Below, in pieces: positions 1-64,000 of a stretch of DNA of 64,000 nucleotides. The position numbers were made by a program, and so were the translations under genes. Within the stretch, counting starts at the first letter, position 1. Each line of letters begins with the position of its first letter. The notes beneath the pieces are model-generated. The model searched no databases and was not told where the DNA came from. It worked only from the letters and a program-made list of their open reading frames with translations. The stretch is from contig JBDRCT010000040.1 of assembly GCA_043821445.1 (NCBI GenBank), positions 26,745 through 90,744 on the forward strand, in the 5' to 3' direction. Source of the stretch: Candidatus Omnitrophota bacterium. GTDB lineage: Bacteria; Omnitrophota; Omnitrophia; Omnitrophales; Aquincolibacteriaceae.

Positions 1-1288
1 CCCTTCTGACAGCGAGTTGATCCTCGTTTCCATCATGTTCTCTCAAGATTGGCCTTATGCCCGGGAATTTTTAAAGGCGCTGAGGAAAAAGGCCCCACAA
101 GCTAAGATCTTGGCTGGAGGTGAGCATGTTACCGCTTTACCGGAATACAGTATGAAGGAGTCTTCCGAGATCGATCTCTGCGTTCTGGGAGAGGGCGAGC
201 TGGTTCTTGAAGAATTGCTGTCAAAATACGCGTTCTCCAAGTCATTACCGCAAGATCTGCCGGGCACTTGCGTACGGATAGCCGGTGAGATCAAAAAAAA
301 TCCAAGAAGGGAACTGATCAAAGACATCAACGTTCTTCCTTGGCCTGACTGGAACGATTTTCCTTTAGAGAATTATCTCGCCGGAGGGCACGGGTTCGGG
401 GTTAATCTCGGAAGATCGATGCCCATTCTTGCGAGCCGGGGATGCCCCTATCAATGCACCTTTTGTTCGTCCCATACGATGTGGACCACTGCCTGGCGGG
501 TCCGGACCCCGGAAAATGTGGTCGAAGAGATGGCTTATTATATTAAAAAATACAAGGTCACGAACTTTGATTTTTATGATCTCACTTTTGTCATAAAAAA
601 AGACTGGATCGTCCAATTCTGCGAATTGCTTATTGCCAAAGGCTGGGATACCACTTGGCAGCTTCCGAGCGGTACTCGCTCTGAAGTTATTGATCGCCAA
701 GTGGCTGCTCTTCTTTATCGGGCAGGTTGCCGGAATCTTTCCTATGCTCCAGAATCCGGTTCCGAGGAAGTGCTGAAGATGATCAAGAAAAAGATCAATT
801 TATCCGACATGCTGTCATCGATGAGCGCCTGCGCCGGGGAGGGATTAAGCGTAAAAGCTAATATTGTTTGCGGGTTCCCGGGCGAAACGTGGCAGCACTT
901 GCTTCAGACGTATTTTTTTATTTTAAAAGCGGGCTGGACCGGCATGGATGATCTATCCATTAACCAGTTCAGTCCGTATCCGGGAAGCGAGTTGTTTGAC
1001 TTTCTGATAGAAAAAGGCGAGGTTAAACTGAATGGGGAATATTTTGAACACCTCTCCTCCTATGCAAGCATGACCACGGCTCACTCCTACAGTGAACACT
1101 TGTCAAATCGGGATATTTTGATTTTTAAGCATCTCGGGACGCTGGGTTTTTACGGAGTTAGCTTCCTAAGGAGGCCTTGGAAGTTGCTCCGGGTGATACG
1201 AAATATTTTCAAGGGCAATGAGACATCCCGGCTTGAGAAGACGTTGCTTTCTTATTTAAAACGATTCCGGCAGGAGCCGGCGTCATGA
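1..1288 (+). CDS. B12-binding-domain radical SAM protein (class B rSAM, putative sugar methyltransferase); 5' end truncated by the window edge
   Basis: The frame is open to nt 1 with no upstream stop; the ORF track starts at a TTG at 17. CxxxCxxC motif RGCPYQCTFCSS. The N-terminal KILAGGEHV segment looks like a cobalamin-binding fold. Paralogs at 37188 and 42694. Confidence 0.75.
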   Translation, partial: PSDSELILVSIMFSQDWPYAREFLKALRKKAPQAKILAGGEHVTALPEYSMKESSEIDLCVLGEGELVLEELLSKYAFSKSLPQDLPGTCVRIAGEIKKNPRRELIKDINVLPWPDWNDFPLENYLAGGHGFGVNLGRSMPILASRGCPYQCTFCSSHTMWTTAWRVRTPENVVEEMAYYIKKYKVTNFDFYDLTFVIKKDWIVQFCELLIAKGWDTTWQLPSGTRSEVIDRQVAALLYRAGCRNLSYAPESGSEEVLKMIKKKINLSDMLSSMSACAGEGLSVKANIVCGFPGETWQHLLQTYFFILKAGWTGMDDLSINQFSPYPGSELFDFLIEKGEVKLNGEYFEHLSSYASMTTAHSYSEHLSNRDILIFKHLGTLGFYGVSFLRRPWKLLRVIRNIFKGNETSRLEKTLLSYLKRFRQEPAS

Positions 1289-1349
1289 ACATTAATTGAT
1301 GGATAACTAGCTCAAAAAAAATTATTATACAACGCAAACAAGAGAGGGT

Positions 1350-2126
1350 GTGTCTATGAAAGCAGTGATCCTGGCAGGCGGGTATGGGACGCGGTTGAGC
1401 GAAGAAACGGATGTGATCCCGAAGCCCATGGTCCAGATCGGAGGGAAACCGATTCTGTGGCATATCATGAAATACTACGCCTCTTTCGGCGTTCATGATT
1501 TTGTTATCTGCTGCGGGTATAAGGGGTATGTCATCAAGGAATATTTTGCGAATTACTTCCTGCATACGTCCGATGTCACATTCCATATCGCGTCAAACCG
1601 AATGAAAGTCCATCAAAAATATGCGGAAGACTGGCGAGTCACCCTGGTCGATACGGGAGAGAACGTCATGACCGGCGGCCGTCTTCGGCGCATCCGGCAA
1701 CATTTAGATGAAAAGCCGTTTTTAATGACCTATGGCGATGGATTGTCGAATGTGGATCTCAAAAGCCTGCTGGGCTTTCACAAAAAGAAAAAACCTCTCG
1801 TTACGGTTACTGCAGTGCAGCCTCCCGTCCGTTTTGGCGCTCTAAGCATTAGGAGCGGGCGTGTCCAAAAATTCCAGGAGAAAACCGCTGGTGACGGCGG
1901 TTGGGTCAACGGTGGGTTTTTTGTCATTGAGCCTAAAGCCCTAAATTATGCCCGCGACGACCGTACGGTTTGGGAGCGTGACGTCATGGAGTTACTCGCT
2001 AAAGACGGGGAACTTGCGGCCTATCAACACTCCGAGTTTTGGCAACCCATGGATACCCTGCGCGACAAACAACACCTCGAAGAACTTTGGCGCTCCGGAA
2101 AAGCGCCTTGGAAAGTCTGGAAATGA
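1350..2126 (+). CDS. rfbF: glucose-1-phosphate cytidylyltransferase
   Basis: GTG start at 1350. MKAVILAGGYGTRL ... PKPMV ... GGKPILWH nucleotidyltransferase motifs. Length (258 aa) and order upstream of rfbG/rfbH match the Ddh pathway. Confidence 0.9.
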   Translation: MSMKAVILAGGYGTRLSEETDVIPKPMVQIGGKPILWHIMKYYASFGVHDFVICCGYKGYVIKEYFANYFLHTSDVTFHIASNRMKVHQKYAEDWRVTLVDTGENVMTGGRLRRIRQHLDEKPFLMTYGDGLSNVDLKSLLGFHKKKKPLVTVTAVQPPVRFGALSIRSGRVQKFQEKTAGDGGWVNGGFFVIEPKALNYARDDRTVWERDVMELLAKDGELAAYQHSEFWQPMDTLRDKQHLEELWRSGKAPWKVWK

Positions 2127-3256
2127 ACGTTCGGCATCCTTTTGGTAATTTTTATAAGAACCGCCGGATCCTTGTAACCGGGCATACCGGGTTTAAGGGA
2201 TCATGGCTCTCGATCTGGCTGACAGAACTTGGAGCCAAGGTCACGGGCTATTCTTTGCAACCGCCTACGAAGCCGAGCATGTTTGCCCAATGTAAATTAT
2301 CGCGGCACATGCATTCTATTACGGGCGACATCCGGGATCTGACAAAACTTTCCACGGTCATTGAATCAACGCGTCCGGAGGTTGTTTTTCACCTTGCCGC
2401 ACAATCGTTGGTCCGGAGGTCCTACCGTGACCCGATCGAAACGGTTGCGACAAATGTTCTCGGAACCGTGAATGTCCTCGAAGCGATCCGTCAACGAGGA
2501 AAGTGTGTCAGGGTTTGTCAATTGATCACCTCGGATAAATGCTATGCCAACCGCGAGATCGATCATGCCTATGCGGAGGAAGAGCCGATGGGAGGACATG
2601 ATCCGTATAGCGCGAGCAAAGGTGCCGCCGAGATCATGATCGCGTCTTTCCGGAGATCTTTTTTTTCTCCCGTATCGCATCTTCCACGCAAAATTTCCGT
2701 CAGCTCTGCGCGTGCGGGAAATGTCATTGGCGGGGGTGATTGGAGTGAAGACCGCATCCTTCCCGATTGCATCCGGGCCTTATCACGGAAGAAGCCGATC
2801 CCGGTGAGAAACCCCCGTGCGATCCGGCCATGGCAACATGTCTTGGATGCTTTGTCCGGTTATTTGCATCTGGCACACCTCCAATCGACCGGTGATGCGA
2901 TCTATGCGGATGCTTGGAACTTTGGACCCGAAAAGGACGAGAAAATGACGGTGGCCGACCTGGTAAAAAATGTCATCGGCTGCTGGGGGGGCGGGTCCTG
3001 GATCAAAAATAAACCTGCGAAGGCCGGAACAAAATTGCACGAAGCGACGCTCTTGAAGTTGGATTGCAGGAAAGCAGAAAAGCTTTTGAAATGGCGTCCT
3101 GTTTACACGGCTGAAGATTGCATCAAGCCGACGGTAGCATGGTACCGGGAAGCGTGCCGTGGAAAATCCCATTTTGACGGATTCGCATTGACTTCGGCTC
3201 AGATACACCGCTACATGAATACTGCAAAAAGGCGGAAGATCCTATGGGCGGTTTAA
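2123..3256 (+). CDS. rfbG: CDP-glucose 4,6-dehydratase
   Basis: ATG at 2123 overlaps the rfbF stop (ATGA). [19 protein letters not shown]ossmann NAD motif. SDR-type short-chain dehydrogenase with the YxxxK region. The track ORF from 2039 is an in-frame upstream extension. Confidence 0.88.
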
Positions 3257-4587
3257 GTTCGGCTAAAAAGTTAAAGACGGTGGCACTACGCAGGAAGATC
3301 TTCGGGCTCGTTGAGGAATTCGCAGAAGTTGCACATGTCCCGCAATCCTTCAAACCGGGCATCACTCACGTGCCGGTGGCCGGCCGTGTTTATGGCGCCC
3401 GCGAGTTGCAGCTTTTAACCGAAGCCGGGCTTGATTTTTGGCTGACGACAGGCCGATTTAACGAGCAGTTCGAAAAGCGGCTCGCGTCATTTCTTAAGAT
3501 CCGTTATGTTTCCACGACAAATTCCGGCTCCTCCGCCAATCTTCTCGCCGTAGCCGCTTTAACCTCTCCCAAATTAGGGGATCGCGCGCTCAAACCGGAC
3601 GATGAAGTGATCACGGCTGCAGCCTGTTTTCCAACAACCGTGAATCCATTACTCCTCTACGGCCTAAGGCCCGTCTTTGTGGACGTTGCCATCCCGACCT
3701 ACAATCCAACTGCTAAGCTGGTCGCGGCGGCCATTACGAAAAAGACCCGTGCGATCATTTTAGCGCATATGCTCGGAAATCCTTTTGAGGCGGAGGCTAT
3801 TGCCGATCTTGCAAAAAAGCATGATCTTTGGCTCGTTGAGGATTGCTGTGACGCGTTGGGCAGCACTTATAACGGTAAGCGTGTCGGCACGTTGGGTCAT
3901 ATCGGAACGGCGAGCTTTTATCCCGCCCACCATATTACAATGGGAGAGGGTGGCGCCCTTTTCACCCAAGATGCATCTTTAAAGCGACTGATCGAGTCTT
4001 TTCGCGACTGGGGGCGTGATTGCTATTGCGATCCCGGAAGAGACAACACCTGCGGCAAGCGATTCACGCAACAATACGGAGATCTGCCGAAAGGTTACGA
4101 TCATAAATATGTTTACTCCCATGCGGGTTACAACCTGAAGATCACTGATATGCAGGCGGCCGTCGGACTGGCTCAAATGGACCGTCTCGAACAATTCATT
4201 AGCATCCGTAAGCGCAACTTCGCGTTCCTAAAAAAGAAGTTTGCGGGGCTTGAAGAGTTTTTTATCTTGCCGGAAGCAACTCCCGGCAGTGATCCGGCCT
4301 GGTTCGGTTTTCCGCTGACCCTACGCTCGAAGGCGCCATTTACTCGCGAAGAACTGCTTCTTCATCTGGATCAAAAACGGATCGGTACAAGGCTGTTGTT
4401 TGCGGGGAATATCACCCAACAGCCGTACTTCAAAGGCCGGAAATACCGGATCAGCGGCGATCTGAAAAATTCTGACACCATCATGAGAAATACCTTCTGG
4501 CTAGGCGTTTACCCGGGACTTACGAAAGCCATGCTGGATTATGCCGGGGATGCGGTCGGAAATTTTGTGCGGAGAAGCCGTGGTTAG
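3244..4587 (+). CDS. rfbH: CDP-4-keto-6-deoxy-D-glucose-3-dehydrase (E1), PLP/PMP-dependent DegT family with [2Fe-2S] motif
   Basis: Colinear over its whole length with RfbH/DdhC as recalled from enterobacterial O-antigen clusters ([43 protein letters not shown]). Cysteine cluster [20 protein letters not shown]. Confidence 0.9.
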
Positions 4588-5491
4588 GTCGCCATTGCGT
4601 AAAAAGACAGCCTTGGTGACCGGGGGGACCGGATACATCGGCTTTTATCTCATTAAAAAATTGTTGCGGGACGGTTGGAAAGTGCATGCGCTCGTTCCGG
4701 GATTTGATGATCCGAAGAAACTCGCAGGACTGTCCGGCCGCTTATCAGTGCATCGTTACGACGGTAAGACGGAGACCGTTTCGAAGATCCTCCGCAGGAC
4801 GCATCCCGACACCGTTTTTCATTTGGCCGCAAAGATTTGCGTGGATCATGAATCCGAGGATATCGAGCCGACCATCGAAGCGAATATTTTGCTTGGGACT
4901 CAATTACTTGAGGGAATGAAGCGCGAGGGTGTTCGCGACTTCATAAACACCGGGAGTTTTTGGCAACATTTTGAGGGGAAGTCTTATGATCCCGTCAATC
5001 TGTATGCGGCCAGCAAGCAGGCTTTTGAGGACATCCTCCGGTTTTACACGGAGGCATGCGGTATCCGGTCGATCACGCTGAAGCTGTTTAACGTCTATGG
5101 TCCGGCGGACTCCAGGAATAAGATCATTCCGCTCTTTGAAAAATACTCTAAAAGCGGCAAACTGTTAACGATGTCGCCCGGAAAACAAATGATGGATCTT
5201 GTTTATATTGATGATGTTGTCAAGGCGTTCTGCCATGCGGCCAAACTTATAAAAAAGTTAAAAGGAAACAAGCCGGAAAACTGCTACGCTGTGACTTCTT
5301 CCCGGCATATCGCGTTGCGGAAAGTCGCGGCGATCTATCAAAAGATCGCCGGGAGGGATCTGAGGATCCAATGGGGCGGACGACCTTACCGGGCACGAGA
5401 AGTCATGGTCCCCTGGAAGGGAAAGCCGCTTCCGGGTTGGAGGCCGGCCGTAACTCTTGAAATGGGTATCCGGAAAATAGGAGGATCTTAG
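4541..5491 (+). CDS. NAD(P)-dependent epimerase/dehydratase family (CDP-paratose/abequose-synthase-like 4-ketoreductase candidate)
   Basis: [15 protein letters not shown]ossmann motif, SDR fold. It sits directly after rfbFGH. The start is uncertain: ATG 4541 overlaps rfbH by 47 nt, and a GTG at 4580 with a GGAG upstream is an alternative. Confidence 0.6.
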
Positions 5492-5492
5492 G

Positions 5493-6473
5493 GTGAACAG
5501 AACAAAGAACCTTATCTCGATCGTTGTTCCGGTTTATAACGAAGAGGATAACGTCGCTATTTGTTATTCTGCCGTCAAAAGCGAGCTTGATAAGATCACG
5601 GATCGCTATGACTACGAATTTGTTTTTACAGACAACTGCAGCACGGACAAAACATTCCAACTGCTCGCGGAGATCGCGGAGAAAGATCCCCGGGTCAAAG
5701 TGGCACGGTTTTCAAAGAATTTTGGCTATCAAAAGTCGATCTTTACGGGCTATTGTCTTGCTGCCGGAGCTGCCGCGATCGAAATGGATGCGGACCTCCA
5801 GGACCCGCCCCAATTGATCCATGAGTTCATCGGTCAATGGGAAAAGGGATTTCAGGTGGTTTTTGGCATTCGAAGATCACGGCAAGAAAGCTGGTGGAAG
5901 GCTAAGATCCGAAAGGTTTTCTATCGATGGATCAATTTTTTGTCGAGTGAGGATCTCCCGCTTAACGCGGGAGACTTCCGTCTTGTGGACCGCGTCATCC
6001 TCGACCAACTCCGACAGCTCTACGATGCGACCCCTTATCTTCGGGGTACCATCGCAACGCTCGGATTTCGCCAGATCGGGATCCCCTATGACCGGGCGCC
6101 GCGTATCCGAGGCAAGGGGAAATTTTCAATACCGCAGCTTTTTGCTCTAGCATTGGACGGGATCCTCAATCACTCCGTGGTGCCGTTACGCGTGGCAACA
6201 TTCACCGGGTTTGCGTTTTCCGGAGGTTTGCTGTTCTATTTTCTGGTTCTCTCTATCCTTACGGTTTTTTTTGACGTTCCTTGGCCTAAGGGTTTTGCGA
6301 CCCTCACGATACTGATCCTTATCTCGATCAGCTTGAACGCCCTTTTTCTCGGAATTATTGGGGAATATCTTGGAAGGATCTACAAACAGATCAAGGCGCA
6401 AGCTCTCGTGGTGATCGATCAGACGCTGAACTTAGATAAGCAAAAAACAAGATCTCAAATTCCAAAACCATAG
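5493..6473 (+). CDS. GT2 polyprenyl-phosphate glycosyltransferase (GtrB/ArnC/DPM1-like) with C-terminal TM helices
   Basis: ISIVVPVYNEE ... DNCSTD ... EMDADLQDPP (DxD) motifs. Two C-terminal hydrophobic helices. Confidence 0.8.
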   Translation: MNRTKNLISIVVPVYNEEDNVAICYSAVKSELDKITDRYDYEFVFTDNCSTDKTFQLLAEIAEKDPRVKVARFSKNFGYQKSIFTGYCLAAGAAAIEMDADLQDPPQLIHEFIGQWEKGFQVVFGIRRSRQESWWKAKIRKVFYRWINFLSSEDLPLNAGDFRLVDRVILDQLRQLYDATPYLRGTIATLGFRQIGIPYDRAPRIRGKGKFSIPQLFALALDGILNHSVVPLRVATFTGFAFSGGLLFYFLVLSILTVFFDVPWPKGFATLTILILISISLNALFLGIIGEYLGRIYKQIKAQALVVIDQTLNLDKQKTRSQIPKP

Positions 6474-6484
6474 AAGAGGGGACG

Positions 6485-7465
6485 ATGGCTAAAAAAGCTC
6501 TCATTACCGGGATCACGGGTCAGGACGGATCCTATTTGGCGGAATTTTTACTTTCCAAGGGTTATGAGGTCCACGGGATCGTCCGGCGCGTGGCCCTTGA
6601 AGATCCCGCGCATCGCACCTGGCGGATCAATCCTATCCGCGACAAGGTAAAGTTGCACTCGGCTTCTTTGGAAAGTTATTCAAGCGTTTTCAATGTGGTC
6701 GAGAGGGTCCAGCCGGACGAATGCTATCATCTCGCAGCGCAAAGTTTTGTGAGCTATTCTTTCGAAGATGAATTCTCGACCATGAACACGAACATCAACG
6801 GCACGCACTCGGTTCTATCCGCTATAAAAGAAAGAGCGCCCAAGTGCCGTTTTTATTTCGCAGGCTCGAGCGAGATGTTCGGCGTAGCTCCGCAAAGCCC
6901 GCAAAACGAGAACACGCCACTCTTCCCGCGTTCTTCGTATGGGATCTCAAAACTTGCGGGTTTTCATTTGACGCGAAATTACCGCGAGGCCTATCATTTG
7001 TTCGGCACAAGCGGGATCCTTTTCAACCATGAATCCCCGCGGCGCGGCTTCGAATTCGTGACGCGCAAGATCACCGATTCGGTCGCCCAGATCAAGTTGG
7101 GCATTGAAAAGGAACTGCGGCTTGGAAATCTGGACGCCAAGCGCGATTGGGGTTTCGCGGGGGATTATGTGAAGGCCATGTGGATGATGCTCCAACAGGA
7201 GAAACCGGATGATTTCGTGATCGCAACGGGCGAGACCCACACGGTCCGGGAATTCCTTGAACTGGCATTCGGGCGCGCGGATCTTGACTGGCAAAAGTAT
7301 GTTAAAAAGGACGAGCAGTTTTTTCGTCCGGCCGAGATCTATGAACTTAAAGGCGATTATTCCAAGGCCCGAAAGATTCTTAAATGGGAACCCGCCGTAA
7401 ACTTCAAAGAGCTGGTATCCATGATGGTGGATGCGGACCTCATGCGCCATCAACAAAAAAGATGA
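6485..7465 (+). CDS. gmd: GDP-mannose 4,6-dehydratase
   Basis: MAKKALITGITGQDGSYLAEFLLSKGYEVHGIVRR is the canonical Gmd N-terminus; SDR fold throughout. Confidence 0.9.
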   Translation: MAKKALITGITGQDGSYLAEFLLSKGYEVHGIVRRVALEDPAHRTWRINPIRDKVKLHSASLESYSSVFNVVERVQPDECYHLAAQSFVSYSFEDEFSTMNTNINGTHSVLSAIKERAPKCRFYFAGSSEMFGVAPQSPQNENTPLFPRSSYGISKLAGFHLTRNYREAYHLFGTSGILFNHESPRRGFEFVTRKITDSVAQIKLGIEKELRLGNLDAKRDWGFAGDYVKAMWMMLQQEKPDDFVIATGETHTVREFLELAFGRADLDWQKYVKKDEQFFRPAEIYELKGDYSKARKILKWEPAVNFKELVSMMVDADLMRHQQKR

Positions 7466-7576
7466 GATTCCTTCACGCGCCTGGCATCTGTGCTTGCTCC
7501 CCCCTGATGAAGTTGCTAGAATCAGTCTTCCTAACAAAGGGCTTGCAGAGAAAAGAATGATCCTTGAGGACTCAAG

Positions 7577-8569
7577 ATGAAAAAAAATAAAAAGGACACC
7601 TACTGGCGGGGTAGAAAAGTCCTGGTGACAGGGGCCGACGGGTTCATGGGGTCCCATCTTACGGAGCGGCTCGTAGAGATGGGGGCGCAGGTTTCCGCGC
7701 TGGTCCGAGGCTCTTCGGTCAGCGGCACCTATAAATACGAACTAAAGAACATCGCCCATCTCAAGCCTCATCTGCACCGGATCATCGCGGTCAATATCGG
7801 AAGTCACGACTCCACTACGCTGGTTAAAAAGCTTAACCCCGAGGTCATTTTCCATTTGGCGGCCGACGCCTATGTCCCGTATTCGTTCGATCATCCCTTC
7901 GAGGTCATGGCGACCAATCTTCATGGGACTTTGAATATGCTTCACGCCGCGATGCGTTGCAGTGATCTCGAGAGGATCGTATGTACTTCATCGAGTGAGA
8001 TCTACGGAACGGCGCAAACAGCTTCCATTGATGAGAACCATCCTCTGAATCCGACCTCGCCTTATGCGGCATCCAAAGTCGCGGCGGATCGTTTCGCCTT
8101 TTCTTATTTTTTGACGTATCATCTTCCGGTGGCGATCATCCGGCCTTTCAATACTTACGGTCCGAGACACACTTATGACGTGATCCCCAAGTTCATTGAT
8201 CTCGCCTTCAAGGACGAGCCGATCACCATTTATGGCGATGGTACGCAGAGCAGGGATTTTACTTATGTGGACGATATGATCCGCGCTTTTTTGATCATGG
8301 GACAGCACAAGGACGCCATCGGGAGAGCCGTCAATTTCGGCACGGGCAAACACGTCAGCGTCAACAGGACGGCACAGCTGATCGTGGAGAAAAGCGGGAG
8401 CCGCTCAGAGATCGTCCACATAAAAAAACGGATGGCGGAAGTCAAAAAACTACTTTGCAATCCTGGATTAGCCCACAGCCTGTTCGGCTGGAAAGCAAGG
8501 ATCGGCATTGAAGAAGGGTTAAAGCGGAACATCGAATGGCACCGTCAGCATCGCGTCAAGCCCACATAG
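7577..8569 (+). CDS. NAD-dependent epimerase/dehydratase (possibly GDP-4-keto-6-deoxy-D-mannose reductase, Rmd-like)
   Basis: VLVTGADGFMGSHL Rossmann motif; YxxxK-type SDR. Adjacent to gmd. GAGGA SD upstream of ATG 7577. Confidence 0.6.
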   Translation: MKKNKKDTYWRGRKVLVTGADGFMGSHLTERLVEMGAQVSALVRGSSVSGTYKYELKNIAHLKPHLHRIIAVNIGSHDSTTLVKKLNPEVIFHLAADAYVPYSFDHPFEVMATNLHGTLNMLHAAMRCSDLERIVCTSSSEIYGTAQTASIDENHPLNPTSPYAASKVAADRFAFSYFLTYHLPVAIIRPFNTYGPRHTYDVIPKFIDLAFKDEPITIYGDGTQSRDFTYVDDMIRAFLIMGQHKDAIGRAVNFGTGKHVSVNRTAQLIVEKSGSRSEIVHIKKRMAEVKKLLCNPGLAHSLFGWKARIGIEEGLKRNIEWHRQHRVKPT

Positions 8570-9111
8570 CTCCAACCGCTATCATCGATCCCACGGCCTG
8601 CATCGGAGCAGGGACCAAGGTTTGGGCCTTCTGTCAGATCGGGGAACATGCGATTGTCGGAAAGGATTGCGTTATCGGGAATGGCGCGTATATCGACCGT
8701 CATGTGCAAGTTGGGGACCGGGTCCGGATCCAGAACAAGGCCCTTCTGTATCACGGCCTGATCGTGGAAGATGACGTTTTTATCGGTCCCGGTGCGGTCT
8801 TCACGAATGATCCGTGGCCCCAGAGTGGAAAGACCCGCGATCTAAAAGGGATCTCCTGGAAAGTTCGCAAAGGCGCATCGATCGGGGCCAATGCGACGAT
8901 CCTTCCTGACGTTGAGATCGGTGCCCATGCGGTGGTGGGAGCCGGTGCCGTGGTCACAAAACATGTTCCGGCGAATGCTCTCGTCTACGGTAATCCGGCA
9001 AGACTGAACGGCTATGTCTGTACCTGCGGGCATATCTTGCGCCTGAAGAGCCGCTCCCAAAAGTTCCGCTGCCCTGAATGCGGCAAAAACCCGGCAGCCA
9101 CGCCCAGATAA
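8536..9111 (+). CDS. left-handed beta-helix (hexapeptide-repeat) acyltransferase with C-terminal CxxC...CxxC zinc ribbon
   Basis: Repeated [LIV]G-x-x-x-x-I hexapeptides (IGAGTKV, IGEHAIV, IGNGAYI, ...). C-terminal CTCGHIL ... CPECGK motif. The start overlaps the upstream gene by 34 nt. Confidence 0.7.
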   Translation: MAPSASRQAHIAPTAIIDPTACIGAGTKVWAFCQIGEHAIVGKDCVIGNGAYIDRHVQVGDRVRIQNKALLYHGLIVEDDVFIGPGAVFTNDPWPQSGKTRDLKGISWKVRKGASIGANATILPDVEIGAHAVVGAGAVVTKHVPANALVYGNPARLNGYVCTCGHILRLKSRSQKFRCPECGKNPAATPR

Positions 9112-9127
9112 GAAGCTGAGGAAGAAC

Positions 9128-10306
9128 ATGGCCCAATCGGTCCTGAAAAACAACAAAGAAGTGTCCGACCAGGTCCGGCTTGCCTTTCAATGGCTGCAGA
9201 ATTCCGGCATTCAGATCCGATCCCAAGACCCTCAAACGAACGGAGGCGTTTGTTCCTGGTTTGATCTCGAACGCAACTCTTATCCGTTCATTTACGCAGA
9301 AATTACCGGATACGCGGTCAACGCGTTCTTGTTCCAGCACAAGATTACGGGTGATCTGTCTTATCTGACCTCTGCGGTCAGAGCGGGAGACTGGCTTCTG
9401 AAGAACCGTTGCTCCCAAACCGGTCTGGTCCGGACCCGCCACTGGCTAGATGAAACCAAAGCCCCCTATTATGATCAGTATTTCTTCACCTTTGACCAAT
9501 GGATCATTGTTTACGGCCTGGCCTGTTTGGCGGAGGTCACCCGGGAGCCTCGATTTCATGAAGGCGCAACTTCTATCGCTAAATACCTGCTTGCCAAAAC
9601 GCTCAGGAGCGACGGCTTCTTTTATCCCTTGTACGATGGCGCTCAGCACAGATCCGTGGAATTCGGCGATAAATGGTCGCGTCAGGCGGGTAGTTTTCAT
9701 GCCAAAGCGCTTATGGCGCTTTCTAAACTTTTCCAGATTACCGGAGAACCGGCCTACCGTCATGCAGCAGAGCGGTTGCTTACAAAAACTCTATTCGCGC
9801 AAACCCCCGAGGGTCGTTTCATCACTCAGGACAGCGATCAAAGTACCCACCTCCATCCTTTTCTGTATACGCTGGAGGGTCTGGCGTCCTACGCGCTTTC
9901 GGAAGGCAAGAAAGAGATCCTAATCGCGGTGGAACGCGCCATGAAGTGGGTCCTGGACCGGCAAAATGCCGATGGTTCCCTGTACTGCTTTTATCAAGGC
10001 GGAAGTTTCAGGCCCTGCGTTAGAGCTGATATTATGGCCCAGGTACTCAGGATGGGTACGATCCTGACGCAGCAGGGGCTTCTGGAGGGATCCGCACAAT
10101 CTCTCGATAAACTCCGTGGAAAATTGGAAACCTATCAGGTTCCCGAAGGATCTCAGACTGGCGGCTTTATGTATGGACAGGAAGAGAACGGCGCGGTGCA
10201 CAGTCATGTGAACGCCTGGGTCACCATGTTCGCATCTCAAGCGATGTGCATTCACGACGGCCTACGTCAGACACGCCCCTCTTACGATATGTCGTTTTTT
10301 GTTTAA
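9128..10306 (+). CDS. hypothetical protein, possibly an (alpha/alpha)6-toroid / six-hairpin-like enzyme of unknown specificity
   Basis: 392-aa soluble protein with a good SD (GAGGAAGAACATG). Aromatic- and acidic-rich repeats (W/Y/F-rich helices) are reminiscent of AGE/glycosidase-like toroids. No secure family assignment from sequence alone. Confidence 0.35.
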   Translation: MAQSVLKNNKEVSDQVRLAFQWLQNSGIQIRSQDPQTNGGVCSWFDLERNSYPFIYAEITGYAVNAFLFQHKITGDLSYLTSAVRAGDWLLKNRCSQTGLVRTRHWLDETKAPYYDQYFFTFDQWIIVYGLACLAEVTREPRFHEGATSIAKYLLAKTLRSDGFFYPLYDGAQHRSVEFGDKWSRQAGSFHAKALMALSKLFQITGEPAYRHAAERLLTKTLFAQTPEGRFITQDSDQSTHLHPFLYTLEGLASYALSEGKKEILIAVERAMKWVLDRQNADGSLYCFYQGGSFRPCVRADIMAQVLRMGTILTQQGLLEGSAQSLDKLRGKLETYQVPEGSQTGGFMYGQEENGAVHSHVNAWVTMFASQAMCIHDGLRQTRPSYDMSFFV

Positions 10307-10324
10307 CCCAACTCCGGAATTGCC

Positions 10325-11503
10325 ATGAAAACGAAAAAAAAGAAGATCCTGATCGCGTTCGGCACACGGCCGGAGGCGATTAAATTCGCCCCGCTTATCC
10401 GCGCGTTGAACGCGTCGCCGCTTTTTGAATGTTATGTCTGTCTTACAGGACAACACCGTCAAATGGTCGATCAGGTGGTAAAACTTTTCCGTATCAAGAT
10501 CGACGAAGACCTGCGCCTGATGCGGACCAACCAAACGCTCGAATATGTCAGCGGCCGCGTGATCTCTCGTTTCGGAAAGATCATCCGGAGACGGAGCCCG
10601 GATCTTGTTTTCGTGCAAGGGGACACAGCCACCGCACTGATGGTCGGGATCGCGTGTTTCTATGCCCGGAGGCCTTTGGCGCATCTTGAGGCTGGGCTCC
10701 GGACATTCAATAAATTCCAGCCATTTCCCGAAGAGATGAATCGTTCTCTTTTGTCCCATATTGCCGATCTTCATTTCACGCCCACAACGACGCCGACACG
10801 CAATCTTCTGAACGAAGGGATCCCCGATAGCGACATCTACCAAGTAGGGAACACGGTCATCGACACGGTCAAGATGGCGGCTCCTTACATCAAAAACCGG
10901 TATCCTGTCTTTCGCGGTGTGGACCCTAAAAAACGAATGATCTTTGTTACGGCACACCGGCGCGAAAGTTTCGGGGACGGCCTTGAGAATATTTTCCGCG
11001 CGATCAAATCGCTCGCTCAACGGTTCCGCGATGTCGAGATCGTCTATCCCGTGCATTTGAACCCTAACGTTTTTGAACCCGCGCACAAGATCCTCGGCAA
11101 CGTGGAGCGGGTCCATCTGGTACGACCTTTGTCGTATGAGGAGACCTTTTGGGCGTTGCGGCACTGTTTTCTGATCCTGACCGATTCCGGAGGGATCCAG
11201 GAAGAAGCGCCCTCGTTCCGAAAACCCGTTCTTGTCCTTCGAAGGCTTACGGAAAGGATGGAAGGGATCCGGAGCGGTGTTGCCAAACTGGTCGGAACAG
11301 ACACGCATGAGATCCTTGCGGAGGCCAGCAAACTTCTGAACTCCAAACGGGCCTACGCTCAGATGAAATCGTTGACGCGGAACAATCCCTATGGGGACGG
11401 GAAAGCGTGTGAACGCATCGTGACCATTCTTTCCAAGTTTTTATTCCACGCCCCTTTGACTTCGGCCATAAGACGGTCGTTAAAATTCCATGGAAAGGTG
11501 TAA
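10325..11503 (+). CDS. wecB: UDP-N-acetylglucosamine 2-epimerase (non-hydrolysing)
   Basis: KILIAFGTRPEAIKFAPLI ... LTGQHRQM ... HLEAGLRT ... are typical WecB/MnaA motifs. Confidence 0.88.
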   Translation: MKTKKKKILIAFGTRPEAIKFAPLIRALNASPLFECYVCLTGQHRQMVDQVVKLFRIKIDEDLRLMRTNQTLEYVSGRVISRFGKIIRRRSPDLVFVQGDTATALMVGIACFYARRPLAHLEAGLRTFNKFQPFPEEMNRSLLSHIADLHFTPTTTPTRNLLNEGIPDSDIYQVGNTVIDTVKMAAPYIKNRYPVFRGVDPKKRMIFVTAHRRESFGDGLENIFRAIKSLAQRFRDVEIVYPVHLNPNVFEPAHKILGNVERVHLVRPLSYEETFWALRHCFLILTDSGGIQEEAPSFRKPVLVLRRLTERMEGIRSGVAKLVGTDTHEILAEASKLLNSKRAYAQMKSLTRNNPYGDGKACERIVTILSKFLFHAPLTSAIRRSLKFHGKV

Positions 11504-11512
11504 ACTCTTCCA

Positions 11513-12586
11513 ATGAAAATCGCTTTCTACGTTTATCCCACAGCCTTCCAGTCGCCGGGCGGGGGAGAGGTCCTCTTGCTCAAGACCAAAGAATACCTGG
11601 AAAAAGAAGGTGTCTCTGTAAAGCTGTTTGACACCTGGAGCGATCAGCTTACGGATTTTGACATTCTTCATGTTTTTGGATCGGTCAAGGATGCTCTCCC
11701 GATAATGGAAGCCGGAAAGCGCGCCGGGATCAAGATCGTGCTCTCAACCATTTGCTGGTACAGCTGGAAGTCGGCATGGGGGATGAACGGCCCTTTTCAA
11801 GCCCGCGCTGCCACACTCCTGCGTCACGCCGCAAAGGTTTTTATGCCGTTCGTGCCTTCTGCGCGAAAACGCATGATGGACATTTCCGATGTTCTCATAC
11901 CGAATTCCGAAAGCGAAGCCGAACAGCTGCGGCGTTTTTTTGCGATCCCGAAAGAAAAGATCACGGTGATCTTGAACGGAGTCGATCCCGCTTTTGAAAA
12001 TGCGACACCGGATTTTTTTCTGAGCAAATTCAATTTTGGAAAATTTGTTCTATGTGTCGGCCGGATCGAACCACGTAAAAATCAGCTTAACATGGTCCGC
12101 GCACTGTCAAATACTCAGATCCCGTTCGTGATCATCGGAGATCCAGTGAAACACTATCCTCATTATTATCAACAATGCCGCAAAGAAGCGGGTCCAAACA
12201 TTCATTTCCTCGGCGGAATGCCGCACGATTCGGTGCTCTTGCGCTCTGCCTATGCGGCCTGCGACACTTTTCTTCTTGCCAGCTGGCTTGAAACGCCGGG
12301 GCTTGCCGCGCTTGAAGCCGGCCTCGCCGGCGCCAAGATTGTCATCACGCAAGAAGGAGCCGCGCAAGAATACTTTCAAAACTTTGCTTTTTATGTCGAT
12401 CCCGGAAACTTATCCGACATTCTCGGAAAAACTCTAACTGCTGTGAAACGGCCGAAAAACGTTTTGCTTCAAGACCACATTCGGCAAAATTTCCTCTGGG
12501 ATCGCACATCAAAAATCGTCTGTGGTGTTTATGAACAACTGCTTCTTTCCGGCCAGGCCGGAAGAATGGCAGAAGACAAATCATGA
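11513..12586 (+). CDS. GT4 (group-1) glycosyltransferase
   Basis: GRIEPRKNQ ... ETPGLAALEAGLAGAKIV, the E-x7-E GT-B motif region. Confidence 0.8.
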   Translation: MKIAFYVYPTAFQSPGGGEVLLLKTKEYLEKEGVSVKLFDTWSDQLTDFDILHVFGSVKDALPIMEAGKRAGIKIVLSTICWYSWKSAWGMNGPFQARAATLLRHAAKVFMPFVPSARKRMMDISDVLIPNSESEAEQLRRFFAIPKEKITVILNGVDPAFENATPDFFLSKFNFGKFVLCVGRIEPRKNQLNMVRALSNTQIPFVIIGDPVKHYPHYYQQCRKEAGPNIHFLGGMPHDSVLLRSAYAACDTFLLASWLETPGLAALEAGLAGAKIVITQEGAAQEYFQNFAFYVDPGNLSDILGKTLTAVKRPKNVLLQDHIRQNFLWDRTSKIVCGVYEQLLLSGQAGRMAEDKS

Positions 12587-13677
12587 TTAAGAGCTTAGCC
12601 AATATTTTTTTGGCTTTTTTCAGCCTTTTTTTGACTCTTGTACTGGTTGAGCTTGGCCTTCGGTCTTTTGCCCCGCAGATCGTTATCTGCCATATCAATT
12701 GTGAGTGGCGCGCCGATGACCCCGTTTTTGCGTATGTGCCCAAACCCAATTATCATGGCAAAATGGTAGTCAAAAATCAGTTCTATGCCGATCTAACCAC
12801 AAATGCGCAGGGTTTTAGAGGAGAAAAAGATGTTTCCGTGGAAAGAACTCCCGGGGTTCGGCGGTTACTTTTTCTGGGAGATTCGTTCGTTTTTGGCTGG
12901 GGGGTCAATGATTCTGAAACTTTCAGCAGCGTTGTCGAAAGAGAACTGAACGCCGCAGCCACGGATTCTCCCACTGAAGTTATTAATGCCGCCGTTTATG
13001 GTTTCGACATTGTCGAATATTCCGAGATGTTCAACCGTGTCATCAAGTATTCTCCGGACGTTCTTTTCTTGGGATTTACGCTCGAAAACGATTTTAATAT
13101 TAACCCATTAAATAATGAGATTGGCACCCAAGCGATACGGGTTGAAAAGGAGGGCGGTTTAAAATACAAAGTCAGGAATTTTCTAAACAGCCTGCATCTC
13201 GTCGCGCTTCTGCGTGACCGGCTTTATATTAACTTTCCGCGAATAAGAAATTTTATGCTGTTCCTCGGGATCAATAACAAAAGGGATATTTTTCTGGAAG
13301 AATACCCCGAGCCGCTCATGGAAAACGTTCAAAAAACAGAGAAGATCCTGCGCCAAATGAAATCGATCTGTGACCAGAAAGGCATCCGTTTCGTGGTTTT
13401 GATCAACCCCCTTCGAGAACAAATTTATTGCGCTGATGAGATCAACCGATTTCCCGGATATGATATCGAAAAGCCCAACAAAACATTAAAGGCGGTCCTG
13501 GATCGGAATAAGATAGAATACGTCGATCTTCTGCCGCCGCTTCTTTTGGAAAGCAAAACAACGAAGAATCGTCTTTATTTTGATATTGATCCTCATTGGA
13601 CAAGATATGGACACGAAGTGGTTGCGCAGCAAATAGTCGCGCTTCTAAGCAAGCCCGAACAACACAAGGTGTTATGA
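12583..13677 (+). CDS. SGNH/GDSL hydrolase-family protein with N-terminal TM anchor (putative glycan O-acyl esterase/transferase)
   Basis: LFLGDSFVFGWGV block-I GDS motif. N-terminal hydrophobic helix. ATGA overlap with the upstream gene. Confidence 0.55.
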   Translation: MIKSLANIFLAFFSLFLTLVLVELGLRSFAPQIVICHINCEWRADDPVFAYVPKPNYHGKMVVKNQFYADLTTNAQGFRGEKDVSVERTPGVRRLLFLGDSFVFGWGVNDSETFSSVVERELNAAATDSPTEVINAAVYGFDIVEYSEMFNRVIKYSPDVLFLGFTLENDFNINPLNNEIGTQAIRVEKEGGLKYKVRNFLNSLHLVALLRDRLYINFPRIRNFMLFLGINNKRDIFLEEYPEPLMENVQKTEKILRQMKSICDQKGIRFVVLINPLREQIYCADEINRFPGYDIEKPNKTLKAVLDRNKIEYVDLLPPLLLESKTTKNRLYFDIDPHWTRYGHEVVAQQIVALLSKPEQHKVL

Positions 13678-14480
13678 TCGAATCTTTGAAAGAACTGAAC
13701 AGGATCTGTCAGAAGCCTGACTACAAGACGCAAGGGAACTGGTATGTCCGGACGATCCTCAGGGATGCCGCTTTGCCCATGACCTGGCTCTTACTCCATA
13801 CCGGCGTGACTGCGAATCAGGTGACCCTGACCTCGCTTGCCGTGAGCCTCGCGGGCATGATCTTTCTGTCGATCCCCGGAACGAGTGCGTTCTTAGCAGG
13901 GGTTGTGCTTTTACAGCTGTGGTATTATCTGGATCATGTGGACGGACAGATCGCGCGCTATCGGAAGACTGATTGTCTCACAGGCCGGTTCCTGGATTTT
14001 CTGACTCATCATATTGTTCACACCGCTCTCTTTTTTGCTTTAGGTTTTCATGTTTTTCAAGTGACAGGATCAGCATTATTCGCTCTGTGGGGGTTCGTGA
14101 ACTCTCTGGCGATCCTGGTCTTCAATATTGCCCATGATGTTAAATATAAGACTTTTTTTGAAGCCATTGCAAAGCAGCGAACAGTGACGTTAACGATCCA
14201 AGAAGAGACCGGGTCGTGCAAGGTTTCCGGAGAACCGGCCTCCTTAAAACGGCGTTTATTTTCCCTTGCTCACAAACTCTGTGAGATTCATGTCATGATG
14301 AACATTCTTACGTTGGGCGCCGTAGTTCAAATATTTGTTAGTGTTTTCGATATCCGGACCGTTCTCTTCCTGATCTATGGTTTTCTCGCTCCCGCAATTT
14401 CGATCATAAAGGTGGCTTACATCCTCAAGACCCGAAAGATCGATCATGAATACCGGGAAATATTTTGCCAAAAAACTTGA
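13674..14480 (+). CDS. polytopic membrane protein, CDP-alcohol phosphatidyltransferase-like
   Basis: DHVDGQIARYRKTDCLTGRFLDFL resembles the D-G-x2-A-R-x8-G-x3-D signature. Multiple TM helices. ATG 13674 overlaps the upstream stop (ATGA). Confidence 0.45.
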   Translation: MIESLKELNRICQKPDYKTQGNWYVRTILRDAALPMTWLLLHTGVTANQVTLTSLAVSLAGMIFLSIPGTSAFLAGVVLLQLWYYLDHVDGQIARYRKTDCLTGRFLDFLTHHIVHTALFFALGFHVFQVTGSALFALWGFVNSLAILVFNIAHDVKYKTFFEAIAKQRTVTLTIQEETGSCKVSGEPASLKRRLFSLAHKLCEIHVMMNILTLGAVVQIFVSVFDIRTVLFLIYGFLAPAISIIKVAYILKTRKIDHEYREIFCQKT

Positions 14481-16486
14481 AGGCCGCCATTCCCCCCCCC
14501 ACTTCTGGAAATTCTTTCCCGGTACTGTCAGCCCATCGGAGTGGCCTCCTCGCGGGTTTTCTGTTCGTGATGCTCGCCTGGCAATGTTTTTATTCGGCCT
14601 GGACCCAGGGACAGACAACCGATGAAGCTTTTTTTGCGCCAAGCGGATATTCCATTGTCCGGTACAATAACTACGAGTTTTTAGGCGAACATCCGCCCTT
14701 GATTTTGCAGCTAGGAGCTTTGCCGCTTTTGGCGATACAGCCGAAATTCCCGATCAAAGATCCGCTCTACGTTCCCGGGACGGACAGGCTTGATCTCACG
14801 CAGAACGGCCTTCGATTTCTTTACAAAATGGGGAATGATCCCGACTTGATACTGTTCCTTCAACGAATTCCTATCGTTCTGTTGACGGTTCTTCTCGGTG
14901 TGGGCGTTTTTCTTTTTACCAGGGAGCTTTGGGGGGATTGGGGAGGGCTGCTTTCGCTGGCTCTTTTTTCGTTCTCTCCGAATATGATCGCCCATGGAAG
15001 TCTCTACACTACCGATCTGGGACTGACAGCCTTCTATTTCTTTGTGATCTACGCATTCAAACGTTTTTCTGACTCGCCTTCAGACCGTCGTGTTGCCTGG
15101 CTCGGACTAGCCTGCGGTGCCGCTTTGATGACAAAGATCAGCAGTCTGATTCTTTTACCGGTCCTTTCCAGTTTGTTTTTGGTCTACTATTTTACGGAGG
15201 CCCGGCAGACCCTTATCGAGGCGCCTTCATTATCTTTTGAAAAATGGATCCTCGGAATCGCGCTTTTCCTGATCGCGAACGCGATCGGAGAGAGGCAAGC
15301 AATGGTTCTCTTCGGACCATTTCTTGTTTTTGCGGCCTATCTTTGCGCCCGTGATATCGAAAAACTCCGGAATTCACGGGCTCTCAGAATTGCACTCAAA
15401 GGGGCGGCCCTTGCCGGAGCTATCCTCTGTGTCGTTTACTCCATACGACTCAAAAAGAAATATGGGATTTCAGCCGCGTCCATTTTAGCCGCCGGGAATC
15501 TCGTGGCGCTTGGTGCCGCTGTCTTATTGGCCCGGCTCTCTACGGAGGATGTCAGGATACGTGTTTTGAAATATTTTCTTGCGATCTGGGTTTTGGCCGC
15601 GCTGGTGATCGTTCTCGGATACACCGATTTTCTTTACAAATTCTACCGTTTCATCGGCTTTGGCAATTACATGAAGCCACTCGGGATCGTTCTGTCGCAT
15701 TCGAAAGGCGGGCATGGGGCCTGCGTTGAAGGCTCGTTCATCACTTGTGATTGGCGATATTTCCCTGGCGTGATGGCGATTAAAACTCCGTTACTGACAT
15801 TGGTTTTAACGGTTATCGGGGCCATGGGGCTGCTCTTCTCCAAACGTTCCATCCTGACTAAGTCCCTAGTCTTTGTTCCGCTTGTTTTTTTTCTCGCCGC
15901 AGCCATGCTGAACAAGATCCATATCGGTCTACGGCATATTCTTCCCGTGTTCCCGTTCTTTTTTCTTCTTGCCGGATATGCCGGGTATCTTATCGGCAAG
16001 ATCAAACCGAAGTTCTTTAGAAATGCCGTGGCAGTGTTTTTGACGCTCCTGGTCATTCTATCTGCCGGCCGGAGCCTGGCCGGTGGGCCAGACCATCTCG
16101 CTTATTTTAACGAGCTTACCGGCGGACCCGAACAGGGGGCCAAGCTGGTCGCGGATTCGAATCTAAACTGGGGACAGGACAATAAGCGTCTTGCCGAGTT
16201 TGTCCTTGAAAAGAAGATCCGTTTTATTAAGATCATGGCCGAGGCAATGAACACGGATGTGTACAGCTACTATAAAATCCCGTGGAAGATGCTCGAGCCG
16301 GGCGATCTTATAGATCCAGCTCCTGGATTTTACGCTCTCGGCATCGGCTGTTACACTCAGCAGCAGAACGATCCACGTTCGTGGTTCAAAGGAAAGCAGC
16401 CCAAATACCGGGCCGGGAAGACGTTTTATGCGTTTGAGGTGCCGAATAAACCGACCCTGGACAACCGACTACAGGCCACAGACTGA
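14465..16486 (+). CDS. GT-C fold membrane glycosyltransferase (ArnT/PMT, GT39/GT83-like)
   Basis: 673 aa with more than 10 TM helices. YTTDLGLTAFYFFVIYAF-type loop. A C9 homopolymer lies in the first 12 codons. Confidence 0.6.
   Translation: MPKNLKAAIPPPTSGNSFPVLSAHRSGLLAGFLFVMLAWQCFYSAWTQGQTTDEAFFAPSGYSIVRYNNYEFLGEHPPLILQLGALPLLAIQPKFPIKDPLYVPGTDRLDLTQNGLRFLYKMGNDPDLILFLQRIPIVLLTVLLGVGVFLFTRELWGDWGGLLSLALFSFSPNMIAHGSLYTTDLGLTAFYFFVIYAFKRFSDSPSDRRVAWLGLACGAALMTKISSLILLPVLSSLFLVYYFTEARQTLIEAPSLSFEKWILGIALFLIANAIGERQAMVLFGPFLVFAAYLCARDIEKLRNSRALRIALKGAALAGAILCVVYSIRLKKKYGISAASILAAGNLVALGAAVLLARLSTEDVRIRVLKYFLAIWVLAALVIVLGYTDFLYKFYRFIGFGNYMKPLGIVLSHSKGGHGACVEGSFITCDWRYFPGVMAIKTPLLTLVLTVIGAMGLLFSKRSILTKSLVFVPLVFFLAAAMLNKIHIGLRHILPVFPFFFLLAGYAGYLIGKIKPKFFRNAVAVFLTLLVILSAGRSLAGGPDHLAYFNELTGGPEQGAKLVADSNLNWGQDNKRLAEFVLEKKIRFIKIMAEAMNTDVYSYYKIPWKMLEPGDLIDPAPGFYALGIGCYTQQQNDPRSWFKGKQPKYRAGKTFYAFEVPNKPTLDNRLQATD
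14492..14500 (+). repeat. C9 homopolymeric tract within the first codons (PPP) of the GT-C glycosyltransferase gene
   Basis: The sequence attCCCCCCCCCact is read directly; it lies 12 nt after the upstream gene's stop. Confidence 0.9.
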
Positions 16487-16491
16487 CAACC

Positions 16492-18186
16492 ATGAAATCT
16501 ATCGAAAAGAGTTCGCTGGTATCTTGGCTTATAAATAGCACACTTTTGTTGGCGGGCCTGGCAGCCATTTTCTTCCTGCTAACCAGCGGCGTTCTGTTTG
16601 TTCAGGCGGGGTGGATCCACGAGCTTGGGAAAAAAGGGCGGTATGTCCGCCTTATGGGAATTTCGGTTTCCGTTTTTGCCGTGCTTATGTTCCTGGCGCG
16701 ATGGAAGTTCCGGAATATCTTCGATGGATGCTGTTGGGTCAAGTGGTGGCAGGGCGTCTGCCGTATCCCTTTTCGGTACACGGCGATGGACTTGTTTGTT
16801 ATCTACGCGGCTATGATGGCGGGGGTGGGGTTTGAACGGCAGCTGGCGCTTGAAACGCGGGCGTTTGACCTCGGGCTCTTCGCGCAGGCGGTCTGGAATA
16901 CACTTCAGGGAGATTTTCTTTTTTGTTCCATCAAAGAAAATATCAACTTGTTGGGCGATCACGTCAGTCCGATCCTGCTGGCAACGGTCCCATTCTATGC
17001 GATCTGGCCCGATCCGTGCATGCTTGTCTTACTACAGGCACTTGCGGCCGCAAGCTCCTTCTTTCCCCTGGCCCTGATCGTGCGGGACAAGCTCAAAGAC
17101 CGTTCGCTTGTTCTGATCTTTCTTCTGATGTTTTTTTTCTTCCAGCCCATGCGCGCCGCACTTCACGAAGATTTTCATCCTGAAGTCCTGGCGGAGCCCT
17201 TTTTATGGTGGGCATTCTTTTTCCTCGACAGGGGAAAAGTTGTCCGGTTTCTGCTTTGTTTGGCTGTCGCGGTCACCGGTAAAGAGAATTTCTTCGGGAT
17301 CGCTTTTATGTTGGGCTTTTATGCTTGCGTTTGGAAGAAAATGCGGTGGACCGGGATCTTGGTGATGACAACCTCGGTCGTGCTTCTTTTGTGGGAGACA
17401 AGATGGCTTGTGCCGCATCTTTCCGGCGCCGTTTATTTCTACGGAGGGAATTACAGCCGGATGTTGGCCGATCCCGTTCATGGGATATTTCTGAGACTGT
17501 TGAGTTTTGAATCGTTAGAGTACCTATTTAAGATCTTTGTTCCCTTCCTCTTTCTTCCGTTCTTCCATCTCCCGACGCTTTTGCTGACTTTCCCGGTGCT
17601 TTTCCAGAATCTCCTTTCCGGGAACGGGGCTATGCGTTCTTTCAACTACCATTACGTAACGGGGATGACGCCTTTCCTTTTCATTTCAACGATCTATGCC
17701 TTGGCTAGGTTAAGAGACCGGAAAGTGTGGATCGCGAAGCATCTCTCGTGGATCGGTTTTGCGTTGTTATTTGCGAGCGTTCTCCGTTCCGGACCATCCG
17801 AGTATTGGTTTTTCTGGAATATCCACTCACACCGGAGCGCTCACACGGATATGGTAAGGGCGAAGTTGAGAGAGATTCCGCCGAGTGCCCGCATCTTGAC
17901 CCATAATACTTTTGTTCCACAGCTGTGCAACCGCAAATACATTTATCAATTTAATTATAACCCCAAACCGGACAAGATCGATTTCGTTGAAAAATATAAG
18001 ACCGACACTGTGATCTGGGACCGGAATTACTGGGAACCCAACACAGAATCCCTGGAAACTTCGCTCGAACGGTTGCAATCAGCCGGTTTTTCGGTGGAGT
18101 TCGAAAAGGATGGCTTTTATATACTTCGGAAGACCGTAGCACTTGCTCCTATGAGCAAGTACGATGCCGCCACTTTCACGGATTGA
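16492..18186 (+). CDS. large polytopic membrane protein (DUF2079-like; possible GT-C-type transferase)
   Basis: 564 aa, highly hydrophobic with many predicted TM segments and a soluble C-terminal domain. Confidence 0.4.
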   Translation: MKSIEKSSLVSWLINSTLLLAGLAAIFFLLTSGVLFVQAGWIHELGKKGRYVRLMGISVSVFAVLMFLARWKFRNIFDGCCWVKWWQGVCRIPFRYTAMDLFVIYAAMMAGVGFERQLALETRAFDLGLFAQAVWNTLQGDFLFCSIKENINLLGDHVSPILLATVPFYAIWPDPCMLVLLQALAAASSFFPLALIVRDKLKDRSLVLIFLLMFFFFQPMRAALHEDFHPEVLAEPFLWWAFFFLDRGKVVRFLLCLAVAVTGKENFFGIAFMLGFYACVWKKMRWTGILVMTTSVVLLLWETRWLVPHLSGAVYFYGGNYSRMLADPVHGIFLRLLSFESLEYLFKIFVPFLFLPFFHLPTLLLTFPVLFQNLLSGNGAMRSFNYHYVTGMTPFLFISTIYALARLRDRKVWIAKHLSWIGFALLFASVLRSGPSEYWFFWNIHSHRSAHTDMVRAKLREIPPSARILTHNTFVPQLCNRKYIYQFNYNPKPDKIDFVEKYKTDTVIWDRNYWEPNTESLETSLERLQSAGFSVEFEKDGFYILRKTVALAPMSKYDAATFTD

Positions 18187-18307
18187 CGTGTGCGGCATCG
18201 ATCGCAGACCGAAGCCGCCTCTTGGCGAGCCGCGCCTGATTTTCAGGGCGGGACTACAGACCACTGACTACGGTAGACCGATGGGGGAACGGAGGGCGCA
18301 ATGAAGC

Positions 18308-18345
18308 GTACCCTGCAAAGACCCGGTCTTTGCACCACAGACGAT
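18308..18345. repeat. left copy of a ~38-bp direct repeat containing a perfect 10/1/10 palindrome TGCAAAGACC-C-GGTCTTTGCA
   Basis: gtaCCCTGCAAAGACCCGGTCTTTGCACCAcagacgat; palindrome at 18314..18334. Confidence 0.85.
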
Positions 18346-18616
18346 AGTTCACGCGCAAGCGGTTCATCATTCCTGGCCAAAGGATGGGGGTTCATCCTAG
18401 AACAGATCCCCGTTCGCTAATCAACCCTGCTGGATATTATCGCGACACCGAGCAGGACCGATCTAGGCCTTTATGAACTCGGGATTGTATGATGTTCCTT
18501 GTAAATGCTCTTAGAGGACATCTATGGGAAATAGAGTGCAACGCGAGGCAGCACCCTTCGAGAACTCTGACGAGAAATTGTTCTAGCCGACTTTGAGCAG
18601 AAGCCTATTCTGCCTG

Positions 18617-18688
18617 TTGACAATTGACGATGGCATGATAGACTTTCATTGTAAAATAGTTACTCAATAGTAATCCAATGGGTTACTT
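18617..18688 (+). promoter_or_regulatory. putative promoter/operator of AbiEi-1
   Basis: TTGACA at 18617 (TTGACAATTGACG). TAGACT-like -10 at about 18639. GTTACT ... AGTAAT ... GTTACT repeats precede the ATG. Confidence 0.4.
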
Positions 18689-19489
18689 ATGAAGAATATA
18701 AATACATTCAGCGGTTTGGGCCCCAAGGAGGCGGAATTCGTAGCTCGTCTTTCCTATGAAAAAAAGACCATCGTCACGGCGGATGAAATAGACAAATTTC
18801 TTCCGGCCGACTTCAAGTATCGCAGGCAATTTGTTTATACTCTGAAACAGAAGCGGGTACTCACACCCATCAAAGGCGGGGTGTATATTTTTACGCCGCT
18901 TGACTCGATCGCCACGGGAACACGCGTTCATGAGTTCCTGATCCCCGCCGTCTTTCTTCCGCGTGGGAACTATTACCTCGGATACTCGGTGATGTTCAAC
19001 TATTACGGGTTCACCGAACAGATCTTCCAGACGGTCTATGTGATCAATACGTCCCTGTGCAAAGAAAAGATGGTGTGCGGCATCGCGTATAAATTCGTTA
19101 AAGTCCCGGAAAAACGCATGTATGGGATCGAGAAGATCACGGTCCAGGGCGTGACCGTCCCCGTCAGTTCGAAGGAAAGGACTTTGGTGGATCTCATTTA
19201 TTTCAATAAACCGGTTGGCGGAGTTATCCCGGCGGTTCAGATCCTTAAGGACACCGTGAAGCGGAAACAGTGCGATATCGGAAAGCTTGTGGAAATGGCG
19301 TCCCGTTTTCCCAATATTACGGCGCGTAAAAGAATCGGCGTAACGCTTGAAGGGCTTGGTGTCGGATGTGCGGTCCTGAAGCCGCTTATAAAGAGTGTCG
19401 AGAAAACAGCGATCAATTCGCTGGAGGATTCCCGTAAAGGTTCTCTGAACACAACATGGAGGGTCATCGTTGGTGATCCACGAAAATAA
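18689..19489 (+). CDS. AbiEi-family antitoxin / transcriptional regulator
   Basis: About 266 aa with an N-terminal wHTH-like segment. Encoded immediately upstream of, and overlapping, a nucleotidyltransferase AbiEii-like gene. Own TTGACA promoter. Confidence 0.65.
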   Translation: MKNINTFSGLGPKEAEFVARLSYEKKTIVTADEIDKFLPADFKYRRQFVYTLKQKRVLTPIKGGVYIFTPLDSIATGTRVHEFLIPAVFLPRGNYYLGYSVMFNYYGFTEQIFQTVYVINTSLCKEKMVCGIAYKFVKVPEKRMYGIEKITVQGVTVPVSSKERTLVDLIYFNKPVGGVIPAVQILKDTVKRKQCDIGKLVEMASRFPNITARKRIGVTLEGLGVGCAVLKPLIKSVEKTAINSLEDSRKGSLNTTWRVIVGDPRK

Positions 19490-20351
19490 AGACGATTTTC
19501 TGAATGTTCTGAAGCAGACGTCGGCGCAGACCGGGTTCACTCTGTCGCTGATCGAAAAGGACTATTACCTGACGCTTGTTCTATCGCGTCTTCAGGATCT
19601 CAGTTCCAATCTGATCTTCAAGGGCGGGACATGTCTCAATAAGGTCTATTATTCCTATTACCGGCTGAGCGAAGACCTTGACTTCAGCATGCGGCTTCCT
19701 GATGGGAAGGTGACTAAGACCGTGCGGAGCCGGTCCATGAAACCCATCAAGGAGAAGATAGGGGAGTTTGCCGCGCAGTTTGGAATGAAACTCGATACCA
19801 CAAAGAACCCCGGCCGGAACGAATCAAAACAATACGTTTTTGATCTCGCTTATCCTTCTGTAGTACTGCCTCAGGAAGCAAAAATAAGGTTTGAGGTTGG
19901 CCTACGGTTCAACCCGGTTTGCCCGGTTGAAAAACATGAAGTTCAGCATCAATTTACGCATCCTTTTACCGGGGAACGTTTGTTTGACGGCGGTGAGGTG
20001 AATTGCCTGGGCCTCAAAGAGCTGGTCTCCGAAAAGCTGCGTGCTGCCGCTCTCCGTAAAACCATCGCGCCCCGTGATTTTTATGATCTTGATTTCATTC
20101 TACGGAAAAAATTTGACCTCACGGATCGCGAAGTGCTGGAGCTTTTCCGGAAGAAACTCGCGGAAGACGGCGGAGATGCGGATATCACCAGGTACCGGGT
20201 GAATCTTGGAAGACGGCCCGAGGAGATCAAAGACATGAGTGGCAGGATCAAGGAGGAGCTCTTCGAAGTTCTGACCGCTGAAGAGCGCAAGAACTTTGAC
20301 CTTGATACTGCGATCGCACGGCTGAACCAGGCATTTTCCAAGTTGGCGTAA
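19470..20351 (+). CDS. AbiEii/AbiGii-family nucleotidyltransferase toxin
   Basis: IFKGGTCLNKVY ... RLSEDLDFS, the hallmark NTase motif. 293 aa. Confidence 0.8.
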   Translation: MVIHENKDDFLNVLKQTSAQTGFTLSLIEKDYYLTLVLSRLQDLSSNLIFKGGTCLNKVYYSYYRLSEDLDFSMRLPDGKVTKTVRSRSMKPIKEKIGEFAAQFGMKLDTTKNPGRNESKQYVFDLAYPSVVLPQEAKIRFEVGLRFNPVCPVEKHEVQHQFTHPFTGERLFDGGEVNCLGLKELVSEKLRAAALRKTIAPRDFYDLDFILRKKFDLTDREVLELFRKKLAEDGGDADITRYRVNLGRRPEEIKDMSGRIKEELFEVLTAEERKNFDLDTAIARLNQAFSKLA

Positions 20352-20404
20352 TGTCCGGAATATCGAAACATTCGACCTAGGACAAGTGTGGATAATACCG
20401 GACG

Positions 20405-20442
20405 GTGCCCTGCAAAGACCCGGTCTTTGCACCATGGAGGAT
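20405..20442. repeat. right copy of the ~38-bp direct repeat (same palindrome)
   Basis: gtgCCCTGCAAAGACCCGGTCTTTGCACCAtggaggat. Together with 18308 it brackets the AbiE cassette. Confidence 0.85.
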
Positions 20443-20467
20443 GGTGCTTTGCAGCGGTAAATTCTGC

Positions 20468-20534
20468 TTGACAGTGCTTTTTTGTAATGTAATACTTATT
20501 ATAGACAATGTAATACATTTAAAAGGAGCCCGTT
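20468..20534 (+). promoter_or_regulatory. putative promoter/operator of the vapB-like gene
   Basis: TTGACA at 20468. Direct repeat ATGTAATAC x2 (about 20488 and 20508). GGAG SD. Confidence 0.4.
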
Positions 20535-20762
20535 ATGAAACGAAAAGGATTGACTTCCGTTCAGCTAAGGCCAAAGATCGCAAAAATGGTTGCGCTCTTG
20601 ATGAACCGGGAGGGCATGACAAAAACCGAGATCATTAATGAGGCGCTTCGCCGATTTCTTCTTGAACGGGAATTTCAAGGGGTCCGGGAAAAGCTCATTC
20701 CGTATGCCCAAGCCAAGGGCATTTATACCGAAGACGATGTTGACCGGGTCCTTGGTCCATGA
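20535..20762 (+). CDS. small antitoxin-like DNA-binding protein (VapB/RHH-like)
   Basis: 75 aa. MTKTEIINEALRRFL is a ribbon-helix-helix-like segment. ATGA overlap with a PIN-domain gene downstream. Confidence 0.6.
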   Translation: MKRKGLTSVQLRPKIAKMVALLMNREGMTKTEIINEALRRFLLEREFQGVREKLIPYAQAKGIYTEDDVDRVLGP

Positions 20763-21157
20763 GGGTGGTTTTTGACACCAATATCCTTCTCTCGGCTTTT
20801 TTGACCAAGGATGGAGTTGCCCAGCAGCTTTTTGCAAGAGTTATTGCGGGGCACGAGATCCTTGCTTCCGAGTATATCCTTAAGGAGGCTGTTGAAAAAT
20901 TATCCGGCAAACTGAAGGTCCCAGAACGGGAAACAGGCTCCTTTATGCGTTATGTCCGGACCCGTATGACCGTGATCGACCTCTCGGGGAAAACGAGGCG
21001 GGTTGATTTTGAGGACCTTAAAGACGTTCCGATACTTCATCTGCTTGAATTCGCCGGGGTCCATTATTTCGTTACAGGCGATAAAAAACTCCTTGCTCTT
21101 AAAAAGCACCGGCAGACCCTCATCTTAAGTCTCCGAGAAGCCCTCGAGCTTTTATGA
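20759..21157 (+). CDS. vapC: PIN-domain ribonuclease toxin
   Basis: MRVVFDTNILLSAF is the conserved PIN N-terminus. Acidic residues (D, E, D) distributed as in VapC. 132 aa. Confidence 0.8.
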   Translation: MRVVFDTNILLSAFLTKDGVAQQLFARVIAGHEILASEYILKEAVEKLSGKLKVPERETGSFMRYVRTRMTVIDLSGKTRRVDFEDLKDVPILHLLEFAGVHYFVTGDKKLLALKKHRQTLILSLREALELL

Positions 21158-22053
21158 GTACTTCGTCCTTTAAAGCCCGCATTGTGATCCTGAACTATAA
21201 CGGGGAAGAGATGCTGGCGAAGTGTCTGCCAAGCATTGCTGAAGCGGTGCGCTGTGCTAAGACACCGACTGCTGTCACGATCTTAGACAATCTGAGCATA
21301 GATCAAAGTGAGTCCTATGTCCGGAAGAATTATCCCGAGATGGAGTTTGTGAAGGCGCCGGAAAACCTAGTGCTTTGCTCCTACAATGATTACCTCAAGA
21401 CGGTCTCTGAGCCGATCGCGATCCTGCTCAATAACGATATCCAGGTCGACAAGAACTTCATTGATCCGATGGTTGAAAAATTTTCAGGCGATCCGAGGAC
21501 TTTCCTGGTCGCTCCGCGCTGCCATAGCTTTGACAAAGCGAATGTGGAAGCGGTGGATGCTAGAATGAAAATCCGGTTCGGGATGCCATGGATTAGCGCA
21601 CGTTATCCGGGATACGAGGCTCATACGATGATCCCATCTAAGACCGTTTCATCCGGATTCGGCGCTTTTTCGAAAGAAAAATTCTTGGAACTCGGAGGCT
21701 ATGACCGGAGGTACTTACCCGGGATCATGGAGGATGTGGATCTGTGCCTTAAAGCCCAACGCTCGGGATATCATCTTTATTACGAGCCGCGCAGTTTGGT
21801 CTATCATATGGGACAGGTAAGTTTTAAAAAAGCTTACACGAGTCTTCGGCGTGAAACGATCGCTTGCCGTAATACATTCCTTTTCGCATGGAAGAATTTC
21901 CGAGGTTTCGGATTTTGGTTTCGGCACATTCTTTTCTTACCGCTTTGGATGGTTTTTTCTCTTTTGAGGCTCCGCCCGGAATTTCCGCTCGGACTTTTCG
22001 AAGCATTGCGCCATGGTTCCGGTCACCGCGACATCCTTCGAGGCATTCATTGA
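21154..22053 (+). CDS. GT2 glycosyltransferase
   Basis: RIVILNYNGEE ... ILDNLS ... DxD-type motifs. Start ATG overlaps the vapC stop (ATGA). Confidence 0.75.
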   Translation: MSTSSFKARIVILNYNGEEMLAKCLPSIAEAVRCAKTPTAVTILDNLSIDQSESYVRKNYPEMEFVKAPENLVLCSYNDYLKTVSEPIAILLNNDIQVDKNFIDPMVEKFSGDPRTFLVAPRCHSFDKANVEAVDARMKIRFGMPWISARYPGYEAHTMIPSKTVSSGFGAFSKEKFLELGGYDRRYLPGIMEDVDLCLKAQRSGYHLYYEPRSLVYHMGQVSFKKAYTSLRRETIACRNTFLFAWKNFRGFGFWFRHILFLPLWMVFSLLRLRPEFPLGLFEALRHGSGHRDILRGIH

Positions 22054-22102
22054 AATAACGGCCCGTGTTTTGATAGACTAGCGCGTCGTTACATCATCAT
22101 CG

Positions 22103-22972
22103 TTGGGCAACAATGGAGTTTTTTCAGGTATGACGTTGAATTCCACAGAAGCCAATGTCCCGGCATCCAAGAAATTCTGGAAACGCCAGGAGGCGGGCTT
22201 TGTCTATGACCGCCAATTCCAGAATAAGGTCGGCTGGTATATTGATTGCTCGGAGACGTTCCCGCTGTTGGAACTGGTACAATCTCTGAAGAACATCAAG
22301 GTCCTGGACGTCGGGTGCGGGACCGGGCGGTTCCTGGTGAGATTCCCCGAGCCGAATACGCTGTTCGGCGTAGATCTTTCCGAGAGCATGCTCCAGACCA
22401 CGAAAACGAAATTGACTCGGGCGTCCCTTTTGGCGGCCTCTGCTACCGAGCTTCCTTTTCCTGATCGCTCTTTTGACCTCGTTTATTCCGTTCGTGTAAT
22501 CCAACATATTCGCAATCAACAAAAAATGATCACGGAACTTTCGCGGGTTTGCAAACCGGGTGGGCGTGTGATCCTCGTGGCCTATAATACCTGGTCGCTC
22601 TTGAATCTCTACAAGCAGATCCGCATGAGCTGGGTGGGACGGATTTTGAACATACCGTTCGGTTTTATCCTTAAAGAAAAGTCTTTTTGGGGAAAATGGG
22701 GATTTGAGTATGACAATTACTGCTCCATCACTGAGATCGAACGAATGATGAAAAGGTCCGAGCTTCAACCTTACTACTCCTGCGGCCTTTCATCGGGGAT
22801 GCCTTGGTTCCTCCAGAGTTTCTTCATCGGGAAGATCTTGCATACGATTGCGCCGTGGCTTCTAAGCGGGCTTTTAAATCTCGCCCTTTTTCTGGATCGG
22901 ACGTTGGCGCGAATGGGCCCGTTCAAATACTTCATGGACCTGGTCCTGGTCGTCGGGGAAAAGCCGCGATGA
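22103..22972 (+). CDS. class I SAM-dependent methyltransferase
   Basis: VLDVGCGTGRFL motif I; DLVYSVRVIQH motif II/III region. Confidence 0.75.
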   Translation: MGNNGVFSGMTLNSTEANVPASKKFWKRQEAGFVYDRQFQNKVGWYIDCSETFPLLELVQSLKNIKVLDVGCGTGRFLVRFPEPNTLFGVDLSESMLQTTKTKLTRASLLAASATELPFPDRSFDLVYSVRVIQHIRNQQKMITELSRVCKPGGRVILVAYNTWSLLNLYKQIRMSWVGRILNIPFGFILKEKSFWGKWGFEYDNYCSITEIERMMKRSELQPYYSCGLSSGMPWFLQSFFIGKILHTIAPWLLSGLLNLALFLDRTLARMGPFKYFMDLVLVVGEKPR

Positions 22973-24471
22973 AGCTTCAGGTGCTTTTGAATGCTGCCGT
23001 TCCTGCTTGGCTTCAGATCCTGGATCAGGAAAAGATATCTTACGCGATTTGGGAAGAAGACAGTGTCTTGCCCGTCGGTGAAAACCGATATCCGGTGCTT
23101 ATTCTCACAAAAAAAGAGCCCCGCCGTAAGTCCATGATCCAGGCTCACCTCAAACAGGGCGGGGCCGTCATCGTGGACCTAGACACGCGTTCAGAGGTTC
23201 GGGAACAGGATTTCCCAGGGCGTATTTTTTCTTTGGATATCAGCATTGCGGATATCTGTGAAAGTTGGGCCAGCCGGCGAAAGGATTTTTTCTTTAATGG
23301 TTTTACGGTTTCCGAGACCGTTGCGGCCCAAAAAAAATCCCGATCCAGGGAGGTAGTGAGATGCGCCGTTCAAAAAGCATTCTGGTGTCAGGGACTGCCT
23401 TATGTTCATCTTTGGTATTATCCTCGGGGATATCGAAGCGTTTTTTCGTTCCGCTTTGACATGGATGAATATGATCCTGACGGTCATTCTGCTTTTTGCC
23501 GGCTGCTTGAAAAATATCGAGGGTCGGTAAGTTGTTTTGCCTGTCTCAAGACTTTCGAGTCTCTTGAAGACGAGCTTGGAAAGGTGGTCCGTTCCGGTGT
23601 TGAGGTGGGGTATCATGGGTATATCCATCATATTTATCAAGACTACGCTCAGAATAAACTCGACTTTGAACAGGCGGAGCGGTTATTGCAAAAACATCCT
23701 CGTTCCGTAAAAAGCTTCGCGGGCCCGCACGGCGTCTGGCATCCGACGCTCCAGCGCATTCTCGAAGAACGGAATTATATCTATAGTTCCGAGTTCGGTC
23801 TCGATTATGATAATTTTCCATTTTTTCCGATCGTTCATGGAAAGACATCGAGCGTCACTCAAATCCCTACACATCCCGTTTGTGAAGGAGCGTTTTTTGA
23901 ACGGTATCCTTATCAGGAGTCCATGCTTCGGGATTATTTTAATGCTGTTATTGACCATAAAATCCGGAAGGAAGAGCCAGCCTTGCTTTTTGGGCATCCC
24001 GACCATCGGATTGGAAGGCATCCGGAAATTTTCACGAACATTATGGAAAAAATCGACGAATATCAAGGCGTGTGGAAAACCGAGTTCCGACAGTGGGCAG
24101 GATGGTGGAAGAAAAGGCATGATATTTCCTTCCTTCCTCAGTACGGTAACGGCACGGTCAGGATAGAGGGCTTGGAGAGAGTCGAAGATTGCACGGCTGA
24201 AATCCTTTTTCAGGACGGGCGGCGGGAATTCAGCACCGACTGGTTCCTGCCGATATTTGACAAAGCAAAGAGCGATTGCGTTTCTCCTGTCGTCGAAACG
24301 TTAACCCAGCAAAGTTATTTTAAAAAAATAAAATTCGGACTTAAAAATTGGCTTGATTGGGAAACGAAAACTCCGCCAGAGCTTCTGAGAATTACAGGAG
24401 TCCGAACGCTGGTGAAGAGAGTGTTTCGGGCTTTAGCGGGCTGTTTTATGCAAAAGGCGAAAAAAATATGA
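22969..24471 (+). CDS. hypothetical protein, possibly polysaccharide-deacetylase (NodB/CE4)-like
   Basis: ATG 22969 overlaps the upstream stop (ATGA). FRFDMDEY and GYHGYIHH loosely resemble NodB motifs 1 and 2. 500 aa. The assignment is weak. Confidence 0.3.
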   Translation: MKLQVLLNAAVPAWLQILDQEKISYAIWEEDSVLPVGENRYPVLILTKKEPRRKSMIQAHLKQGGAVIVDLDTRSEVREQDFPGRIFSLDISIADICESWASRRKDFFFNGFTVSETVAAQKKSRSREVVRCAVQKAFWCQGLPYVHLWYYPRGYRSVFSFRFDMDEYDPDGHSAFCRLLEKYRGSVSCFACLKTFESLEDELGKVVRSGVEVGYHGYIHHIYQDYAQNKLDFEQAERLLQKHPRSVKSFAGPHGVWHPTLQRILEERNYIYSSEFGLDYDNFPFFPIVHGKTSSVTQIPTHPVCEGAFFERYPYQESMLRDYFNAVIDHKIRKEEPALLFGHPDHRIGRHPEIFTNIMEKIDEYQGVWKTEFRQWAGWWKKRHDISFLPQYGNGTVRIEGLERVEDCTAEILFQDGRREFSTDWFLPIFDKAKSDCVSPVVETLTQQSYFKKIKFGLKNWLDWETKTPPELLRITGVRTLVKRVFRALAGCFMQKAKKI

Positions 24472-25208
24472 GCCTGAGTGCGGTATTGATCACGCTTAAC
24501 GAAGAAAGGAAGCTTCCGGAATGCTTGCGTCGGCTAGCTTTTGCTGACGAGATTGTTGTTGTGGATTCTTGCAGTGAAGACCAGACCGTTCAAATTGCTG
24601 AAAAAGCCGGCGCTAAAGTCTTCCAGCGTACATTCGATTCTTTTTCCGGGCAGAAGAATTATGGGATCCAGATGGCCGGAGGAGACTGGATCCTGCTCAT
24701 TGATGCTGACGAGCTTGTCACCCCGGAGTTGCGCGATGAAATACTAAGCGCTATTCGATCTCAGGAATATCGTAGCGCATTTACGCTTCGGCGGGTTAAT
24801 CAGATTTTTGGTGCGGTGTTGCGTCACGGTGCGAGTGGTGAAGACCATCCTATTCGGCTGGTCCGTAAAGGGGCAGGGGTTTTTGAAGGATTGGTTCATG
24901 AAAAACTGCGCATCGAGGGGGAGATTGGGGACCTTCGCGGGGAGTTAACGCACATTACCTATCAAACGTTGGAAGAATATTTTTTAAAATTTAACCAGTT
25001 CTCTTCCTTGGATGCCCGAGAATTCCTGCGCCAAGAAAGAAAGCCGCCTTCTTGGCTTCAGATTTTGGTGAAGCCTGCCGCTGAGTTCTTTTTTTATTAT
25101 ATCGTGAAAGCAGGCTTTCTGGACGGTTGGCCAGGTTTCCAGTATCAGGTTCTCTCCTCGTTCTATGTTTTTATAAAGCATGCTAAAGCGAAGAATCTAA
25201 AAAAATGA
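24468..25208 (+). CDS. GT2 glycosyltransferase, WaaE/KdtX-like (LPS core-type)
   Basis: MSLSAVLITLNEERKL ... VVVDSCSEDQT ... LLIDADE. Paralog at 59297. ATGA overlap upstream. Confidence 0.75.
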   Translation: MSLSAVLITLNEERKLPECLRRLAFADEIVVVDSCSEDQTVQIAEKAGAKVFQRTFDSFSGQKNYGIQMAGGDWILLIDADELVTPELRDEILSAIRSQEYRSAFTLRRVNQIFGAVLRHGASGEDHPIRLVRKGAGVFEGLVHEKLRIEGEIGDLRGELTHITYQTLEEYFLKFNQFSSLDAREFLRQERKPPSWLQILVKPAAEFFFYYIVKAGFLDGWPGFQYQVLSSFYVFIKHAKAKNLKK

Positions 25209-26659
25209 ATCCTTTATTTTTAAAACTAAAAAACATCGCTGCTTTTGAGTGGGCCATTTTTTTTCTGATGGCTTTGTGGACCGCGCTGACGTTTTCCATC
25301 GCCCTAACCGAGATCACATTCGTTTGCGCTTTGATCTGCTGGGTCGGATGGCATATTCAGCAAAAAAAAGGCATCTGCCAAAATGCGCCGGCAGGAGGGA
25401 AAATCGACTGGGCATTCTGGATGCCGCTCGCACTCTTTTTTGTGTGCGTCCTGAGCTCATTTTTCACCTCGGAATATCCAAAACAAAGCCTCCGGGGCCT
25501 ATACAAGATCGCAAAGCCGCTTCTAGCCTTCATCATGGCGATCGATCTCTTCAGGGACACAAGATCCCAGAAACGCTTCGACGGTATTTTTTTAGCAACC
25601 TTTCTTTTGGTGACGATCGATTGTTCGATCCAATACGCCTTCGGGAAGGATATCCTCCGGGGTTTCGCGGCCGAGCAATCCGCGGCAGGGATACGGCTCA
25701 TAGGCCCTTTCGGCAATTTCGCAAAAATGGCCACCTACCTCGTATTGGTGATCCCTGTTTTTGGGATGCGTTTCTGGAGTGATTACACGCGATCGGAACA
25801 GCGCAAAAGATCTTTTTATAGTCTGGCTCTTGCGATAGCCGGCCTTGTGCTTCTCTATCTGACCCGTTGCCGCGGCCCTGTGGTGGCGCTTGCTTTTAGT
25901 TTTGGAATACTCTTCATTTACAAGCGCTGGTTCAAGGTGGTGGGGATCGCTTTGTTGCTCGGCCTTGCTCTGTTGGCGGTCGTGCCGCGAGGAGTGATCA
26001 TTCATGCGAATAAAGATTCTAGAGAGCAGTCTTTCGTCGAACGGCTTTGTCTTTGGCAGCGAGCTTTCGACGTGATCAAAGCCAAACCGTTAACGGGCAC
26101 GGGAATTAATACCTATGACAAGGCGCATGCAAAATACGACACGCAACAGCGCAAAAACCTTGCGTCGTTACGGGGGCCAACAACCAGTGTCCGGCAAGAG
26201 CAGAATGGCTCTGTTAGTTTCATAACAGGGGAAACGATTTACACATCAGACGTAAAACAAACCAATATTCGGCTTGGCGATAAAAAGTACAACCTTTTTA
26301 GAGACGCAAAGGGCGAATATTATATCTATGATACTTTACTTGTTCGCGGTTATTACGCCCATAACGGCTATCTTCAACTCGCGGCGGAGATCGGGCTTCC
26401 CGGGATTTTCTGTTTTCTTTGGTTCCTTTTCATGTTCTTCCGGAAAGTCCTGGGAGGCCTGGGGGCTATTCGAGGCTCTCCCGAGGAATATACGCGTTTG
26501 GGAATTCTGACGGGCCTCCTGGCCTTTTTGATCTATGCCATTGGTGATAACAATCTTCAAAGTCCGCCTTCCCTGATGTTTTTCTGGTTCTCGGCGGGCA
26601 TTTTGATGGCAAGGCAAAGCGCCGCTCCGTCGGAAATCATTTCATCAAAAAAACCATAA
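25205..26659 (+). CDS. O-antigen ligase / polymerase family membrane protein (Wzy_C domain)
   Basis: About 10 TM helices. AHNGYLQLAAEIGLPG Wzy_C/WaaL signature. ATGA overlap upstream. Confidence 0.7.
   Translation: MNPLFLKLKNIAAFEWAIFFLMALWTALTFSIALTEITFVCALICWVGWHIQQKKGICQNAPAGGKIDWAFWMPLALFFVCVLSSFFTSEYPKQSLRGLYKIAKPLLAFIMAIDLFRDTRSQKRFDGIFLATFLLVTIDCSIQYAFGKDILRGFAAEQSAAGIRLIGPFGNFAKMATYLVLVIPVFGMRFWSDYTRSEQRKRSFYSLALAIAGLVLLYLTRCRGPVVALAFSFGILFIYKRWFKVVGIALLLGLALLAVVPRGVIIHANKDSREQSFVERLCLWQRAFDVIKAKPLTGTGINTYDKAHAKYDTQQRKNLASLRGPTTSVRQEQNGSVSFITGETIYTSDVKQTNIRLGDKKYNLFRDAKGEYYIYDTLLVRGYYAHNGYLQLAAEIGLPGIFCFLWFLFMFFRKVLGGLGAIRGSPEEYTRLGILTGLLAFLIYAIGDNNLQSPPSLMFFWFSAGILMARQSAAPSEIISSKKP
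26530..26628. repeat. left copy of a ~95-bp diverged direct repeat (native 3' end of the Wzy-like gene)
   Basis: gatctatgccattggtgataacaatcttcaaagtccgccttccctgatgtttttctggttctcggcgggcattttgatggcaaggcaaagc. Confidence 0.85.
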
Positions 26660-26704
26660 GTGGCACAGTCTTAGGAATTCAAGGTCGACTCTGTTGCGTT
26701 GGGC

Positions 26705-26768
26705 TTGACAATCTATAACTCATAATTTAACATATAAGTATACAAAACAGTATACTTATAGGTGGAAT
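26705..26768 (+). promoter_or_regulatory. putative promoter/operator of AbiEi-2
   Basis: TTGACA at 26705. After a 17-nt spacer, TAACAT as a -10 candidate. Perfect inverted repeat AAGTATAC-aaaaca-GTATACTT at 26735..26757. AGGTGG SD. Confidence 0.45.
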
Positions 26769-27326
26769 ATGAACCATTCAGAGCGTTTTAAAATACTCAT
26801 GGAATCCGGCCGGACGGTGTTTACGCCTCTGGACATGCGCATGTTATGGCGGGTAAATACGCTGAACGCCAAGATCAGTATCGTGCGTATGGTAGAAAAA
26901 GGTCTTGTGGTCCGGTTGGCCACAGGCTTTTACGCCCTGAATGACCGTTACAACCGGTACGAGTTTGCCAATAGGATCCTGTCGCCCTCCTATGTGTCCT
27001 TCCAGTCCGCGCTTTTTCATGCGGGAATCAATTTTCAGGCCCGTGACGAGATCGGATCGGTGGCCCTGCGGGATCATCGGAAGAAGGTCGGGAATACGCT
27101 CTATACCCATGCGGCCATGAAACAAGATCTTTTTTTTAATATCAAAGGGGTCGTGACGCGTGAGGGGGTAGCGATGGCATTGCCCGAGCGCGCGATCCTG
27201 GACAGCTTCTACTTCGGGTATCTTCCGGACATTGATGACGCTTCAAAGCTGAATAAGACATTTCTTGAGGAACTCAGCGCTCTTTACCCGAAAACGGTCC
27301 AAAAAAAGGTGAAGGGGCTTCTATGA
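26769..27326 (+). CDS. AbiEi-family antitoxin / regulator (second copy)
   Basis: 185 aa. Precedes and overlaps (ATGA) an AbiEii-like gene. Own TTGACA promoter with a palindromic operator. Confidence 0.6.
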   Translation: MNHSERFKILMESGRTVFTPLDMRMLWRVNTLNAKISIVRMVEKGLVVRLATGFYALNDRYNRYEFANRILSPSYVSFQSALFHAGINFQARDEIGSVALRDHRKKVGNTLYTHAAMKQDLFFNIKGVVTREGVAMALPERAILDSFYFGYLPDIDDASKLNKTFLEELSALYPKTVQKKVKGLL

Positions 27327-28018
27327 GCCGCCTTTTTGATCCGGATGTTCACAAGCGGTATCTGTCGCTTTTGCTGACGGAACTGGCCAAAGCTTTCCCC
27401 GAGAAGATCGCCTTTAAAGGCGGGACCTGCGCTTATTTTTTTTATAACCTTCCGAGGTTTTCGTTCGATCTTGATTTTGACATGCTCCGGGAGTTCAGCG
27501 CCGGGGACGCGGACAGGTTCCGTGAAGTCCTTTCGCGGCATGGGCAAGCGAAGGAATTTCGGGACAAGCAGAACACGCTTTTCTGCCTTTTTGATTACGG
27601 AAAGGGACATCCCAACATCAAGATCGAACTGGGCCGGCGCGTATGGAAAAATAACGTTTATAAACCGGTCTGGTTTTTAGGAGTGCCTCTTGTCATCGCC
27701 GATGAACGAACGGTGCTGACCAATAAACTTGTTGCCCTGACCGACCGGAAGACCGCGGTTGCGAGGGATCTTTATGACAGTTGGTATTTTTTGAAGGCGG
27801 GATTTCCCGTGAGCGAGGCTCTTGTCATGGAGCGTACGGGAAAGGATCTTGGAGCGTACCTTAAAGGGGCGATGGGCTTTATCAGAAGGACCTATACCCC
27901 GCGCAATGTCCTGCACGGGCTGGGTGACGTGCTGGATGAGAAGCAAAAGTCGTGGGCCAAAGACCATCTTGTTCTTGAAACGATCCTGGAGATGAAGAAA
28001 CGGATCACACCGCTATGA
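27323..28018 (+). CDS. AbiEii-family nucleotidyltransferase toxin (second copy)
   Basis: IAFKGGTCAYFF ... RFSFDLDFD NTase motif. Confidence 0.8.
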   Translation: MSRLFDPDVHKRYLSLLLTELAKAFPEKIAFKGGTCAYFFYNLPRFSFDLDFDMLREFSAGDADRFREVLSRHGQAKEFRDKQNTLFCLFDYGKGHPNIKIELGRRVWKNNVYKPVWFLGVPLVIADERTVLTNKLVALTDRKTAVARDLYDSWYFLKAGFPVSEALVMERTGKDLGAYLKGAMGFIRRTYTPRNVLHGLGDVLDEKQKSWAKDHLVLETILEMKKRITPL

Positions 28019-28034
28019 AAAATTATGACTTTCT

Positions 28035-28124
28035 GATCGATGCCTTCGGCGATAACAATCTCCAAAGTCCGCCCTCCCTGATGTTTTTCTGGTTCTCGGC
28101 GGGCATTTTGATGGCAAGGCAGAA
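28035..28124. repeat. right copy of the ~95-bp direct repeat, downstream of AbiE pair 2
   Basis: gatcgatgccttcggcgataacaatctccaaagtccgccctccctgatgtttttctggttctcggcgggcattttgatggcaaggcagaac. About 8 mismatches against the left copy. Confidence 0.85.
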
Positions 28125-28141
28125 CAATCAAAAGGCGCTCC

Positions 28142-29002
28142 ATGCTTGAGTTGACGGTCCCAATGATCTTCGCGATCGCGGTAATCGCTTTTTTTTGTGA
28201 ATATATGGATTCCACGCTCGGGATGGGCTACGGAACGACGATGACGCCTGTCCTCATGCTTTTTGGCTTCGCGCCTCTCGAGATTGTTCCGGCAGTCCTG
28301 CTTTCCGAGCTTGTTACGGGAGTGCTTGCCGGTGCGATGCACCACCGCGAAGGGAATGTGAATTTCCACTTCAAAGTCCTGAATTTTCAAAGGATCAAGA
28401 ACAGTCTCAAGCTTCCCGAGCCGGTCAACCCCGATCATCACACCTACGGGATCCAGGTCTCGACCCATCTTAAAGTGGTCCTTCTGCTTTTATCCGCAAC
28501 GATCCTCGGAGCAACCAGCGCTGTCTTTACGGCCAAGGTCCTTCCCAAGCCATGGACCTCCCTTTATATCAGCGGGATGGTCATCGCCATGGGCGTTCTG
28601 ATCCTGACCTGTTTTAACCGGCAATTCAAATATTCCTGGAAGAGAATCATCGGTCTCGGATTGCTCGCGTCTTTCAACAAAGGGCTTACCGGCGGGGGAT
28701 ACGGGCCGCTCGTGGTCAGCGGACAAATGCTTTCGGGCGTCGAAGGTAAAAATGCCATCGGGATCACATCCTTGGCCGAGGGCATTACTTGCGCCCTAGG
28801 TGTTTTGATCTATTTTTTTACCGCTCATAATCGGATCGACTGGCGGCTTGCCCCCATCCTTATTGCCGGAGCAGTTTGTTCGGTCCCGCTCTCGGTGAAA
28901 AGCGTCAAGATCATGAACCCGAAACTTTTAAAAGCGCTTATTGCCATTCTAACGATCATTTTGGGAGTCCTCACGCTCCTTAAAACATTGAAAAATTTTT
29001 GA
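28142..29002 (+). CDS. TauE/SafE (DUF81) family anion exporter
   Basis: Two homologous 4-TM halves. GMGYGTTMTPVLM and LTGGGYGPLVV motifs. Confidence 0.75.
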   Translation: MLELTVPMIFAIAVIAFFCEYMDSTLGMGYGTTMTPVLMLFGFAPLEIVPAVLLSELVTGVLAGAMHHREGNVNFHFKVLNFQRIKNSLKLPEPVNPDHHTYGIQVSTHLKVVLLLLSATILGATSAVFTAKVLPKPWTSLYISGMVIAMGVLILTCFNRQFKYSWKRIIGLGLLASFNKGLTGGGYGPLVVSGQMLSGVEGKNAIGITSLAEGITCALGVLIYFFTAHNRIDWRLAPILIAGAVCSVPLSVKSVKIMNPKLLKALIAILTIILGVLTLLKTLKNF

Positions 29003-29047
29003 CTCGTGATGATGACTGCGTAAAAGATTATAGGGAAGGAAAAAAGC

Positions 29048-29857
29048 ATGTTCACGTTGCTTAAAAGAATCATCCAACATTTTTTTTTACTGACACAGCT
29101 CGTCCGGGTCGACTTGACCGGGAAATACAAGACGTCGGTTCTGGGGATGTTGTGGATTTTTCTGAACCCGCTTATTCTTTTTTTTCTCTACATGTTTATT
29201 TTCTCAATCGTTCTAAAAGTCCGCTTTCCGGAACAACAAAGTGTCTTTTTTTACGGGCTCAACCTTTTTTGCGGTTTGATCGCCTGGAACGCATTCGCCG
29301 AAAGCATCCAGCGGTCATCTTCTGTGATTATGAATCACGCTCACCTTATAAAGCGCTCTCTTTTTCCGACCGAGATCCTGGGGATATCAATCTCGCTTTC
29401 AACGATCATCCGCCTCATTATTGAAATGGCGCTTTTTATCGTGTTGCTCACGGCTATTGGGTGGCAGATCACGCCGGCTTTCTTATGGCTGCCTTTTCTC
29501 GTCATTCTTCAATTGCTTTTTACCACAGCTCTTGCCTGGCTTGTGTCCGCGATGACCGTTCTTGTGAGGGATCTCGCGCATCTTGTGGGACCGCTGCTTA
29601 CAGTGTGGTTCTTCATGACGCCTGTCGTGTATCCGGAGACCATGGCAAAGTCGCTTGGGGGATGGCAATGGCTGGCATTTCTTATTCACATCAATCCCAT
29701 GGCAAAGCTTATCAGTACCTATCGCGGTATTTTGCTCTTTGGTTATTTTGATTTTACCCCGAACGTAATCTTATTAACGGTTTTTGTGCTGGTTTTCTTC
29801 CTGTTGAGCGCCGCAGTTTTCCAGAAACTTCAGCCGGAGATTATCGAAAACTTATGA
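29048..29857 (+). CDS. wzm: ABC-2 type polysaccharide export permease
   Basis: 269 aa with 6 TM helices. ABC-2 signature region. Followed by an overlapping ATPase gene. Confidence 0.8.
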   Translation: MFTLLKRIIQHFFLLTQLVRVDLTGKYKTSVLGMLWIFLNPLILFFLYMFIFSIVLKVRFPEQQSVFFYGLNLFCGLIAWNAFAESIQRSSSVIMNHAHLIKRSLFPTEILGISISLSTIIRLIIEMALFIVLLTAIGWQITPAFLWLPFLVILQLLFTTALAWLVSAMTVLVRDLAHLVGPLLTVWFFMTPVVYPETMAKSLGGWQWLAFLIHINPMAKLISTYRGILLFGYFDFTPNVILLTVFVLVFFLLSAAVFQKLQPEIIENL

Positions 29858-31077
29858 AACCTGTGATCTGCCTTCAGGGCGTTTCCAAGAAGTTCAAGAT
29901 CTACGATAATTCGTGGGGGCACTTGAAAGAGTTCGCGACTTTTGGCCTGATCAAGGATCACGAGGTTTTTTGGGCTCTCCGTGATATCGACCTCTCCGTG
30001 CAGCGGGGAGAAACGGTCGGAGTTATTGGTATGAATGGGAGCGGGAAGAGCACGCTTCTTCAATTGGCATCGGGCATCTTGAGGCCTACCGAGGGAGCGG
30101 TATCCATCCCCGCGCGGATCGCAACGCTGCTTGAGCTTGGCGGACTTTTCCATCCCGAGCTCAGTGGGTTGGAGAATGTTTTTCTCGCGGCAGGCATCCT
30201 TGGCTATCGCCGGAAAGAGATCCAGACAAAACTGGACGAGGTCATCGCCTTCGCGGATATCGGTCACTTTATCAATCATCCCGTCAAGATCTACTCTCAG
30301 GGGATGTTCCTCAGGCTGGCCTTTGCGGTGGTCGTGTGCCTTGATCCCGCGGCGGTTCTTATCGACGAGGTGCTGGCTGTCGGAGATGTTCTTTTTCAGC
30401 AGAAATGCTATGAGAGGATCGGAAGATTCGCTGAGGAAGGAAAAGCCGTGCTTCTCGTATCCCATAACACCGAGGAGATCAAAAAACTTACCGACCGCTG
30501 CGTTCTTCTGGACGGCGGAAAAATAGCCGCGGAGGGAAATCCGTGGGAAGTGACAGAGGTCTATCACAAAAAGCTGAATGAGCTTCGGATCGCGAGGGAG
30601 GGTTCGTCCCGCGCGTACACCATGAAAGCGGAAAGCTTCTTTACGGAAGAGGCGGAACTGATGCGTGTCCGGATCCTTAAAGGGGAACGTGAGATCACCG
30701 GGAATATTCAAGTCGGTGAAGAGGTCGAAGTGGAAGTGATGCTGCGGTTCAAAGTCGCGCTTCATGAATCCACGATTGGAATTTTTATTACCGATCTTTA
30801 CGGGTCTACTGTCACGGGAACTCACACAGGTTTCCACGGTATCAAGTTGGACAAGGCCATTCCAGGAGGCGTCGTGACGGCCCGGTTTTCGATCGCAGCC
30901 CATCTCAAGCCTGATCCTTACAGTATCACGGTTCGGGTACTTGAATATCCCGAGAAGGGCACCTCTCGAACGGTGATGAAGATGAACGGGGCGGCCGTCT
31001 TCAATGTGGCCGGCGACGCACCCTTTTACGGTGTGACCAACCTTTGCCGTTCGATAGAAATACTCAAAAACGCTTGA
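29854..31077 (+). CDS. wzt: ABC transporter ATP-binding protein with C-terminal extension (glycan-binding-domain candidate)
   Basis: Walker A GMNGSGKST; LSGG-like signature; Walker B LIDEVLAVGD. About 150 aa of C-terminal extension beyond the NBD. Confidence 0.85.
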   Translation: MKPVICLQGVSKKFKIYDNSWGHLKEFATFGLIKDHEVFWALRDIDLSVQRGETVGVIGMNGSGKSTLLQLASGILRPTEGAVSIPARIATLLELGGLFHPELSGLENVFLAAGILGYRRKEIQTKLDEVIAFADIGHFINHPVKIYSQGMFLRLAFAVVVCLDPAAVLIDEVLAVGDVLFQQKCYERIGRFAEEGKAVLLVSHNTEEIKKLTDRCVLLDGGKIAAEGNPWEVTEVYHKKLNELRIAREGSSRAYTMKAESFFTEEAELMRVRILKGEREITGNIQVGEEVEVEVMLRFKVALHESTIGIFITDLYGSTVTGTHTGFHGIKLDKAIPGGVVTARFSIAAHLKPDPYSITVRVLEYPEKGTSRTVMKMNGAAVFNVAGDAPFYGVTNLCRSIEILKNA

Positions 31078-31110
31078 ATACTTATATTCCAAAAGGACTC
31101 AAGAGCCCTA

Positions 31111-32591
31111 TGACGCCTCCCAAAATGATCTTGCTTGGATTGGACGGGGCAACATTTCAAGTTCTAGATCCTCTGATTGCTACGGGGAAGCTCCCCAACT
31201 TCAATCGGCTCAAAACCGAAGGCTGTTGGAGCGAGATATCCTCCAATATCCATCCAATTACCCCTTCCGCATGGGCCTCGATCTGTACGGGTTTGAACCC
31301 TGGGAAACACGGTGTCTTTGATTTTCGGAAGCTCGACCGGGAAAATTACCGGCTTGATTTTGTGAATGGCAATTCCCGGAAAGGCGAAACGTTATGGTGG
31401 GTACTCAGTAAAAAAAAGAAAAAAGTCGGTATCGTGAATGTGCCTTTGACGTATCCCCCTGAGCCGGTCAATGGTTTTATGGTCTCGGGGATGGACACTC
31501 CTTTTCCGACGACCCATTATACTTACCCTGCCGGATTTTCCAAAGAAATCGAAAAGGCGATCGGACCCTATCAAATTGACTTGGACGGAAGTTGCAGTTC
31601 GCTAGAGGATTATCTGGCTCAAGTTGAGGCTATGTTTCAAAAACGCATCCGTTTTTTTGAATATCTTGTCACATCGCACCATGAGCTGGATTTGCTTTTC
31701 TTTGTTTTTGTTATTTTGGACAGATTCCAGCACGTTCTGTGGAAATATCTTGATCCATCCCAGGCGGCCCACGCATTGCCTGAGGCTGCGGGTTACCGGA
31801 AAAAGGTTGAGCAGGCCTGTTGTCAGATCGATGAGTTGATAGGGCGTTATTATTTTTCCAACGCAAATCTCACAAGCTTAATGGTCGTTTCCGACCACGG
31901 ATTTGGGCCTTTGATGAAAGATGTTTATTTGAACCGGTGGCTTGAATCTATAGGCCTGCTCGTCTTTAAGAAGAGCGACTTCAGAGGGGGTATAGCATTT
32001 CTTGAGAACATTGACTGGTCGCGGACCCAAGCCTACTCATATGGTTTTTTTGGACAGATTAATCTGAACTTGAAAGGACGTGAAGCCCAGGGGATCGTTA
32101 AGAAGGGCAGGGAAGAAAAGCGGCTGCGGGCTTACATCAAAGAGAAAGCCATGGAATTTATCGACCCTGCGACGCAGCAACGGGTCGTGACGGGTTTCTT
32201 TTTCAACGAAGAGCTTTATAAAGGAGCGCATGCCGTGCTGGGACCCGATATCGTTTTGATCTTAAAGGATTATGCCTATATTACGCGGGACGGATACGAA
32301 TCGTTCACCGGAGATCTTTTCGGGGAGCCCATGAAGTATCACGATAAGGCGGTGCCTCATTCGGGGAATCATCGGCGCGAGGGGGTGTTTGTGTTCCACC
32401 GGAAGGACGTTCTATTGAAGAATACTAAATTGGAGAATACTTGTCTCAATGACATTTTTCCGACCGTTCTCGATTTTTTTGATGTAAAATTGCCCCACCA
32501 TTTGGACGGCCGATCGCTGATCCCGGAGATTCAAGGGGCTCCGAGGGTGAGTTTTTTAAAGAAAGTCTTTTCGCGGTTGGTGCGTTGTTGA
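31111..32591 (+). CDS. alkaline-phosphatase superfamily protein (type I phosphodiesterase/nucleotide pyrophosphatase-like)
   Basis: ILLGLDGATFQ ... ITPSAWASICTG metal-site region of the AP superfamily. ATG 31111 chosen because the track start at 31044 lies inside wzt. Confidence 0.6.
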
Positions 32592-32665
32592 ATTCAAAGA
32601 TATATGTGTCTTCCGATTGTGTTGGCGGAAGAAGGCATTCCGTATGATTCGCAGGCAATTGCGAT

Positions 32666-33313
32666 TTGTACCATACGTGCAACCGATGGATCGGTATGAG
32701 GAAACAAGGAATCGATCTTAGAAATATTCTATCTTGGCCATTGGCCTATGGTTTCTTCTCGAATATTTTAGCTCCGGGCAAGACCTATCCCATAGTCGCG
32801 AAAGAATACATTAAGTCCCAAGCAGGTGACAGAATTTTGGATCTCGGATGCGGCATCGCCAGAATCTTGAATTATTTGCCGTGCGTTGAATACACAGGAC
32901 TTGATATGAACCGTCGCTACATTGAAAAGGCAAAAAAAACTTATGGGGAGCGCGGCGCTTTTGTGTGCGAAGAGGTCAGCGCGGAACTTATCGATCGATT
33001 CAAGGATCACGATATTGTTTTGGCTCTGGGCGTTTTGCATCATATTGATGACGCTAAAGCTGAGCAATTATTCAAGATCGCCAAGAGCGCGTTAAAGGCC
33101 GGTGGGCGATTGATAACGTTTGACGGTTGTTATGTTCATCGACAGAATAGATTTGCGCGGTATTTGCTATCCAAGGATCGCGGGAAATATGTACGAACAA
33201 AGGATGAATATGTCGCGATCGCATCGAGGGTTTTCTCTCGGGTGGCTGTTGATGTACGGACCGATCTGATCTTTATTCCGTACAATCACATTATTATGGA
33301 ATGCTCGGCTTAG
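32666..33313 (+). CDS. class I SAM-dependent methyltransferase
   Basis: ILDLGCGIARIL motif I. About 215 aa. Confidence 0.7.
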   Translation: MYHTCNRWIGMRKQGIDLRNILSWPLAYGFFSNILAPGKTYPIVAKEYIKSQAGDRILDLGCGIARILNYLPCVEYTGLDMNRRYIEKAKKTYGERGAFVCEEVSAELIDRFKDHDIVLALGVLHHIDDAKAEQLFKIAKSALKAGGRLITFDGCYVHRQNRFARYLLSKDRGKYVRTKDEYVAIASRVFSRVAVDVRTDLIFIPYNHIIMECSA

Positions 33314-33338
33314 TAATTTCAATAAGGGAGGCTCGTTC

Positions 33339-34349
33339 ATGCAGACAAATAGTCTCAATGGCGAAATTATGTATTCGATAGTCATTCCTGTGTACAAGAC
33401 GGAGGCATGCTTAAACGAACTTTTTAAAAGAGTAGAAAGCGTGATGGCGGCCGACTCTCCGTCCTTTGAAATCATTTTTGTGGAAGACTGCGGGGGGGAT
33501 AGGTCCTGGGAGATCATTGAAAAGCTTTGTCATTCGGATAGCCGCGTGAAAGGCATTCAGCTGAGCAGTAATTATGGACAGCACAATGCATTATTGTGTG
33601 GTATACGCGCTGCAAGAGGGAATATCATTATTACGATGGACGATGACCTCCAACATCCTCCCGAAGAGATACCTAAGCTCTTGCAAAAGCTGTCGCAAGG
33701 ATTCGATGTGGTCTATGGTGCTCCGGAGAAGGAAAGACACGGCGTCCTGCGCAACCTTGCGTCGCAAATAACAAAAATAGTGTTACAAGGCACCATGGGC
33801 ATAAAGACCGCGAGGAATGTAAGCGCCTTCCGGGTATTCCGCACCTATCTCAGAAACGCCTTTCAAAACTATCAAGGCAATTTTGTATCGATCGATGTGC
33901 TGCTTACGTGGGGAACGAAACGTTTTACATCCGTTCTCGTCGCTCACGATCCAAGACGCTCGGGCCAATCAAACTATGCGTTTGGATCTTTGCTCACCCA
34001 CGCTTTCAATATGATAACGGGTTTTTGCATACTGCCCTTGCAATTCGCAAGCCTTCTTGGCTTTATCGTAACCCTTTTGGGTGTGATCGTTTTAGTCTCT
34101 GTGTTAGTAGAATATTTCCGCATCGGTGGACGTGTGCCGGGGTTCCCTTTTCTAGCTTCGATCATTACTTTATTTTCCGGGGCGCAACTGCTGGTTTTAG
34201 GAGTGATGGGTGAATATTTGGCGCGTATGCATTTTGATATCATGGAGAAACCACCGTACGTTATTCGTTCTTTGACTAAAAAAAATGCCGTACCCACGGA
34301 AAACATGGCGAGTGAGAGGAACAAGAAACGTGAAAACGCGGAAAAATAA
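33339..34349 (+). CDS. GT2 polyprenyl-phosphate glycosyltransferase (GtrB/ArnC-like) with C-terminal TM helices
   Basis: YSIVIPVYKTE ... VEDCGGDRS ... TMDDDLQHPP. Two C-terminal TM helices. Paralog of 5493. Confidence 0.8.
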   Translation: MQTNSLNGEIMYSIVIPVYKTEACLNELFKRVESVMAADSPSFEIIFVEDCGGDRSWEIIEKLCHSDSRVKGIQLSSNYGQHNALLCGIRAARGNIIITMDDDLQHPPEEIPKLLQKLSQGFDVVYGAPEKERHGVLRNLASQITKIVLQGTMGIKTARNVSAFRVFRTYLRNAFQNYQGNFVSIDVLLTWGTKRFTSVLVAHDPRRSGQSNYAFGSLLTHAFNMITGFCILPLQFASLLGFIVTLLGVIVLVSVLVEYFRIGGRVPGFPFLASIITLFSGAQLLVLGVMGEYLARMHFDIMEKPPYVIRSLTKKNAVPTENMASERNKKRENAEK

Positions 34350-35163
34350 AAAGGGGGCGGAGTCCATTAAAAAGTCTCAACGCGACTTAATAAAAAGCTA
34401 TTGGAGTCAGCAAGCCGTGAAGCATGGCAAATCCCATGTCGCATCATGGTCAGACCTCCGTGTTATCGAAATGGAGATCCGCGAACTCGATAAGCACCTC
34501 TCGGATGGCGATAGAGTTTTAGATGCCGGTTGCGCCAACGGATATATGTCCATTCAGTTGGCCAGAAAAAAAGAGATTGAAATTACAGGTATCGATTATA
34601 GCCGGAAGATGATCGATCAAGCGCGGTCGATGCTTAATGGTTTGAAAGGAGATTTTGTTCAACGGATCAATTTCAAAACCGATGATATAACCCGCTTGAA
34701 AGAAGCAGATAGAGTTTATGATAAGGTTATCGTTGTGAGAGTTTTGATTAATCTACATAATTGGGGCTCGCAGCTTAAGGGATTGCGTGAATGCGTGAGG
34801 GTCCTTAAACCGGGTGGCAGACTTTTGCTTTCCGAGGCCACGCTGCAGGGCTGGCAACGGCTGAATAAGTTCCGAAATGAATGGGGATTGCCCAAAATTC
34901 CGATGCCTTGGTTTAACCGCTATCTTGATCAGGAGAAGGTTGTTAAAGCAGTTTCTCCTCTTTTGCAATTAGTCGATATAATAAATTTTGCCAGTACTTA
35001 TTATATCGGTACGCGTGTCCTCAAGCCTTTACTAGCTATCGGAAGAGATATTGATACAGCCAACCCGAATATGGAGTGGAATCGTTGGTTTTCCCAACTG
35101 CCATCTTGGGGTGATTACGGAACACAGAAGCTATTCGTATTCAAAAAGCAACTTGGTGAATAG
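34330..35163 (+). CDS. class I SAM-dependent methyltransferase
   Basis: VLDAGCANG motif I. GTG 34330 proposed because the track's ATG 34285 lies deep inside the upstream gene. The start is uncertain. Confidence 0.6.
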   Translation: MKTRKNKKGAESIKKSQRDLIKSYWSQQAVKHGKSHVASWSDLRVIEMEIRELDKHLSDGDRVLDAGCANGYMSIQLARKKEIEITGIDYSRKMIDQARSMLNGLKGDFVQRINFKTDDITRLKEADRVYDKVIVVRVLINLHNWGSQLKGLRECVRVLKPGGRLLLSEATLQGWQRLNKFRNEWGLPKIPMPWFNRYLDQEKVVKAVSPLLQLVDIINFASTYYIGTRVLKPLLAIGRDIDTANPNMEWNRWFSQLPSWGDYGTQKLFVFKKQLGE

Positions 35164-35181
35164 TAATCGGATGAATCCCTC

Positions 35182-36054
35182 ATGAAGGTATGTCTCTCCT
35201 GCAGGGCTGGATTCCATAGCCAAGATTGGTCCTGTCCAAACTGCGGGGCACAGGCAGAGCATATCAACGGCTATCCCGTTCTCTACCCGAGATCGACAGT
35301 GCCAGAAGATGGATTTAAAGCAGAGTATTTTGCAAGGTTAGCCGGCATCGAAGCTGCTAATTTTTGGTTTCGCTCACGCAACAGGCTGATATTATGGGCG
35401 GTAGAAAGATATTTTTCGGGCGCTGAAAATTTTCTAGAAATAGGCTGCGGTACGGGTTTTGTTCTTTCCGCTATAAAAAAAAAGTTTCCCAGTCTTTCTT
35501 TGTACGGAAGTGATATTTATGCGGAAGGATTGAATTGCGCTAAAGAACGTGCAGGGCACCTTTCTTTGATGCTTATGGATGCCCGAGCGATACCGTATGA
35601 AAACGAATTTGATCTCATAGGCGCTTTTGATATTCTTGAACATGTCAAAGAAGAGGAGCTCGTCCTTTCGCAAATTCACAAATCATTGCGAAAAGGAGGA
35701 GGCATGCTTTTGACGGTTCCGCAGCACCCCTTTCTTTGGAGCCGATCCGATGAAGCGGCGTGCCACCTGCGCCGTTATCATGCGGCACAACTCAAGGCTA
35801 AAGTTGAGAAAACAGGATTCAGAATTCTCAAAATGACATCTTTTGTTTCGCTGCTCTTGCCGCTGATGATCTTAGCGCGTTTATGGGAAAAGCATGTGCG
35901 CAGGGAAAAATATGATGTTATGCGTTCTTTGGAGTTTAACTGGACGGTTGACATCCTCATGGAGAAGGTGCTCGACTTTGAGAGATTTCTCGTTCAGAAG
36001 GGTGTATCGTTCCCATTTGGAGGGAGTCTTTTCTTAATTGCCCGCAGAACATGA
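35182..36054 (+). CDS. class I SAM-dependent methyltransferase with N-terminal zinc ribbon
   Basis: CLSC ... CPNCG ribbon; EIGCGTGFVL motif I. Confidence 0.7.
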   Translation: MKVCLSCRAGFHSQDWSCPNCGAQAEHINGYPVLYPRSTVPEDGFKAEYFARLAGIEAANFWFRSRNRLILWAVERYFSGAENFLEIGCGTGFVLSAIKKKFPSLSLYGSDIYAEGLNCAKERAGHLSLMLMDARAIPYENEFDLIGAFDILEHVKEEELVLSQIHKSLRKGGGMLLTVPQHPFLWSRSDEAACHLRRYHAAQLKAKVEKTGFRILKMTSFVSLLLPLMILARLWEKHVRREKYDVMRSLEFNWTVDILMEKVLDFERFLVQKGVSFPFGGSLFLIARRT

Positions 36055-37184
36055 AAATACCGTTTAACAAACCATTTTTCATCGGAAAAGAAATCGAGTA
36101 TATCAAGAAGTCCGTCAAGACCGGACATATAGCGGGAGATGGCCTATTTACCCGTAAATGTCACGTTCTTCTTGAGAAGAAACTCAATGCAAAAAAAGTC
36201 CTTTTAACGACCTCCTGCACATCCGCTCTTGAGATGACCGCTATTCTTTGCGGCGTTAAGCCCGGAGACGAGGTTATTTTACCGTCCTATACTTTTGTTT
36301 CCACCGCCAATGCTTTTTATTTAAGAGGAGCCAAGCCTGTTTTTGTTGATATCCGGCCGGATACTCTCAATATTGATGAAAGCAAAATAAATCAAGCGGT
36401 CACCAAGCGAACTAAAGTAATCGTTCCGGTCCACTATGCCGGAGTAGGATGCGAGATGGATCGCATTATGAAAATAGCTCGTGATAACGGACTTTACGTC
36501 GTGGAGGATGCGGCTCAAGGGATTGATGCCACTTATAAAAAAAGACGCCTCGGCACGATAGGTGATTTCGGAGCTCTCAGTTTTCACGAAACAAAGAACT
36601 GCATGTGCGGGGAAGGTGGCGCTCTTATCATAAATAATAAGAAGTTTATTGCTCGGGCGGAGGTCATACGCGAAAAGGGAACTGACCGCAGTAAGTATTT
36701 CAGAGGTGAGATAGATAAATATACCTGGGTCGATGCGGGGTCATCATATTTGCCGTCTGACATCCTGGCGGCTTTTCTTTACGCGCAACTCGAAAATCTG
36801 CATAAGATCACTCGGCGTCGTAAAGAGATTTACGGTTTTTATTACGACAAGCTTTTTTCATTGGCCCAAAAAGGTCTCCTCAAACTACCAAACATTCCAA
36901 AACATTGCGGGTCAAACCACCATCTTTTTCATATTCAACTCAAGGACATGAAAACACGCGATGATTTATTGAATTATCTTAAACGAAAAAAAATACATGC
37001 CGTTTTTCACTACATCCCACTTCACCTTTCTGCAGTTGGCCGTTCAATGGGGTATAAAAAAGGCCAGTTTCCGATTACCGAAGCTGTAAGCGATCGATCG
37101 TTGAGATTGCCCTTTTACTACGGGTTAAATGATATCCAACAGCTCAAGGTTGTAAGAAGCATACGGCAGTTCTTTAAGGAGTAG
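36051..37184 (+). CDS. DegT/DnrJ/EryC1/StrS-family sugar aminotransferase (WecE/ArnB-like)
   Basis: FNKPFF.GKE ... SCTSALE ... GDEVI.PSYTFVSTANA ... HETKN (PLP lysine region). Confidence 0.85.
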   Translation: MKIPFNKPFFIGKEIEYIKKSVKTGHIAGDGLFTRKCHVLLEKKLNAKKVLLTTSCTSALEMTAILCGVKPGDEVILPSYTFVSTANAFYLRGAKPVFVDIRPDTLNIDESKINQAVTKRTKVIVPVHYAGVGCEMDRIMKIARDNGLYVVEDAAQGIDATYKKRRLGTIGDFGALSFHETKNCMCGEGGALIINNKKFIARAEVIREKGTDRSKYFRGEIDKYTWVDAGSSYLPSDILAAFLYAQLENLHKITRRRKEIYGFYYDKLFSLAQKGLLKLPNIPKHCGSNHHLFHIQLKDMKTRDDLLNYLKRKKIHAVFHYIPLHLSAVGRSMGYKKGQFPITEAVSDRSLRLPFYYGLNDIQQLKVVRSIRQFFKE

Positions 37185-37187
37185 ACG

Positions 37188-38642
37188 ATGAAGGTGATGT
37201 TGATAAGTTCTTTGCCCAAGGAGGGCGCGTATGCCACCGCTGATTGGAACCCGACTCCGGATTCTGCGGGAGAGTTTCCTCCGATCGGGCTGAGCTATAT
37301 AGCAGGCTATCTCATTGATCGCACCCATCATGAGGTTGTCGTTCTGGATGCCGTGTCCGAGCATCTCGATTATCCGCAAATAGAGGCACGCCTGTTGGCG
37401 TTCAGGCCAGATATCGTGGGCACTACGATATTCACGCCGACATTTTACGGTAATCTGGTCCTGGCTAAATCAGTAAAGCGCGTACTTCCAAAGTGTTACG
37501 TCTGTATGGGGGGCGTACAGCATGTACGAATGTTTTTGGAAGAGACGTTGAATCATCCGGAGATAGATTTACTTGTGCGCGGTGAAGGAGAAACGATCTT
37601 CGCCAATCTGTTAGATGCTCTTGAAAACGATCGTCCATTGGATACCGTGGACGGCATAAGTTTCAAGCGGAATGGCAAAACTATTTCACCCGGAAGGGAG
37701 GGGTATGTTGACGATATTAATTCGTTGCCCTCTCCCGCTTTCAACCTCTTGCCGTTTAAGCTGTATAAAAACAGAGTAGGCACCGGCAAGCAGATCGGCG
37801 TTGTTCTCACATCGAGAGGTTGTCCCTATGTTTGCACATTCTGCGATCATCCTTACCGCACTTTCAGGAAATATTCTTTAGATCGCATTATGAATGAAAT
37901 GAATTTTTTTTATGAAAGGGGAGTTCGAGAGTTTGTTTTCTTTGATGATATGTTCAATGTTACATCGGATAGAGCGATAGAAATAAGTGAGGGGATCATC
38001 CGTCGATTTCCAGGCATTGTATGGTCTTTCCGTGGAAGGGCCGACCAGATCACTCAGGAAATGATAGAAAAAGTTAAGAAGGCCGGATGCACGCAAGCGA
38101 TGTTTGGATTGGAAGCAGCTAAGGATGAGGATCTGAAAGCGATAAAGAAAAATATCACGATCGAAAAGTTTTTAAACGGTATCAGGCTGTGCAAGAAGAA
38201 CGGTCTCAGCACGAGTGCGAATTATATTATTGGTCTTCCGACACACAAAAGCCGCAAGGACGTACTGGACATGCTGGACTTTGCGATTAAGAGCGGGACC
38301 GATTACGCCCAGTTCAACATATTGTTGCCCTACGCCGGCACAGAAATCTATGCTGAAGCAGTAAGGCAAAATATTATTCCTGGGGATTTTTGGAAAAATT
38401 ACATCTTAAATCCCCAGCCGAATGCTTATATTCCGGTATTGGAGCAGCATTTAAGTCGTAAAGAGCTGAGCGAGTTGCTCCTGCTGTCTTTCCGAAAGTT
38501 TTATCTTCGTCCATCAAAAATACTGGAGAAGGTGCTCAGCGTAAGAAGTTTTTCGCAGTTCATGATGTCGCTGCGCGGAATGTTCGTGGTCATGGGCTTT
38601 GGCGGTTTCCGAAGAAAGAAAACAGGATCTCTAGCGACTTAG
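37188..38642 (+). CDS. B12-binding-domain radical SAM protein (class B)
   Basis: N-terminal B12-binding-like segment. LTSRGCPYVCTFCDH CxxxCxxC motif. Confidence 0.8.
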   Translation: MKVMLISSLPKEGAYATADWNPTPDSAGEFPPIGLSYIAGYLIDRTHHEVVVLDAVSEHLDYPQIEARLLAFRPDIVGTTIFTPTFYGNLVLAKSVKRVLPKCYVCMGGVQHVRMFLEETLNHPEIDLLVRGEGETIFANLLDALENDRPLDTVDGISFKRNGKTISPGREGYVDDINSLPSPAFNLLPFKLYKNRVGTGKQIGVVLTSRGCPYVCTFCDHPYRTFRKYSLDRIMNEMNFFYERGVREFVFFDDMFNVTSDRAIEISEGIIRRFPGIVWSFRGRADQITQEMIEKVKKAGCTQAMFGLEAAKDEDLKAIKKNITIEKFLNGIRLCKKNGLSTSANYIIGLPTHKSRKDVLDMLDFAIKSGTDYAQFNILLPYAGTEIYAEAVRQNIIPGDFWKNYILNPQPNAYIPVLEQHLSRKELSELLLLSFRKFYLRPSKILEKVLSVRSFSQFMMSLRGMFVVMGFGGFRRKKTGSLAT

Positions 38643-38737
38643 GGTTATGCTGCAAGAGTAATAAGCTTCCGTATGCATGTGAGATGGGTAGCCGTCGAAT
38701 TTGAAATTCATTTAAAAAATATCATAGAGAGTCAAAG

Positions 38738-48519: not shown

Positions 48520-49588
48520 AGACAGACTCAATAGCAGGATGGTGAATGGCGGAATGAGGATTAAATCACCGGCCCGTCAATATGCGCATCTCCGGAAGGC
48601 CATTGCCGGCGAGCTTCTGTCCGGGGCCGAGCGGGTCCGGCGGTCTTACCGGGAAGAGGTCGTACGCACCGCCTGGAACATCGGGCGGATCCTGCGGGGG
48701 ACCCTGGGACTCGAGGACCGGCCCAGCGCCGAAAATGCCGCGCTCGTCAGACGCCTCTCTAAGGACTTCGGTAAGTCTGACTCTTTCTTCTACGATGCTG
48801 CCAAATTCCACCGGTTGTATCCCTCGAAAGCACCAGTCGCGCTCAGTTTGTCGCATTATTCTCTTTTGATCCGCCTGGAAGATCCGGGGGAGCGTCTCGC
48901 CCTTGAAAAAAAGGCCATCGCCGAAGACATTAATGCCAAAGATCTCCGGATGTACACGCGCCTCGATCCATGGCAAGCCCCTGCTGACGGAAAGAGGGTT
49001 GTCCTCACCGCCCCGCGCGGGCGTCTTTATCATTATCGCGCGTCGAACGCACCCAAGGATGGGCGGGTCTTGATCGACATCGGGTTTGGGATCGAACGAG
49101 ACGTACGCTTTAATAGCAAAAAAAGTTTCCACTCAGGGCTTATTGTGCGGGCAGTCAGGACCGTTCCTGGCTTGAAGAGTAGCCCCATGGAGAATTATTC
49201 TGCAAAGATAGCGCCTTTCGACAAAAACCGGCTCTATACCTATGCCGCCTCGCTTGTGCGAGTGATCGACGGGGATACGCTGATCGCGCGCGTCGATCTA
49301 GGTTTCCGGACATGGATCACCCAGACGTTCCGCCTCCGGGGGATCGATGCGCCCGAGATGACCTGCGCTTTAGGACAGAAAGCAAAGGCCGAGGTAAAGG
49401 CCCGTTTGGCTCCCTGCGCCTGTCTTGTGATCAAGACTTACAAACAGGAAAAATACGGCCGTTTTCTAGCGGATGTGTTCTACCTGAAAGGAGTTGAGGA
49501 CCGAGACCGGATCCTGCGTGAGGGCGCTTTTTTGAACCAGGAGCTTTTGGATGAGAGGTTGGCGGTGCCGTACGAAGAGGAAGGCTAG
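48500..49588 (+). CDS. DUF1016_N (YhcG N-terminal)-like domain fused to a staphylococcal-nuclease (SNase/thermonuclease) domain
   Basis: N-terminal WNIGR ... LSLSHYSLLIRLEDPGERLALEKKAIAEDINAKDLR matches the recalled DUF1016_N pattern. C-terminal VIDGDTL ... RLRGIDAPE ... EKYGRFLADV SNase motifs. Visibly GC-rich. Confidence 0.55.
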   Translation: MNRCCRRDRLNSRMVNGGMRIKSPARQYAHLRKAIAGELLSGAERVRRSYREEVVRTAWNIGRILRGTLGLEDRPSAENAALVRRLSKDFGKSDSFFYDAAKFHRLYPSKAPVALSLSHYSLLIRLEDPGERLALEKKAIAEDINAKDLRMYTRLDPWQAPADGKRVVLTAPRGRLYHYRASNAPKDGRVLIDIGFGIERDVRFNSKKSFHSGLIVRAVRTVPGLKSSPMENYSAKIAPFDKNRLYTYAASLVRVIDGDTLIARVDLGFRTWITQTFRLRGIDAPEMTCALGQKAKAEVKARLAPCACLVIKTYKQEKYGRFLADVFYLKGVEDRDRILREGAFLNQELLDERLAVPYEEEG

Positions 49589-49848
49589 AAGCACGAGATC
49601 CTTCTCCGCCTTTGGCGGATCAGGATGACGGGAAGAGCAAAACGGACTGCGGGTTGATGGAGGAGGGCGGTGCCGTACTTGTTCCTTTGAACACGGTGCC
49701 GTCACTTTATTTGGAATGACGTGTACGGCGACCGTACGAAGAGAAGGGCTTGGGCCGCACCTTGGGCGGAACGACAGGCTGGAGACCCAATGAACACGAC
49801 CATGAAAAAACAACTTGCAAAGTTGCTTTTTCATGGTAGCATTTAGGT

Positions 49849-51012
49849 ATGATAAAGCGACAGGCGATCCTGAAACAGATACGCGCGGCTTTTCGCTATG
49901 GCCGTGTCGTGGCGATCCTGGGGCCCAGGCAGTGCGGTAAGACGACCCTGGCGCGGCAATTCGTTCCGCCTCATTCCGAAAACTATTTCGATCTCGAGGA
50001 TCCCGTAAGTCTCGCGCGTTTGTCGGAACCTATGACCGCCTTATCCGGCCTTCGCGGAACTGTGGTTCTCGATGAGGTCCAACTGGAGCCAAAGCTCTTC
50101 TCCGTCCTTCGCGTTTTAGCAGACCGGAAACCTCTTCCCGCACGGTTTTTGATCCTTGGCAGCGCGTCTCCGAGTCTCGTCAAGCATTCGGCCGAATCCT
50201 TGGCCGGGCGATTGGCCCGCGTTGAAATGGGAGGATTCTGTGTCAGGGAAGTGGGCTACAAGAACGACCTCAAGCTTTGGCTTCGCGGGGGATTCCCGCT
50301 CTCGTTCCTCGCCAAGACCGACGCGGACAGTTTTGCGTGGCGGAAAGATCTGATCATGAGTTTTATCGAAAAAGATCTTCCGGCTCATGGAATGTCACTG
50401 CCTCCCGTTACGCTTCTACGTTTTTGGACGATGCTCGCTCATTATCACGGCCAGATCTGGAACGCGGCGGAACCGGCGCGATCTCTCGGGATCAGCGAAA
50501 TGACCGTGAAGCGCTACCTGGATATACTGTCCGGACTTTTCCTGGTGCGTCAGTTGCAGCCCTGGCATGCTAATATCCAAAAAAGGCAAGTTAAAACCCC
50601 TAAAATATATATCCGGGATACCGGGATCCTGCATCAGTTGTTGGGGATTCGTACTAAGGAAGAGCTTCTCTCTCACCCAAAATGCGGCGCTTCCTGGGAA
50701 GGATTTGTGGTCGGTGAGGTGATCCGGTCCCTTCAACCCGATGAAGCTTTTTTTTGGGCGACCCATAACGGCGCCGAGCTCGAACTCATCATTAAAAAAG
50801 ACGGGAAGCTCTACGGGATCGAATGTAAACGCCGGGACGCGCCCGCCATGAGCGCATCGATGAAAATAGCACTGAAAGATCTAAGGCTGGAACGTATGGC
50901 TGTGATCTATCCCGGGACCCGGCGCTATCCTTTGTCCGGACAGGTCGAGGTCGTACCGTTTTCTTTTGTTCGAGGCGGGATGCGCGCTGTCTTTCCGCCG
51001 CACAAATCCTAG
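49849..51012 (+). CDS. COG1373-type AAA+ ATPase (AAA_14 + DUF4143), second copy
   Basis: Walker A ILGPRQCGKTT. C-terminal ELELII ... GIECKRR PD-(D/E)xK-like. TTGCAA ... TAGCAT promoter-like sequence immediately upstream. Confidence 0.75.
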   Translation: MIKRQAILKQIRAAFRYGRVVAILGPRQCGKTTLARQFVPPHSENYFDLEDPVSLARLSEPMTALSGLRGTVVLDEVQLEPKLFSVLRVLADRKPLPARFLILGSASPSLVKHSAESLAGRLARVEMGGFCVREVGYKNDLKLWLRGGFPLSFLAKTDADSFAWRKDLIMSFIEKDLPAHGMSLPPVTLLRFWTMLAHYHGQIWNAAEPARSLGISEMTVKRYLDILSGLFLVRQLQPWHANIQKRQVKTPKIYIRDTGILHQLLGIRTKEELLSHPKCGASWEGFVVGEVIRSLQPDEAFFWATHNGAELELIIKKDGKLYGIECKRRDAPAMSASMKIALKDLRLERMAVIYPGTRRYPLSGQVEVVPFSFVRGGMRAVFPPHKS

Positions 51013-51021
51013 GCAAAATCG

Positions 51022-51198
51022 ATGAACGACAGGATGAAGAAAAAACACTCGCATACCACGATAGCACGAAAAGCTGCGGCTCTGGCGGCTCTTAAGGCGA
51101 TCCAGGCTGCGTCCGTCCGGAAGGGACTGGACAAGATGACGATGGATGAGATCGATGCTGAGATCCAAGAGGTCCGCAGGGAGCGTCGCTGTCTGTAG
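51022..51198 (+). CDS. small ORF (58 aa), basic N-terminus and charged helical C-terminus; possible DNA-binding/antitoxin-like protein
   Basis: ATG 51022 to TAG 51198, too short for the ORF track. MNDRMKKKHSHTTIARKAAALAALKAIQAASVRKGLDKMTMDEIDAEIQEVRRERRCL. Confidence 0.3.
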   Translation: MNDRMKKKHSHTTIARKAAALAALKAIQAASVRKGLDKMTMDEIDAEIQEVRRERRCL

Positions 51199-51279
51199 TA
51201 TCGTTTTGATTTTTGGTGGAAAAACTATATACTCCTTCGAAATCCAATACCGAACGTTTAAAACAGTTAGGGAAATTTC

Positions 51280-53097
51280 TTGAACATTCTCGGGATCTCG
51301 GCTTTTTATCATGATAGCGCGGCGTGTCTCATCCGGGACGGAGAGATCGTGGCCGCGGCACAGGAAGAGCGTTTTACGCGCAAAAAGCATGATTTCTCGT
51401 TCCCGAAGCATGCCATCGACTGTTGCCTTAAAAAAGGCGGTATCGAAGCCTCCGGCCTCGATTGTGTCGCATTTTATGATAAGCCCTTCATCAAATTCGA
51501 GCGCATCCTCGAGACCTATCTCGCTTACGCCCCGCATGGCATCGCGTCCTTTCTTATGGCCATGCCTCTTTGGATCAAACAGAAGCTCTGGATGAAGGAT
51601 TACATCCAGACCGAGCTTGGTTTCGAAGGGAAGATCATTTTTCCGGAACACCGTGAGTCGCATGCCGCCTCGGCGTTCTTTCCGTCGCCTTTTGAGGAAG
51701 CCGCGTTCCTTACCATGGACGGCGTGGGGGAATGGGCGACCACCAGTTACGGCGTGGGGAAAGGCAATAAGATCGAGATCCTCGCAGAGATCAAATTCCC
51801 GCATTCGCTCGGCCTCCTTTACTCCGCTTTCACTTATTATACGGGCTTTAAGGTCAATTCCGGGGAATACAAGGTCATGGGCCTCGCCCCCTACGGCAAG
51901 CCGGTGTACAAAGACCTGATCCTGAAAGAATTGATCGATCTGAAAGAGGACGGTTCGTTCAAGCTCAACATGAAATATTTCGATTATTGCGCCGGACTCC
52001 GCATGACGAACAGCCGCTTTCATAAGCTCTTTGGCGCGCCTCCGCGAAAGCCCGAATCCCGCGTCGCACAGCGCGAAATGGACCTCGCGCGTTCCATCCA
52101 GGAAGTGACTGAGGAAGTCATGCTCCGGATCACGCGCCAGGTCCACAAAGTGACGGGGCAGAAGAACCTTTGTCTTGCCGGAGGCGTGGCCCTGAACTGC
52201 GTCGGGAACGGCCGCATTCTTCGCGAAGGCCCGTTCGAGCATATCTGGATCCAGCCGGCTTCAGGTGACGCCGGCGGAGCCGTGGGGGCGGCTTATTTCG
52301 GCTGGTATCAGTATCTTGGAAAAACGAGGGCCGCGAACGGGAAAACGGACAGCATGCAAGGTTCTTATTTGGGGCCGGAGTTCTCAGACACCGAGATCGT
52401 GGAATTCTTGTCGAGGCACGGGATCCCGTTCACCCGTCTCCCGGATAAAGAACTCCCGGAGAAGATCGCGGACCTGGTCGCGCAGGAGAAAGTGATCGGA
52501 TGGTTCGAGGGCGCGATGGAGTTCGGACCCCGGGCACTCGGCGGCCGCTCCATTCTCGGGGACCCGCGTTCGCCCAAGATGCAGGAACAAATGAATCTCA
52601 AGATCAAATTCCGCGAAAGTTTCCGCCCGTTCGCCCCTTCGATCACGGCCGAGAAGGTCTCGGACTATTTCGAAATGAAATCGGAGAGTCCTTATATGCT
52701 CCTGGTCGCGCCGGTCCAAAAAAAATGGCGCCGGGAGATGACAGAAGATGAGAAAAAACTTGAAGGGATCGAACTCCTGAACGTGAAGCGGTCTACGATC
52801 CCGGCCGTCACGCATGTCGACTATTCTGCGCGCGTTCAAACGATCACCGAGACGCAGCACCCAAGGTTCTACCAGCTTCTTAAGAAATTCGACGAAAGGC
52901 ACGGCTGCCCGGTCCTGATCAACACTTCGTTCAATGTGCGGGGAGAACCGATCGTCTGCACGCCCGAAGACGCCTTCCGGTGTTTCATGCGCACGCACAT
53001 GGATTATTTGATCCTTGGGAACTATCTGCTCGACAAGAAAGAGCAGAAGCCTCTTGAAAAGGACAGTGCCTGGATGAAGGAGTTTGAACTGGACTAA
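51280..53097 (+). CDS. carbamoyltransferase, NodU/CmcH family
   Basis: TTG start. NILGISAFYHDSAACLIRDGEIVAAAQEERFTRKKHD is the canonical NodU N-terminus. 605 aa. Confidence 0.88.
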   Translation: MNILGISAFYHDSAACLIRDGEIVAAAQEERFTRKKHDFSFPKHAIDCCLKKGGIEASGLDCVAFYDKPFIKFERILETYLAYAPHGIASFLMAMPLWIKQKLWMKDYIQTELGFEGKIIFPEHRESHAASAFFPSPFEEAAFLTMDGVGEWATTSYGVGKGNKIEILAEIKFPHSLGLLYSAFTYYTGFKVNSGEYKVMGLAPYGKPVYKDLILKELIDLKEDGSFKLNMKYFDYCAGLRMTNSRFHKLFGAPPRKPESRVAQREMDLARSIQEVTEEVMLRITRQVHKVTGQKNLCLAGGVALNCVGNGRILREGPFEHIWIQPASGDAGGAVGAAYFGWYQYLGKTRAANGKTDSMQGSYLGPEFSDTEIVEFLSRHGIPFTRLPDKELPEKIADLVAQEKVIGWFEGAMEFGPRALGGRSILGDPRSPKMQEQMNLKIKFRESFRPFAPSITAEKVSDYFEMKSESPYMLLVAPVQKKWRREMTEDEKKLEGIELLNVKRSTIPAVTHVDYSARVQTITETQHPRFYQLLKKFDERHGCPVLINTSFNVRGEPIVCTPEDAFRCFMRTHMDYLILGNYLLDKKEQKPLEKDSAWMKEFELD

Positions 53098-53101
53098 CCG
53101 A

Positions 53102-53183
53102 GTGTCAGCGTATCAAAGTATCAATGTGTCAAAGATCCAAATCTGAAATCCTGACACTCTGACACCTTGACACTATGACACTT
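53102..53183. repeat. dyad-symmetric pair of tandem 8-mer arrays: (GTRTCANN)x4, an 18-nt spacer, then (TGACACNN)x4
   Basis: gtgtcagc gtatcaaa gtatcaat gtgtcaaa | gatccaaatctgaaatcc | tgacactc tgacacct tgacacta tgacactt. Confidence 0.85.
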
Positions 53184-53198
53184 TCAATAAGGATTTAA

Positions 53199-53618
53199 AT
53201 GAGTATCGTTAAAGAAATAAAAAAGATTGAGTCGAGCAGGAAAAAGCTCCGCGAATTCGGTTTCGTGGTCGGGGGAGTCCTGTGCGTGCTGGGGATCCTT
53301 TTTTACTGGCGGGGGCGGGGGAGTTTCCCGTATTTTCTTGTGCCCGGGATCTTCCTTGTTATTGCGGGAGCCATCATCCCTTCGATCCTGAAGCCTGTCC
53401 AAAAGGCATGGATGACGCTCGCGGTCCTGATGGGTTGGGTCATGACGCGCGTGTTACTTTCCCTCCTTTTCTATCTCGCGATCACACCGATCGGGCTCAT
53501 CTTGCGCCTTATGGGAAAAGACCTCCTGGACGAGAGGCTTGATCCCAAAAAGCAAAGTCACTGGAAGATCCGGCCGCAAGACACGCGCGTTCCGAGCGAC
53601 TACGAAAAGCAGTTTTGA
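53199..53618 (+). CDS. SxtJ-like small membrane protein
   Basis: 139 aa with 3 TM helices. Position immediately after the carbamoyltransferase matches the conserved NodU-SxtJ-DUF5989 neighbourhood. Confidence 0.55.
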   Translation: MSIVKEIKKIESSRKKLREFGFVVGGVLCVLGILFYWRGRGSFPYFLVPGIFLVIAGAIIPSILKPVQKAWMTLAVLMGWVMTRVLLSLLFYLAITPIGLILRLMGKDLLDERLDPKKQSHWKIRPQDTRVPSDYEKQF

Positions 53619-53726
53619 GTTTTTCATTCCAGCCTCAGGCGGCATCTGCTAGTATATCCGCCAATTGCGGTGTCTTTAATAACGGAAGCGCGTCAGAGAG
53701 CGCCTTCTATCACTCACGGGGGAACT

Positions 53727-53885
53727 ATGGGCAAATTAGGGATTTTGAAGGAGTTCTTGGATTTTCTGAAAGTTCGCAAAAAATGGTGGCTCACCCCGAT
53801 CGTCGTGGTCATGGTCCTTTTGGGTGCCTTGATCGTGTTTTCACAAGGGTCCACAGTGGCGCCTTTCATCTACACCCTTTTTTAA
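53727..53885 (+). CDS. DUF5989-family small membrane protein (SxtK-like)
   Basis: MGKLGILKEFLDFLKVRKKWWLTPIVVVMVLLGALIVFSQGSTVAPFIYTLF. Internal ATG 53727 with a GGGGGAA SD. The track start at 53670 is probably too far upstream. Confidence 0.6.
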   Translation: MGKLGILKEFLDFLKVRKKWWLTPIVVVMVLLGALIVFSQGSTVAPFIYTLF

Positions 53886-53891
53886 CAGCGC

Positions 53892-55055
53892 ATGCCGTTC
53901 TATCCTTTCAAAAGCCGGTGGAAACGGATAGCGGCCGGATGTTTCGACGCGGTCGGCCGGATCTGTTTCATCCCTTGGAAGTCGCTCCGGAAGCCCTTGG
54001 ACCTTGCGGCGGTGCGGCGCATCCTTGTGGTCCGCCTGGACCATATCGGCGATGTCGTCATGTCCCGGCCGATGATCCGGGCCCTGCATAAGAAATTCCC
54101 GCACGCGGAGATCGATCTTCTTGTGACCGAAGATATCGCGCCGCTTTTCGCATTTTCCAAAGAGATCCGGACCGTGATCACGGCCCAACACGGATGGTTC
54201 ATGCGCAGGGCTTCTTTTCTCCTAAAGTGGTCCGAGTTCTGGCGTCTTGTCAGGATCTTAAAAACTACGCCGTATGACATGGGGTTCGATCCGCGCGGGG
54301 ATCTCCGGAATATCCTTTTAATGTTTTTGGCCGGTGTCCGGTACACGGTCGGTTATGGGATCACAAGCGGCGGATTTTTGCTGAACGAAGAGATCCCGCA
54401 TGACGCCTCCCGGCATCAGGTGGAGCTCAACATGTGCCTTTTAAATTCATTCCACATCGCACAGGATAACAAGCTTCTGCCATTCGAATATTCCTCCGAG
54501 AGGGCGCGTGAATTCTGGAAGAAAACCGGAGTGCTGCCGCTCACGACCCTCTTGCCGCGCGTCGCGATCCATATGGGGTCCGGATATCCGTCCAAACGCT
54601 GGCCGCCCGAGAACTTCAAGGCGCTTATCCAGCAGATCGACAAGGAAGCGCTCGCCCAGATCGTGCTGGTCGGGACGAAGGCCGAGAAGGACGCGGCCCC
54701 GGACCTCAAACTGAACTCGGAGCGTCTTATCGATCTGCGGGGCAAAACGGCCCTGCAGGATCTTCCGGTCCTCATGGATGTGTGCGATGTTTTTATCGGG
54801 AACGATTCAGGGCCGGCGCATATCGCCGCAGCCCAGGGACTGGAGATCATTTTGCTGGTAAGCGGCACGAACGACATCCATCTCTGGCATCCTTGGACCG
54901 AACGGTTGTGCTTTCTCCAACACGAAGTTCCGTGTTCACCGTGCGGATTTGAGAACTGTCCGGTCGAAGGCCATCCCTGCGTGGATGAGATCACGGTCGA
55001 TCAAGCTTTTGACGCGTTCCTTTCGGTCCTCGGCCGCCTTCAGAAGCGATCTTAG
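53892..55055 (+). CDS. GT9 glycosyltransferase (ADP-heptose:LPS heptosyltransferase family)
   Basis: ILVVRLDHIGDVVMSRP is the GT9 N-terminal motif. GNDSGPAHIAAA C-terminal motif. Confidence 0.8.
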   Translation: MPFYPFKSRWKRIAAGCFDAVGRICFIPWKSLRKPLDLAAVRRILVVRLDHIGDVVMSRPMIRALHKKFPHAEIDLLVTEDIAPLFAFSKEIRTVITAQHGWFMRRASFLLKWSEFWRLVRILKTTPYDMGFDPRGDLRNILLMFLAGVRYTVGYGITSGGFLLNEEIPHDASRHQVELNMCLLNSFHIAQDNKLLPFEYSSERAREFWKKTGVLPLTTLLPRVAIHMGSGYPSKRWPPENFKALIQQIDKEALAQIVLVGTKAEKDAAPDLKLNSERLIDLRGKTALQDLPVLMDVCDVFIGNDSGPAHIAAAQGLEIILLVSGTNDIHLWHPWTERLCFLQHEVPCSPCGFENCPVEGHPCVDEITVDQAFDAFLSVLGRLQKRS

Positions 55056-55058
55056 GCC

Positions 55059-56159
55059 ATGGTCCTCCATCGTGTCGGGCTCGATATCAGGATGCTCCAG
55101 AACTCGGGAATCGGGACTTATCTGCGCGGGCTTCTCTCGGGATTGAGGGCGCTCGGCTTGGACAGGGATCTGGCGCTTTTTGGCCTCGGGCCGACAGAGA
55201 CTCGACGGGATCGCGTTTTTTCAGCGCCGATCTATTCCATTCGTGAGCAACTCCAGTATCCGGATCTTTTAAGGCAGTGCCGCCTCTGGCACGCGCCGCA
55301 TTACAATGTCCCGCTCCTGAAGGGGAAGACAAAACTCGTGGTCACGATCCACGACATCATTCACTGGATCTTCCGCAAACAATTTTTATCGCCCCTCCAG
55401 GCCGCTTATGCCGGTTTCATGCTGGGAAAAGCGGTCATGTCCGCCGATCAGATCATCGCGGTGTCGCATCACACCCAAAAGGACCTCATCGATCATTTTC
55501 GCGCGCCGGAGAAAAAGATCACCGTCATCCATCAAGGGGTCGATGAGACCTGCCGAGAGCTTCCGCCCGAGGAACTTGTGCCGGCTTTCGAAAAGATCCG
55601 CTGGAAGTACAAGGTCCCTCAGGATTTTTTTCTCTACGTCGGGCTCATCAAACCGCACAAGAACGTGCTTATGCTCTTGCATCTTTTCCGCAGGCTCAAG
55701 GAAGAGGGGAAGGTCCGGGCATCGCTTGTCCTGATCGGTCGTAAGGACAAGTCCTATCCGCCCGGGTATGAGGCATTGGCCTCTCTGAGTTCGACGAAGG
55801 ACATCTTCTACTTGCCGGCGATCGAGCCCCAGGAGCTCAAGGTCTTTTATAATCAAGCGCTCGCCCTGGTCCATCCTTCGCTCTACGAGGGGTTCGGGCT
55901 GACGCTTCTGGAAGCGATGGGTTCCGGAACGCCGGTGCTGACCACGAACTCCTCCTCGATCCCCGAAGTGGTCGGGGATGCGGCCCTGCGGGTCAACGCC
56001 ATGGATGAGATTGCGATGGGGAATGCCCTCATCCGTTTGGATCAAGACGTGCCCCTCCGGGGATCGTTACGCCTCAAAGGCCTGGAACGGGTCAAGCTTT
56101 TCAACTGGAAGGAGACCGCCCGCAGAACGGCCGAGGTGTATGAAAAGGCGCTCCGATAG
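55059..56159 (+). CDS. GT4 (group-1) glycosyltransferase
   Basis: EGFGLTLLEAMGSGTPVL E-x7-E motif. Confidence 0.8.
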   Translation: MVLHRVGLDIRMLQNSGIGTYLRGLLSGLRALGLDRDLALFGLGPTETRRDRVFSAPIYSIREQLQYPDLLRQCRLWHAPHYNVPLLKGKTKLVVTIHDIIHWIFRKQFLSPLQAAYAGFMLGKAVMSADQIIAVSHHTQKDLIDHFRAPEKKITVIHQGVDETCRELPPEELVPAFEKIRWKYKVPQDFFLYVGLIKPHKNVLMLLHLFRRLKEEGKVRASLVLIGRKDKSYPPGYEALASLSSTKDIFYLPAIEPQELKVFYNQALALVHPSLYEGFGLTLLEAMGSGTPVLTTNSSSIPEVVGDAALRVNAMDEIAMGNALIRLDQDVPLRGSLRLKGLERVKLFNWKETARRTAEVYEKALR

Positions 56160-56167
56160 CCCAAAGG

Positions 56168-56204
56168 TGTTACAAGAGGTTTCTAGAGGTTACAGAATGT
56201 TACA
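56168..56204. repeat. three GTTACA motifs (with GAGGTT repeats) upstream of the four-helix-bundle gene
   Basis: ggtGTTACAagaggtttctagagGTTACAgaatGTTACAcgaggtt. Confidence 0.8.
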
Positions 56205-56237
56205 CGAGGTTGCTTGATATTCGAAAGGGTGTGTTAT

Positions 56238-56651
56238 ATGTCGGCGGCATATGAAAAATTGAAATTTTATCAGGATATTTGCGACATCAGACGACTTGTA
56301 CAAAAAATCACTGCCAGATTTCCCGCCTCCCAGTTTCGTCTCACGAGCCAAATACGGGATGCGGCACGATCCGCAAAACAGAACATTCGGGAGGGATATA
56401 AAAAGGGCACCGCGAATGAATTCATGAGAAGTATCATGATCTCGCGCGGATCGTTGGAAGAACTTGGCGGGGATATCGAGGATTGTTGGGAAGATGGCTT
56501 GATCACTGAAGATGAATGCGAGCACCTGAAGCGGCTGATCCGCAGTGTGGATTTTCTTTCAGTGCGATATTTGCGGGCTTTGACCGTTATGAAGAAGGCC
56601 GGAACATGGAAGGCCCCGAGTTTTTATCGCGGAGGGGAGAAAACCCTTTGA
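56238..56651 (+). CDS. four-helix-bundle protein (23S rRNA intervening-sequence protein family, PF05635-like)
   Basis: YEKLKFYQDICDIRRLVQKITARFPASQFRLTSQIRDAARSAKQNIREGY matches the family pattern. Flanked by GTTACA/GTAAC repeat arrays. Confidence 0.7.
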   Translation: MSAAYEKLKFYQDICDIRRLVQKITARFPASQFRLTSQIRDAARSAKQNIREGYKKGTANEFMRSIMISRGSLEELGGDIEDCWEDGLITEDECEHLKRLIRSVDFLSVRYLRALTVMKKAGTWKAPSFYRGGEKTL

Positions 56652-56663
56652 AGGTGTCATTTC

Positions 56664-56726
56664 GTAACATCCTGCAACTTTTTTGCGTAACTTTTCTTTG
56701 TGTAACCTATGGTAACCTTCTGTAAC
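56664..56726. promoter_or_regulatory. five GTAAC motifs (reverse complement of GTTAC), the last three at an exact 10-bp period, ending 2 nt before the ATG of the GT4 gene
   Basis: cGTAACatcctgcaacttttttgcGTAACttttctttgtGTAACctatgGTAACcttctGTAACtcATG. Confidence 0.6.
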
Positions 56727-56728
56727 TC

Positions 56729-57823
56729 ATGCTAAAGATCGCTCTGGTCCATGATTGGCTCATTCATATGCGCGGCGGCGAGAAGGTCCTGGACGCCTTG
56801 GCCGAACTTTATCCGGAGGCCACACTTTACACGCTGTTCATTGACCGGAAAAAGATAAGCCCGAACCTTTCACGGCTCAGGACCAAGGCCTCGTTCCTGC
56901 AATATTTTCCGGGCATCAAGTTCTACTACCGGTGGCTTCTCCCGATCCTGCCCTGGGCGATCCGTTCCCTGAAAATCGAGGAGGCGGACCTGGTGATCTC
57001 AAGCTCCCACTGCGTCGCGAAAGGCATCCGTGTCCCCGCAAACGCTTTCCATGTCTGCTACTGCCATACGCCGATGCGCTATCTTTGGGGGTTCCAGGAC
57101 GCCTATTTCAAGCGCTATCTGTCACCGGTCCGGCTGCTCATCAATGGCGTATTCCATTTCCTCAAAAAATGGGACCTGGGGACCAACGAGCGGGTGGACC
57201 TTTTCGTCGCGAATTCCGAATATATCAGAAAGCGCATCAAAACGGTCTACGGGTGCGACGCCGTGGTCGTCCATCCGCCGCTTGAGACGGACTTCTTCAA
57301 GCCCGTGGGCACTCCGGAGAATTTTTTTCTTGCAGTTTCACACTTTGTTCCGTATAAAAGACTTGACCTGGTGATCGAGGCTTTTAACGGCCTGGAACGG
57401 CGGCTGGTCGTGATCGGGTCCGGTCCTCTGGCGTCCCAATATCAAAAACTCCGGAAAAGCGACCGGATATCCTTCTGGGGCGGCGTGAGCGATGACGAGC
57501 TTCGCAAGGCCTACTCGGAAGCGAAGGCGCTTGTCTTTCCGACGGAGGAAGATTTCGGGATCGTGCCGCTGGAGGCCCAGGCCTGCGGCACGCCGGTGAT
57601 CGCGTTCCGGAGAGGCGGGGCACTGGAAACAGTGAAAAGCGGTGTTTTTTTTGATGAACAGACCCCGGAAGCCGTTCGCGAGGCCGTGCTGCGGTTCGAG
57701 GGACAGAGCTTCGACCGCGGAGAGGTTTCCGGAAAAGTGCAGGGGTTCGGACGAAAGCATTTCCTAGAAAATATGAAAAAAACCATCGACGAACATTACG
57801 CGAAGAAGGTTGTGCCGTCATGA
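56729..57823 (+). CDS. GT4 (group-1) glycosyltransferase
   Basis: EDFGIVPLEAQACGTPVI E-x7-E motif. 364 aa. Confidence 0.8.
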   Translation: MLKIALVHDWLIHMRGGEKVLDALAELYPEATLYTLFIDRKKISPNLSRLRTKASFLQYFPGIKFYYRWLLPILPWAIRSLKIEEADLVISSSHCVAKGIRVPANAFHVCYCHTPMRYLWGFQDAYFKRYLSPVRLLINGVFHFLKKWDLGTNERVDLFVANSEYIRKRIKTVYGCDAVVVHPPLETDFFKPVGTPENFFLAVSHFVPYKRLDLVIEAFNGLERRLVVIGSGPLASQYQKLRKSDRISFWGGVSDDELRKAYSEAKALVFPTEEDFGIVPLEAQACGTPVIAFRRGGALETVKSGVFFDEQTPEAVREAVLRFEGQSFDRGEVSGKVQGFGRKHFLENMKKTIDEHYAKKVVPS

Positions 57824-59211
57824 GGTCCGGTCACGCGCGCAGGATCACGGCGGCAACCGTCCTCGTTGATGCGGCCATGATCGTGCTCAGCTTCATTGTG
57901 GCGTATTACTTCAGGTTCCTGGGCGTGCTGCCCACGCGCGGCGTTCCGCCGCTTCTCAATTACTGTCACGCGCTCCTCGGGATCATCCCGATCTATCTTT
58001 GGCTTTTCCGTGAGGCCGGGCTTTATCAGACTTCGCGTCATATACGGCGGATTGAAGAGATCTTTCTCGTGGTCAAGGTGGTGACCTACGCGGTGATCCT
58101 CCTCATGGCCCTCACGTTCTTCTACCGCCAATTCTCTTACTCGCGCCTTTATCTGGTTTTTATGTGGCTCTTCTCCTGTGTCTTCATCAGCGTCGGCCGC
58201 TACGCGCTCATTCAGTGGGGCTATTGGCGTCGCATGCAGAAAAAGGACACGATCGAGGTCCTGATCATCGGTTTTAACGCCAACACGCATGCCCTGATTA
58301 AGTGGGCCAAGAATAATCCGCACTACGGTCAGAGACCGGTCGGGATCCTCGCCCCGGCCGTGGGGGATATCGGCAAGCTTGTGGAGGATATTCCTGTCGT
58401 GGGCCTCACGGAACACTGGGAGACCTTCATTCAAAAGCTTCAGCCGAATCAGGTCGTGCTCGTGGACGAAAGTTTTTCCAGGGAAAAGGTCACGGACCTC
58501 GTAGCGACCTGTGAGGATGCATTCATTGATTTCAAGATGGGTGCTGACATTCACGGCCTCATTACGAGTAATGTCGGCATCGAATATGTCAGCCATATTC
58601 CGCTTCTCGGGTTCCGTGCGCTCCCGCTCGACGACCCGTGGAACCGGTTCCTGAAAAGGGTCTTCGATTTTGTCGTGGCAAGCGTCATGACTCTCGTTTT
58701 TCTTCCCATCGGACTGGCCGTCGTGGTGCTGATCCTTTTGGAAGGAAAGGGCCCCGTTTTTTATTTTCAGGAACGCATGGGCCGCGACGGGCATGTCTTC
58801 CGCCTCATCAAATTCCGTACGATGAAGATCGACGCCGAGAAGGAAACGGGGCCCGTGTGGGCGTGTCCGGAAGACGACCGGAGAACGCGGACCGGGGAGT
58901 TTCTCCGCCGCTGGAATCTCGACGAGCTCCCGCAGCTTTTGAACGTGCTTTCCGGAAAAATGAGTCTTGTGGGCCCTCGGCCGGAGCGTCCCCACTTCGT
59001 GGATAAATTCCGGGAAAGCGTGCCGCGTTACATGGCGCGTCACAAAGTGAAGTCCGGCCTCACCGGGTGGGCCCAGGTCCACGGTCTGCGGGGTGACACG
59101 TCGATCGAAGAGCGCATTAAATACGATCTTTATTACATGGAGAACTGGTCGCTTCTCCTGGATGTTGAGATCCTGGTGATGACGCTCTTTGCGTTCAAGA
59201 ATGCGTATTGA
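57820..59211 (+). CDS. undecaprenyl-phosphate sugar phosphotransferase (WbaP/WcaJ-like initiating enzyme)
   Basis: N-terminal TM helices. C-terminal bacterial sugar-transferase domain RPGLTGWAQV. Confidence 0.85.
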   Translation: MRSGHARRITAATVLVDAAMIVLSFIVAYYFRFLGVLPTRGVPPLLNYCHALLGIIPIYLWLFREAGLYQTSRHIRRIEEIFLVVKVVTYAVILLMALTFFYRQFSYSRLYLVFMWLFSCVFISVGRYALIQWGYWRRMQKKDTIEVLIIGFNANTHALIKWAKNNPHYGQRPVGILAPAVGDIGKLVEDIPVVGLTEHWETFIQKLQPNQVVLVDESFSREKVTDLVATCEDAFIDFKMGADIHGLITSNVGIEYVSHIPLLGFRALPLDDPWNRFLKRVFDFVVASVMTLVFLPIGLAVVVLILLEGKGPVFYFQERMGRDGHVFRLIKFRTMKIDAEKETGPVWACPEDDRRTRTGEFLRRWNLDELPQLLNVLSGKMSLVGPRPERPHFVDKFRESVPRYMARHKVKSGLTGWAQVHGLRGDTSIEERIKYDLYYMENWSLLLDVEILVMTLFAFKNAY

Positions 59212-59296
59212 ATCGGCACAGCGCGCAAAGCCCAACGCACGACGGTTTAGTTTTCGTTGTGCGTTGCGCCCCGAATTGAAAACGGAGAATTTAAAA

Positions 59297-60073
59297 ATGA
59301 ATAAGGCTCCAGTGTCCGTAGTCGTGATTGCTAAAAATGAGGAAAAGCGTTTGGCCGAATGCCTCCAAAGCGCCGAGTTCGCGGCGGAGATCGTGGTCCT
59401 GGACGATCTGTCGACCGACCGCACGGTGGAGATCGCCAAGTCATTCGGCGCCAAAGTTTTTCAGCGGGCGATGGACATCGAAGGCCGGCACCGGAATTAC
59501 GCCTACGGCCTCGCCACGCAGCCGTGGGTCTTCTCACTCGACGCCGACGAGCGCATCACGCCCGAACTGGCAGAGGAACTCGCCCAGGTCGCCGCGAAGG
59601 CGAACGATCCGCACACCTGCTATTCCATGCCCGTCAAAACCTTCATCGGGACCGACTGGATCAAGGGTGGCGGCTATTATCCCGCGCCCAAAACCAGGTT
59701 TTTCAAAAAAGGACAATTCAAGTATGAAGAGGCCCGCGTCCATCCCAAGATGTTCTATGAGGGCACCTGCGGTTCTTTGAAGGGTGACATTCTGCATTAT
59801 TCCAGCCCGAGCTGGGAGAACTGGCTTTCGAAATTCAACCGCGAAACCGGCCTTGAGGCTGAAAAGTGGGTGAGGGACGGCCGCAAGATGGGACCGTGGC
59901 GCGTTCTCCGGAAGGCCGCAAGCCGTTTCCTCAAATATTATTTTCAGAAAGACGGCATCCGGAACGGCTACACCGGATTCTTGATGTCCTTTTTCCATTC
60001 TGCTTACCAGATTATTGCCTTTGCAAAATACCGCGAACTCAAACGGGCGCAAGAAAGCGCCCCTCACAAATAG
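59297..60073 (+). CDS. GT2 glycosyltransferase, WaaE/KdtX-like (second copy)
   Basis: VSVVVIAKNEEKRL ... VVLDDLSTDRT ... SLDADE. Paralog of 24468. Confidence 0.75.
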   Translation: MNKAPVSVVVIAKNEEKRLAECLQSAEFAAEIVVLDDLSTDRTVEIAKSFGAKVFQRAMDIEGRHRNYAYGLATQPWVFSLDADERITPELAEELAQVAAKANDPHTCYSMPVKTFIGTDWIKGGGYYPAPKTRFFKKGQFKYEEARVHPKMFYEGTCGSLKGDILHYSSPSWENWLSKFNRETGLEAEKWVRDGRKMGPWRVLRKAASRFLKYYFQKDGIRNGYTGFLMSFFHSAYQIIAFAKYRELKRAQESAPHK

Positions 60074-60080
60074 GAGCGAC

Positions 60081-61202
60081 ATGAAAGTCCCGTATTTTGA
60101 CCTCTCCCGATCGCACCAGAAATTTGCCGCCCAGGCCCAGGAGGCCTTTGACCGTATTATGAAAAGCGGCGCCTACATTCTCGGCCCCGCGCTGAAGGAC
60201 CTCGAAGCCGAATTCGCGGCCTATATCGGGACACCATACGCCCTGGGCGTCGGCTCGGGGACGGACGCCCTGATCTTCGCTTTGCGCGCGCTGGACATCA
60301 AAAAAGGAGACGAAGTCATCGTTCCTTCCTTCACATTCATGGCGACCGCGCTTGCCGTGCTTCACGTCGGCGCGACGCCTGTCTTTGCCGACGTCAATGA
60401 AAAAACTTTCAATCTTGATCCGAAGTCCGTCGCTCAGGCGCTCAATCCCAAGACCCGCGCCATGATCCCGGTGCATCTTTTCGGCCAATGCGCCAACATG
60501 ACGGCCTTGGTGGCCCTCGCCAAGCAAAAGAAACTGAAAGTCGTGGAAGACGCCTGCCAGGCCCACGGAGCCCTTTGGAACAAGGTGATGGCCGGGGCAT
60601 TCGGCCATGCCGGATGTTTCAGTTTTTATCCGACCAAGAACTTGGGCGGCATCGGGGACGGAGGCATGATTACCACCTCCGATGAAAAGCTTCTGAAACG
60701 CGTCATCCAATACCGCAATCTCGGCAAGGGCATTGACGACCCGTTCATCCACGACGAGATCGGTTGGACAAGCCGTCTGGACAGCCTCCAAGCCGCGTTC
60801 CTCAGCATCAAGCTAAAATTCCTGGATGAGCTGAACCGGGAACGTCGCGCGGTCGCCGAAATGTATCACAAAAAACTTGCGGGAACTCCGCTCGGCCTGC
60901 CGCGGGAAACCGCCCGGGCCTATCATGTTTATCACCTCTATGTAGTCTGCGTGCCGGACGGAAAAAGGAACGCTCTCAAAGAACATCTCGCGGCTCAAGG
61001 CATACCGACCATGGTCCATTATGCGACCCCGGTCCATGCCCAGCCCATTATGAAAAAGTACAAGACCCGGAAAGTGAAGCTCCCGGTCACGGAGAGGCTC
61101 TCGGAAGAAGTCCTGACCCTGCCGCTTTTCCCGGGCATGACCGGACCGGAAGTGGACGCCGTGGCCGGCGCCATCCGGCGTTTCTTCGGGGAGAAATCAT
61201 GA
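60081..61202 (+). CDS. DegT/DnrJ/EryC1/StrS-family sugar aminotransferase (second copy)
   Basis: VPYFDL ... GSGTDAL ... GDEVIVPSFTF ... YPTKNLG (PLP lysine region). Confidence 0.85.
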   Translation: MKVPYFDLSRSHQKFAAQAQEAFDRIMKSGAYILGPALKDLEAEFAAYIGTPYALGVGSGTDALIFALRALDIKKGDEVIVPSFTFMATALAVLHVGATPVFADVNEKTFNLDPKSVAQALNPKTRAMIPVHLFGQCANMTALVALAKQKKLKVVEDACQAHGALWNKVMAGAFGHAGCFSFYPTKNLGGIGDGGMITTSDEKLLKRVIQYRNLGKGIDDPFIHDEIGWTSRLDSLQAAFLSIKLKFLDELNRERRAVAEMYHKKLAGTPLGLPRETARAYHVYHLYVVCVPDGKRNALKEHLAAQGIPTMVHYATPVHAQPIMKKYKTRKVKLPVTERLSEEVLTLPLFPGMTGPEVDAVAGAIRRFFGEKS

Positions 61203-61759
61203 GGAACCCGCACCGCAAAGTCGTTTTTATCGACCGGGACGGCGTCATCAATGTGGATCTCTGGAAGTACGTGGAGCACTGGAAGGAATTCCGTTTTGAA
61301 AAAGGCGCGCTGGAAGGGCTCCGGGCTTTAAGCGAAAAAGGATTCGATATTTTCATTATTTCAAACCAGGCCGGCGTGGGAGACGGGACCTTCAGCGAGG
61401 CGGCCATGTGGCAGGTGCATGAAAAGATGGTCGCGGCCATGGCCAAGCGCGACATCAAGATCCGCGGAGCGCGCTACTGCATTCACGCCAAAAAAGAAAA
61501 ATGTAATTGCCGCAAACCCAAGACGCAACTCCTTGAAAAAGCCGTCGCGAATCTCAACTTTGACAAAAATAGCACCTATTTTGTCGGGGATAAAATGAGC
61601 GACCTTGAGGCCGGAAAGAATTTCGGGATCCGGACGATCCTAGTGCGGACCGGATATGGCCGGAAGACGGAAAAGCAACTGACGAAAGAGCTTCGGCCTG
61701 ACCATATCGTCAACGATCTCCGCGAAGCGGTCCCGATCATCCTGAAGGCAGCGGCATGA
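61199..61759 (+). CDS. HAD-IIIA phosphatase, D,D-heptose 1,7-bisphosphate phosphatase (GmhB)-like
   Basis: VVFIDRDGVIN (DxDG[TV]) motif I. ISNQAGV motif II. CxC zinc-site-like CNCRKPK. Confidence 0.75.
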   Translation: MRNPHRKVVFIDRDGVINVDLWKYVEHWKEFRFEKGALEGLRALSEKGFDIFIISNQAGVGDGTFSEAAMWQVHEKMVAAMAKRDIKIRGARYCIHAKKEKCNCRKPKTQLLEKAVANLNFDKNSTYFVGDKMSDLEAGKNFGIRTILVRTGYGRKTEKQLTKELRPDHIVNDLREAVPIILKAAA

Positions 61760-61811
61760 GGTTTCAGGAAAGTTGCATGACGTCACGGACATGGTAATCT
61801 GAGAGGACTTT

Positions 61812-62945
61812 ATGAAGATCGATATCATTCACGCGACGGCCGGGGAGGGGCATCGCAAGATCGCCATGGCGGTCCAGGATGGCCTGGCGCGTTATGGCCT
61901 CCTTGGAAAGAAGGGCCCGGGCGACCTCCAAGTCCGCTTGCTTAACTGCCTTGATTTCACCGACGCCTTTTTTCAAAAAGCCTACACTTCCTTTTATTAC
62001 TGGTCCGTCCGTCATGTTCCGAATCTCTGGGGCGGATCCTACGAGGTTTTGGATCACGCATGGGTCTATCAGCTGATCCGGCCGTTTCGTTCGCTCACGA
62101 ATAGCCTCCACGCGAAGCGTCTGGTGGAGGACATCATCAAAAACCAGCCCGATGTGATCGTCTCTACCCATTTCCTTCCTCCCGAGATCCTGGGCCGAGC
62201 CAAGCAAAAGGGCCTGATCCGGTCGAAAATGATCACCATTGTCACGGATTTTTATCCTCACACGTTTTGGATCAATCCCGGAACCGATCACTACTGGGTC
62301 ATGGCCGATGAGACCAAACAGGACTTGATCCGGCGTGGCATTCCGGACGGGATCATTACCGCCGGTGGCATTCCCATTCTTCCCGCCTTTCAACCTACGG
62401 GGAAAAAACCCGAGATCCTGAAGAAATACGGTCTGGAAGAGAACCGGTTCACTATTTTTCTTACGAGCGGCAGCTTCGGCCTCGGGCCCCAGGAGGCGAT
62501 CCTGGAAGAGCTCAAGGCGTTCAAGGACAAGGTCCAATGTTTCGTGGTCTGCGCCAACAACAAAAAACTCAAGGCGATCCTGGACGCTAAAGTCTATCCC
62601 TATCCCGTGAAGATCTTCGGCTTCGTCGATTTTATGCCTGACCTCATGGAGGTCAGCGATCTCATGGTTGCGAAATCCGGAGGCTCCACGACCTCCGAAG
62701 CCCTGACCAAGGGCGTGATCATGGTCGTCATGGCGCCGATCCCCGGGCAGGAAACCCGGAATGTGAAGCTCCTGAAGCTGCGCGACGCGGCGTATTTCTT
62801 GAACGATCCTCACGAGATCCACACCATCGTCAAGGGGATCCTGGATGATCCCTCTTCCTTACAGAAAAAGCAGGACGCCGTAAGGCTTCTGGCAAAGCCC
62901 AACGCCTCGGAGGATCTCGTCAAAATGATCCTCGGCGGGAAATAG
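61812..62945 (+). CDS. GT28 glycosyltransferase (MGDG-synthase/UgtP-like diacylglycerol or lipid-carrier glycosyltransferase)
   Basis: KIDIIHATAGEGHRKIAMAV N-terminal motif. C-terminal Glyco_tran_28_C-like GGSTTSEAL. Confidence 0.7.
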   Translation: MKIDIIHATAGEGHRKIAMAVQDGLARYGLLGKKGPGDLQVRLLNCLDFTDAFFQKAYTSFYYWSVRHVPNLWGGSYEVLDHAWVYQLIRPFRSLTNSLHAKRLVEDIIKNQPDVIVSTHFLPPEILGRAKQKGLIRSKMITIVTDFYPHTFWINPGTDHYWVMADETKQDLIRRGIPDGIITAGGIPILPAFQPTGKKPEILKKYGLEENRFTIFLTSGSFGLGPQEAILEELKAFKDKVQCFVVCANNKKLKAILDAKVYPYPVKIFGFVDFMPDLMEVSDLMVAKSGGSTTSEALTKGVIMVVMAPIPGQETRNVKLLKLRDAAYFLNDPHEIHTIVKGILDDPSSLQKKQDAVRLLAKPNASEDLVKMILGGK

Positions 62946-62950
62946 TCTCT

Positions 62951-63718
62951 ATGCCGGAGAACGAGTCCCTTTTATTCCTGAAGGCCCTGAAAGAAGACGG
63001 CATTGAACATGTGCACGTATCCCCGAAATCCTCTCATTCCGTCATTCTGAGCCGTGAAACTGCGAAGAATCTCAAGCGAGATCCTTCGCCCTCTGCGGGG
63101 CTCAGGACGACCGAGAACGGGGTTTTTCAGCAGTCTGCAACGGGGAGCCAATCGTCCCATAGCGAAATCCAAGCGCTTCGCGACACGGTTCTCAAATGCA
63201 AACTTTGCGCTGAACTCGCGAGAACCCGCAAGACGGTCGTTTTTGGTTCCGGCGATCTTCAGGCCAAGCTTGTCTTTGTGGGCGAAGCTCCGGGAGCGGA
63301 TGAAGACGAGCAGGGGCTTCCTTTCGTCGGCCGCGCCGGCCAGCTCCTGACCAAGATCATCGAAGCCATGGGGATGACTCGCGATCAGGTCTTCATTTGC
63401 AACGTCCTGAAGTGCCGCCCTCCGAACAATCGTCCGCCGGCGCCCGGGGAAGTCGTGAATTGCCGCCCTTTTCTCAAACGCCAGATCGAATTGATCCGTC
63501 CGAAGGCGATCGTGGCCCTTGGCAATCACGCGGTCAAAGCGCTCCTCCAGACCGAAAAGGGCATTTCGGGGCTGCGCGGCACGTTCCAGGAATACGAAGG
63601 CATTCCCGTGATGTGCACTTATCATCCGGCATATCTTCTGCGAAGCCCGGGCGAGAAACGCAAGGTCTGGGAGGACATGAAGAAGGTCATCCAGCTTCTT
63701 GCGAGGTCCGCGGAGTGA
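62951..63718 (+). CDS. uracil-DNA glycosylase, family 4, with N-terminal extension containing a REP-like repeat
   Basis: CKLCAEL ... [20 protein letters not shown] ... GRAGQLL ... CNVLKCRPP motifs. The first 55 aa or so are not part of the usual UDG4 core. Confidence 0.8.
63041..63111. repeat. nested-palindromic REP/MITE-like element, copy 1 (inside the UDG N-terminal extension)
   Basis: GTCATTCTGAGCC-gtgaaact-GCGAAGAATCTC-aagc-GAGATCCTTCGC-cctctgcgg-GGCTCAGGACGAC; outer and inner arms are reverse complements. Confidence 0.8.
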
Positions 63719-64000
63719 AAGCTTTCTCCAAGAACGTCATTCTGAGCCCCCCAGGAGCGAAGAATCTTAAACGAGATCCTTCGGCTACGTCTCAGGATGA
63801 CAAGACAATATCCGTTCCAGTAGCTCAAGTGGCGGTTCCGCTCCCGATCCCCACGATCTTCAGCTATGGAATCCCGGAGCCTCTCCTCTCCAAGGCCGTT
63901 CCCGGCGTTCGCGTGACCGTTCCGTTCCGTAACACCGAGATCACGGGGTACCTGGTCGGCACTGGCGAAAATGAGTGCGGCACCGAGAGTCCCCAAAAGC
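63714..64000 (+). CDS. priA: primosomal protein N' (PriA), 5' partial; start uncertain
   Basis: VAQVAVPLPIPTIFSYGIPEPL ... GVRVTVPFRNTEITGYLVG matches the PriA N-terminal consensus. The GTG at 63714 overlaps the UDG stop; an internal GTG near 63828 is an alternative. The ORF runs off the window. Confidence 0.65.
63736..63801. repeat. nested-palindromic REP/MITE-like element, copy 2 (5' region of priA)
   Basis: GTCATTCTGAGCC-ccccagga-GCGAAGAATCTT-aaac-GAGATCCTTCGG-ctacgt-CTCAGGATGAC. Confidence 0.8.

Follow-up and report, generated by a model that had tools for sequence, protein, structure and literature searches.

An inverted pair of tandem octamer arrays between the carbamoyltransferase and SxtJ-like genes of a Candidatus Omnitrophota bacterium: a candidate intercistronic stem-loop of recent origin

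The window analysed here is a 64-kb stretch of DNA from a Candidatus Omnitrophota MAG, to one of whose proteins the carbamoyltransferase encoded in it is 100% identical. Exact look-ups of this protein and of the SxtJ-like protein gave no entry. A + strand run of glycosyltransferase genes in the window contains a carbamoyltransferase gene (Carbam_trans_N/C matches with E values of 3e-102 and 7e-75), followed by a gene for an SxtJ-family small membrane protein (SxtJ match, E = 1.2e-10) and a small SxtK-like gene (DUF5989, E = 3e-25), the last of which completes the conserved carbamoyltransferase-SxtJ-DUF5989 set. The 101-nt gap between the carbamoyltransferase and SxtJ-like genes wholly contains two arrays of 8-nt units in inverted arrangement, referred to below as the dyad. 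It is separated by 4 nt from the carbamoyltransferase stop codon and by 15 nt from the SxtJ-like ATG. Direct reading of the sequence confirmed every coordinate and distance in the original prediction of this feature, with the arrays exact to the base. The features of the locus are as follows.

51280..53097, + strand: carbamoyltransferase, upstream gene, 605 aa, with stop codon TAA at 53095-53097
53102..53133, + strand: left arm, units GTGTCAGC GTATCAAA GTATCAAT GTGTCAAA, each a GTRTCA core plus two variable nt
53134..53151, no strand: centre, hairpin loop region, GATCCAAATCTGAAATCC, 18 nt
53152..53183, + strand: right arm, units TGACACTC TGACACCT TGACACTA TGACACTT
53189..53193, + strand: Shine-Dalgarno sequence AAGGA for SxtJ-like translation, 5 nt past the last unit and not part of the stem
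53199..53618, + strand: SxtJ-family small membrane protein, downstream gene, 139 aa, with ATG at 53199
53670..53885, + strand: DUF5989 (SxtK-like) small gene

A mechanical ORF at 53615-54091 (158 aa) has no Pfam match and overlaps the GT9 gene; the true gene near this position is the DUF5989 ORF at 53670-53885, of 71 aa or slightly longer.

By direct reading, the 82-nt dyad consists of four GTRTCANN units, an 18-nt centre and four TGACACNN units, the right-arm core being the exact reverse complement of GTGTCA. Read in the 8-nt frame, the centre is GATCCAAA / TCTGAAAT / CC and by appearance looks like one decayed unit per arm; in the RNA folds of both strands it is a loop with a small internal helix. 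Across the eight units, the core changes at 2 of 48 positions, both times from GTGTCA to GTATCA, versus 8 of 16 positions in the 2-nt spacer (Fisher p = 1e-4, or 8e-4 allowing for eight registers), and decay is greatest in the innermost units, those that would fall in the loop. Uniform neutral decay fails to predict such a contrast; selection acting on the sequence of the cores or on their pairing does predict it. A weaker concentration of variation in particular columns is general in such arrays, with 23% of 48 unselected arrays reaching p < 0.05. The notion that the unbroken 8-nt frame betrays a once-perfect palindrome of ten units holds in the window and fails in five comparable dyads from other genomes (L103, L107, L165, L174 and L199); it was given little weight.

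Counts in the window were compared with shuffled controls. The sequence GTRTCANNGTRTCA with at most one mismatch gave six matches, all in the dyad, versus 0.39 expected, and TGACACNNTGACAC with at most two mismatches gave eight matches versus 2.08 expected; none of 100 shuffles reached six or eight, respectively, which excludes a chance origin of the dyad. Tandem Repeats Finder reported both arms as period-8 arrays and no others of that period in the 64 kb, while pattern and inverted-repeat scans of the window revealed no second copy of the dyad or related long inverted repeat. The window holds about 3 arrays per 100 kb, accounted for by the two dyad arms alone, versus about 2 in the shuffled control and 56 in loci selected by pattern; as sampled by these 64 kb, the genome is not array-rich. 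No target-site duplication was found at the dyad, whose flanks are CCGA and TCAA, and no terminal signature was seen there. Outside the dyad, GTGTCA occurs 7 times and TGACAC 5 times, versus about 17 and 14 expected, and the two are unskewed, a result that speaks against these hexamers being a scattered polar signal or the sites of a regulon. A polar octamer of the Chi or KOPS kind was rejected on the same counts.

Folding of the + strand RNA gave a minimum of -26.9 kcal/mol (z = -4.2; none of 200 shuffles was as good) and a single hairpin, in which small internal loops interrupt a series of 6-bp core helices. This hairpin remains an independent module in its 221-nt context. The - strand RNA folds at -43.7 kcal/mol (z = -7.65) and the single-stranded DNA at -13.8 kcal/mol (z = -3.0). 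The 34 arm positions in register comprise 24 Watson-Crick pairs, 6 A.C oppositions, 1 G.U pair and 3 others, and the - strand folds better because the six A.C oppositions of the + strand turn into G.U pairs on the - strand. A slipped-register ("sliding") hairpin was rejected, since a single register was present in all suboptimal folds within 5 kcal/mol. Of the two structures originally proposed, the long imperfect hairpin is thus borne out by the RNA folds of both strands and in the 221-nt context, whereas extrusion of a cruciform is unlikely, because the arms are about 71% Watson-Crick, the centre is 18 nt long and the DNA fold reaches only -13.8 kcal/mol. A permissive E-value scan of Rfam returned no family at the gathering threshold; the best match, on the - strand, was a plant miRNA-precursor model that scored 26 bits (gathering score, 100), and is generic long-hairpin noise. 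No promoter-like site was found at the dyad by a promoter scan, and an internal promoter built on TTGACA at 53167-53172 in the right arm was rejected, as this hexamer is without a matching -10 element and lies too near the ATG.

To place the dyad in an evolutionary context, 81 orthologous loci (L001-L081) were collected, 71 of which hold both the carbamoyltransferase and SxtJ genes. The junction is at most 17 nt long in 50 of these 71 loci, mostly 0-8 nt, and the closest relatives found have gaps of 7, 8 and 11 nt at 95%, 93% and 92% carbamoyltransferase identity, respectively. In alignment, the coding sequence on both sides is collinear, with the spacer standing out as a clean indel. From these short gaps and this alignment, the dyad is a recent, lineage-specific insertion in the Candidatus Omnitrophota MAG and not a conserved cis element of SxtJ genes. 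The junction is ancestrally tight, at 0-11 nt, and the two genes were probably coupled in translation. The original prediction had also suggested an RNA element regulating the small membrane-protein genes downstream, and had named absence from orthologous loci as the finding that would speak against it; the dyad is indeed absent from them, and that suggestion is not supported. For annotation, such dyads are not to be read as conserved operators or riboregulators. The comparison shows that a tandem-octamer hairpin can arise within a species-level time span inside a tightly coupled operon junction.

Two other orthologous loci, L003 (4819-4885) and L013 (4819-4892), have homologous spacers at about 90% protein identity, the former with a single AACGGCT and the latter with three ACGGCNA units, an apparent snapshot of in-situ array expansion.

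Expanded junctions elsewhere usually hold a strong hairpin that is unrelated in sequence to the dyad. GC-rich perfect palindromes occupy the junction in L015 (2328-2407) and L016, and a GTCATTGCGAG...CTCGCAATGAC palindrome, which looks like a REP-like dispersed element, occupies it in two unrelated metagenome contigs (L028, 4819-4916; L043, 4643-4785). Tandem 7-8-mer dyads built from other units are found at the junction in at least four loci, and partly in L055 and L059. The four are as follows.

L012, 4822-4931: junction dyad, unit GCRCAACG
L013, 4819-4892: junction dyad, unit ACGGCNA
L058, 4816-4898: junction dyad, unit GCCNGTTN
L061, 4816-4900: junction dyad, unit CTGGTTN

Among the 20 junctions of at least 30 nt (19 orthologous loci plus the window, with L075 and L077 duplicates), 14 (70%) fold with z < -3, versus 6 of 92 (6.5%) other co-directional gaps of 30-300 nt in the same loci (Mann-Whitney p = 3e-7). 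Hairpins have thus been acquired repeatedly and independently at the carbamoyltransferase-SxtJ junction, and this is the most useful lead to come from the analysis. Two readings of the statistic are possible: a hairpin may be favoured at this junction, or the figure may partly reflect an ancestrally tight junction that grows solely by palindromic insertions. With its many unrelated hairpin gains, the junction offers a natural comparative system. The units GCTGGTTG and CTGGTTK of L059 (4817-4856) and L061 (4823-4847) lie one base from E. coli Chi (GCTGGTGG), a likeness that is probably coincidence.

A scan for TGACACNNTGACACNNTGACAC, using one genome per species, returned at least 119 stretches from very diverse taxa. 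Of the 125 arrays among the matches listed, 15 lie no more than 150 nt from an inverted GTRTCA partner, and GTRTCA/TGACAC dyads occur in Nitrospinota, Desantisbacteria, Anaerolineae, Bacteroidales and other Omnitrophota. The closest look-alikes among these matches are the following.

Nitrospinota: L165, L107, L126, L174
Uncultured bacterium: L103
Desantisbacteria: L096, L114
Anaerolineae: L199
Omnitrophota: L102 (opposite order)

L165 is a close mirror of the window dyad: on its left side, a stop codon is followed after 2 nt by GTGTCAAA GTAACAAA GTATCAAA and then by 14 nt, and on its right side TGACACTC TGACACTT TGACACTT precede the ribosome-binding site (RBS) and ATG. Among the unique dyads in the matches listed, about 11 read GTRTCA...TGACAC and 2 read TGACAC...GTRTCA, a bias that the duplex leaves unexplained, as both orders yield the same one. 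The two Desantisbacteria copies, L096 and L114, share their loop sequence, which points to copying within some genomes; on the strength of this shared internal sequence, related elements may be mobile elsewhere. Viral contigs contributed 31 arrays, two of them with inverted partners. In the 125 arrays listed, one-sided TGACAC arrays are oriented 34 versus 34 at gene starts and 20 versus 23 at gene ends; in one case from Omnitrophota (L147), a one-sided TGACACTT array lies directly before an RBS.

Several other arrangements of these units were noted. In six Bacteroidales / Prevotellaceae MAGs (L098, L109, L139, L110, L164 and L084), a conserved element of about 170-210 nt consists, in order, of GTGTCAAA arrays, an AT-rich perfect palindrome (CACTATATA...TATATAGTG) and TGACACCN arrays, and looks like a distinct dispersed family in gut Bacteroidales. 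In Segatella copri (L082, L086 and L091), arrays of three TGACACNN units abut a conserved GTTTTTCAACTTTTCGCCTCGC... sequence while the left flanks differ, as a mobile or integrative element would be expected to leave them at its end. In the Nitrospinota MAG locus L107 (830-1066), a tRNA gene lies between a AGTCTAAG/ACTTTTAG dyad and a GTRTCA/TGACAC dyad.

A census of tandem 6-10-mers in the window and 200 loci (1.4 Mb), performed with Tandem Repeats Finder and a script, yielded 629 arrays of period 6-10 and 36 dyads. Their units vary widely, a single genome often has several dyads, and L173 alone contains three types of unit. With the window dyad added, 21 of the resulting 37 sit in gaps separating co-directional genes; such a dyad usually fills its gap, typically leaving a few nt to the stop codon on one side and to the next start on the other. 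As many different units appear in one architecture, the class is defined by architecture and not by sequence. The window dyad can be assigned with high confidence to palindromic tandem-octamer insertions of the STRR/LSSR kind, and the tandem-repeat hairpin architecture is present in Omnitrophota as well as in a number of further phyla that have been little studied.

[quoted passage not shown] Nostoc units include TTGTCAG and CTGACTA, with 11-79 occurrences per conserved intergenic sequence (PMC2408588, Table 3). Like the STRRs, the dyad has at least three head-to-tail units and a complementary array in an intercistronic operon gap and can form a hairpin, and Nostoc STRR units share with it a TGTCA/TGACA-like core. 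It differs in having a unit of 8 and not 7 nt, in its host, which belongs to Omnitrophota and is not a filamentous cyanobacterium, and in being single-copy in 64 kb, whereas STRRs number from tens to about a hundred per genome. In the strict sense, STRRs as described by Mazel and colleagues in 1990 are said to have a heptamer unit and a cyanobacterial host, reportedly at about 100 copies per genome. Cyanobacterial 7-8-nt repeat hairpins have been noted since 1990, and the dyad extends the architecture to Omnitrophota.

Long simple sequence repeats (LSSRs) of 5-11 nt are phylogenetically scattered, with heptamers the commonest, and have been attributed to slippage (Mrazek 2007, as summarised in PMC4679880). 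Among them, direct repeats of the heptamer TAACTGA occur in Beggiatoaceae, cyanobacteria and Bacteroidetes (MacGregor 2015, PMC4679880); those of Beggiatoaceae lie a few nt before start codons and have been proposed as RNA-binding-protein sites with a role in translation, and the BOGUAY genome has 169 direct sets and 1 indirect set (PMC4679880). Heptamer repeats near Nostoc recF and recO alter expression in reporter assays (bioRxiv 10.1101/2022.06.06.494920). The dyad resembles the LSSRs and TAACTGA repeats as a short-unit tandem array that is intergenic, near a start codon and of a kind scattered across phyla. TAACTGA repeats are almost all direct, stand in forward orientation before starts and replace the RBS, whereas the dyad is an inverted pair with a separate RBS, and TGACAC arrays show no orientation bias.

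Other known elements are more distant. REP elements are operon-internal palindromes, which in the classic cases stabilise the upstream mRNA against 3' exonucleases. Like REP, BIME and REPIN elements (REPINs are described in PMC3116915), the dyad is a small imperfect palindrome of the sort that colonises gaps within and after operons, but REP arms are without internal tandem repeats, and REPs are highly multi-copy palindromes of 20-40 nt, paired as inverted doublets and tied to a RAYT transposase, whereas the arms of the dyad are internally periodic and the dyad is single-copy in 64 kb. The absence of a target-site duplication and of a second copy in the window sets the dyad apart from MITEs. 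The repeats described for Thiomargarita are MITEs and not tandem-unit hairpins. MetJ metboxes (tandem 8-bp), omega heptads and ParG boxes are tandem 7-8-bp operators of ribbon-helix-helix proteins. The dyad resembles such operators in its 8-bp period, its conserved core with variable positions and its direct and inverted units; they, however, lie at promoters or centromeres, near the gene of the binding protein or in its regulon, and are conserved, whereas the dyad is intercistronic, has no promoter-like site and is not conserved, being absent from 50 of 71 orthologous junctions, the closest included.

The reading we tentatively prefer, at a probability of roughly 0.45, is that the dyad acts as an intercistronic RNA stem-loop that uncouples the carbamoyltransferase from SxtJ/DUF5989 and modulates mRNA stability or processing. 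In the proposed mechanism, transcription of the polysaccharide operon would produce an 82-nt imperfect stem-loop of 6-bp helices and small internal loops, located directly past the carbamoyltransferase stop codon and leaving the SxtJ Shine-Dalgarno sequence free. The stem-loop could then serve as a barrier to 3' exonucleases or as a processing site, so that the message for the upstream enzyme and that for the downstream membrane proteins would meet different fates, and translational coupling would be replaced by independent initiation at the new AAGGA site. We infer such an action at the RNA level, and its effect, from the insertion of the dyad, the class to which it belongs, the junction hot spot, the constraint on the core, the independence of the hairpin as a module, its single register and the STRR precedent. 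Counted against it are the energies of the window dyad, whose antisense fold (-43.7 kcal/mol) is far better than the sense fold (-26.9 kcal/mol), and the pairing in 22 intercistronic dyads in sense orientation, where G.U pairs do not exceed A.C oppositions (31 versus 28). The better-folding strand is sense in 10 of these 22 dyads and antisense in 11, which together with the G.U and A.C counts leaves no RNA-level signature of selection on the sense transcript; the strand counts also led us to reject an antisense-strand RNA as a general rule. The one-sided TGACAC arrays among the matches listed likewise speak against it in showing no orientation preference at starts or ends, and an insertion bias may partly lie behind the hot-spot statistic.

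The main rival, a serious one though less probable than the preferred reading, is that the dyad is a neutral or selfish by-product: slippage expands an octamer, a template-switch inverted duplication or a small mobile palindrome gives the second arm, and the outcome is merely tolerated. The dyad is absent from every close relative, the 22 dyads have no sense-strand wobble excess and the arrays among the matches listed are unoriented relative to genes, all of which are consistent with such an origin. So are the shared loop of the Desantisbacteria copies, which indicates copy-and-paste in some genomes, the apparent in-situ expansion of the ACGGCNA unit between L003 and L013, and the published view that repeats of 5-11 nt arise by slippage of the polymerase (Mrazek 2007, as summarised in PMC4679880). 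Neutral decay, however, should strike cores and spacers equally, and the observed 2/48 versus 8/16 (p = 1e-4) is at odds with this. The two arms also account for all the arrays in the window, where shuffled sequence has about 2 per 100 kb; neither a second copy in the window nor a target-site duplication or terminal signature was seen, and hairpins are specifically enriched at the carbamoyltransferase-SxtJ junction. An intrinsic (Rho-independent) terminator or attenuator after the carbamoyltransferase gene would account for a significant stem-loop directly past the stop codon, but is very improbable. The long stem is interrupted and rich in A+U, its centre measures 18 nt, and it is followed by no more than three T (UUU); a terminator scan of 52600-53700 flagged nothing at the dyad, in agreement with the initial view that this is not a standard intrinsic terminator. 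Moreover, essential partner genes (SxtJ, DUF5989 and the glycosyltransferases) lie downstream on the same strand with no promoter-like site.

Two further readings involve a binding protein. Tandem 7-8-bp operators are an established mode of protein binding, and by analogy with such precedents the eight GTRTCA hexamers at 8-bp spacing, four in each orientation, could form a double-stranded DNA site bound cooperatively by a small dimeric protein or a transposase, to which we assign a small chance. This corresponds to the eight phased half-sites of the original prediction, a proposal that is weakened but has points in its favour: the core is conserved with variable 2-nt spacers, GTRTCA is found again as a core in Nitrospinota, Desantisbacteria, Anaerolineae and Bacteroidales, and the same head-to-head order prevails in other phyla, by about 11 to 2 among the unique dyads listed, though the duplex is identical either way. 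Its setting fits poorly, as the dyad is placed within an operon, after a stop codon and before a ribosome-binding site, where the scan found no promoter-like site, the 64 kb contain no other site and under-represent the hexamers, the orthologues do not conserve it, and unrelated units occupy the same junction in other lineages and coexist within single genomes. The alternative at the level of single-stranded RNA, in which a protein such as S1, Csp or a CsrA-like protein would land on the UGACAC array near the start of SxtJ and the GURUCA array would mask that array, seems quite improbable. It can draw on the TAACTGA repeats upstream of Beggiatoaceae starts, with their proposed role in translation (PMC4679880), and on the one-sided array before the RBS in L147. 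Yet the 125 arrays listed have no forward-orientation preference before starts (34 versus 34), SxtJ has its own canonical AAGGA outside the array, and the unrelated hairpins at the same junction are left unexplained. Given the core conservation and orientation bias, the DNA and RNA versions of a protein-binding array jointly retain a low probability.

Beyond the locus itself, the GTRTCA-octamer dyads might be one family in a widespread, undescribed class of tandem-unit palindromes with a dedicated mechanism of generation or spread, protein-recognised cores and repeated recruitment to particular operon junctions such as carbamoyltransferase-SxtJ, a proposal we consider improbable. It would take in Omnitrophota, Nitrospinota, Desantisbacteria, Anaerolineae, Planctomycetota and Bacteroidales. 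The 11:2 order, the contrast between core and spacer and the enrichment of hairpins at the junction fit this proposal, and simple slippage fails to explain them. If it were true, recruited dyads would set the relative expression of neighbouring genes.

Two other parts of the cluster contain short repeats. At 49799-49837, a near-perfect 18-nt palindrome with a 3-nt loop (ACCATGAAAAAACAACTT gca AAGTTGCTTTTTCATGGT) ends 11 nt before a DUF4143/AAA_14 ATPase gene (49849-51012). This gene is missing between the GT2 and carbamoyltransferase genes in the relatives L001, L232 and L233, and is therefore a second lineage-specific insertion in the cluster. At 56664-56728, five GTAAC motifs lie upstream of a glycosyltransferase start at 56729, the last three at 10-nt spacing (GTAACCTATG GTAACCTTCT GTAACTCATG); these could be phased direct-repeat binding sites or a short tandem array.

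Follow-up and report, generated by a model that had tools for sequence, protein, structure and literature searches.

A four-helix-bundle gene bracketed by inverted repeat arrays in an Omnitrophota polysaccharide operon is likely a selfish cassette related to 23S rRNA IVSs

Main finding

Within the 64,000 nt of DNA from Candidatus Omnitrophota that were analysed here (the window), a segment of ~580 bp with one small gene lies between two sugar-transferase genes and, to judge from comparison with close relatives, is an insertion into a polysaccharide operon. Our preferred reading, held with moderate confidence, is that this segment is a compact selfish cassette and belongs to the same class of element as the ORF-bearing 23S rRNA IVSs; its two repeat arrays would pair in the transcript, and its encoded pentamer would recognise the repeated units. 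The original prediction for this locus had left open a choice between a small selfish element and a regulator of the downstream operon. The selfish option is now strongly supported by six empty sites, by arrays that lie within ~10 nt of the breakpoints, by the recurrence of the module in unrelated operons of many phyla and by gene-less multicopy derivatives.

Filled and empty sites at the glycosyltransferase junction

Six syntenic loci of close relatives (L073–L078) contained neither the array-ORF-array segment nor the four-helix-bundle gene, and otherwise followed the gene order of the window (carbamoyltransferase, SxtJ, DUF5989, GT9, GT4a, GT4b, WbaP, GT2, DegT, HAD), with GT4b proteins 85–90% identical to that of the window. 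At all six, GT4a and GT4b overlap by 4 bp (ATGA). Homology to these loci stops near 56151–56156 and resumes near 56732–56735, and the arrays are situated within about 10 nt of the two breakpoints. Because close relatives lack the segment and their GT4 genes overlap by ATGA, we interpret ~56152–56734 as inserted DNA with an array at either end (Table 1); the WbaP-containing operon originally placed downstream is present as a GT4 gene followed by a WbaP-like gene.

On both sides of the cassette the neighbouring gene ends differ from those of the relatives. The upstream GT4 protein ends in ...ALR* in the window vs ...AEK* in the relatives, where the TGA stop lies inside ATGA; its TAG stop is not shared with the relatives, and was therefore either brought in with the insert or changed at a later stage. 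The downstream GT4 protein begins MLKIAL in the window vs MKIAL or MKTAL in the relatives, and about 11 nt of the ancestral GT4a/GT4b junction have apparently been replaced. No direct repeat that could represent a target-site duplication was evident at the breakpoints, whose boundaries are blurred because the relatives are only 85–90% identical at the protein level. Three GT4b orthologues with N-terminal extensions (P0145, P0166 and P0172) had no cassette at the same site, a Wzy gene being found upstream instead. The cassette contained no transposase or recombinase of a known class, its sole ORF being the 137-aa four-helix bundle; furthermore, no sigma-70-like promoter was predicted in 55900–56900, and no relevant terminator on the + strand in the gap.

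Table 1. Coordinates of the cassette, its parts and its neighbours in the window
Feature	Position	Strand	Remark
Upstream GT4 (GT4a)	55059–56159	+	Neighbour of the cassette
Predicted long-range RNA stem	56147–56743	+	51 base pairs; 5' flank 56147–56213 with 3' flank 56674–56743
Whole inserted cassette	56152–56734	+	F array, ORF, R array; boundaries about ±6 nt
TAG stop of upstream GT4	56157–56159	+	In sequence absent from relatives
F (upstream) array	56166–56213	+	Five 10-nt units
F array unit cores	56169, 56179, 56189, 56199, 56209		GTTAC, GTTTC, GTTAC, GTTAC, GTTGC, respectively
Likely Shine-Dalgarno of four-helix-bundle ORF	56224–56229	+	AAAGGG, 8 nt before ATG; assigned by sequence reading
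Four-helix-bundle gene (PF05635 / TIGR02436, S23p/Avd-like)	56238–56651	+	Intact; 137 aa, pI 9.3
R (downstream) array	56664–56726	+	Six reverse-complement units
R array units	56664, 56674, 56687, 56702, 56712, 56722		GTAAC, GCAAC, GTAAC, GTAAC, GTAAC, GTAAC, respectively
Downstream GT4 (GT4b)	56729–57823	+	Neighbour of the cassette
ATG of downstream GT4	56729–56731	+	ATG and next codon CTA absent from relatives
WbaP-like Bac_transf gene	57820–59211	+	After GT4b

Repeat arrays at the cassette ends

The units of both arrays are variants of the subfamily consensus GGTTAC-t-A-A-A. The sense strand of the F array is purine-rich; the units of the R array are spaced by 10, 13, 15, 10 and 10 nt, and 2 nt separate its end from the start codon of the downstream GT4. 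The motifs first noticed here were all recovered, namely GTTACA at 56169, 56189 and 56199, GAGGTT at 56176, 56186 and 56206, and GTAAC at 56664, 56687, 56702, 56712 and 56722, the last three at an exact 10-bp period ahead of the next ATG at 56729. Two details were revised: GAGGTT, described as an interleaved motif, is not a separate one, since units 2, 3 and 5 each begin with it, and the five GTAAC copies are joined by a sixth unit, GCAAC at 56674. The two arrays also form an imperfect inverted repeat of 29 nt (56169–56197 vs 56698–56726; 79% complementary).

The F and R sites are the densest GTTAC/GTAAC clusters of the 64 kb, and 5 of the 13 occurrences of GTAAC in the window fall within the 63 nt of the R array. 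A generalised unit pattern, run over the whole window, matched a single forward array (5 units) and a single reverse array (6 units), whereas first-order Markov simulations gave 0.01 arrays of at least five units per window, an excess over chance in line with the original prediction. The core of integron attC sites is GTTRRRY; this candidate was ruled out, as the unit is GTTAC(T/A) and is repeated as arrays on both sides.

The encoded protein

From the ATG at 56238 the gene encodes 137 aa, one fewer than originally stated (145 aa from an upstream TTG). PF05635 was its sole Pfam match (66.9 bits, cut-off 33.8; residues 6–104) and TIGR02436 matched with 57.6 bits (cut-off 24), in agreement with the IVS-protein family assigned to it at the outset. 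The protein is 100% identical to an NCBI Omnitrophota MAG protein, and a profile search of the PDB retrieved 2GSC (E=6 × 10−10). The AlphaFold2 monomer model (pLDDT 93.3) has four long helices (residues 9–25, 30–56, 59–85 and 91–121), and Foldseek aligned it with 2GSC (TM 0.91, rmsd 1.2–1.6 Å) and, at probability 1.00, with 2RLD, 4DWL and 8UB7; the modelled fold matches the up-down four-helix bundle of Xcc0516, BT_0352 and Avd. In the helix-2 motif (R...S-x3-N-x2-E-G), residues R40, S45, N49, E52 and G53 have aligned counterparts in Xcc0516 and reach a conservation of at least 90% among 30 aligned sequences of the subfamily, while the second Arg of the Xcc0516 motif is replaced by Asp41. The entries 2GSC, 2RLD and 4DWL each contain five chains; Xcc0516 is a homopentamer (PMC4990558), and Avd is a pentameric barrel that binds RNA stem-loops within the DGR RNP (bioRxiv 10.1101/2023.10.23.563531).

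Conservation of the module across phyla

Whether array-flanked PF05635-like genes occur elsewhere, a check suggested with the original prediction, was answered by 55 testable homologous loci from several phyla: every one had at least one flanking array, 43 had both, and only F or only R was present in six each, against a background of about 0.06–0.07 arrays per kb. The dominant unit variant agreed between the two flanks in 31 of 40 loci (expected 16; maximum 25 in 10^4 permutations), and unit variants clustered on the protein tree. Arrays of five units are modal in the subfamily, spacers are A-rich and C-poor, and at one locus (L010) an irregular spacing (10, 13, 10, 10) is mirrored on both sides. 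A spacing of 10 nt is likewise modal (63–67% of spacings), with 9 to 14 nt also present, and periods of 7, 8, 9 and 12–14 nt occur among relatives. Thus the 10-bp period that had been read as helical phasing is real but is not a rule of the family, and simple B-DNA phasing is untenable because spacings of 9–14 nt are found in the same subfamily and 7 nt in the cyanobacterial and Coxiella relatives.

The homologous cassettes sit among ordinary operon genes, with gaps of about 15–130 nt between the cassette genes and their neighbours. At 50 of 53 loci the gene upstream had the same orientation as the cassette gene, and at 48 of 54 so had the gene downstream; the upstream flank was the purine-richer one (0.60 vs 0.49; P=9 × 10−7). 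The operons concerned are unrelated: examples of neighbours are RNR genes, cas genes and, on inspection of the flanks by eye, what appear to be genes of arginine biosynthesis and an epimerase. Distant PF05635 genes on cyanobacterial plasmids (30–40% identity) were flanked by inverted heptamer arrays in 7/7 cases, with units GTAGGGA, GGGAACA, GGGTGTR, GGTGACA, GGCAGRA and GGGAARA at a 7-nt period; the sense-strand purine polarity is kept across clades with unrelated units. No clear arrays were seen in the flanks of a Prevotella gene for a 230-aa 'suffix-domain' protein (L080), so the array rule may fail for some branches of the family. The viral contigs searched yielded no relative of the subfamily and hence no sign of phage carriage, and full-text searches of open-access papers returned no description of flanking arrays around free-standing PF05635 genes. 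The same layout in many bacterial phyla suggests a widespread, apparently undescribed mobile element that is kin to the rRNA IVSs.

Decayed and gene-less copies were found as well. The four-helix-bundle gene is pseudogenised at L017, L022, L044, L047 and L050, and the cassettes at L066 and L071 carry internal deletions; several cassettes can be present per MAG (L017/L049, L042/L066, and L064/L070/L071 in related genomes). Gene-less F→R hairpins are multicopy in related genomes and have the unit variants of the neighbouring full copies, some being nearly identical across sites and MAGs (~90–97% by eye; L032 vs L036, and L004 twice).

Separately, the window holds a second, gene-less hairpin with the unit GTGTCA. 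A metagenome scan with TGACACNN x3 gave at least 120 loci, a few of them gene-less F→R pairs, but by HMM none of the loci listed carried an ORF like the four-helix bundle, so that the cognate clade predicted for this unit is not supported in this sample.

Predicted pairing of the arrays in the transcript

Folding predicted a long-range stem that loops out the ORF in both the MFE and the centroid structure (Table 1). The duplex of the two flanks alone was calculated at −48.9 kcal/mol, and that of 90-nt flanks at −51.5 vs −33.6±4.9 for shuffles; across loci the flank duplexes greatly exceeded shuffles in stability (z as low as −12), while the fold of the whole region was no more stable than shuffles (z=−0.46). 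The + strand duplex was the more stable at 37 loci vs 18 for the − strand (P=0.0035), wobble-compatible mismatches favoured the + strand (65 vs 42), and arm mismatches were mostly transversions (146/253). Mirrored spacers were not significantly more alike than non-mirrored ones (0.63 vs 0.60); this comparison lends no covariation support to a helix of fixed register, and what is under selection therefore appears to be the repeated unit, not a helix specified position by position. Such selection would be no less expected of sites for a protein than of an RNA stem.

The arrays probably pair in the operon transcript and are probably recognised by the encoded pentamer. The cassette, with no promoter of its own, would be transcribed by read-through. 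The purine-rich F array would then pair with the pyrimidine-rich R array in a long periodic stem from which the ORF is looped out, which would place the upstream stop close to the downstream start and hide the ribosome-binding region of the ORF. This stem would be a likely substrate of RNase III, by analogy with the rRNA IVSs, where cleavage is experimental. A basic pentamer, as expected by homology, may recognise the repeated units, about five of them, and this recognition could lead to self-regulation and probably to the maintenance or spread of full-length and gene-less copies. Some points count against the model: bent double-stranded DNA would be served equally by a 10-nt period and A-rich spacers, the correlation between protein and unit could be mere co-inheritance, and we know of no catalytic activity of a four-helix bundle that is able to move DNA.

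Comparison with known systems

The closest parallel is offered by the 23S rRNA IVSs of Leptospira, Coxiella burnetii and others, which like the cassette are compact (about 430–760 nt), sporadically distributed and found also in ORF-less versions, and which carry the S23p / PF05635 protein in a loop closed by terminal inverted repeats, a stem that for the cassette is predicted only. In the Coxiella IVS the S23p ORF is preceded by three tandem copies of a 7-nt unit (GACAGAT), and RNase III cleaves the 28-bp terminal stem (PMC4990558); short tandem repeats thus lie just upstream of the ORF in both elements. Mobility of the IVSs has been suspected for a long time, the mobility factor being the ORF (PMC4990558, citing Ralph & McClelland 1993). 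The cassette differs in lying between two protein-coding genes rather than in an rRNA helix (Rfam found no rRNA in 52500–57500), in having ends of 5–6 units of 10 nt instead of a plain 28-bp stem, and in providing the neighbouring genes with a stop and a start codon, whereas RNase III cleavage is known for the IVSs.

With Avd the encoded protein shares fold and family (4DWL and 8UB7, as above) at only 9–10% sequence identity. Avd is a basic pentameric barrel that binds structured RNA, and the DGR RNA has a long-range duplex flanking its functional segment. Unlike a DGR, the cassette is accompanied neither by a reverse transcriptase nor by template and variable repeats, both neighbours being glycosyltransferases, and to our knowledge Avd genes are not bracketed by inverted repeat arrays. 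As in REP/REPIN elements with RAYT and in transposon/MITE pairs, the gene is flanked by inverted copies of a short repeat of its genome; many gene-less hairpin doublets lie at gene junctions and presence/absence is polymorphic. Unlike those systems, the cassette encodes a four-helix bundle without HUH, DDE, serine- or tyrosine-recombinase signature, its ends are tandem arrays of a 7–10-nt unit and not a single palindrome, and no target duplication was seen.

Two sets of short tandem repeats look similar. Geobacter metallireducens has multicopy 'putative global regulator binding sites' (classes 1–3), inverted pairs of 3–5 tandem 7–9-nt units (GTTGCTYN, TCTCCGTS and MTYCTGA) at gene junctions that include nifD/nifK, proB/proA and moaA/mosC (PMC2700814). 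Unlike the cassette they were described as gene-less and read as IHF/HU sites, no link to a four-helix bundle being drawn (PMC2700814). The Geobacter class 1 unit resembles the GGTTGC unit of cassette arrays. The cyanobacterial STRR (short tandemly repeated repetitive) elements, heptamers repeated in tandem between the genes of Nostoc, Anabaena and Calothrix, are reportedly dispersed repeats of unknown function, an account attributed to Mazel et al. in 1990. The arrays at the plasmid four-helix-bundle genes look like members of this class, and the searchable literature contained no association of STRR with PF05635.

Alternative explanations

Many of the same observations could be accommodated by a DNA-level transposon, in which the arrays are subterminal double-stranded sites, the pentamer or an unlinked transposase synapses the ends, and RNA pairing is incidental; we regard this as possible but rather doubtful. 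The ends of Tn7, Mu and Ac/Ds carry subterminal protein-binding sites, and here too the arrays are terminal, with an empty site in relatives. The unit is conserved while the spacers are uncompensated, the modal 10-bp period and the A-rich, C-poor spacers could bend DNA, gene-less copies resemble MITEs mobilised in trans, and the unit variant follows the protein clade. Periods of 7, 8, 9 and 12–14 nt in relatives, however, would put the sites on different helical faces, and neither the co-orientation with host operons (50/53) nor the conserved sense-strand purine polarity is expected of a purely double-stranded function. The locus shows no transposase-like gene and no target-site duplication, and the only characterised homologue, Avd, binds RNA.

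Another alternative is a non-autonomous retro-element, whose RNA would have its ends held together by the array duplex and be bound by the Avd-like pentamer, while an RT acting in trans, for instance a DGR RT, makes a copy that is re-inserted. DGR RTs are common in Omnitrophota and CPR-type lineages, Avd is an obligatory RT cofactor whose fold the protein matches, and sense-strand polarity and co-orientation with transcription also speak for this reading. The requirement of DGR RNA for a long-range duplex across the template flanks and an Avd-binding stem-loop also parallels the cassette (bioRxiv 10.1101/2023.10.23.563531). Nevertheless, no RT adjoined any cassette examined, there was no poly-A, priming motif or adenine-specific variation, and no mechanism of integration is evident, which makes this reading improbable.

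Still less probable is the regulator of the original prediction, a resident transcription factor with iterated operators controlling the downstream GT4/WbaP operon, an option that the comparative data have largely refuted. The R array does abut the start codon of the gene that follows, cooperative binding typically involves iterated motifs, and the protein is basic (pI 9.3). Orthologous operons nevertheless exist without the gene and both arrays, their GT4 genes translationally coupled; homologous cassettes stand beside unrelated genes in unrelated operons; no sigma-70-like promoter was predicted in the gap or anywhere in 55900–56900; and the inverted arrays bracket the four-helix-bundle gene itself whatever its neighbours, rather than a promoter. 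Chance or local replication slippage, giving unrelated simple repeats beside an ordinary gene, can produce short tandem units and array copy number does vary between loci, but this reading is already refuted and retains a negligible probability, given 0.01 arrays of at least five units expected per window against two that are inverted and bracket one gene, and the same arrangement in 43/55 homologous loci and 7/7 distant relatives.

Discussion

PF05635/TIGR02436 comprises thousands of bacterial proteins, for which, apart from Avd, we know of no function assigned since the 23S rRNA IVSs were described around 1990. A gene that travels with inverted arrays of a clade-specific short repeat turns this domain of unknown function into a testable system, all the more as the cassettes insert into operon junctions and share their genomes with multiplying gene-less copies of the arrays. 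Candidate binding sites are defined, an RNA structure is predicted, and filled and empty alleles occur naturally. For genome annotation, it matters that the cassettes separate genes that are otherwise translationally coupled, that they bring in stop and start codons, and that they could pass for regulators or pathway parts in polysaccharide, CRISPR-Cas and RNR loci.

Beyond the selfish cassette favoured for this locus, we put forward a broader and more speculative proposal, which we consider unlikely though worth stating: mobile hairpin-array elements may form a large class that has gone unrecognised, with PF05635 pentamers as the factor that the elements encode. Each clade of the protein would recognise its own 7–10-nt unit, with about five units per pentamer, and recognition would drive or enable the spread of full cassettes and gene-less hairpins into operon junctions and rRNA helices by a chemistry unlike that of known transposases, possibly RNA-mediated. 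If true, it would bring under one heading the 23S rRNA IVSs, the free-standing 'S23p' genes, the heptamer arrays of STRR type and the 'global regulator sites' of Geobacter, together with the origin of the DGR Avd.

Inverted arrays enclose a gene inserted between two glycosyltransferase genes

The paired arrays are real: the upstream (F) and downstream (R) arrays are the two densest clusters of the motif in the 64-kb window, with five of its 13 GTAAC copies lying inside the 63 nt of R, and a generalised unit pattern found one forward and one reverse array only across the whole window. Markov simulations gave an expectation of 0.01 arrays of at least five units per window, where both were found, confirming an excess over chance. 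The motif positions in the original prediction were all correct; the upstream GTTACA ×3 and GAGGTT ×3, placed correctly but read as two interleaved motifs, instead form a single five-unit array. From the stop codon of the 5′ glycosyltransferase gene (GT4a), the order is five 10-nt units, 24 nt, the four-helix-bundle ORF, 12 nt, six reverse-complement units and 2 nt before the ATG of the 3′ glycosyltransferase gene (GT4b), and F and R form a 29-nt inverted repeat with 79% complementarity (table). In the window as a whole, GTTAC (40 copies) is threefold commoner than GTAAC, probably reflecting coding-strand bias because most genes are on the plus strand.

Coordinates and unit sequences of arrays, hairpins and neighbouring features
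Feature	Position	Upstream array	Downstream array	Remark
Window: homology to relatives lost	~56151–56156			
Window: GT4a TAG stop	56157–56159			
Window: F array, core GTT	56169, 56179, 56189, 56199, 56209			exact 10-nt period
Window: four-helix-bundle ORF	56238–56651			
Window: R array			GTAAC ×5 plus GCAAC at 56674	
Window: GT4b ATG	56729			
Window: homology regained	~56732–56735			
Window: carbamoyltransferase stop	53097			
Window: gene-less hairpin	53098–53198	GTRTCA ×4 (period 8)	TGACAC ×4	17-nt loop
Window: SxtJ-like start	53199			
Window: MIR5274 match	53101–53181 (− strand)			spurious
L004, gene-less pairs	355–500; 2771–2925			
L032, gene-less pairs	2702–2801; 4682–4811			
L036, hairpin	1632–1817			
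L079, ORF and toxin gene	3307–3929			
L080, Prevotella nigrescens member	1447–2136			
Nostoc edaphicum		GTAGGGA ×8	TCCCTAC ×5	between nrdB and nrdA
Nostoc sp. C052		GGGAACA ×4	TGTTCCC ×7	
N. punctiforme and Calothrix		GGGTGTR	YACACCC	
Anabaena sp. 90 (pANA02, L209)	~1640–1670 (downstream array)	GGTGACA	TGTCACC	between cas6 and cas4
Stanieria		GGCAGRA	complement	
Geminocystis		GGGAARA	complement	

GT4b orthologues were found at 85–90% identity, and six loci, bearing three of these orthologues, are collinear with the window operon (carbamoyltransferase, SxtJ, DUF5989, GT9, GT4a, GT4b, WbaP-like, GT2, DegT, HAD). In each of these loci GT4a runs 4 bp into GT4b (ATGA), leaving no DNA between the two genes. 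Nucleotide alignment with these relatives showed that the surplus of ~580 bp in the window is exactly the F array, ORF and R array, with the arrays within ~10 nt of both breakpoints; the present stop codon of GT4a and the ATG plus one added codon of GT4b lie inside the non-homologous DNA. At the breakpoints no target duplication can be seen; ~11 nt of the old junction appear replaced there, and divergence blurs the boundaries. Upstream of GT4b lies a hot spot of gene-content change, and the junction is generally variable: a close relative (L079) carries a 75-aa ORF and a PIN_3 toxin gene there, a PIN-domain toxin–antitoxin pair, with different genes further upstream (Wzy_C), and other orthologues (L205–L208) have a Wzy gene upstream. 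The empty site in six loci of relatives, the arrays at the ends and recurrence of the module elsewhere bear out the proposal of a small selfish element with terminal repeats; the proposed alternative, a regulator of the downstream WbaP operon, is wrong, as relatives' operons lack the cassette and homologues sit in unrelated contexts.

The array–gene–array module is conserved with its protein

A genome scan yielded 72 loci encoding relatives, nearly all flanked alike by GGTTAC-like units upstream and a GTAACC array downstream; array-flanked PF05635-like genes, the search for which was the proposed check, do recur in the same layout. Among the 55 loci with enough flanking sequence, 43 had both arrays, six the upstream array alone, six the downstream array alone and none neither, against a background density of ~0.06–0.07 arrays per kb. 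Upstream arrays most often had five units (19/58); unit spacing was 10 nt in 63–67% and 9 nt in ~15–18%, and the 10-nt consensus (GGTTAC-t-A-A-A, with a C-poor spacer) was identical for upstream and reverse-complemented downstream arrays. Units vary among loci (GTTAC, GTTAA, GTTCC/GTTTC, GTTGC, GTTAT, GTTAG) and the variants group on the protein tree; the dominant variant matched between flanks in 31 of 40 loci (permutation expectation 16, maximum 25), and one locus (L010) mirrors an irregular spacing series of 10, 13, 10, 10 on both sides.

Same-strand neighbours were found upstream in 50/53 and downstream in 48/54 loci, with gaps leaving barely room for the arrays, and no sigma-70-like promoter was predicted in the window's gap. 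In many elements (for example L006, L009, L020, L003 and L007) the ORF ATG abuts the innermost upstream unit, often GGTTGC, which would therefore contain the ribosome-binding purines, and a TAACC unit often begins with the TAA stop; the ORF thus fits the loop of the array hairpin exactly.

The 137-aa ORF product matched PF05635 (66.9 bits) and TIGR02436 (57.6 bits), in agreement with the family originally assigned, and a subfamily profile matched Xcc0516 (PDB 2GSC; E=6e-10). Its AlphaFold2 model is a predicted four-helix bundle (pLDDT 93), closest to Xcc0516, BT_0352 (2RLD) and the DGR accessory protein Avd (4DWL, 8UB7), all three with five chains per entry. With a pI of 9.3 the product is basic, its third helix being acidic, and it is 100% identical to a Candidatus Omnitrophota MAG protein. 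Subfamily identity of ~60–70% over Omnitrophota, Planctomycetota/Brocadiia, WOR-1, Saganbacteria and others, together with 34 invariant columns in an alignment of 30 sequences, indicates that the protein is under purifying selection.

Decayed and gene-less copies

Five loci (L017, L022, L044, L047 and L050) hold pseudogenes with arrays retained, and in two more (L066 and L071) the first 20–50 codons alone remain between arrays; two or more cassettes occur in several MAGs. Eleven gene-less forward→reverse pairs in seven loci, plus one in L059, lie near full elements and share the unit variants of the adjacent cassettes. By-eye estimates put the two pairs of L004 at ~90% identity and those of L032 at ~97%; the L032 type also occurs in another MAG (L036), and near-identical hairpins, with innermost units GGTTGC/GTAACC and a short loop, are found in two different Planctomycetota/Brocadiaceae MAGs. 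These hairpins resemble a MITE family.

A second gene-less inverted-array hairpin (predicted fold −26.9 kcal/mol) fills the gap between the carbamoyltransferase and SxtJ-like genes of the same operon. Relatives L076–L078 have just 3–7 nt at this gap, so this hairpin is also an insertion. A metagenome scan showed no four-helix-bundle gene with its unit among the matches listed; similar gene-less pairs were present. The hairpin also caused a spurious sub-threshold Rfam match to the plant microRNA precursor MIR5274 (26 bits, where the gathering score is 100; E=0.034).

RNA-level or DNA-level function

Several observations argue for an RNA-level role: flank duplexes average −41.9 kcal/mol (−26.2 for shuffles), the more stable strand is the sense strand in 37 loci versus 18 (P=0.0035), transition mismatches are more often of the sense-strand G–U kind (65 versus 42), purine content is higher in the upstream flank (P=9e-7) with a polarity common to clades with unrelated units, and cassette orientation follows host transcription. 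In predicted MFE and centroid folds of the window's cassette, the same 51 long-range pairs close it. By parallel, stems of rRNA intervening sequences (IVSs) are RNase III substrates (PMC4990558) and Avd binds RNA stem-loops (bioRxiv 10.1101/2023.10.23.563531). Transversions among arm mismatches (146/253), mirrored spacers no more alike than non-mirrored ones and an overall fold z-score of −0.46 count against a simple helix, and a purely DNA-level reading, in which the arrays act as transposon ends, is a serious rival. Conservation lies in the repeated unit, a hallmark of protein sites; the only element-borne candidate to recognise it is the encoded predicted pentamer, whose fit to the modal five units may be no more than numerology. 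Given both the RNA-level evidence and the conserved unit, we favour a combined model in which the arrays would pair in the transcript and the pentamer would recognise them.

Distant members and published parallels

Distant PF05635 members (30–42% identity by tblastn) were found on plasmids, and inverted heptamer arrays surrounded 7/7 cyanobacterial members examined, the heptamer differing by locus and, 5′ of the ORF, the G-rich strand always being the sense one (table). In Anabaena sp. 90, the annotated 5′ end of cas4, whose start is 45 nt past the four-helix-bundle stop, contains the downstream array; a wrongly annotated cas4 start or a partly coding array could explain this. The rule may not hold for every family branch: around the 230-aa ‘suffix-domain’ member of P. 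nigrescens (L080) no clear tandem arrays were found, only a palindromic tagggWWcctag-like stretch downstream.

The Coxiella 23S IVS has three tandem GACAGAT heptamers before its PF05635 ORF (S23p) and a 28-bp terminal stem cleaved by RNase III in vitro, and the same paper cites a long-standing suggestion that this ORF acts in mobility (PMC4990558). Insertion sites in rRNA genes of CPR bacteria also harbour PF05635 ORFs (bioRxiv 10.1101/2024.02.27.582315), and such ORFs occur between cas genes (PMC3936711). Geobacter metallireducens has 24 + 21 + 8 inverted ‘pairs’ of tandem octa-/heptanucleotide arrays at gene junctions, read as IHF/HU sites and tied to no gene; the IS110-family ISGme8 often neighbours or targets the class 1 pairs (GTTGCTYN ×4; PMC2700814, table S4), which suggests that array hairpins are places where other mobile elements land. 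The searchable literature yielded no description of arrays around free-standing PF05635 genes. The element appears to exemplify a family-wide architecture, undescribed as far as that literature shows, and is best classed as a cassette of IVS type located outside rRNA, a kind known but poorly understood.
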